From a virus (lineage: Duplodnaviria > Heunggongvirae > Uroviricota > Caudoviricetes), in IMG/VR virus record IMGVR_UViG_2775506858_000003, positions 64,001-96,173 of that record: DNA of 32,173 bases. One strand, written 5' to 3'. This document shows positions 1-32,173 of the stretch, in pieces. The position numbers and the translations under genes are program-made. Below the pieces are notes generated by a model. It worked only from the letters and a program-made list of their open reading frames with translations. It was not told where the DNA came from and did no database searches. The stretch's first letter is position 1. Each line of letters starts with the position of its first letter.

Positions 1-2
1 CT

Positions 3-887
3 GATACCGGTAATTTAACAGATGCAAATTTTGTGGCAAGTGCTGATGCAATCCGTAAAACAGGTTTGCAATATCGATACATCATTTGTGATTCTGCAAA
101 CACCGCTTTGTTAAATGCACTGTATTTGGCTGCAGTAGCCAATAATCGCAAAATGATTGCGGATGTACCTGGTAATTTAAAGCCTGGTGCTGCAATTATT
201 TGGAAAAATCAATTTAATTTTGATGCCCAAGATGCGATGTATACAGATTGGATTTGGACTCCAGTAAAGCGACAAGACCCAACACAAAAAAATGGGATTG
301 TTTTGTTATCTTCAGTTGGTCAAAAAGTAGGTTATTCGTGTGAGCGAAACGGACGTACAAATGGTTTTGGTTTGCCGCCATTACACCAACCAATTGCCGG
401 TAGTGACTTCCGTTTGACCGGTACCAATTTCACCCAAATTTATGAACCTGACAATGTCGAATTGGCTGATTTGGCTGAGGCTCGGATTAACCCATGTATC
501 TATCAAGAGTATCACAATGGCTCGGGTTGGGTTTGGTCTGATTCCTTATCTGGCACTGAAAAAACAGGTATCTCTAAGCTTTCCAGTGCGACTGAAATTG
601 TCATTTGGTTAATGCATTACTTTGGCCGTTACAGCAAATCGCATTTGCAAAAGCCGATGACTGAGCGCATTAAAAAGCAAAAAGAAGAAATGGAAAAAAT
701 CTTAACTTGGGCAGAGGCCTCAGGTTGGTTGGTTCCAAGTGTTTCGTTGGGTGGTGTTGCATTCACCTATGAAGTTGCACGCAATATTCGTTACCCCGAT
801 GACCGCATGGATTGGACTATGAACGTAAGTATTGAAGGTGTCGTTCGCCAAGTGGTTGGTTCAACCAATATGTACTCAGTAGATTAA
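3..887 (+). CDS. Contractile tail sheath protein (P1 gp22-like), 5'-truncated by the window
   Basis: Frame is open from position 3. C-terminal motifs PIAG, INP, SDSLS, ASGWLV and EGVVRQVVG resemble the P1 gp22 C-terminus. Confidence 0.8.
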   Translation, partial: DTGNLTDANFVASADAIRKTGLQYRYIICDSANTALLNALYLAAVANNRKMIADVPGNLKPGAAIIWKNQFNFDAQDAMYTDWIWTPVKRQDPTQKNGIVLLSSVGQKVGYSCERNGRTNGFGLPPLHQPIAGSDFRLTGTNFTQIYEPDNVELADLAEARINPCIYQEYHNGSGWVWSDSLSGTEKTGISKLSSATEIVIWLMHYFGRYSKSHLQKPMTERIKKQKEEMEKILTWAEASGWLVPSVSLGGVAFTYEVARNIRYPDDRMDWTMNVSIEGVVRQVVGSTNMYSVD

Positions 888-900
888 GAAGGAAAAGACA

Positions 901-1602
901 ATGTTTGGAAACAATATTGCGAACAGCATCATGCAAGCGACAAATGCATTGGCAGAACCAACACCCACACAATCTGCAACTTTTGACAGCGTGACTTATG
1001 ATTCAACAGATGCTCGTTCAACCTATGAATTGACCAATTTGCGTTTAAGTGTTGCTTCTGCAATTGCGGCTTGGGCTGAAACTGATGATTTAGATGATGG
1101 TGAAACGCTTTCTGACCGTCTCTATTATTTGATGTGGGGCATCATTGATATCGATAAAAACGGTGAAATTGATGCTGAAGAAGCCGATTTGATGGAAAAA
1201 GCCTATCAAATTGCTGCTGATTACTTGGTAGATAAAGGTGCCGAAGAAAGCGATATTGTCGCATTTTTGAATGATGACGATGATGACGCTGCTGAAAACA
1301 TTCAGGAGCTGTTACGTGGGTCATTACCTGATGGTGAAGAAGCTGAAACCGATGATTTGGAGGCCTTCGCGTTTGGTGAAGGTGATGGCTCGGAAGATAC
1401 GGCAATGGATGCGGTTTACAAGCGCAAAATTGCAGTTCGCAATGGCAAAAAGGTAATTGTTCGCAAGCGAATTGCTGGCAAAGTTCGATTATCGGCGGCA
1501 CAGAAAAAAGGCATCATGAAAATGCTGCGTAAATCTCACAATGGTAAGGCTCGATTGAAGCGTATGAAATCATTGCGTAAGCGTAAATCAATGGGTCTGT
1601 AA
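901..1602 (+). CDS. P1 gp21-like virion morphogenesis protein (acidic body, very basic C-terminus)
   Basis: AAGGA RBS. D/E-rich core followed by YKRKIAVRNGKKVIVRKR...RKRKSMGL. Lies directly after the sheath gene, as gene 21 does in P1. Confidence 0.65.
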   Translation: MFGNNIANSIMQATNALAEPTPTQSATFDSVTYDSTDARSTYELTNLRLSVASAIAAWAETDDLDDGETLSDRLYYLMWGIIDIDKNGEIDAEEADLMEKAYQIAADYLVDKGAEESDIVAFLNDDDDDAAENIQELLRGSLPDGEEAETDDLEAFAFGEGDGSEDTAMDAVYKRKIAVRNGKKVIVRKRIAGKVRLSAAQKKGIMKMLRKSHNGKARLKRMKSLRKRKSMGL

Positions 1603-1618
1603 GGCATAAGGAGCAATT

Positions 1619-2512
1619 GTGAGTTGGATTAATTCATTAGTCAGTGCAGGAATCGAGGTTCTTTCTAAGCAATTTACGCTTACATCGAATTGGGGCGGCC
1701 TGAATTCTCAACTAATCTGCACAATTGCTCCTTGTGATAAAAACGGAGCAGTAATAGGGGCGGGGGTTAGTGCCCCTTTTCTTGATGCAAATTTACAGCA
1801 GCAAATGAATTGGAGCTCACCTTTTGAAAACATTACCCCAGAGTCACAAAGCCCAACTTTAGCAGCTGCTCTCCAAAGCGGAATGATTGCGCAAACAGTT
1901 GAGTCATTAAGTGCTGCAGCAAGTGGTGGCGATGAAGCTAAGTCAGGTTTCATGTCAAAATTGTCTGAGTTTTTGCAACAGGGTGAAGGCAGAACAGGCA
2001 TAACAAAGCTTAATTCAACACAGGTATTTACGGGCAATGAGCCACTCAAATTTGATGGAACACTGGCGTTTCGTGCGTATGCTGACCCATTAAGCGAAGT
2101 GACGCAGCCTATCACTGCGCTTTGGAAAATGGCCATGCCTAAAAGTTTGGCTGATGGAGATACCATTGCCAACAATGCAGTAAACGTAGCCCAAATGGCT
2201 ACAGGTTGGGTTACAGGCAATACTAGCAGCTCTGATATTAATACCATAGTCAAAGCGATATTCCCATCAGAGGCACCAGGATACGTAGCTCTACAATATC
2301 GCGGTAAAACATATGCTCCGATGGTCATTGAAAGTATTTCACAGCCTTTGGTTAATCCAACCAGTGCATTAGGTGATGTATATGCAACGGTACAAATTAG
2401 CTTGGGAACACACCGAAGTTGGGATGCAAAAGACATTGAAAATAGTGGTCAGAGTGCACTAGGTAGACTTGTAAGCGATACCGTGAGCGCTGTTTCCAGT
2501 TTATTTAAATGA
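1619..2512 (+). CDS. P1 PmgG-like tube-fold baseplate/tail protein
   Basis: GTG start with AAGGAG RBS. QMNWSSPF and LNSTQVFTG..PLKF....FRAYADPLSEV resemble PmgG. Syntenic with P1 22-21-pmgG-bplB. Confidence 0.65.
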   Translation: MSWINSLVSAGIEVLSKQFTLTSNWGGLNSQLICTIAPCDKNGAVIGAGVSAPFLDANLQQQMNWSSPFENITPESQSPTLAAALQSGMIAQTVESLSAAASGGDEAKSGFMSKLSEFLQQGEGRTGITKLNSTQVFTGNEPLKFDGTLAFRAYADPLSEVTQPITALWKMAMPKSLADGDTIANNAVNVAQMATGWVTGNTSSSDINTIVKAIFPSEAPGYVALQYRGKTYAPMVIESISQPLVNPTSALGDVYATVQISLGTHRSWDAKDIENSGQSALGRLVSDTVSAVSSLFK

Positions 2513-2524
2513 AAGCGATGACCA

Positions 2525-3022
2525 ATGTACAACCCAACAGGCCAAAAGAAAATTGTTGAAGCTGCCGCTGCTATTGGTGTTCCTGCCATTGCAGCAGAAC
2601 ACACTATGGTGATTCGAGGTTTAGAAGACTATCAATACTTGCTTCAATCCTTTGCCATACCAAATAACACTCCTGAAGAAAATATTTTGTATTACTTGCC
2701 TGGTGGCATTGAACAGGCGACACAGCAAATTGCTAAGGTGCATCAACAACATCCAATTAGCTTCCGTGAAACAACGGCAGGCAGCATCATTGATTTGTTG
2801 GAATACTTGACCGACGAACGCAATGTAACGAGCCGTCGTGAATTTACATTTGACCTGTATCGCGGTACTCCTGAATTGCATACGCGAAAATGGACAGGCC
2901 ATAATGCTTTCTTGTTTGGTATTGAAGCCACGGAATTTGACTATGAAGACCGCACTACGTTGGTGAAACCCACAGGTCAAATCTCATACAACTTCTACAA
3001 ATCGAATAAAGGCAGTATGTAA
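2525..3022 (+). CDS. Tail tube protein (P1 BplB-like)
   Basis: 165 aa. ETTAGSII and EFDYEDRTTLVKPTGQISYNF parallel BplB motifs. Synteny supports the call. Confidence 0.7.
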   Translation: MYNPTGQKKIVEAAAAIGVPAIAAEHTMVIRGLEDYQYLLQSFAIPNNTPEENILYYLPGGIEQATQQIAKVHQQHPISFRETTAGSIIDLLEYLTDERNVTSRREFTFDLYRGTPELHTRKWTGHNAFLFGIEATEFDYEDRTTLVKPTGQISYNFYKSNKGSM

Positions 3023-3024
3023 CC

Positions 3025-3444
3025 ATGGCAGAGAAAACCATTACAACTTTGGTGGCTGAATACATCGATGCACGTGTAATGAATTTTCTTGATGAATCCA
3101 AGCTGACGGCCTTATTTATTGAGGCCGCAGCAGAAGTGTATGGTTGGGGCGATTTGAATAATCATAACCGCCATTATCAAGCTGATTCAAATGGGTGCAT
3201 GGAACTCGTTGCAGAAAGCATTGCAATTACTGCTGACTTTAAACTTGATGAATCTGATTGTGCCATTATTCTGCCATTTGCCCATTTAAAGGCTGAGAAA
3301 GAAACTGCATTATTGCTTGAAGCCAGTAAAAACCATGGATTAGAGCAACATGGGCGACAGAGTGCTGAAATTGAGTTGGAAATCAGCAATTACCGTGAGA
3401 TGTTGCATAAAAAAACATTTTACGTAGAGCCAATTACGATTTAA
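3025..3444 (+). CDS. Hypothetical virion morphogenesis protein
   Basis: 139 aa ORF tightly packed in the tail operon. No family recognised with confidence. Confidence 0.7.
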   Translation: MAEKTITTLVAEYIDARVMNFLDESKLTALFIEAAAEVYGWGDLNNHNRHYQADSNGCMELVAESIAITADFKLDESDCAIILPFAHLKAEKETALLLEASKNHGLEQHGRQSAEIELEISNYREMLHKKTFYVEPITI

Positions 3445-3454
3445 AGAGGTTTCA

Positions 3455-4318
3455 ATGTCAATTTATCAGCCAAGCGTGTTTTCAGGCCTTGCTCAAGCCG
3501 GTAGTGGCATTTTAGGCAGTGTTGGCAGTGGTTTGGCCGGTGCCCTAGGTAGTGCTGTTTCTGGTGCGCTTGGCGGTGGTGTGGTTGGTTCACTTGCAAG
3601 TGGTGCCATTAACTATGGTGCCAATCTTGCAATTGGTAAGGTCGCGCAAAACATCAATAACCTTGGTTTTGAAGCAGACCAAAGCCTGGAACGATTTTTA
3701 TCAACGAATCTAACAGATTTGGGGTTAGGTGCTTATGGCTCAAGTAATGCTGATAGTAATGCTTTGCTATTTGCCGGCGGCCTGTCTCTTAAAGAAATGC
3801 GCCAAATAATTGAATTGGCCGATGGCAAAAATCTATCCCATAGTAATTTCTTCTTGCTTGAAGTAAGTGACCCATATGGTAGTGATGCTACAGAAGGCCT
3901 ACAACCACATTTAAGCAAGTTCAATCTATTTACCCAAACTTTGGATTTAAACCCAATAGAGACCACTGGAGACCCCATACAGATTGGTTCTGCAACATTG
4001 AACATACCAACTCAATCTGGATTGACCGAAATGAACTTGACGGTGCTTGATGACCGTTTTGGAACCATAAAGCGATGGGCAAAACAGAAGCAAGCCATGA
4101 GCACCCCATCTGATGGTAGCGTAATGCCGGCTGTGTATCGTACTTTTTCCGTAAGAATCATTTATGGTACCAATAAAGCCTATGATGATTTTTACAATGA
4201 GCGTTACACCATGGAGTTGGCTGGCACCCAAGTTCAGTTAAGTAGAACTGAACAAGGTTTGGAGAATATTTCTATTCGTTTAATACAAGAATCAACATTT
4301 ATGCCCACGAGATATTAA
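3455..4318 (+). CDS. P1 Tub-like tube-initiator/baseplate protein with Gly/Ser-rich N-terminal extension
   Basis: AGAGG RBS. IQIGSATLNIPT, MNLTVLDD and SDGSV...FSVRIIY resemble P1 Tub. Confidence 0.6.
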   Translation: MSIYQPSVFSGLAQAGSGILGSVGSGLAGALGSAVSGALGGGVVGSLASGAINYGANLAIGKVAQNINNLGFEADQSLERFLSTNLTDLGLGAYGSSNADSNALLFAGGLSLKEMRQIIELADGKNLSHSNFFLLEVSDPYGSDATEGLQPHLSKFNLFTQTLDLNPIETTGDPIQIGSATLNIPTQSGLTEMNLTVLDDRFGTIKRWAKQKQAMSTPSDGSVMPAVYRTFSVRIIYGTNKAYDDFYNERYTMELAGTQVQLSRTEQGLENISIRLIQESTFMPTRY

Positions 4319-4320
4319 TC

Positions 4321-4614
4321 ATGGTGACAATTAATACAAATTTTGTTATGGGGCAAATCGAACATTGGCTTGGAACACTTACAAACGGATATTTGGGTTC
4401 AAATTACGGGATTGATTTGTACGAGAAATTGCAAAAACCAATGTCAGAGTTTGATGGTGATTCAATTATTCGGAAAATGCGGCAAGATATACCATTACTT
4501 CAGGCAATCAGTAGTGATTCACTGAACATTTATTTTCAACGAGCCTCTTTTGATTGTGTGAAATTTTATGTGCAAGTAAATGGAATGGCGCGAGAGTTTG
4601 AAATCAAAGTCTAG
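4321..4614 (+). CDS. Small baseplate wedge protein (gp25/PmgA-like)
   Basis: 97 aa with HWLGT..NGYLGSNYG motif, immediately before the BplA-like gene. Confidence 0.6.
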   Translation: MVTINTNFVMGQIEHWLGTLTNGYLGSNYGIDLYEKLQKPMSEFDGDSIIRKMRQDIPLLQAISSDSLNIYFQRASFDCVKFYVQVNGMAREFEIKV

Positions 4615-4681
4615 GGAACACGGAAAAATACAGGCCGCCGGCCAAAGATAATGATGCTCAACAAAGGTTGGGCATTTTTTC
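4614..4681 (+). promoter_or_regulatory. Putative late promoter and hairpin leader, copy 1
   Basis: GGGAAC 4614-4619, 27 nt, GATAAT 4647-4652, 29 nt with hairpin ATGCTCAAC/GTTGGGCAT and T-run, ATG 4682. Confidence 0.7.
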
Positions 4682-6094
4682 ATGGCTTACACAAAAGACG
4701 AACTATACAACGAAGCACTTAATGAGCTGAGCAATGTTGAGGCTCTGGCTGAGCGCGTGCAAATCGGTGATGTGACTATTACACAGCCGATTGCAGCAAT
4801 TGCTCAAATGCTGGCTATGCTTTCCATGCAAACTGATTTGGGTTTGTCGGAATATTGGACACGTGCGCGTGATTCTTTTGTATTGGCTGATGCTGCTGCA
4901 CGTCAGATTCTGCCATTCGGTTCTGCCAAAGTATTCAAAATTGCAGTACGCAATGATTCAACTGCACCGCTTACTTTGCTTGCCGGTCGACGATTATTAG
5001 ACCAACGCTCACGTTTATGGGTGGTGCGTGAAGGTGTGATTGTGCCTGCTGGTGGTACAGCAACATTAACGGCCACTCAATACAATGAGTATGAATTTAC
5101 ACATACCGTAACAGAATCAAAATCATTCTATTGGATTGCAATACCGGAGCCAGAAGCGAATCAATCCCTTATTTCAATGCAAGTCATTAAGGCTGCAACT
5201 GGAGATGAATTCGTACACACTGAAAAATTCAACAATATTGAATTGGACTCGCTTGTTTATCATGTGATGGGTGATGAAAAGCTGAACATGTACATTCAGT
5301 TTGGGCACATGGGCAAATTTGGCTATACACCCACCATTGGTGAACAAATTACCATCAAAACGCGCCAATCGTATACTAATTTCACCATCGATATCGGCTC
5401 TCAGTTCAGCCTTGAGTATTCAGGTGAAAAAGAAGAATTTTTAAGCTTCTTTGCTAATGAAGAATTACAAGCTGGTGGTGGGGCTGCGTCAATCAGTGAA
5501 CTGCGCGAACTTGTCAAATTCCCATATTTGTATGATGAAAATGCTGTGTATTTAGGTGAGTTTACGCAATTAATTCAGCGAAAAATGCGGCCATTTGTGT
5601 TTTTGGCAGTATGGAATGAAGCAGTTGAAGAAAGCGTTCGTGGTGCCAATGTAAACAACATCAATACATTGTTTGTTTCATTACTGAAATCCAACACCAC
5701 TATGGCATTGGCTCAGGCTGAAATTACAAAAATCATTCAACAGGCCGACGACAGCTACAAAATAAAATTTGTTGGAGCGAAAGAAGTACAGGTTTCGTTT
5801 AATGTTTCAATTTGGCTTTCTCCATTACATGATTCTGTTGCTGTTTCCCAGAAAATCAAGCTTTGGGTCATTGAAAACTTTGGTCGAAATTCAACCTGGG
5901 CACGCCGTGGCCGACAACGCATCAATATTTCTGATACTACTGACAAGCTCAAAGCAGCGGTACCAGAACTGAGCGATGGTAAGAGTGATGTAGTCATCAA
6001 TGTGGTAGACCCGAATGTCAATCTACCAGAAGCATTTCGATATGTGTCAGATACATCATTGAAAATCACCACAATTGGCTTGGTATTGGATTAA
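4682..6094 (+). CDS. bplA: Baseplate wedge protein (P1 BplA / gpJ-like)
   Basis: 470 aa. RARDSFVLADAA, YDENAVYLGEF, WNEAVEE...NVNNINTLFVS and FGRNS match the BplA pattern. Confidence 0.75.
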   Translation: MAYTKDELYNEALNELSNVEALAERVQIGDVTITQPIAAIAQMLAMLSMQTDLGLSEYWTRARDSFVLADAAARQILPFGSAKVFKIAVRNDSTAPLTLLAGRRLLDQRSRLWVVREGVIVPAGGTATLTATQYNEYEFTHTVTESKSFYWIAIPEPEANQSLISMQVIKAATGDEFVHTEKFNNIELDSLVYHVMGDEKLNMYIQFGHMGKFGYTPTIGEQITIKTRQSYTNFTIDIGSQFSLEYSGEKEEFLSFFANEELQAGGGAASISELRELVKFPYLYDENAVYLGEFTQLIQRKMRPFVFLAVWNEAVEESVRGANVNNINTLFVSLLKSNTTMALAQAEITKIIQQADDSYKIKFVGAKEVQVSFNVSIWLSPLHDSVAVSQKIKLWVIENFGRNSTWARRGRQRINISDTTDKLKAAVPELSDGKSDVVINVVDPNVNLPEAFRYVSDTSLKITTIGLVLD

Positions 6095-6098
6095 TACC

Positions 6099-6728
6099 AT
6101 GTACGAATTGTTGCCTTTAAAAAACTCCCATACTGCCAATCAAGTTGAAGCTGAGTTAAATGAGCTCGTAATCTTGCTTTATCAAAAGCTACTGTATGAA
6201 CGAGCACATGATGCAAATGTATCAGGTTTGCCGTTTTTGGGCTCATATGAGCTGGTTACCAATAGTTTGGTGGCTGGTAATGTGGCTTCGTTTGATACGT
6301 CATCAATTTCAGATGCCGATATGCGCTATCTGTTACTTGCATACAAATATCGGAACGGTAAGCGAGGCATTCATTTTTTAAGAACATTCTTGAAATGCGT
6401 GTGGGGTGGTGACTTTGAAGTCAATCAGCTTTGGCAACACAAGGCCAAAACCTACCCATTAGAGCAGAAAACCCGTACTCAAATTACGGAAGAAAGTCTC
6501 AATATTGATGACTATTTTTTAACTTCACGTCTACGTATTTCACTCATTGCAGAAGTAGCGCAGGAATTTCCCATGGATGTTGCGCAAATGCTTAGAAACA
6601 CACTTCCTGCACGGCTTTTTATTGCCGAAATATCACAAGAGCAAAAATCTCAAGGAAACATTTTTTTTGCAACACATGCAGTGGCTTATTCGGTGGTGTT
6701 TGAAGCAACCGATTTTGTACCGCTCTAG
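6099..6728 (+). CDS. Baseplate protein (P1 gp16 / gpI-like)
   Basis: ATG 6099 follows the BplA stop. FLTSRLRISL and LRNTLPARLF resemble gp16. Lies between the wedge and fibre genes. Confidence 0.65.
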   Translation: MYELLPLKNSHTANQVEAELNELVILLYQKLLYERAHDANVSGLPFLGSYELVTNSLVAGNVASFDTSSISDADMRYLLLAYKYRNGKRGIHFLRTFLKCVWGGDFEVNQLWQHKAKTYPLEQKTRTQITEESLNIDDYFLTSRLRISLIAEVAQEFPMDVAQMLRNTLPARLFIAEISQEQKSQGNIFFATHAVAYSVVFEATDFVPL

Positions 6729-6736
6729 GATTGATT

Positions 6737-9700
6737 ATGGCCGACAAAAAGTTACTCTTTCAAATTACACCAGATGGATACCAAGCAATTTTAAATAATG
6801 AGCCTGATAACAATGGTTTCAAAGTCAAACTCACAAATGCACAAGTAATAGATACAGCAAATGTGAATCGTGGTTCTTTTGCGACTTCAGGCCGCTTAAT
6901 TGGCAGTGACCAAATTACTTTACGTGTAAAAATTGCAGACAGTGTAAATACATATAGCGTTAAAGAATTACGCCTTGTGGATGGCTATGGCGGTAAAGTT
7001 TTCGGCCGAATTTATCGCGAAGATGGTTCCGCAATTGATGTCATCAATCCTGCAAAATTTGCTGTGATTATTGCCAATATCAAGCTTTCTGCTGTTCCGA
7101 ATGGTTCAGTCACCATTATTGATAGCAGTGAATCGGATGCGACATTGGCGGGTGCTTTGGATGGTCATATTGCGTCACCAGCAGCACATAAATGGAGCGC
7201 AATCACTGATAAGCCAAACTTGAATACAGGTAATGGTTTGAATGGTGGGGGAAGCTTAAATAATCCACTGACGATTCAATTATCAACACCAAGCACAATT
7301 ACTGCTACTAGCACGAACACAGCAACTGCCAATACATCTGCTGGTCATAGTCATGCAATTGATAAGGCAACAACAGCGATTGCTGGTATTGTGCAGCTCA
7401 ATAATACCCTGACAAGTACTTCTGCAAGCCTTGCGCTAACAGCAGCTCAAGGTAAGGTCTTGGAGGATGGAAAAGTTCCATACACTGGTGCCACAAAAAG
7501 TGTTGATTTAAACGGTAAAGATTTTACTAATACCGGTTCTATTAAGCTAGGCAATGGTAGCAACAACGCTACGCAATACATTTACTTGGGAAATCACGGA
7601 TTATCTACAGGGAATGGTAACTACTCGTTAATCCAAAATGGTAATTTCGTTGCTTCTGGTAAATTCATAGGCTTGTCGAATTATGGCGTGGATGGCAATC
7701 ACATTTCATCAATTTTTTCTGATGAAAGTAATGCGTATGTGCGTATAGGTGCGACAAATTACACACTTGCATTACAGAAAACCAAAGTTAATGCTGGTAA
7801 TGGTTTAGATGGAGGCGGTGATTCTTCAGCAGACCGGACAATTACATTAGGCACTCCAAGCACCATTACAGCCTCAAGCACCAATAATGTTTCTGCAATC
7901 AGTCATACACATGCGATTGATAAAGCTTCTACAACAACTGCTGGTGTCGTTCAACTTAATAATACGTTGACAAGCACATCCACAGGGCTAGCTTTAACAG
8001 CAGCACAAGGCAAAGCCTTGGAGGATAAAAAGGCAAATTGGGGTACAACGGCTAGTGATTACAAGATTGGTGATGTGTATACCAAATCCGAAATTAATCC
8101 TTTAAACATTAATGACACAACCACAAACACTGTTAACTCAAACGGTCATACTCACTTTGTGCCAAATGCGGCAATTGGTACCCGTGGATTGGTTGCTTTA
8201 AATGATACTGTTGGAACGTATTCATTGACAGATGCACCTACAATGACCCGACATACCAGAGATACTTACAAAATACCTGGTACTTCTGCAAATTTAGATG
8301 ATGCTTCATTGCAGCCACTGGCTTTATATAATTTCACTGCAGGAGATGGTGTTTCTTCATTTGCTGGTTTTGGTTATGTACGAACAGCAATGTACAGTAC
8401 AGAATCGCAAATGACACAGACGCTTACACCCTATGTTAATAGTGTTGCACCAAAAATGTGGGTGCGTCAAAAATATGGTGGAAACTGGTCACAATGGGGG
8501 CGCATAGATGGCGCAGACTTTGGAGCTGCGGTAGGTGAAACAGGTTACATTTATAACAAACCAACTACATTAGCCGGATATGGCATCACCGATGCTATTA
8601 ATGTAGTGAATGGGTATGGCCGAAATTCATTAACGGTGGGAAACAGTCAGTATCCAGCATTCAGGCTGGAGCCTACAACCGGTGCATACAGTATGATTAT
8701 GGAATGCAGTGGAACCCAGGGTTACATTGCAATCCGCCCACGTGGTAGTTCTGGCTCTGCAACTTCTCAAACTTTGTATAATTTTCCGTCAAGAAATTCT
8801 GGTTCAGAAAATTTGGCTTTAGACGTTGCTACTACAGACCAATTGTTTGTTAAGAAAAATCTTTACTTAGAAGATTTAAATGATATCCGTACTTTTGGCT
8901 CATACGGCCAAACAACAAATGTCAATGCAACTAATGCACCTAATTACCCATACAACGAAGCTGGCTCTTTACTTGTATTGCCAAGTGCCTACGGAGCAAT
9001 GCAGTTTTATGTGACATTGACTGGAAAATTAGCGATGCGTAATGCCAGTTCAGCTAGCGCATGGAGTTCATGGAGAACTTACACGACTCTATCTGACTAC
9101 AGCATTACCGACGGAGTCACAACCAATACTCAACAAGCAATTTCTGGTGTGAAAACTTTCAGCGACACAACAGGATTTTCAAGTACAAAATTGGTAGGCT
9201 TTTCTTCATGGCAAGACGCAGTGCGTCTAAGTGGCACATTGCCAGTCATCAGCACTGGTTCATTCGGTATAGGGTTTCATGCGCCAAACCGCACGATTTA
9301 CTTAATAGACATTGAAAACCAAAGTTACTTAGCCACATTCAATTTTGCTGATGGTAAAGCAACCTTTACGGGAGCACTCAATGCGGCTGGAGGTCTGTTC
9401 AAAGGTACGGTTGAGGCTGCATATTCAAATGTACAAATTCAAGCGGGAACAGGTTTAACTGGTGGTGGCACATTAGCTACCACAAGAGCCTTAAACATTG
9501 ATAAAGCGTCAGCAGCTCAGCTGACTGCGGGCACATTAGACAAGGTATTAACCGCAGACATTGCAAAGCCAGCATTAGATGCCAAAGCCAACAGTGCCAT
9601 CACTATGACTGCTGGTATTGGTTTAACAGGAGGCGGCAATTTAGCAGCTAATCGTACTTTTTCCGTGGAAAAAGCTACAGCTGCTCAGTTGACAGTTGGT

Positions 9701-10036
9701 ACTGCAAATAAAGTTGTCACAACTGATGTACTTGCGCCGTTCTTAAACAAAGCATATGTGGATGTGACAAGTTCAAGAAGCCTTGGTGTGACATACACAA
9801 ACAACACCGGTTACGAAATATCAGTTCATGTAGATGGCCGTGTAGACGGCGGTGCGTCAGCTGCAGTGGCATATGTGAATGGTGTAGTTGTGAATCGATT
9901 ACACACGATTTCTCAAAATGGTATTTCCATTATCGGTACTTTTTCTTTTGTCGTGCCAACCGGTGGGACGTATCAAGTTACTGGTATGGGTGTAGCTCAC
10001 TCATCTTCGCCATATAAATGGGTTGAATACCGCTAG
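6737..10036 (+). CDS. Tail fibre protein
   Basis: ~1100 aa, T/A/G-rich. Contains GIVQLNN..TS...ALTAAQGK fibre repeats, AGTGLTGGG repeats, PTTLAGYGITDA, and knob-like segments ending W..W. Confidence 0.9.
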   Translation: MADKKLLFQITPDGYQAILNNEPDNNGFKVKLTNAQVIDTANVNRGSFATSGRLIGSDQITLRVKIADSVNTYSVKELRLVDGYGGKVFGRIYREDGSAIDVINPAKFAVIIANIKLSAVPNGSVTIIDSSESDATLAGALDGHIASPAAHKWSAITDKPNLNTGNGLNGGGSLNNPLTIQLSTPSTITATSTNTATANTSAGHSHAIDKATTAIAGIVQLNNTLTSTSASLALTAAQGKVLEDGKVPYTGATKSVDLNGKDFTNTGSIKLGNGSNNATQYIYLGNHGLSTGNGNYSLIQNGNFVASGKFIGLSNYGVDGNHISSIFSDESNAYVRIGATNYTLALQKTKVNAGNGLDGGGDSSADRTITLGTPSTITASSTNNVSAISHTHAIDKASTTTAGVVQLNNTLTSTSTGLALTAAQGKALEDKKANWGTTASDYKIGDVYTKSEINPLNINDTTTNTVNSNGHTHFVPNAAIGTRGLVALNDTVGTYSLTDAPTMTRHTRDTYKIPGTSANLDDASLQPLALYNFTAGDGVSSFAGFGYVRTAMYSTESQMTQTLTPYVNSVAPKMWVRQKYGGNWSQWGRIDGADFGAAVGETGYIYNKPTTLAGYGITDAINVVNGYGRNSLTVGNSQYPAFRLEPTTGAYSMIMECSGTQGYIAIRPRGSSGSATSQTLYNFPSRNSGSENLALDVATTDQLFVKKNLYLEDLNDIRTFGSYGQTTNVNATNAPNYPYNEAGSLLVLPSAYGAMQFYVTLTGKLAMRNASSASAWSSWRTYTTLSDYSITDGVTTNTQQAISGVKTFSDTTGFSSTKLVGFSSWQDAVRLSGTLPVISTGSFGIGFHAPNRTIYLIDIENQSYLATFNFADGKATFTGALNAAGGLFKGTVEAAYSNVQIQAGTGLTGGGTLATTRALNIDKASAAQLTAGTLDKVLTADIAKPALDAKANSAITMTAGIGLTGGGNLAANRTFSVEKATAAQLTVGTANKVVTTDVLAPFLNKAYVDVTSSRSLGVTYTNNTGYEISVHVDGRVDGGASAAVAYVNGVVVNRLHTISQNGISIIGTFSFVVPTGGTYQVTGMGVAHSSSPYKWVEYR
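7223..8026 (+). repeat. Two diverged ~80-aa fibre repeats (7223-7468, 7790-8026)
   Basis: NxGNGLxGGG...TPSTIT...HxHAIDKA...GxVQLNNTLTSTS..LALTAAQGKxLED occurs twice. Confidence 0.85.
9437..9751 (+). repeat. Two ~50-aa fibre repeats (9437-9586, 9605-9751)
   Basis: AGxGLTGGGxLAxxR....KAxAAQLTxGT..KVxTxD occurs twice. Confidence 0.8.
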
Positions 10037-10056
10037 TTTTTTAGAAAGATTGTAAG

Positions 10057-10590
10057 ATGATTGATACTCAATTTGATGTTACAGAACATGTTTGGAGTTC
10101 TGCAATTCTTGAACAAAAATACTTCAAAGACAAAACAAATAAAGTATTTTGTATTGATATTTTGGCCTCTAATGTCGACTCTTGGGAGAATGAAAAAGGT
10201 GTGGATTGGGATGAAATCTCACAAGAATTGGCATTAAAGCTTGTGACTCCACCGGATAATTACCATTACTTCAATGAAGTGAGCCAAGAATGGGAAACTA
10301 ATGATGAATTACAGGCCGCAAAGCTTGAAAACTGGCGACAAGGTGTCATGGATTTAACACCCAAGCAACTTCGCTTGGTACTTTTAGAAAATGGATTCAA
10401 TTCAAGTAAAGTTGAAGCGGCCATTACACAAATTGAAGATGAAATGGTAAAAGAAACAGCACTGATTGAATGGCAATTTGGTACAAGCTTTCAACGTACA
10501 AATCCGAATTTGGTATTGATTGCCACTCAATTACTCGGATTCAATGATTCGCAAATCGATGAAATGTGGAAACATGCTTTGACCCTTTAG
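10057..10590 (+). CDS. Probable tail fibre assembly chaperone
   Basis: Follows the fibre gene. C-terminal LTPKQLRLVL...EWQFGTSFQR.NP...LG....QIDEMWKHA pattern is typical of fibre-adjacent proteins. Confidence 0.65.
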   Translation: MIDTQFDVTEHVWSSAILEQKYFKDKTNKVFCIDILASNVDSWENEKGVDWDEISQELALKLVTPPDNYHYFNEVSQEWETNDELQAAKLENWRQGVMDLTPKQLRLVLLENGFNSSKVEAAITQIEDEMVKETALIEWQFGTSFQRTNPNLVLIATQLLGFNDSQIDEMWKHALTL

Positions 10591-10593
10591 TAG

Positions 10594-10661
10594 GGGAACG
10601 TAACAAATTCACCTTTCCCTGAAACCCATAATAAGACCCAATAGGAATATTGGGTTTTTTT
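10594..10661 (+). promoter_or_regulatory. Putative late promoter and hairpin leader, copy 2
   Basis: GGGAAC 10594-10599, 27 nt, CATAAT 10627-10632, 29 nt with hairpin ACCCAATA/TATTGGGT and T-run, ATG 10662. Confidence 0.7.
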
Positions 10662-12182
10662 ATGTCTCAACAATCAGTGATACTTGATAAAAATGGTGAC
10701 AATTTTCAATTAGCGACACCAGAGGAAATCTACCAGGCTTCAAATGAGGCCATGGTTGATTTCGATTCAGTCACAATCGGGCAAATGCTGGCTTCAAACC
10801 AGCAAACAATACGAAATCGTATTGAGATATATGGTGCCTATCAATACATGGCCAGTGACCCAATCATTGCAACAGCATTGAATCTGCACGTTACACAGTC
10901 ATTAGGTGCACACGAAACCACAAGTGAAGTATTTTTCATTGAATCCAAGCCAGATGCAAAGGGCAATGAAATTAAAATTATTGAGGAATTGCGCGATGAT
11001 TTGGCACCACTACTGAATAAAATGGCCTATGAAATTGCCTATTCAGGTGCGACATTTGGTGATGCTTATGCACGTATCTATTCAAAGCCAAAGACCGGTG
11101 TAGAAGAAATATACTTTGGTGACAAATTACACAGTGCAATCATTCAGCCAATGATGCGAGGTGAAAAGACCATTGGTTATGTTGTTGCTCTTGAGAATTC
11201 AAACAAACGTGTATCTATGAGCACAATGCAAATTGCACGTTTCAAAATGCCACGTATGGGCATGGTGTCTCAGCAACGAATACTCTTAAATGCTTGGAAT
11301 GACTCAATTCTAGAAGATGATTTGTCAAAACATAAGCCTTTGCCAGATACCATTGGTGGCAGCTTTCTCCAAGATGCTGAACGGCCATATTACTTGCTTC
11401 AAAATGCGCTATTTGGCCTAAATTCAAGCCGCATCATGGATGCTGTTCAAGAGTCATTAATCACTTTGAACATGGAAGGCATGAATAACACGCAGCAGAA
11501 GAAATTCGTGAATGCCATGACCAAGATGTTGACGGCTACTAAGAACAAGCTGCATGAAGCCATATCCGCCGGCAGACCCATTACTGAACGCATTCGGCAC
11601 ATTCTACCAGTGAGCAGTGAGAAACAGCTTACTCAAATTGATACCGGCCTCAGTGGTTCTGGTAACTCAAACTCTTTCAATATCGATGACGTGATGCTGT
11701 ACGCACGAATGCTTGCAGCAGCCTTGGGTCAAGACCTGTCTATGTTGGGTTTTGCTGACCAGCTATCAGGTGGCTTAGGCGATGGTGGCTTTTATCGTGT
11801 GTCAGCACAAGGAGCGCAGCGTGCTATTTGGATACGCCAAGGTTTTACTGACTTCGTAAATTATGTGATTGATATTCACATGCAGCAAAAATATGGTGGC
11901 ATTTTCAAGAATAGGCCATACGAAATCACATTTATTGGTGCCCAAACTGCCTTGGAAAAAGAGAAGCAAGATATTCAAGAGCGCCGTTCTATGTCCAGTG
12001 CAACCACATTACAGGTCATGCAACAGCTTATTGACCTTGGATGGGATGAAAAAAGCATCATCAATTTCCTTAAAAACCAAATGTCGATGGATGAAGATGA
12101 TGCACTGCTGTACGCGAAGCAATTGGCGAAGAAACAAAGCGAGCGGCCACAAGAATCAAACGAACAAGATTTCAACGAATAG
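10662..12182 (+). CDS. prt: Portal protein (P1 Prt-like)
   Basis: IATALNLHVTQSL, FGDAYARIY and LAAALGQDLSMLGFADQLSGGLGDGGF...QGAQRAIWIRQG closely follow P1 Prt motifs. Confidence 0.85.
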   Translation: MSQQSVILDKNGDNFQLATPEEIYQASNEAMVDFDSVTIGQMLASNQQTIRNRIEIYGAYQYMASDPIIATALNLHVTQSLGAHETTSEVFFIESKPDAKGNEIKIIEELRDDLAPLLNKMAYEIAYSGATFGDAYARIYSKPKTGVEEIYFGDKLHSAIIQPMMRGEKTIGYVVALENSNKRVSMSTMQIARFKMPRMGMVSQQRILLNAWNDSILEDDLSKHKPLPDTIGGSFLQDAERPYYLLQNALFGLNSSRIMDAVQESLITLNMEGMNNTQQKKFVNAMTKMLTATKNKLHEAISAGRPITERIRHILPVSSEKQLTQIDTGLSGSGNSNSFNIDDVMLYARMLAAALGQDLSMLGFADQLSGGLGDGGFYRVSAQGAQRAIWIRQGFTDFVNYVIDIHMQQKYGGIFKNRPYEITFIGAQTALEKEKQDIQERRSMSSATTLQVMQQLIDLGWDEKSIINFLKNQMSMDEDDALLYAKQLAKKQSERPQESNEQDFNE

Positions 12183-12193
12183 GATGATAAAAA

Positions 12194-13099
12194 ATGGCAA
12201 AAATGACAACCGGTGTTATCCGATACAACATTGCAGACCGAGGCCGTAAGTTTGTTGGCCAACCGCGTAACTTCAATATCCCAAAAGTGGTGGAGTTACT
12301 TAACGGTGGTGTAGTACAAGAATTGATTGGCAAAGGTGATTTATTTGGCTATCTGGGTCATGGTGTGCGCGAAGAATATGGATTATTTCCAGATGAAACT
12401 GCAATAGCCAATGTAAATGGCAAAACACAATTGACTTCAATTGACCCATGCTGCCGCACTATTTATCTAAAGGCTTTCCCTGATGGAACCATTGAACATG
12501 AAGAAGAATTCACAGATACATTCTTAGGCCAAAAGGCTTATGAGTGGCATTGTAAGAAAATCGGTGGTTTTTCTAGTGTATTTGCGCCGAATCCTGAAAA
12601 TCCAAGTATGTTTTATGGCTTTGATTACGTCCGTATGCCTAATTTTGATGGCAATCGTGGCTATGTTGCTGATGGTGCCATGTTCGACATAGACCCTGGG
12701 CGGATTACATCAAAGCAACAGGCCTTACTGATGCAAGAGCGCTTGGAAGAACGTCGTGTTGTTATGGATTCAATTTCTCAAAAACTGTTAATAGCAAATC
12801 AACAGGTATTTGCTGAACAAGAACTGAATGCGCATTTACACGGTGATTTTGACAAATTACAGGCCGCTTATGACGAAGCACAGTTTCAATTGCGCGATAT
12901 GAAGTTTCTATTGAGCCAAGAAACGCCAAAACACGAACCGATGCTTACCCTGAGTGCTGAAAATTGGCTGACAGAATCAGCAAACCAGTCGGTGATGGAT
13001 TCTATTACTTTAAGCGGTGATGAAATACATTCACTCGAGCCAACAATTGAGCCTTTTGAACAAGATTTATTGGGCAGTATTTTCAATTTCGGTAAGTGA
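12194..13099 (+). CDS. pro: Prohead protease (P1 Pro-like)
   Basis: GDLFGYLGHG, PCCRTI, EHEEEF, GGFSS and GFDYV..PNF. Directly after the portal, as in P1 prt-pro. Confidence 0.8.
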   Translation: MAKMTTGVIRYNIADRGRKFVGQPRNFNIPKVVELLNGGVVQELIGKGDLFGYLGHGVREEYGLFPDETAIANVNGKTQLTSIDPCCRTIYLKAFPDGTIEHEEEFTDTFLGQKAYEWHCKKIGGFSSVFAPNPENPSMFYGFDYVRMPNFDGNRGYVADGAMFDIDPGRITSKQQALLMQERLEERRVVMDSISQKLLIANQQVFAEQELNAHLHGDFDKLQAAYDEAQFQLRDMKFLLSQETPKHEPMLTLSAENWLTESANQSVMDSITLSGDEIHSLEPTIEPFEQDLLGSIFNFGK

Positions 13100-13106
13100 G
13101 TAAAGC

Positions 13107-16100
13107 ATGGCAAACTCAATCAGTCTATCGCATGACGATAATGGTTTTTTGGTCGGTAAGAAATTTGATAGAAGCCAATTTGATTTAAAGCTGAAAGAAA
13201 CGTTAACCAATACCAAAGCCATTTTGAAAAAACTGGATGGCCGCAGAATTGGTAACCGCATTTTGGTCTCTGGTCATATCGCAGTTGATGGTGATGTCAA
13301 ACAATCGTCACAAGTGGCACCCAAGAGAAGGGTGGTTACCAGCCCACCACCTTCAGCACAGAAAGCAAGTTCTACTGGCCATGGTGGTAATAAAAACACC
13401 ACCAAACGAATTGTGCTTGGACAAAAACCTATCGCCAAGCCCGTAATGCCCATGATTGTATCCTCGCATAAGGGAGTGACAGTTAAAGGCCGTAAAAGCC
13501 AGTCTAGCGCCTCGAATATCGGCAAGGAAGCAATGGATGCACGTGCTGCCAAGCAATTGGCTTTGCGGCAGGAGCGTGCTCAGCAAAAAATCTCACTTGA
13601 TGATGCCAAAGAGCAGCGTACACAGACTGATTTACTTGAGACCATTGCAAAGAATATCGGTAAAGGTGGCGGAAAAGATTCAGGCGGCCTGTTATCAAAA
13701 TTACTGCCATCTATTCCATTCCTATCAAAAATACCAAAAATGTTAGGTGGGGGCTTGATTGGTGGCCTATTCAAGTTTGGAAAAAAATTAATACCAGGTT
13801 TGGGCTCACCAAATAAGGTTTCACGCTTGGGAGGCTATGCTAAGAGCTTCTCTGAGAGTAAGTTCGGCAAAATGGTCGGCTTATCCAAAGGAGGCTTCTT
13901 AAGCGGCCTTATAGGGGGTAAGGGTGGCACCGGTCTCTTAGGTAAATTAGGCAAAGTTAAAGGTTTAGGGGTGCTAGGCCTTGGCCTCACTGCGCTTGAA
14001 TCTGCCAATGTTGAAAACTCTGAAATGGATAGGGGCGATAAGAACAAGCAACACTTGAAAAATGGTGTGAGTTTGGCCGGTGCTTTGACCGGTGGTGCTG
14101 CCGGTATGAAGGTAGGGGCTGTCGTTGGTTCAATAATACCAGGGGCTGGTACAGGTGTGGGTGCCATTCTTGGTGGCATTGTGGGCTCACTGGCTGGTGC
14201 TGGTGTTGCTGACTACGCTATGGATGCATTAGATGATGCCATAGACCCTAAACTAAGCAAAAAGATGTTGGGCTCTTGGGATGGGTTTGTATCGACTGCA
14301 AAGCAGGGGATGAGCACTCTCTGGAAAGAGATGCCAAAGCCGATTCAGGACGCTGGTAATTACGTCGCTGAAAAATATGAAAAGGCGCAAAAGGTCATAA
14401 CCACTGTAAAAGAAGGGGTAGCTGACAGTGTTGGTACCGTGGCCGGTGGTGTACGAAATAATGTGAACGATTCTGCTGTAGGTAAAGCTGTAAACAATGC
14501 AGTAGAAGGTGCCAAAAAGCTTGTCGGAATTGGTGGCGGTGGTCAAAGTGCTGAGAAACTGGAAGGCAAATTGATTTCCTCCGGTCTTCTTGCAAACAAT
14601 GGAACCAAGGTAAACAAGAAATTATTACGTAAAAATGTACCAGAGAGTGTCTCAGGTGGGCTTGCTCACGCTGGAACGTATGCAGCTGCAATAGATTCTA
14701 TTGATTCAGACGTTCAGAAATTTACTGCTTTCCAAGATAGTTACCATATCAATGCAAATGCTGGTTCCTACCATAATAAAGGCTTAGCATTTGATGTAAC
14801 TTACAAAAATGCTAAAGGCGGCAGTGGTATAGCAACAATAAACAATGTAAATGCCAAGCGCTTTCAGCCCAAAGCTGATGCGATTAAGGCAAGAATGAAG
14901 GCCGCTGGTCTAAAAGAAGGAACTGATTTTAAGGTAACGAATGAGTATGACCCTAAAAATAGAGTAGGACATTCTACAGGTGGTCATATTCATGTTGAAA
15001 TCCGAAATAAGGAAGCAGCGGCTAAATATGCTGCGTTTAATTCCGGCAAAAATTCAGCAGAAAAAGTTGATGGTAATATTGGTTTAATTCCACAAGATTC
15101 TCAATTACAACGTAACAACGATGCTGCTCGTCGAGGTGGCTCACCATCGTCATATGTTCCTTCTACCGTTGGCCTAATCCCACAAGATTCACAATTGCAA
15201 AAAAATAATGATGCGGCACGGAGAAGTGGGAATTCAGTGTATGTACCGTCTACTGTAAATATGGTTTCGGGAGCTTCAGCTTCTAAATCTAACAGTACAA
15301 ATTATGAATTTAGTTTTGGAGCCGATGTTGATAATTATATAAAGGAGGCTTCAAAAAAGTATGGTATCGATGAAGAAACACTTAGAGGTTTTATTAAAAT
15401 GGAGGCTGGTTGGACAGGAAAAATGTCTCCGACTGGAGCAATTGGAACGGGGCAATTTATTAAATCAACATGGAATTCATTAGCAAATCGGAAAGATGGG
15501 CAAGAAATTGGGATGACTGAAATTAATAGTTCCAATTTTAGAAAGAAAAATGACCCTAGATATAATAAAAAAGTTAATACATTAGCTACAGGTTTACTGG
15601 CTAGTGATAATGCAAAAATACTAGTAAAAGCTGGCTTACCGGTGACAGGAGAGAATTTATATATGTTACATAATATAGGTCCTGGTGTAATTCCTGCATT
15701 AAAAGGGAGCGATAATATTTCCAAATCAACAAGATTAGCAATGAAGAATAATGGTATGAAGGAAAATGAATCTCCTGTTCAATTTACCCGGCGTCAAAAA
15801 AATATTTTCCAAAGTCATTTCACAACAGCTAACAAACTTAAAAACACTCAAGAAAGAAAGCCAGTAGCTAAACAAAACTTTTCTCCTAGTAGTACCCTGT
15901 CAAAAGAAAAGCAGATTAGAGTTACTAGTGAAATTAATAAAGTGAAGCAAAATGTCAGTATTGCAAATTCACAAATACCAGAAATACCAATAACATCATT
16001 GAAAAATCGAAGTATGAAAATTTCGAGTAACAATACAATTGATAATATTAATGAAAATATTGCTCATTTACCATCTCGCCAGTTATCTCAAAAGACGATA

Positions 16101-16133
16101 GCATATGCTGCTTCCGGTGGAACGACCGGCTGA
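13107..16133 (+). CDS. Tape-measure-like protein (P1 Sit-like) with M15-type peptidase and lytic transglycosylase domains
   Basis: 1008 aa with K/G-rich and Gly-zipper regions. SYHNKGLAFD (HxxxxxxD, 14772-14795) and GGHIHVE (14985-14993). KYGID...IKMEAG...GAIGTGQF SLT motif (Glu codon 15402). Confidence 0.75.
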   Translation: MANSISLSHDDNGFLVGKKFDRSQFDLKLKETLTNTKAILKKLDGRRIGNRILVSGHIAVDGDVKQSSQVAPKRRVVTSPPPSAQKASSTGHGGNKNTTKRIVLGQKPIAKPVMPMIVSSHKGVTVKGRKSQSSASNIGKEAMDARAAKQLALRQERAQQKISLDDAKEQRTQTDLLETIAKNIGKGGGKDSGGLLSKLLPSIPFLSKIPKMLGGGLIGGLFKFGKKLIPGLGSPNKVSRLGGYAKSFSESKFGKMVGLSKGGFLSGLIGGKGGTGLLGKLGKVKGLGVLGLGLTALESANVENSEMDRGDKNKQHLKNGVSLAGALTGGAAGMKVGAVVGSIIPGAGTGVGAILGGIVGSLAGAGVADYAMDALDDAIDPKLSKKMLGSWDGFVSTAKQGMSTLWKEMPKPIQDAGNYVAEKYEKAQKVITTVKEGVADSVGTVAGGVRNNVNDSAVGKAVNNAVEGAKKLVGIGGGGQSAEKLEGKLISSGLLANNGTKVNKKLLRKNVPESVSGGLAHAGTYAAAIDSIDSDVQKFTAFQDSYHINANAGSYHNKGLAFDVTYKNAKGGSGIATINNVNAKRFQPKADAIKARMKAAGLKEGTDFKVTNEYDPKNRVGHSTGGHIHVEIRNKEAAAKYAAFNSGKNSAEKVDGNIGLIPQDSQLQRNNDAARRGGSPSSYVPSTVGLIPQDSQLQKNNDAARRSGNSVYVPSTVNMVSGASASKSNSTNYEFSFGADVDNYIKEASKKYGIDEETLRGFIKMEAGWTGKMSPTGAIGTGQFIKSTWNSLANRKDGQEIGMTEINSSNFRKKNDPRYNKKVNTLATGLLASDNAKILVKAGLPVTGENLYMLHNIGPGVIPALKGSDNISKSTRLAMKNNGMKENESPVQFTRRQKNIFQSHFTTANKLKNTQERKPVAKQNFSPSSTLSKEKQIRVTSEINKVKQNVSIANSQIPEIPITSLKNRSMKISSNNTIDNINENIAHLPSRQLSQKTIAYAASGGTTG
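15081..15257 (+). repeat. Tandem linker repeat (90 + 87 bp) between the two hydrolase domains
   Basis: GLIPQDSQLQRNNDAARRGGSPSSYVPSTV followed by GLIPQDSQLQKNNDAARRSGNSVYVPSTV. Confidence 0.9.
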
Positions 16134-16158
16134 CATAAAAAAATATTGGAGATGCAAA

Positions 16159-16662
16159 GTGCCAAAAAAAATTGCTACAGCTATATTAATATTATTAATG
16201 TCTAATACTTCTTTTGCGAGCTCTATTCAGCTTAATCCATTAGGAGATGATAATGAATTGATGATTTCTCAAGCTATAAATATAACTGGTTCTTGTGGAG
16301 GGGCAGTTGTCAGAATTTTAGGGGTCGAAGATTATTCTGAAAATTTAAACTTTTATAAAGTTGATATTGATTCTGGCAATATTATCGTCAGAGGTAACAA
16401 CTTTGAAGTTGATGCTAAAGACCTATTAAGTGACCACAATGGGGTGTCTTGCATGGACAGTTCTAAAAGTAATGCGAAATATGTAATGATATGGAGTAAC
16501 TGTTCTGGAAGTGCGTGTGGTGATGATTTTAGCTTTTATTTTATTGACCCAAAAAACGGTAAGAATGTAACTCCTAAATCTAAAAGCAATATTTGTGATG
16601 CGAATTGTGCTTCACAATTTTTGGGGAATAATTCGCCAAAATCTATAAATCAGTTAGAGTAA
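16159..16662 (+). CDS. Exported cysteine-rich protein, candidate peptidoglycan-hydrolase inhibitor
   Basis: GTG 16159 with upstream GGAG. Signal peptide MPKKIATAILILLMSNTSFA. Six Cys. Function is inferred from position only. Confidence 0.6.
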   Translation: MPKKIATAILILLMSNTSFASSIQLNPLGDDNELMISQAINITGSCGGAVVRILGVEDYSENLNFYKVDIDSGNIIVRGNNFEVDAKDLLSDHNGVSCMDSSKSNAKYVMIWSNCSGSACGDDFSFYFIDPKNGKNVTPKSKSNICDANCASQFLGNNSPKSINQLE

Positions 16663-16706
16663 ATAAATATATACCTAAATAAATTTTTTTGATTCAAAGT
16701 ATATTA

Positions 16707-16735
16707 AGAAGAAACGGCCAACAGGCCGCTTCTTC
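16707..16735. terminator. Hairpin between convergent genes
   Basis: GAAGAAACGGCC-AACA-GGCCGCTTCTTC, one mismatch in the stem. Confidence 0.5.
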
Positions 16736-17207
16736 ATGTTTAACTCAGCTGCAACATTACCCAATCCAGCTTAGTTTTTGTCAGTTCACTGCAATCATCA
16801 TAGTGCCGCTTTGCCATTTGTATTAAGCTGTAGTGTCGGTTATCACAACACTGAGCGTATTCTGCAATATCTCCTTCCATACGGCTATTTAAGCGCTCAA
16901 AGGCCGGCAATAGGTAAGTAAACAGTTTGCCCATCTTATGAATACAAGCGGCGTTGTAGGCAATTTGGAATATGTCGTCGTCGGTGATGAGGTGCTGGCC
17001 AACAGGAGACTCAAAATTGCCACAGGAGGTCACAGGCGAGTTTTCAATCGAATTAAGAAAGCTCATCGCCATTTCAAAATCAGAAGCGTTTATCTCAGTG
17101 TAGGTACTGACCTTGCACAGTGCGTGCAGCTTCAAATAAATCGCCTGATGGCTTTCTTTGGTTCGGTGGTGTCTTCTGTTTACGGCTTCTTTGATTTGTT
17201 GCTTTTG
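16715..17207. repeat. Direct repeat copy A (3' half of the KilA-N gene plus downstream hairpin)
   Basis: Highly similar to 19617-20094, with long identical tracts and 15 bp of net indels. Confidence 0.9.
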
Positions 17208-17534
17208 ATGTTCATTGAGTTTGTAATCGGATTGAACTGATTCTTGAGATATCAAGAATGAACGTATAACACGTAATGAAAACTCTGGGTTAATCCACAT
17301 GCCGTAATGAATAACAAGCTCTTTGCAAACGAATGTCCCAAGTCCTTGTTTTTTAACGATAGACGGAATTCCGTCTATTTCAATTTTACTAATTAATTCA
17401 GTAGTTTGTTTATTTTGAAGCCAACGACGAGGGCTATGCTTATCTAAGCTGCCACTAGCTTTGTGAAGGTCATTTAAAGAATATAGACCATTAATACTGC
17501 GAATTGTGACTTGTGAAATGGTGATAGCGCTCAT
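16740..17534 (-). CDS. KilA-N domain protein with ORF6C-like C-terminal region (antirepressor-type)
   Basis: LYSLNDLHKASG, P..WL, GTFVCKELVIHYGMWINPEF are KilA-N motifs. AGGAG RBS at 17542-17546. Confidence 0.85.
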   Translation of the reverse strand: MSAITISQVTIRSINGLYSLNDLHKASGSLDKHSPRRWLQNKQTTELISKIEIDGIPSIVKKQGLGTFVCKELVIHYGMWINPEFSLRVIRSFLISQESVQSDYKLNEHQKQQIKEAVNRRHHRTKESHQAIYLKLHALCKVSTYTEINASDFEMAMSFLNSIENSPVTSCGNFESPVGQHLITDDDIFQIAYNAACIHKMGKLFTYLLPAFERLNSRMEGDIAEYAQCCDNRHYSLIQMAKRHYDDCSELTKTKLDWVMLQLS

Positions 17535-17575
17535 GTGAACACTCCTAAAGTATTTGAGATTTACCCATTAAGTAT

Positions 17576-17645
17576 GGGTGGGGGTGCTCTCAGGCTACTC
17601 TAGGTATGCCCGTGGTCGTTACCGATACCACACACCCCCGTAACT
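17576..17645 (-). ncRNA. C4-like antisense RNA, unit 2
   Basis: GGGGGTG...CACCCC closing stem with internal hairpins. Loop CTAGAGT and 3' TGAGAG are complementary to ACTCTAG and CTCTCA in the leader at 17728-17742 and to sites overlapping the kilA-N RBS. Confidence 0.6.
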
Positions 17646-17691
17646 TCTATGCCTTCTTAAAATATACGACAAGAAGACCTATAAATACGAT

Positions 17692-17748
17692 AGGCGAAAA
17701 AACACCGCGCAACTGGCACGGGTACAGCTAGAGTTTTGAGAGAGATTG
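17692..17748 (-). promoter_or_regulatory. a1b1-like C4 target leader, unit 2
   Basis: CTCTCA-AA-ACTCTAG followed by hairpin CCGTGC/GCGCGG and a T-run. Confidence 0.55.
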
Positions 17749-17754
17749 AATGAT

Positions 17755-17785
17755 AAAACAAAAAAGCCACCTATGCAAGGTGGTT
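17755..17785 (-). terminator. Intrinsic terminator-like hairpin after C4-like unit 1
   Basis: ACCACCT-TGCAT-AGGTGGC-TTTTTGTTTT on the minus strand. Confidence 0.6.
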
Positions 17786-17790
17786 ACAAT

Positions 17791-17878
17791 AGGGCGGCCA
17801 AGAGGTTCGTAAGCCCACAAAAGATAGGCTGGAGTTATTTCCACTAGGGTATTTTATTCCTCACCCTCTCGACCATAG
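17791..17878 (-). ncRNA. C4-like antisense RNA, unit 1
   Basis: 10-bp closing stem GGTCGAGAGG/CCTCTTGGCC with three inner hairpins. CTTTTGTGG and TTACGA are complementary to CCACAAAAG and TCGTAA in the upstream leader. Confidence 0.65.
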
Positions 17879-17929
17879 TTTTGACGCACTATTGAATGAA
17901 CAATAGATACACGAATTCTATAGACGTAA

Positions 17930-17985
17930 AAATATCACTTCTCGGTAGTGATTGACCGCTTTTGTGGTAGGTTACGACACCTGAG
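17930..17985 (-). promoter_or_regulatory. a1b1-like C4 target leader, unit 1
   Basis: GGTGTCGTAACCTACCACAAAAG then hairpin ATCACT/AGTGAT and ATTTTT. Confidence 0.55.
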
Positions 17986-17989
17986 GCGA

Positions 17990-18018
17990 ATACTAATGCA
18001 TATTTACTATTCCTGCAA
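17990..18018 (-). promoter_or_regulatory. Sigma70-type promoter for the C4/kilA-N transcript
   Basis: TTGCAG-17 nt-TAGTAT on the minus strand, immediately upstream of leader 1. Confidence 0.6.
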
Positions 18019-18152
18019 TATTACAAATTTACAATATTGAAATCATTTCCAAGTAAATATTTGAATCATTATTGAGCATTTACTATTGAGTTTTATTTAT
18101 ATTCATATATCATTTAAATTTAGTTTAATATTTACTTTTCTTGGGGAAAAAA

Positions 18153-19028
18153 TTGTCATTCCACCTTAACTTCAAAGAACTTTGTACTTCATTAAGAATG
18201 TCAAACACTACTGTTGAAACTATTAGGACTAGATGTAATACCATTACGAAAAGAATAAATTCAGATTATTGGTCAATTGATTCTGATAGTAAAAATAGAT
18301 TGTATGTTGGTTCATATGGAAGGGGAACAGAAATATGGGTAAGTGACATCGACTTACTTGTTATCTTGCCCAATAGTTTCTATCACAGATTTAATGATTA
18401 TACTAACAATGGTCAATCTGCGTTACTAAACCATGTTAAAGATACACTAAGAAAAACATACAGTACTTCGTTTATTAAAGGTGATGGTCAAGTAGTAGGA
18501 ATTAAATTTTCAGATGGTATTGAGTTTGAAGTTGTACCTGCATTTTCAGTTACAGATGGTTCTTTTTTGTATCCGGATACAAATAATGGTGGTTCATGGA
18601 AAGTAACAAATCCTCGAGCTGAAATAAAAGCAATGAATGAATTAAACGTAATTACTAAGAAGAATTTAAAAAATTTTTGCCGAATGATTCGGGCATGGAA
18701 AGAAACAAACAATGTCCAAATTAGTGGAATTTTGCTAGATACTCTTGCCTATAAGTTTCTAGAAAATTGGAAGTACAAGGATAAGGGGTATGTTTATTAT
18801 GATTGGATGACTAGGGATTTTTTCAATTATTTGATGAATCAAGATATAAACAAAGAATACTGGTTAGCTCCAGGAAGTAATCGTAGAGTTTACAAGACAG
18901 GTAATTTTCAAAATAAAGCTCAAAAGGCATTTAATTTAGCTGTAAGTGCTATTCAGGATGAGGAAAAATATCCTGCATTGGCAAAATCGAATTGGAGAGC
19001 AATATATGGAACGAAATTCCCAAACTGA
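18153..19028 (+). CDS. SMODS-family nucleotidyltransferase (CD-NTase-like cyclase, CBASS-type)
   Basis: YVGSYGRGT..WVSDIDLL, NGQSALL, DGQVV, FEVVPAF, TNP. Probable TTG start 18153 behind GGGGA; 18141 and 18198 are alternatives. Confidence 0.85.
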   Translation: MSFHLNFKELCTSLRMSNTTVETIRTRCNTITKRINSDYWSIDSDSKNRLYVGSYGRGTEIWVSDIDLLVILPNSFYHRFNDYTNNGQSALLNHVKDTLRKTYSTSFIKGDGQVVGIKFSDGIEFEVVPAFSVTDGSFLYPDTNNGGSWKVTNPRAEIKAMNELNVITKKNLKNFCRMIRAWKETNNVQISGILLDTLAYKFLENWKYKDKGYVYYDWMTRDFFNYLMNQDINKEYWLAPGSNRRVYKTGNFQNKAQKAFNLAVSAIQDEEKYPALAKSNWRAIYGTKFPN

Positions 19029-19590
19029 ATATGGTTTTCAAATAGAATCTCAGATTCGTGAAGCCTATGGGAAATTGGTTTATACATATACATGTCATAA
19101 TAAAATGCATCATAGACTTCTAAAAAAAAATAATAATTTAAAAATTTGGCAAATAGTTTTATCAGCAATTTCAACTGTAGGATTTTTTGGAATTGTATTA
19201 AGTAATCATAAAGATATAGTTGCGATACTCAGCGGAATAGTTTCAGTCATACTTTTAATCTTAAATGCTTATACTAAAAATTTTGATTTAGTAGAATCTG
19301 CACAGGCGCACCAAAAAGCAGCTGATGCATTGTGGAAGGTTAGAGAGGAATATGTTTCATTGTTAACTGATTTTGAAGTGTTATCACAAGAAGAAATTAT
19401 GAACATAAGAACCGAATTACAAAATAAAACCGGTGATATTTATTCCCAGTCACCTAAAACTGACGGTGAAAGTTATAAAGAGGCGCAAAAAGCCTTAAAA
19501 ACTGAAGAGGAACAGACTTTTTCAGAAAAAGAAATTGATATTTTGTTACCAGAGCCATTAAGAAGATGTAGTCGGAAATTATCAAATTAA
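19006..19590 (+). CDS. SLATT-domain two-TM effector
   Basis: ATG 19006 with GGAG RBS, overlapping the cyclase end. REAYGKLVYTYTCHNK, two hydrophobic helices, AQAHQKAADALWKVREEY.SLLTD. Confidence 0.8.
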   Translation: MERNSQTEYGFQIESQIREAYGKLVYTYTCHNKMHHRLLKKNNNLKIWQIVLSAISTVGFFGIVLSNHKDIVAILSGIVSVILLILNAYTKNFDLVESAQAHQKAADALWKVREEYVSLLTDFEVLSQEEIMNIRTELQNKTGDIYSQSPKTDGESYKEAQKALKTEEEQTFSEKEIDILLPEPLRRCSRKLSN

Positions 19591-19615
19591 TACTATAAAA
19601 GTAAATGAAATATAT

Positions 19616-19640
19616 GCGGCCAACAGGCCGCTTCTTCTTT
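19616..19640 (+). terminator. Intrinsic terminator for the SMODS-SLATT operon
   Basis: GCGGCC-AACA-GGCCGC-TTCTTCTTT, 25 nt after the SLATT stop. Confidence 0.6.
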
Positions 19641-20094
19641 AACCCAGCTGCAACATTACCCAATCCAGCTTAACCTTCGTAGGTTCACTGCAATCATCAT
19701 AGTGCCGCTTTGCCATTTGTATTAAGCTGTAGTGTCGGTTATCACAACACTGAGCGTATTCTGCAATATTTCCTTCCATGCGGCTATTTAAGCGCTCAAA
19801 GGCCGGTAATAGGTAAGTAAACAGTTTACCCATCTTATGAATACAAGCGGCGTTGTAAGCGATTTGGAATAGGTCATCATCGGTGATGAGGTGCTGGCCG
19901 GTATTGCCACGGGTGGTTACAGGCGAGTTTTCAATTGAATTAAGAAAACTCATTGCCAAATCAAAATCAGAAGCATTTATTTCAGTGTAGGAGCTGACTT
20001 TACATAGTGCATGCAGCTTCAAATAAATCGCTTGGTGGCTTTCAAGGGTTCAGTGGTGTCTTTTGTTTACGGCTTCTTTGATTTGTTGCTTTTG
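19617..20094. repeat. Direct repeat copy B
   Basis: Paralogous to 16715-17207, same orientation, 2902 bp offset. Confidence 0.9.
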
Positions 20095-20525
20095 GGGTTC
20101 TGTAACTTTACCATTACCGGCACTGTGTTGATTGAATGCTAGGCGCTCACACTGAATGAAATAACGTCGAACCATGCGGCCAATATCAGTCTTCTCAATC
20201 ATGGCGAGTTCTTTTGCCATATTAAGGGTTAGGTGGTAGTCAATTTTGTTATGACCGCCACGCTGTTTTGCTTTCCCGTTTTGGATAGCAAAAGTAAAAT
20301 CTTGATTTTCAATAAAATTATATTCATCAATACGATTACGAATCCAGGCTGCAAAAGCCTTGCCAACCTGCAAAACCTTATGCAATGTTCGCGCATCCAC
20401 CAATGATTCATCAACACCATTTAAGGTACTTTGGAATACTGGAACAGAGAAACTGGTTTGTGGCAACGGATGATTTGTATGATGGATTTTGGATGGGTGT
20501 CTGGTATAGATTTTGTTTGCATCAT
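19639..20525 (-). pseudogene. AntA/AntB antirepressor fused to the same C-terminal region as the KilA-N gene, disrupted
   Basis: VDARTLH..LQVG..F..WI..RI..Y.F.E..DF and LNMAKELAMIE are AntA/B motifs. In-frame TGA at 20050-20052 where copy A has CGA. The ATG with RBS at 20525 is one base out of frame with the ORF starting at 20466. Confidence 0.75.
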
Positions 20526-20676
20526 AATGTCCTAAATGAAATAGAAATATTTTGCGATAACATTAATGCAAGAATGTATACTGTATACTGTAGGAATAAT
20601 TTAGGTAATTAATCCAGTATAACTTAGCATTTTGATGCACATTTTTTAGGGTAAGGCTAGACTGGGAACAAAATAT

Positions 20677-22104
20677 ATGAATTTAGATATAAACATCCAA
20701 AACTTTGGCAAGGTAACTGATGCTTCAATCAAGCTGCGGCAGTTCACAGTCATTTCTGGGCCAAACTCAAGTGGTAAAAGTTTCATTACTAAAGCTCTCT
20801 ACAGCATTTTTCATGAAATCAATGACGAAATAACCTTAAAATTTCTTAATGAATTATTAAACAAAATTCAAAGTGGGATAGATGAAGTTGAAGCTTCGAT
20901 TCCTAATATTAGTGCCGGGGAAATAGGTATTTTGGGGGAGGCTAATAAAACTGTATATGAAATATATAATGAGATTATTCATAATGTTGAAAGTGTTCCA
21001 CTTTCCCAAGAAGAACAGTTAATTAGTCAAATTACTCCTTATGTTTTAAAGTTAGTATCTTATGGCAATGAGTTATTAGATGTAATAACTCCAAAACCTA
21101 GAAAATATAAGGCTTCAATTAATAGTATTGATTCTTTGAGAAAAGATTTAGATACTCTTGAAAAATTTACAGAAGATAGAAGGAAGTTTTTTGTTACTGA
21201 ATTAGCTCGAAAAATTAAATATGCATTAATTGAAAATTTTCAGGTTACTTCTTTGGATAAATTGATAAATTATGAAACTAATAGTGAAGAGTCAATATTT
21301 ATCCTTAACAGTGAAAATAGCTTTAAAATCTTAAAATCAGGAAGTATATCTTATTCATTTGAAAATAAAGATATTGAAGAACTACAAAGAATAAATAAAA
21401 TTATTTATTTAGAGTCACCTATTTATTGGAAGTTGAAGCTTCCATTAACAAAAATAAGATTAGATCGTTTGAGGTTTAATCGCTTTGCCAGAAGAAGTCT
21501 TGTAGAAACTTTATTAATTGGTGTTCCTGAGTATTTTTATGATTTAAATGATTTATTACAGCAACAGTTTGTTGAAGACAATAATGATAATTATTTTGAG
21601 TTTGTCAATAAAATTCAAGAAACTGTTGGAGGGAAAATTAGCATTTCAACTAAGGGAGAAATGCTATTCCAGCAAAATGGCAGTAAAACTAAAATTGAAT
21701 TAAATGCAACTGCTTCAGGCATTGTAAATCTTGGATTAATTGGGCTATTAATTGAGAAGGGAATATTGTCACCAGACAGTATGATTTTTATTGATGAGCC
21801 TGAAGTCAATTTACACCCTAATTGGCAGCATTTGATGATGGAGATTTTGTTTGATTTAAGTAAGTTTGGTGTACAAGTTGTAATTGCAACTCACAGTATT
21901 GATATGATTTATAAACTTGAAACTATTGTTCATAACAATGAGAATTTGTTGAACAGTGAGCACTTTGGAATTAATCATATAAATGAAAATGGAATTACTG
22001 AAGGTGATTTAGATATTTTGGAATCTATTCAACGTATCAAAAATGACTTGGGTGGTGCATACGCTGATTTATTTAAACAAAATAGTAAAATTTCTGGGTT
22101 TTAA
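20677..22104 (+). CDS. ABC-type (AAA_15/AAA_21-like) ATPase
   Basis: Walker A SGPNSSGKS, helical insert, YLES Q-loop-like, TASGI signature, Walker B IFIDEPEVNLHP, H-loop ATHS. Confidence 0.85.
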   Translation: MNLDINIQNFGKVTDASIKLRQFTVISGPNSSGKSFITKALYSIFHEINDEITLKFLNELLNKIQSGIDEVEASIPNISAGEIGILGEANKTVYEIYNEIIHNVESVPLSQEEQLISQITPYVLKLVSYGNELLDVITPKPRKYKASINSIDSLRKDLDTLEKFTEDRRKFFVTELARKIKYALIENFQVTSLDKLINYETNSEESIFILNSENSFKILKSGSISYSFENKDIEELQRINKIIYLESPIYWKLKLPLTKIRLDRLRFNRFARRSLVETLLIGVPEYFYDLNDLLQQQFVEDNNDNYFEFVNKIQETVGGKISISTKGEMLFQQNGSKTKIELNATASGIVNLGLIGLLIEKGILSPDSMIFIDEPEVNLHPNWQHLMMEILFDLSKFGVQVVIATHSIDMIYKLETIVHNNENLLNSEHFGINHINENGITEGDLDILESIQRIKNDLGGAYADLFKQNSKISGF

Positions 22105-22105
22105 A

Positions 22106-22786
22106 ATGGATAAAACTTGGAATTGTTTTTATGAAAAAATGGATCATGAGTTGGATGGTTGTTTAATAGACTTAAATGAACATGGATACAGAGTTGATCA
22201 AAAAAAGGGATTTTCAGATGGGCTAAGCAAGTATTGCTTTGATCTAATTAGAGAAAATCGTTATCAAGTGAAATCATGTGATTATTTTTATAAAAGGCCT
22301 AATCGGAATTATTTTTGCCTTGAGTTTACGCATTTGGATTTACAGCATACAAACAAAGTACCAGTTGATTCATTAATTAAGACATTAAAAAAAGACGCTA
22401 AAAAAACTATAGTTGAGCACATAGGTGACAATTCACGACTTATAATCAAAGAAGTATGTCAACAACTGGAAAAACTTTCTTTTGATAAGGTAATTGTAGA
22501 AGAATTATTAAAAAAAATTTCGGATACAGATAGATTGATTAGTCTTATGCATAGAAATAAGTCTGAGTTATTTACTGAGTGTGACCCTGACTTTTTCATA
22601 AAGAATTTACCTTTTATTGTGATAATTGAAAAGCCAAAAGATGAAGGTTTTTATAGGGTAATTGATAATGTACAAACTCAAATAAAGGTGCAAACAGGTA
22701 GTATAGGCCTAATACATATAGACAGTAGCTCATTCAGAATCATACCAATTCAGGATTTTATAACTTCATGCGAGCCAGTTGCATGA
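22106..22786 (+). CDS. Uncharacterised ATPase partner, possible PD-(D/E)xK-like nuclease
   Basis: ATG 1 nt after the ATPase stop. KSCDYF...FCLEFT resembles a D...E-x-(K) nuclease core, weakly. Confidence 0.6.
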   Translation: MDKTWNCFYEKMDHELDGCLIDLNEHGYRVDQKKGFSDGLSKYCFDLIRENRYQVKSCDYFYKRPNRNYFCLEFTHLDLQHTNKVPVDSLIKTLKKDAKKTIVEHIGDNSRLIIKEVCQQLEKLSFDKVIVEELLKKISDTDRLISLMHRNKSELFTECDPDFFIKNLPFIVIIEKPKDEGFYRVIDNVQTQIKVQTGSIGLIHIDSSSFRIIPIQDFITSCEPVA

Positions 22787-23051
22787 TTTATCAAATGAAA
22801 GAGGTGGTAAGTTAATGCAGTTACTTATTTGTAGTATTATTTAGCTTCCAATTATTTGAATTGTTAAATAATACTAGCCATAAATATTATTATGGCTGGC
22901 TGCAGAATATGACTACAAAAATTAGCAGCAAATCACTCGAAAGCCTATTGTGCACGAACAGTGGGCTTTCATGTTTATCCTTTTGATTCAAATTCAAAGC
23001 ACTTTTGTTGGCTTACTCACTCCAATCAATTACCATTCAAGGAGCAATGCT

Positions 23052-23363
23052 ATGAAACCATTGCTTTTCTCCGCTATATTACTTCTTACTTCGTGTTCTG
23101 ATTCAATCCACAGCGCAATACTAGGCGTAAAAGCCGAAAACAAAACGTCTGCCGTGATTAAGAGTGAAGTCATGGCTGCAACAGCAGAATTACCAAAAGA
23201 TGTAATTTTAAGGGGCGGAGAAGAACATTTTTACGCTGTCCTTGATAAAGATTACAAGCTGCAAATTGGGGATAGAGTTAAGGTTGATTGTGAACAGCTG
23301 AAGGATAAATCAATAGGGAATGTAGATTTGCTTTACTCAGAGCATTGTAAATTGATTGATTGA
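23052..23363 (+). CDS. Small lipoprotein
   Basis: AAGGAG RBS. MKPLLFSAILLLTSC lipobox. 103 aa. Confidence 0.7.
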   Translation: MKPLLFSAILLLTSCSDSIHSAILGVKAENKTSAVIKSEVMAATAELPKDVILRGGEEHFYAVLDKDYKLQIGDRVKVDCEQLKDKSIGNVDLLYSEHCKLID

Positions 23364-23700
23364 ATTTCTGATTTTTTGATATTGCAGAAAGCATTATTAC
23401 TTTTAGTTATTCAAAGTGAGATTTAAAATAAGGGAACATGAAAAAATCACGTTCTTAAATCCCATCAAAATAACAGCAAGTAGATAGCATTTGCTTCTAC
23501 GGTTTGATTCATTCGCCTTATGCATGAGGTAGTAGGGGGTTCTAACACCCATATAGAACCTTCCTACGCGAATGAAGCAATTCTGTTCTTATGGGTTGGG
23601 TATTAATGATGAATAAAATTTTGCAATTTCCACTACCAATTTTTGGGCGAGTTTCCTAATTACAGCCTCCTTAATATTAATTGCGAAGAAATTGATTTTA

Positions 23701-23735
23701 AAAGCCCCAAAGTTTAAATACTCAAGGGCTTTTGT
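23701..23735. terminator. Terminator-like hairpin downstream of ietS
   Basis: AAAGCCC...GGGCTTT stem with T-runs on both strands. Confidence 0.45.
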
Positions 23736-23752
23736 TTGTATAATCTTAGTAA

Positions 23753-25984
23753 TTAACTTTTTAACTGTATTCGGTTTTGTGGCTTGAATTGTGTTAGGAT
23801 TGAAGCATAGCTACGAATTACTTGGTTATATAAATCATTAATATCATATGCTTTTACAGTTATTACTAATGAATAAGGTATAGGCTTTTGTATTCTAGCT
23901 TTTTGTGCATTTTCTCTATAATGATAATATACATCAAATACTGGGCTAGATAATTTAGAAGCATCGAAAGTTTGAACATGTTTTATTATAGGTTCCCACT
24001 TATTACCCTCATCTCTGTTAATATACTCTGGGCTTTTAAACATTACTGAGTTTGTAAAGAATGTCTCACTAACTGGTTGTTGAGATTGTTTCCCATCAGT
24101 GAATCTATATTTAGTTCTATTAGGCCTAAAAATAACTTCGACTCCATGTCTTGTATATGAACCAGGAAACTCAATATCCACATCAGGCGAAATAGCTAAA
24201 GTAGCTTTTATATCAATTTTACCTTGTAAATTTACATTGTTAATTGGCACAGGGACTCTAAGATGTTGACTTACTAATAATTCACCTTGATACAAAACTG
24301 TAAACTCATTATCTTCAGATGTAATTAATTGAAGTGGGTCTAAAATAGCTCTTCCCCAGCCAACTTCTTTCAATGGAAAATTGAGCTGTTCGGCATGTTG
24401 AATCATTAATGCCCTTAATGAGAGATGGCTAACATCTTGACCGAGTGTGGCTCTTAGTGCTGCTATGGTTCTGAGCGCTAGTGGGGAAGCAAAACTGGTA
24501 CCTTGATTATCAGCTGTTTTGAAACCTGTGACATCTTTTTCAAGTATTTTAAATGGGTTGTCATCAGACCCTCCAAAAGTAACAAAGTCTGGCTTTGTTC
24601 TACCAGGGCATCGGCCAGGTCCAAATGCACTGTAGCTTGCCCGTTCCCAATGTTCACCTGTCGAAGTACATGCACCTACAGAAATTACATTAACTGCATC
24701 GGCTGGTACTTGTATTCTATTTAAACCTGACATTGCATCACGCTCTCCATTGTTGCCAATGGCTACTGTAGCAACTGAATTTCCTTGTGAAAAAATTTTA
24801 TCAATAGAAGCTGTCCATAAAGTAACCTCGTCGTCATCAATTGGCAAATCTGGTCCTAAGCTAATATTTACAAAATCATAGTAATTTTCATCCAAATGAT
24901 TTTTAATTCTATCTAATACATCAATTATTTCAAAATCATACAAACCACTTTTTTCATCTAATACTCTGACATGGTCAAGATGAGAAATAGGAGTTGGAAG
25001 TAAAGAGCTTGAATTGATAGAACCAAATAAGTATGCACCTGTAACAGCCAAGCCATGATTTAAATATTCTTGCGTTGGGTTACCTATTCCAGATGGTTCT
25101 ATATAATTTACCCATTTTTCAAGTTCTTTTGGAAACGGAATTCCTCCATCAAATATTACCGTTTTTATGGATGAATCAATTTCATTTGTTGAGGGAAGAA
25201 TGATATTAGATTTACTTATTGAGTGGTTTCGAGTTATTGGGGTAAATGGTCGCAAACTAGGCATGCCTCTTGCAACTCTTACAAAGGAAAAATCAGAGAT
25301 TTTGTTAATAATTAAGCTATTAGATACCGAAACTGGTAAGAACGTTAGCCCATCAATTTTTCTAATTTTACTAGTATTAATTTCTCCGCCTGACTTTTCA
25401 ACATATTCAATAAATAATTCTGTAATATCTATGTCGTCATCATTATGTAATACAACTTCAAAGTGATGAAGATTTTCATTTAACTCACCTTTAAATTTTT
25501 CTTTACCAGCCAAAGTAGATAAATTTTCAATGGTTACAATACCTTTTTCCATTGCATTGGAAATATTTCCTTCATGAAGCAGATTAAACCAGTGAGAGAA
25601 GTTTTTTTCTTCACCTGCGATAAAATATGATTCAGTGTTCGCGCTATCTGGATGCTTTGTAACTCCCCATTTTAAAGGAGTAATCTTTTCAGTTTTACTT
25701 CCAATGGCTCTAAGATTTAAAGAGTTCAACATTTCGATTGGATAATCAGATTTTGAAATATATCTTGGATGTAACGTTAACTTAGCAACAACCTGATTCT
25801 TAGGTTTTGCATCTCCTGGAAGTGATTCAAAAAAATTTTTAGCTTTTATTAAATTACTAGACAACCTATTAGAAGCTTCTGATAATGAGTAAGGAGGTTT
25901 TTTTCCATCACCACCACTATTAATTTTGACTCCCGAAGTCAAAATCTCACCGTTACCTATCAAAAAATTATTTTCTCGAGCCAT
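23753..25984 (-). CDS. ietS: S8 subtilase-family serine protease (IetS-type)
   Basis: Catalytic triad D (IFDGG), H (NHGLAV), S (GTSFASP). GNNG, NISLG and KPD motifs. Downstream of an AAA+ ATPase. Confidence 0.85.
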   Translation of the reverse strand: MARENNFLIGNGEILTSGVKINSGGDGKKPPYSLSEASNRLSSNLIKAKNFFESLPGDAKPKNQVVAKLTLHPRYISKSDYPIEMLNSLNLRAIGSKTEKITPLKWGVTKHPDSANTESYFIAGEEKNFSHWFNLLHEGNISNAMEKGIVTIENLSTLAGKEKFKGELNENLHHFEVVLHNDDDIDITELFIEYVEKSGGEINTSKIRKIDGLTFLPVSVSNSLIINKISDFSFVRVARGMPSLRPFTPITRNHSISKSNIILPSTNEIDSSIKTVIFDGGIPFPKELEKWVNYIEPSGIGNPTQEYLNHGLAVTGAYLFGSINSSSLLPTPISHLDHVRVLDEKSGLYDFEIIDVLDRIKNHLDENYYDFVNISLGPDLPIDDDEVTLWTASIDKIFSQGNSVATVAIGNNGERDAMSGLNRIQVPADAVNVISVGACTSTGEHWERASYSAFGPGRCPGRTKPDFVTFGGSDDNPFKILEKDVTGFKTADNQGTSFASPLALRTIAALRATLGQDVSHLSLRALMIQHAEQLNFPLKEVGWGRAILDPLQLITSEDNEFTVLYQGELLVSQHLRVPVPINNVNLQGKIDIKATLAISPDVDIEFPGSYTRHGVEVIFRPNRTKYRFTDGKQSQQPVSETFFTNSVMFKSPEYINRDEGNKWEPIIKHVQTFDASKLSSPVFDVYYHYRENAQKARIQKPIPYSLVITVKAYDINDLYNQVIRSYASILTQFKPQNRIQLKS

Positions 25985-26024
25985 TTCGTATCCCTTTATT
26001 TATCTATTTGAAGTATATATTTTA

Positions 26025-27113
26025 TTATTTTTTTTGATTTCTAAAAGTCCCTCTTACTACTCCTGTAATTTCACATGCTTTGCGTTCAGAATATCCCATA
26101 TCAATAAGTTTGTATGTTACAAATATTCGTTCTTCGCGAGATAAACCTGAAATCGTTTGTTCTATTTCTTTAGCTATCAAGTCTTGTATATTACATTTGT
26201 TGATTAATGCATTTTTTCTTAAAATATTGATTAATCTTGTCACTTCGGAAAATGATTTTCCATCATAACAAATGGCCAACAAATCAATTAATTTTTCATT
26301 TTCACTTGATAATTCTTTATCAAGTAATTTTGTAATTAGTTGTATTATTTCTAATTGATTTGGACATGGAAAGTCGATAACTCTATCAAATCGACGCCAT
26401 ACAGCTGGGTCTAATAGCTCAGGGTGGTTTGTTGCTGATATTAGCAAGCCATCAGTTGGCCAACTATCTATCTCTTGTAATAGAACCGTCACCAATCTTT
26501 TTAATTCACCTATTTCACCTGAATCATCTCTACGTTTAGCAATGGCATCAAATTCATCTAAGAGCAAGACACATGGAAAATTACGAGCATAATCTAAAAC
26601 GACTCTTATATTATTACCAGTCCTTCCAAGATAGCTACTCATTACAGCTGATAAATCTAGAGTTAACAAAGGTCTATTCAATTTATGAGCTAACCACTTG
26701 GCTGCCATGGTCTTTCCGACACCAGGTAATCCGGTAAACAAAAGTGATTTAGTTGGTGAAAGTCCGTTTTCAATTAATTCTAATGATTTTTCACGTTCAT
26801 TAATTGTAGAATTTAATTCGTTCTGTACATTTTGGGGCCAGATAATATTTTCATTTATTGAGGGTTTAAGCTCTTTTCGTAATAACTCCAATCTACTATC
26901 CAAATCAACTGGAACTGGAGCTTCCTCAAAATTTTTAGCTCTCAACAAGTATGCTTCATTCATTAAGTTAATGATTGATTTAGCTTCGCTTGCAAATTCA
27001 GAGCGCTCTTTAATTATCTTTGATAATATTTTTTTAGATATTAATGCAGCATCATCATATTTTCTCTGTGAAAGTAATCTAGCAATATGGATAAATTCTT
27101 TTTCATAAACCAT
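26025..27113 (-). CDS. ietA: AAA+ ATPase (IetA-type)
   Basis: GLPGVGKT, LLLDEFDAIAKRR, GELKRLV, SATNH, LDPAVWRRFD. Paired with an S8 protease. Confidence 0.85.
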   Translation of the reverse strand: MVYEKEFIHIARLLSQRKYDDAALISKKILSKIIKERSEFASEAKSIINLMNEAYLLRAKNFEEAPVPVDLDSRLELLRKELKPSINENIIWPQNVQNELNSTINEREKSLELIENGLSPTKSLLFTGLPGVGKTMAAKWLAHKLNRPLLTLDLSAVMSSYLGRTGNNIRVVLDYARNFPCVLLLDEFDAIAKRRDDSGEIGELKRLVTVLLQEIDSWPTDGLLISATNHPELLDPAVWRRFDRVIDFPCPNQLEIIQLITKLLDKELSSENEKLIDLLAICYDGKSFSEVTRLINILRKNALINKCNIQDLIAKEIEQTISGLSREERIFVTYKLIDMGYSERKACEITGVVRGTFRNQKK

Positions 27114-27246
27114 AATATTGTTCCATAGTAATAATATTGAAATATAAAGGAAATTATTACATTTGGTATAAGTTGATTAATTATTTTGAAAAATTGTACC
27201 ACAAAATATATTTCATTTTATGAAAAATTCTATTATTTTAGTAGAG

Positions 27247-27314
27247 GGGAACATAAGATAAATTCATAATAATAATATTCATAATACCCACTGATACTTA
27301 CAGTGGGTTTTTTC
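27247..27314 (+). promoter_or_regulatory. Putative late promoter and hairpin leader, copy 3
   Basis: GGGAAC 27247-27252, 27 nt, CATAAT 27280-27285, 29 nt with hairpin ACCCACTG/CAGTGGGT and T-run, ATG 27315. Confidence 0.7.
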
Positions 27315-28091
27315 ATGGCAGAAAACAATGTTGGCCGAATGCGGCAAGTTAAAATCGCATTCATTGAGCACTTGCTTAAAGGCATGGAAGAAATTCAGCC
27401 TATCACTCAGCAACTGAGTCGATTTAAAGCCCGTGAATATACAAAGCGCCTAAGAGCAGTTCCAAGTCGCATGGTTGATGATGTGACCAAAATGCTAGAA
27501 AGCTTTTGGACTGGCTCAAATGCGAATAATCAGGCGATTGATGCTGAGTTGCCGGTTATGTTCATCGCTTTCGGTAAGAATGACCGGCCAGCACCCGAAA
27601 GCCGTGGTCAGCCTTACGTGGTGAATGAAGTCATGCAGTTGGCCAACGATAGCGGCCATTATGATGTGAAGCTGCCTCATCGTGAATACGATGTACAAAT
27701 TGTATTTGTTGCCCATGAGCATGAATCAGCCATGGCAATGATGGATTATGTCAGCATGTACTTCAATCGATATGACAATCACCGGTGGCCAATTCAATGG
27801 CACTACGATGGCCATGATTTTCAAACCTATGGAATGTTTGATGATGGCTTTGAACCTGAGGCTATGAGCATTGACTTGCCTGTCGAACGTTCAAATATCT
27901 GCATTTTTTCTTGGAATTTTTCTATCAGCTTTATGAAGCCATTCATTCAAGGTGGAACTGAAGCTTTGATTGATACAGTAGGTATGCAAATAACACCGGT
28001 GCAGAAGTCAACATTATTCGGGTTTACTGATGAAGATACTGACAATCCTAATGGTAATTGGAATGCCGATATTGGGGATTGGAATCCATGA
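27315..28091 (+). CDS. Tail terminator-like protein (P1 gp24-like)
   Basis: LPVMFIAF and YDVQIVFVAHE.ESAMAM resemble gp24. In P1, genes 24, 6 and 5 are clustered. Confidence 0.55.
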   Translation: MAENNVGRMRQVKIAFIEHLLKGMEEIQPITQQLSRFKAREYTKRLRAVPSRMVDDVTKMLESFWTGSNANNQAIDAELPVMFIAFGKNDRPAPESRGQPYVVNEVMQLANDSGHYDVKLPHREYDVQIVFVAHEHESAMAMMDYVSMYFNRYDNHRWPIQWHYDGHDFQTYGMFDDGFEPEAMSIDLPVERSNICIFSWNFSISFMKPFIQGGTEALIDTVGMQITPVQKSTLFGFTDEDTDNPNGNWNADIGDWNP

Positions 28092-28987
28092 TTATCCAAC
28101 TTGAAAACGGTGAAACAATCGATGGTGCAATGATTCAGTCTGCCGTGCTTCGCAATTCATTGACCCCAATTCCTTTTACATTTGAAGCCACAATCCGCAT
28201 CGATGAAAATATAGCGGAATTTCTGCTCGAGGATAAGGAGATTAAGGTTGGCCGGAATTTAACACCGGTCAAAATTAAGCATGTAAAAGACGACATAAGC
28301 ACCGTATATCAAGGAAACTACGTTCAGGTTCGCAATATCATTGCATTGCACAGTGATACGTTTGCAATGAGCCATGTGGCTGAAAAAGGCATATTCTTGG
28401 AGCAAACCAATCTATCTACTGTATATCAGGCCTGTGGTGGCAAGAGTCAAATCAACAAAGACTTTGTGATTGATAAGTTTTACTGCTTCAAAGGTGAGTT
28501 TCCAAGTGTACAGATTCAGGAGATTTGCCAGGAGCACGGTGGTGTTGTTCGCTGGATGCCTGACACCAATGCGCTGGAATTCACCAGAATTTATGATTTG
28601 TTTAATCAAGAGCCAACAATGGGCTTGGGTGATTTGATTCTAGCTGATAACACCAAAAAAAGCGGCCTGTTAGAGCGCCATGAAGTGCCTTCGTATGTCA
28701 GCACGGCACCGGACGGCTCTTTCATCAAGGGCAATTTTGATAAAGCACGTAATGTGGTTTACAGGCCTGATAAGTCACAGGCCGAATTGAATTCAATGAC
28801 TGATGTTATTTTGAATGCAAAATCAATTCCAAGCCGGTATGCACCGGAAATTCACTCGGGTGCAATTATCCAATCCGGTGAAACCAAGTTTGTGATTATT
28901 ACAGCAGCACATGCTTTCAGACAGCCTAATGGCTCAGGCACCGGTGAAAACAGTTGTTCAGTATTTTGGTTGGGGGTAAAACAATAA
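28088..28987 (+). CDS. Baseplate hub protein (P1 gp6-like)
   Basis: ATGA overlap with the previous stop. GEFPSVQIQEICQEHGGVVRW. Precedes the spike gene. Confidence 0.6.
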   Translation: MIIQLENGETIDGAMIQSAVLRNSLTPIPFTFEATIRIDENIAEFLLEDKEIKVGRNLTPVKIKHVKDDISTVYQGNYVQVRNIIALHSDTFAMSHVAEKGIFLEQTNLSTVYQACGGKSQINKDFVIDKFYCFKGEFPSVQIQEICQEHGGVVRWMPDTNALEFTRIYDLFNQEPTMGLGDLILADNTKKSGLLERHEVPSYVSTAPDGSFIKGNFDKARNVVYRPDKSQAELNSMTDVILNAKSIPSRYAPEIHSGAIIQSGETKFVIITAAHAFRQPNGSGTGENSCSVFWLGVKQ

Positions 28988-29556
28988 TGGCCTATATTGC
29001 AGCGGTAGTTAAATCATATACGGCATCCAGCCATCGCGCACGTATCGAAATACCAGGCATGACAGATGGAGCTGACACATTGCCAGAAGCGGAAATCATG
29101 TATCCCGTTGGCCATTTGCACAGTGATACTGAAATTCTGATTCGTGTTGGTGACAAAGTTTACATCGATTGGTTAATTGACGGAGACAGCCGCACACCGG
29201 TGATTGTGGGCTACCGAAATCCAAAAACCGGCAATTTGGTGGATATTCGACGAATACGTCAAACCAATATCGAATTGATTGCTGATGCTCATATCCTCTT
29301 AAGAGCACCCAAAATCACGCTTGACCATGATGAAATGACTTCTACAGGTATCAATCAGATGCAAGCACAGACCAACCTCAATGGTGGTGCTTCAACAGAA
29401 TCCGGAGCTGCTCCTGAAGTGCGAGGCGGCCTAGATGTAAAACAAGGTGATTTGAATGTACCAGACGGCGACATGAGCAATAAAGGTGTCAATGTGGGCT
29501 CAACCCACTACCATAACGCTCAAGGTGCAACTGCGCCTACTTCAACGGCGAAGTAA
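28987..29556 (+). CDS. Baseplate spike protein (P1 gp5 / gpV-like)
   Basis: RARIEIPGM...LPEAE...GDKVYI...GDSRTPVIVGY OB-fold pattern and C-terminal STHYH. Confidence 0.75.
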   Translation: MAYIAAVVKSYTASSHRARIEIPGMTDGADTLPEAEIMYPVGHLHSDTEILIRVGDKVYIDWLIDGDSRTPVIVGYRNPKTGNLVDIRRIRQTNIELIADAHILLRAPKITLDHDEMTSTGINQMQAQTNLNGGASTESGAAPEVRGGLDVKQGDLNVPDGDMSNKGVNVGSTHYHNAQGATAPTSTAK

Positions 29557-29559
29557 CAA

Positions 29560-29629
29560 GGGAACACTGGAAAGACCATAGTCGTTCACTACCTACAATG
29601 AAATCCATGAATTTTATGTAGGTAGATTT
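29560..29629 (+). promoter_or_regulatory. Putative late promoter and leader, copy 4 (lysis operon)
   Basis: GGGAAC 29560-29565, 28 nt, TACAAT 29594-29599, 30 nt, ATG 29630. Inverted repeat CTACCTACA/TGTAGGTAG. Confidence 0.6.
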
Positions 29630-30394
29630 ATGACAACGATTGTTTTAACAGCCGAAGAATTGGCCAATGTCAAAAACGGAGATACTGACATTGCTTGGAT
29701 TCAAAAGTGGCTTAATATCCATGGCGCTTTGCCTGTTCTTAAAATAGATGGGGTGGGCGGTACGCTAACTCGAAATGCGTTCATCAACGTGTTTGTAAAT
29801 AAGAATGCCCGCGCAATCAGCTATGAAGAATTGAACACCATTGCGCGAGAGCTTGGTGATGCGAACACCTATCGTATTAAAGCTGTTTCAGTGGTTGAAA
29901 GTGGTCAATACGGTGGCTGGTTTGCATCAGGCTTGCCGGCAATATTGTATGAACGCCATAAATACTGGCAATTCGTCAAAAAAACGGCCAATAAGGTGAA
30001 GTCGTGGTTTTCAAATCCTGTTGCAGGGGATTACACGATGGACGCGAATCAAAACGGAATCAATGACAGTTGGGAAAAATTGTCTCTTGCTGTCTGCAAG
30101 GAGCCTTTGGCAGCACTGAAATCCGTATCAATCGGTAAATTTCAGGTTATGGGGATGTGGTACCAAGAGTGCGGGTATTCACACCCCATAGACATGCTGT
30201 GGGCAGCACGCAACTCCGAACTTGCACACTATCAAATGCTCCGTGATTACATTCTCAAAGTTGCCAATTTACAGGCCGCATTTTTGCAATTGAACAGCAA
30301 TCCTGAAAATTGTCGTGCATTCGCCAGAGGATACAACGGCACTGGATACGCGGTAAAAGGCTATCACATCAAATTGGCCAAGGAGCTGCGATGA
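29630..30394 (+). CDS. Endolysin: N-terminal PG-binding-like region plus N-acetylmuramidase (DUF3380-type)
   Basis: LKIDGVGG.LT, IKAVSVVESG, ILYERH, SIGKFQVMG, FARGYNG.GY. Confidence 0.85.
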   Translation: MTTIVLTAEELANVKNGDTDIAWIQKWLNIHGALPVLKIDGVGGTLTRNAFINVFVNKNARAISYEELNTIARELGDANTYRIKAVSVVESGQYGGWFASGLPAILYERHKYWQFVKKTANKVKSWFSNPVAGDYTMDANQNGINDSWEKLSLAVCKEPLAALKSVSIGKFQVMGMWYQECGYSHPIDMLWAARNSELAHYQMLRDYILKVANLQAAFLQLNSNPENCRAFARGYNGTGYAVKGYHIKLAKELR

Positions 30395-30792
30395 ATGAAA
30401 CCGCATTGTGGGGCTATTTGGCCGCATGGTTGGGCGCTGGTTTGGGGACATTGGCCGGTGCCTTGCCAGCAGAGTGTTTTATTGCTGGTTGCTTCCTTGG
30501 ATTTTGCCTGGTCGGCGTCCATGGTCGGGTCACACGCTGGAACAGCGTATCAACCATTGTTGTGACCGCCTCTATAGCCGGTAGCTTGCCACCGTTCTTT
30601 GGGATGGCCTTGGGTCTACCACGAGAAGCATATCTCTTTGTGGCCGTGTTTTCGGCGATTGCATGGCCGTTTATCTCGCTGCGTCTGAATGAATCATTCT
30701 TTGCCGCGCTCAATAAAATCATTATGGCACTGCCAGATATTGTTCCAGATGTGATTAAACGCATTTTGAGCAAGAAATTGGGAGGAGACTAA
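30391..30792 (+). CDS. Holin-like membrane protein
   Basis: ATGA overlap with the endolysin stop. 133 aa with 3-4 hydrophobic segments and a basic C-terminus. Confidence 0.6.
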   Translation: MNETALWGYLAAWLGAGLGTLAGALPAECFIAGCFLGFCLVGVHGRVTRWNSVSTIVVTASIAGSLPPFFGMALGLPREAYLFVAVFSAIAWPFISLRLNESFFAALNKIIMALPDIVPDVIKRILSKKLGGD

Positions 30793-30793
30793 A

Positions 30794-31108
30794 ATGCTCT
30801 ATTTAATCCAAATCATTTCGTTGGCTGTGATGTTTGTGTTTTCGTCTTGCGCAGTAGCCAAAGAACAGTTTTGTTTGAATTGTAAGCGAGATGTGGCTCA
30901 TTTGTTCTTTCATGCCACGTTCGGTACCTATGCTTTAGGTCGAGTTTATTGTATGTTGAAATATGACCCTCAAATCTATTTATGGTTGGTGATAGCAGAA
31001 GGGATTACCGCCATATTGATTTGCTTGCGATTCGCGTGTTTACGAACACAAATTAAACGAAGGTTAAAAGAACAGTGCCCAATCAAAAAGGCGGTTAAAA
31101 ATACTTAG
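30794..31108 (+). CDS. Small membrane protein of the lysis cassette
   Basis: GGAG RBS. 104 aa with hydrophobic segments and a basic tail. Confidence 0.55.
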   Translation: MLYLIQIISLAVMFVFSSCAVAKEQFCLNCKRDVAHLFFHATFGTYALGRVYCMLKYDPQIYLWLVIAEGITAILICLRFACLRTQIKRRLKEQCPIKKAVKNT

Positions 31109-31111
31109 CAG

Positions 31112-31135
31112 AAGAGTACCCACTTGGGTACTCTT
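31112..31135. repeat. Perfect 11-bp inverted repeat between the lysis cassette and the integrase
   Basis: AAGAGTACCCA-CT-TGGGTACTCTT. Confidence 0.85.
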
Positions 31136-31150
31136 GATAATCAATTTACT

Positions 31151-32173
31151 TTAGACTGAATTCGCATGCATCTTTTCCGCAAGCTCTGGAGCAGAAGGTG
31201 CATAATATGTATTCAAAAGCACGCGTAAATCTTTATGGCCAGATATTTTGGCTAACTCCATGGGCTCGTATAGCTTGCATAGTCTTGTAATAGCCTCCCG
31301 ACGGGTATCATGGAAGTGCAAATCCTCAATCATTGCCAATTTTTTTATTTTTCTAAATTGAGCATCCATTGAAGCTGCTGGTACTTGAAATGCCGTTAAG
31401 CCATTATGTGCACTCATTACCTGTTTTAAAATAATTTTTGCTTCAGGAGATAATGGTACATTTCTGGATTCTCCATTTTTGGTGGTTTCCAAATGCACAT
31501 AATTTTCATCTAGGAATACATTCTTTTTAAGTAATCCTGCAATTTCGCCTTGTCTCATTGCTGTTTCAATAGCAAAGCAAAAGGCGGCACCAACACGCTG
31601 AGTTTGTTTTAATGGCGCATTGTCTTTTGAATAGCCAGAGCACAAGCAAATTTTTTCAATTTCTTCTTCTGTAACGCGTCGGGTTCTGGGTTTTGATTTC
31701 TGTGGTTTTTTCATGCGTAACATATAATTCTCCGGTAAGAGTCTCCATTCTTTAACAGTCACTGTTAAAACATGGGAAATTGTTGACCATTCACGAATAA
31801 CTGCATCATTACTTACTTCGGTTAATCTTTTATCTACCCACTGTCGGAGTTGAATATCCGATAGTTCATTTAACAATACAGTTGCCAACGGGGTTTTAAG
31901 AATTCGTTTTAAACGTAATGTTTCGGACTTTTGCCCACCTTTTGTTGGTGTCACTTCATTTAGATAGCGTTCTATTACTTCTGAGAACGGTAACTTGGGC
32001 GTTAATCCTGCTCGCATGAGTTGCCAGTCAGTTTCTATTTTACTTGCCCATGCCTGGGCGTCGGCCTTTCTGTCAAAGGTCGATGCTTTATTTATTTCGG
32101 GTTTGCCATTTTGTGCTTTGTGTCGAACTTGAACCAGCCACTTACCGTTAGCTTTTTTTGTAAAAGTTGCCAT
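31151..32173 (-). CDS. int: Tyrosine recombinase / phage integrase
   Basis: N-terminal KWLVQVR arm-binding-like segment. ETAMRQGEI (R), TTKNGE (K), HFHDTRRE (HxxR), SGH and TYY (Y). Confidence 0.9.
   Translation of the reverse strand: MATFTKKANGKWLVQVRHKAQNGKPEINKASTFDRKADAQAWASKIETDWQLMRAGLTPKLPFSEVIERYLNEVTPTKGGQKSETLRLKRILKTPLATVLLNELSDIQLRQWVDKRLTEVSNDAVIREWSTISHVLTVTVKEWRLLPENYMLRMKKPQKSKPRTRRVTEEEIEKICLCSGYSKDNAPLKQTQRVGAAFCFAIETAMRQGEIAGLLKKNVFLDENYVHLETTKNGESRNVPLSPEAKIILKQVMSAHNGLTAFQVPAASMDAQFRKIKKLAMIEDLHFHDTRREAITRLCKLYEPMELAKISGHKDLRVLLNTYYAPSAPELAEKMHANSV

What the first reader, a model, noticed from the sequence alone, without database searches (positions are those of the whole stretch)
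14650..15850. Tape measure with two stacked cell-wall hydrolases joined by an anciently diverged linker duplication
An M15-type peptidase motif set (HxxxxxxD...HxH) and an SLT motif set are separated by two copies of a 29-30 aa linker. The copies differ at many synonymous positions (e.g. ggt tta att vs ggc cta atc; gct gct cgt vs gcg gca cgg), so this is not recent slippage. Sequence becomes visibly AT-richer around the repeat (spot counts: 17/60 GC at 15541-15600 vs 33/60 at 14101-14160, the latter Gly-rich). Inference: hydrolase modules are added or swapped by recombination at a conserved linker, like polymorphic toxin C-termini.
Basis: partly seen in the sequence, partly recalled or inferred. 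Interest (0 to 1): 0.7.

Follow-up and report, generated by a model that had tools for sequence, protein, structure and literature searches.

The report
Prophage tail protein with swappable wall-cutters
A 1008-residue injection (probable tape-measure) protein of a P1-like prophage carries two cell-wall-cutting enzymes joined by an old, duplicated 30-residue spacer; the second enzyme differs between related phages, which is ordinary modular phage evolution, not a new mechanism.

Summary
Gene 13107-16133 (+) encodes a 1008-aa protein with these parts, in order:
- a glycine-zipper region;
- a divergent M15/LAS-type zinc peptidase (H556-x6-D563, H627-x-H629);
- two tandem 30-aa linker copies (nt 15081-15170 and 15171-15260);
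- a phiKZ-gp144-like lytic transglycosylase (catalytic E766);
- a conserved C-terminal motif.

The linker copies share 18 of their first 20 residues, but synonymous sites are saturated (pS 0.88, pN 0.076). The duplication is therefore old and both copies are under purifying selection.

In positional orthologues, which lie after the P1-type portal (Prt) and Pro genes, the second enzyme slot varies: gp144-like SLT here, a SleB-like domain in the closest homologue, and other SLT types, VanY or nothing in more distant ones. Homology to the closest homologue breaks at the end of linker copy 1 and resumes about 65 residues before the C-terminus.

- The linker occurs only in these two proteins. It is not a widely conserved recombination site.
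- The extreme C-terminus is conserved, so this is an internal cassette, not a variable tip.
- The GC3 drop lies at about codon 446, upstream of the peptidase, not at the repeat.

Tape measures that carry lysins, and lysin module shuffling, are already known. Interest is modest.

The parts
10650..12182 (+). Portal gene, P1 Prt homologue (510 aa)
   Evidence: phrog_1497, E 2e-152. tblastn gives 29% identity to P1 Prt and 40% to Xanthomonas phage Rb1. It is 47-89% identical to the gene upstream of the orthologues in L004, L028, L029 and L030.
12194..13099 (+). P1 Pro-like head-processing gene (301 aa)
   Evidence: phrog_1801 and phrog_30560. tblastn to P1 pro gives E 4e-14, to L004 84% identity and to L030 47%.
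13107..16133 (+). Whole gene: 1008-aa Sit-like tape-measure/injection protein (P0001)
   Evidence: Weak PHROG matches to a tape measure family (phrog_23574, E 6e-8) and a tail-associated lysin family (phrog_1047, E 2e-7). It is the only tape-measure-like ORF found in the prophage stretches examined.
13617..14261 (+). Gly/Lys-rich region ending in a glycine-zipper hydrophobic segment (aa 171-385)
   Evidence: Direct reading. Sub-threshold DUF1269 match at 332-383. Gly-zipper Pfam hits in homologue P0015. The region is shared at 27-35% identity with many long SLT-bearing proteins.
14622..15071 (+). Divergent M15/LAS-type zinc peptidase domain (aa 506-655)
   Evidence: Invariant D544, H547, H556, D563, E613 and H627. 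Pfam Peptidase_M15_4 scores 16.9 bits, below the cutoff of 25, but 25 of 60 members hit it. AF2 model pLDDT 89.9. VIA-align top matches are VldE (Z 7.2), hedgehog N-domain (6.3), T5 and Ply500 L-Ala-D-Glu peptidases (4.9, 4.8) and 1lbu (4.7). ESM Atlas shape matches to VanY/M15_4 (TM 0.58) and M15_3 (TM 0.52) clusters.
15081..15170 (+). Linker copy 1 (aa 659-688); conserved 18-aa core GLIPQDSQLQRNNDAARR plus a variable tail ending YVPSTV
   Evidence: Homology to P0002 runs through this copy and stops at residue 687.
15171..15260 (+). Linker copy 2 (aa 689-718)
   Evidence: It is about as far from the single L004 linker (41/60 nt) as copy 1 is (42/60). It is not part of the SLT module as that module occurs elsewhere.
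15270..15881 (+). Lytic transglycosylase module (aa 722-925), catalytic E766 at nt 15402-15404
   Evidence: Pfam SLT scores 21.8 bits against a cutoff of 21.3 on the isolated segment. A profile of 36 modules hits phiKZ gp144 (3bkh) at E 0.004, spanning the catalytic Glu. The module is 57-72% identical to Acinetobacter tape-measure C-terminal modules.
15936..16130 (+). Conserved C-terminal tail (aa 944-1008) with terminal motif IAHLP..R.LS...IAYAASGG
   Evidence: It realigns with P0002 residues 880-944. The motif recurs at the extreme C-terminus of P0015, P0098, P0132, P0106, P0166, P0049 and the Rb1 948-aa protein.
16105..16662 (+). Downstream 185-aa ORF with a hydrophobic N-terminal segment and several Cys residues; possibly linked to the cassette
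   Evidence: sequence. It has no Pfam family and is unrelated to the LprI-family gene at the same position in L004.

Best explanation
The gene encodes the tail-tube-resident tape-measure/injection protein of a P1-related myovirus prophage. The prophage is integrated in a Neisseriaceae-type chromosome. The protein is the functional analogue of P1 Sit, but it lies after the portal (Prt) and Pro genes.

Inferred mechanism. After sheath contraction the protein is expelled into the periplasm. The glycine-zipper segment engages the membrane. The zinc peptidase (LAS/M15 fold) cuts peptide stems or cross-links, and the gp144-like transglycosylase cuts glycan strands, opening the wall locally for DNA entry. 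The conserved C-terminal motif is probably the assembly anchor to the baseplate hub, which would explain why it is kept when the enzyme in front of it is exchanged.

Shown. The slot between the peptidase and the C-terminal tail is a variable cassette among positional orthologues. The 30-aa element after the peptidase is duplicated in this lineage only. The duplication is at least as old as the split from the closest known relative. The 18-aa core of both copies is under purifying selection, so it is more than a passive spacer.

Unresolved. Its role is open: a tether, a docking helix or a processing site. It is also open whether copy 2 arose in place or by unequal crossover when the SLT cassette came in.
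For: P1-like context: sheath, PmgG, tube, BplA-like baseplate, fibre, Prt and Pro.

Tape-measure candidacy: no other tape-measure-like ORF in the prophage stretches examined, and no P1 Sit homologue in the genome. P1 Sit is the accepted tape measure, with its SLT at residues ~750-900 (PMC9024508).

Enzyme domains: for the peptidase; for the SLT.

Cassette variation among syntenic orthologues:
- SleB-like module in P0002: Foldseek 4f55, prob 0.97, TMt 0.70, far above all other rows; Hydrolase_2 lead from the Atlas.
- Canonical SLT in P0100 (108 bits) and VanY in P0102 (103 bits).
- No second module in P0200 and P0225.
- Synteny.

Breakpoints against the closest homologue.

Duplication age and selection: pS 0.88 and pN 0.076 between the copies, against pS 0.68 for the orthologous peptidase region.

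Conserved C-terminal motif.
Against: - The gene sits in the head-gene neighbourhood (after portal and Pro), not beside tube or chaperone genes as P1 sit does.
- No Pfam tape-measure family matches.
- There is no BLAST similarity to P1 Sit beyond a weak SLT alignment (E 0.095).
- Only ~505 residues precede the enzymes, which is short for a long contractile tail.
- The peptidase is below Pfam's cutoff, and the structure matches are modest (best Z 7.2; Foldseek against PDB has no hit at E <= 0.001).
- No activity, virion location or processing has been measured.
- Only two linker-bearing proteins are known, so the order of events cannot be resolved.
Confidence: 0.68

Rival explanations
1. The protein is a capsid-internal ejection protein, like T7 gp16 or the P1 Dar-type internal proteins, and not a tape measure. 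It would be packaged in the head and ejected through the tail to digest the wall.
For: The gene lies directly after the portal and Pro genes, as it does in relatives where the major capsid gene follows. The same SLT module in Stenotrophomonas phages is annotated in some records as 'internal virion protein with endolysin domain'. No Pfam tape-measure family matches.
Against: A contractile-tail phage needs a tape measure, and no other candidate was found in the prophage stretches examined or in the annotated parts of phage Rb1 that were read. There are weak PHROG tape-measure and tail-lysin matches. The same SLT module sits in PF10145 tape measures of Acinetobacter. The architecture parallels P1 Sit.
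Confidence: 0.2
2. The second linker copy is a recombination scar. An unequal crossover between two diverged relatives, each with peptidase-linker-X, joined the linker of parent A to linker-SLT of parent B. The copies were therefore already diverged when they became neighbours, and no ancient duplication in place occurred.
For: The two copies are as far from each other (44/60 nt) as each is from the L004 linker (42/60 and 41/60). Copy 2 lies exactly between the end of homology with P0002 (residue 687) and the start of the SLT module as seen elsewhere (~723). The closest relative has one copy and a different cassette.
Against: No protein with a single linker followed by this SLT module was found. 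GC3 does not change at the junction. None of the ~90 other carriers of the SLT module has the linker.
Confidence: 0.35
3. One reading: the linker is a conserved, portable junction, like the pre-toxin motifs of polymorphic toxins. Homologous recombination at it repeatedly adds or swaps hydrolase modules across phages.
For: The break with the closest homologue falls at the linker. The second slot is variable in the family. The gene downstream also differs between the two phages: an LprI lysozyme-inhibitor family gene in L004 and an unrelated exported-looking protein here.
Against: The linker core was found in only two proteins despite searches of four large collections. More distant orthologues have at most a faint resemblance, such as LLRQNDVAR in P0098. 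The SLT and SleB-like modules occur in other tape measures without it. The right-hand boundary is a conserved C-terminal tail, not a free C-terminus.
Confidence: 0.1
4. The repeat is a chance similarity or an assembly artefact.
For: None found.
Against: Internal BLASTP E-value 6e-13. The repeat is in frame, and the copies differ at 25% of bases, so they cannot come from read collapse or expansion. An independent Logan assembly of the probable source run is identical across the region.
Confidence: 0.01

Closest known systems
Bacteriophage P1 Sit (structural injection transglycosylase; tape measure)
   Same: The virus type is the same (P1-related myovirus). Both are long proteins with a charged N-terminus, a Gly-rich hydrophobic stretch and an SLT domain at about residues 750-900. 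Both are taken to supply the tail-associated muralytic activity (PMC9024508).
   Different: There is no significant sequence similarity outside a weak SLT alignment. The genome position differs: after prt-pro here, between pmgB and pmgA in P1. This protein has an extra M15-like peptidase and a different C-terminal motif.
Tape measure proteins with embedded peptidoglycan hydrolase motifs (mycobacteriophage TM4, T5 Pb2, staphylococcal phiIPLA35)
   Same: Muralytic domains inside a tape measure help entry (PMC1796659; review PMC6116005). From my own knowledge, not checked here, the phiIPLA35 tape measure has both a lysozyme-like and an M23 domain.
   Different: Those are siphoviruses with different enzyme families. 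None is reported with a duplicated, selected inter-domain element.
phiKZ gp144 / GH23 lytic transglycosylases
   Same: The SLT module's profile aligns with the gp144 catalytic domain across the catalytic Glu (E 0.004).
   Different: gp144 is a free endolysin with a peptidoglycan-binding domain. Here the domain is an internal cassette of a 1008-aa structural protein.
LAS / MEROPS clan MD zinc peptidases (M15 VanY/VanX, T5 and Ply500 L-Ala-D-Glu peptidases, VldE, hedgehog N-domain)
   Same: The SxHxxGxAxD and HxH zinc-site motifs and the fold.
   Different: The domain is below every Pfam M15 cutoff. It has a family-specific invariant D544/H547 pair and E613. Its substrate bond is unknown.
Polymorphic toxin systems (for example CdiA-CT with the VENN junction)
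   Same: A conserved delivery part, a variable enzymatic cassette, and possibly a matching downstream gene (LprI-like in the sister phage).
   Different: The junction motif is not conserved across the family. The cassette is internal, with a conserved C-terminal tail after it. No immunity function has been shown.

Membership tests
Peptidase M15 / LAS zinc peptidases (clan MD) | Zinc-ligand motifs H-x6-D and H-x-H (SxHxxGxAxD) | tested here: met
   H556, D563, H627 and H629 are present and invariant or nearly so in 60 homologues.
Peptidase M15 / LAS zinc peptidases (clan MD) | Score above the curated Pfam cutoff for an M15 family | tested here: not met
   Peptidase_M15_4 scores 16.9 bits against a cutoff of 25. 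Of 60 members, 25 match it at E <= 0.1 and none is shown above the cutoff.
Peptidase M15 / LAS zinc peptidases (clan MD) | Hedgehog/DD-peptidase fold | tested here: met
   AF2 pLDDT 89.9. LAS enzymes fill ranks 1-4, 7, 9 and 11-14 of the VIA-align list (Z 7.2-4.5). Atlas VanY/M15_4 cluster TM 0.58 and M15_3 TM 0.52. Foldseek against PDB alone was not significant.
Peptidase M15 / LAS zinc peptidases (clan MD) | Peptidoglycan peptidase activity | not testable with these tools
   Needs a zymogram or muropeptide analysis.
SLT / GH23 lytic transglycosylase | Pfam SLT at or above the gathering score | tested here: inconclusive
   21.8 bits against 21.3 on residues 715-1008 alone, but 19.0 bits on the full protein.
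SLT / GH23 lytic transglycosylase | Catalytic Glu in the first motif, and similarity to a solved GH23 enzyme | tested here: met
   E766 is invariant in 36 modules. The profile aligns to phiKZ gp144 (3bkh) at E 0.004, covering the catalytic region.
Phage tail tape measure protein | Match to a curated tape-measure family | tested here: not met
   No Pfam tape-measure family at E <= 0.01. Only weak PHROG matches confined to the Gly-rich region (phrog_23574, E 6e-8).
Phage tail tape measure protein | Position in the tail module next to tube/chaperone genes | tested here: not met
   The gene follows Prt and Pro. The same order holds in relatives.
Phage tail tape measure protein | Only long tape-measure-like protein of a contractile-tail phage | tested here: met
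   The other ORFs of 550 aa or more in the prophage are DarA-like, phrog_29900, phrog_1014, the fibre and a defence-island protein. P1 Sit has no tblastn hit in the genome.
P1 Sit family | Sequence homology to Sit over its length | tested here: not met
   Best BLASTP hits have E 0.034 and 0.095 over short stretches.
Polymorphic-toxin-like cassette system | Junction motif conserved across family members with different cassettes | tested here: not met
   The linker core occurs only in P0001 and P0002.
Polymorphic-toxin-like cassette system | Cognate immunity gene downstream that varies with the cassette | tested here: inconclusive
   The downstream genes differ: LprI family in L004 (29.6 bits, cutoff 22) and an unrelated 185-aa ORF here. 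L028 and L029 have opposite-strand genes downstream. No function was tested.

The most novel reading that the evidence does not exclude
The 18-aa core GLIPxDSxLQ[RK]xNDAARR is a functional signal, such as a processing or docking site, that marks the start of an exchangeable wall-hydrolase cassette. The gene just downstream (an LprI-type lysozyme inhibitor in the sister phage, an exported Cys-rich protein here) is a cognate inhibitor exported by lysogens. Together they would form a polymorphic virion-lysin/inhibitor pair used for superinfection exclusion.
Probability: 0.08. Interest if true: 0.6.

Novelty: new member of a known kind. Interest (0 to 1): 0.3.

Why it matters
The result gives a clean natural example of one structural slot in orthologous phage injection proteins being filled by at least five different wall-degrading modules, while the flanking peptidase and the C-terminal anchor are kept. 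That is useful for annotating P1-like prophages. In this clade the tape-measure candidate sits after prt-pro and is missed by Pfam. It is also useful for engineering virion-associated lysins. The M15-like domain family (153 representative clusters) lacks an adequate Pfam model. The duplicated linker core under purifying selection is a small, testable curiosity about how two enzymes are spaced or released. None of this changes current understanding of phage entry.

Tried and rejected
- Pfam, and phmmer against PDB, on the peptidase and on the P0002 alternative module gave nothing significant by sequence.
- Foldseek against PDB for the peptidase model had no hit at E <= 0.001 and mixed HIT proteins with LAS enzymes. 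VIA-align and the Atlas shape search were needed.
- My first home-made HMM for the alternative module was contaminated by an insignificant domain row and falsely matched the peptidase. I rebuilt it.
- The region-restricted search for the linker returned only the query. Its sensitivity is low: even P0002 fell below E 10.
- The degenerate DNA pattern gave 0, 0 and 3 hits. The 3 were out-of-frame or chance matches.
- Apparent upstream extension of SLT alignments into the linker (P0039, P0073) showed no real similarity when the alignments were read.
- The idea that the AT shift marks a recent import at the linker is rejected. The GC3 change point is at codon ~446 and is shared with L004.
- A 355-aa candidate for the baseplate hub turned out to be P1 gp25-like. 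With no hub identified, I did not run a complex prediction.
- Atlas feature search of the N-terminal half gave only leads below 0.9 (Gly-zipper, T4 tape measure at 0.81).
- Run X2 holds only two short low-depth contigs. No conclusion about habitat or strain can be drawn.
Full report
**What is there.** The finding lies inside one ORF, 13107-16133 (+), encoding 1008 aa (P0001). The window is part of a 1.44-Mb contig of a 3.7-Mb genome with about 49% GC. The window itself is 38.9% GC.

The genes around the ORF are those of a P1-related myovirus:
- sheath, PmgG-like, tube and BplA-like baseplate genes;
- a 1101-aa fibre gene;
- a P1 Prt-like portal gene (10650-12182) and a P1 Pro-like gene (12194-13099);
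- an AT-rich accessory island, then an endolysin and an integrase.

The family-level genome search shows a family of 176 species with one genus of 98 species of 1.8-2.8 Mb. Relatives of neighbouring modules are named Neisseria elongata. The host is therefore most likely a member of the Neisseriaceae; this is an inference.

**Checking the observation.**

The peptidase motifs are present: S-x-H556-x-x-G-x-A-x-D563 and H627-I-H629.

An exhaustive phmmer search of 1.84 billion representatives with residues 506-725 found 153 clusters at E <= 0.001. Nearly all of them are domains inside long proteins. In an alignment of 60 of them, D544, H547, H556, D563, E613 and H627 are invariant and H629 is nearly so.

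Sequence methods place the domain only weakly:
- Pfam Peptidase_M15_4 scores 16.9 bits against a cutoff of 25.
- 25 of 60 members touch M15_4, 8 touch M15_3, 5 touch VanY and 5 touch the hedgehog signalling domain.
- The profile search against PDB gives hedgehog, Ply500, LdcB and VanXYg at E 0.15-0.8.

Structure methods agree on the fold:
- The AlphaFold model is confident (pLDDT 89.9).
- Foldseek against PDB was not significant.
- The exhaustive VIA-align search puts LAS enzymes at ranks 1-4, 7, 9 and 11-14: VldE Z 7.2, hedgehog 6.3-5.8, T5 peptidase 4.9, LysB4 4.9, Ply500 4.8, 1lbu 4.7.
- The Atlas shape search finds VanY/M15_4 and M15_3 clusters at TM 0.58 and 0.52.

I conclude that this is a divergent LAS/M15-type zinc peptidase. 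The fold and the site are supported. Formal Pfam membership is not.

The SLT module (aa 722-925) reaches the Pfam SLT cutoff only when scanned alone: 21.8 bits against 21.3. A profile of 36 homologous modules aligns to the phiKZ gp144 lytic transglycosylase at E 0.004, and E766 is invariant.

The two linker copies are real:
- Copy 1 is nt 15081-15170 and copy 2 is nt 15171-15260.
- The spacing is 90 nt, with 75% nt identity over 61 nt.
- The internal BLASTP E-value is 6e-13.
- In the first 20 codons, 18 residues are the same while 12 codons differ synonymously.
- pS is 0.88 and pN 0.076.
- The orthologous peptidase region of the window and its closest relative has pS 0.68.

The duplication is therefore at least as old as that split, and the 18-aa core of both copies is under purifying selection.

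Third-position GC tells a different story about where the shift lies:
- The best change point is at codon ~446 (nt ~14440), with a log-likelihood gain of about 20.
- GC3 is 0.424 before codon 420, 0.273 in the peptidase part and 0.217 in the SLT part.
- The last two do not differ significantly (p = 0.15).
- The same shift is seen in the sister gene.

The composition shift therefore does not mark the linker.

**Relatives and the cassette.**

Only one protein resembles P0001 over most of its length: P0002 (944 aa, a Logan contig, L004). It is 64% identical over residues 1-687 and has a single linker. It then diverges completely and realigns only over the last ~65 residues. DNA homology behaves the same way, and both window copies align to the one L004 linker, at 77% and 76%.

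The replaced segment of P0002 is 60% identical to the C-terminal module of ~770-aa Neisseria tape measures. Its model (pLDDT 88.9) matches only SleB catalytic domains well: 4f55 at prob 0.97 and TMt 0.70, with all other rows at prob <= 0.08. The Atlas feature search points to Hydrolase_2 clusters, as a lead.

Conversely, the window's SLT module is 57-72% identical to modules in about 90 otherwise unrelated proteins. These are mostly Acinetobacter tape measures carrying PF10145, plus Stenotrophomonas phages. In all of them homology starts at about residue 723, after copy 2.

More distant relatives keep the peptidase and a terminal motif of the type IAH.P..R.VS...IA[YH].ASGG. Their genes lie directly after Prt-like genes that are 47% identical to the window's. 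In L004 and L030 a Pro-like gene lies between the two, as here, so they are positional orthologues.

Between the peptidase and the tail these relatives carry different second modules:

| Protein(s) | Second module | Evidence |
|---|---|---|
| P0015, P0098, P0132 | module with a TES...GAYQ motif; weak SLT hits for P0015 and P0098, no Pfam hit for P0132 | |
| P0100, P0166 | canonical SLT (108 bits in P0100) | |
| P0102, P0112 | VanY (103 and 89 bits) | |
| P0106 | another module, no Pfam match (its sequence looks lysozyme-like; my reading) | |
| P0200, P0225 | none | |

Some relatives with the same terminal motif have SLT but no peptidase (P0049 and others). The second slot is thus a genuine variable cassette bounded on the right by a conserved C-terminal tail.

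**Is the linker a conserved junction?** No.
- Among the 363 proteins gathered, only P0001 and P0002 have it.
- A region-restricted search of 5.8 billion clusters returned only the query. Its sensitivity is low.
- A degenerate DNA pattern for the core found nothing in IMG/VR or the GTDB representative genomes, and only three chance hits in the JGI metagenomes.
- P0098 shows at most a faint echo (LLRQNDVAR) right after its peptidase.

The element is best seen as a lineage-specific C-terminal extension of the peptidase module that was duplicated in this lineage.

**Tape measure or not.**

P1 Sit is the accepted P1 tape measure, with its SLT at residues ~750-900 (PMC9024508). P0001 has a parallel layout but no significant similarity to Sit, and it lies elsewhere in the genome.

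In favour:
- No other tape-measure-like ORF exists in the prophage stretches examined.
- In Xanthomonas phage Rb1 the syntenic 948-aa protein shares the N-terminus, the Gly-rich region and the terminal motif. No tape measure is annotated in the parts of that genome that I read.

Against: the head-gene neighbourhood and the lack of any curated tape-measure family match.

I put tape measure at about 0.7 and a capsid-internal ejection protein at about 0.2.

**Mechanism.**

Shown: the domain set, the conservation of catalytic residues, the cassette variability, and the age of and selection on the repeat.

Inferred from knowledge of virion-associated lysins (PMC6116005; PMC1796659): the protein is expelled on contraction. 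The peptidase and the transglycosylase attack the peptide and glycan parts of the wall. The C-terminal motif anchors the protein in the baseplate.

Open: the origin of copy 2, whether by duplication in place or by unequal crossover when the SLT cassette arrived.

**Novelty.** Lysin domains in tape measures, dual-lysin tail proteins and lysin module shuffling are all known. A dual SLT + M23 protein even appeared among the hits (P0083). This is a new member of a known kind, with a well-documented cassette slot and a small unexplained feature, the selected and duplicated core.

Noticed in passing
window 16105-16662; L004 5032-5394: The gene just downstream of the injection protein differs between the two closest phages. 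L004 has an LprI (lysozyme inhibitor) family protein (29.6 bits, cutoff 22) behind the SleB-like cassette. The window has an unrelated 185-aa ORF with a hydrophobic N-terminal segment and several Cys residues behind the SLT cassette. This could be a hydrolase/inhibitor pairing, or just unrelated cargo genes.
   Followed up: partly
window 16164: The Logan contig of the probable source run lacks one base here relative to the window (depth 24). This lies in the first 60 nt of the 185-aa ORF and would change its predicted start and N-terminus.
   Followed up: no
window ~14440 onward to ~22786: Third-position GC falls from about 0.42 to 0.22-0.27 at about codon 446 of the gene. It stays low through the downstream ORF and the accessory island (GC3 0.21-0.26). 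The same intragenic shift occurs in the sister gene on L004. The enzymatic half of the protein therefore has the composition of the cargo region, not of the structural genes.
   Followed up: partly
P0001 residues 506-655 and 153 representative clusters: The M15-like domain family is widespread inside long phage proteins of 150 to ~2800 aa, including EL-like and RisingSun-like jumbo phages. No Pfam M15 model reaches its cutoff on it. It is a candidate for a new family in the LAS clan.
   Followed up: partly
window 13389-13587 and 15393-15665 (run X2): Another public run holds a 273-nt contig 99% identical to the SLT module and a 231-nt contig only 93% identical to the N-terminal region. This would fit a relative that shares a near-identical cassette. 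The contigs are short and at depth 2-3, so this is only a hint.
   Followed up: no
window 1-32173 versus the rest of contig C10: The prophage (about 39% GC) is far more AT-rich than its host chromosome (about 49-50% GC). Its lysin modules are closest to those of Acinetobacter and Neisseria phages.
   Followed up: no
L020 (Xanthomonas phage Rb1) 11899-14181 and 15079-17925: In Rb1 the portal and Pro-like parts appear fused in one annotated 'capsid assembly protein'. The 948-aa gene after it, annotated hypothetical, ends in the same C-terminal motif (GIAHIATGG) but has no lysin domain detected here. It is probably the unannotated tape-measure candidate of that phage.
   Followed up: partly
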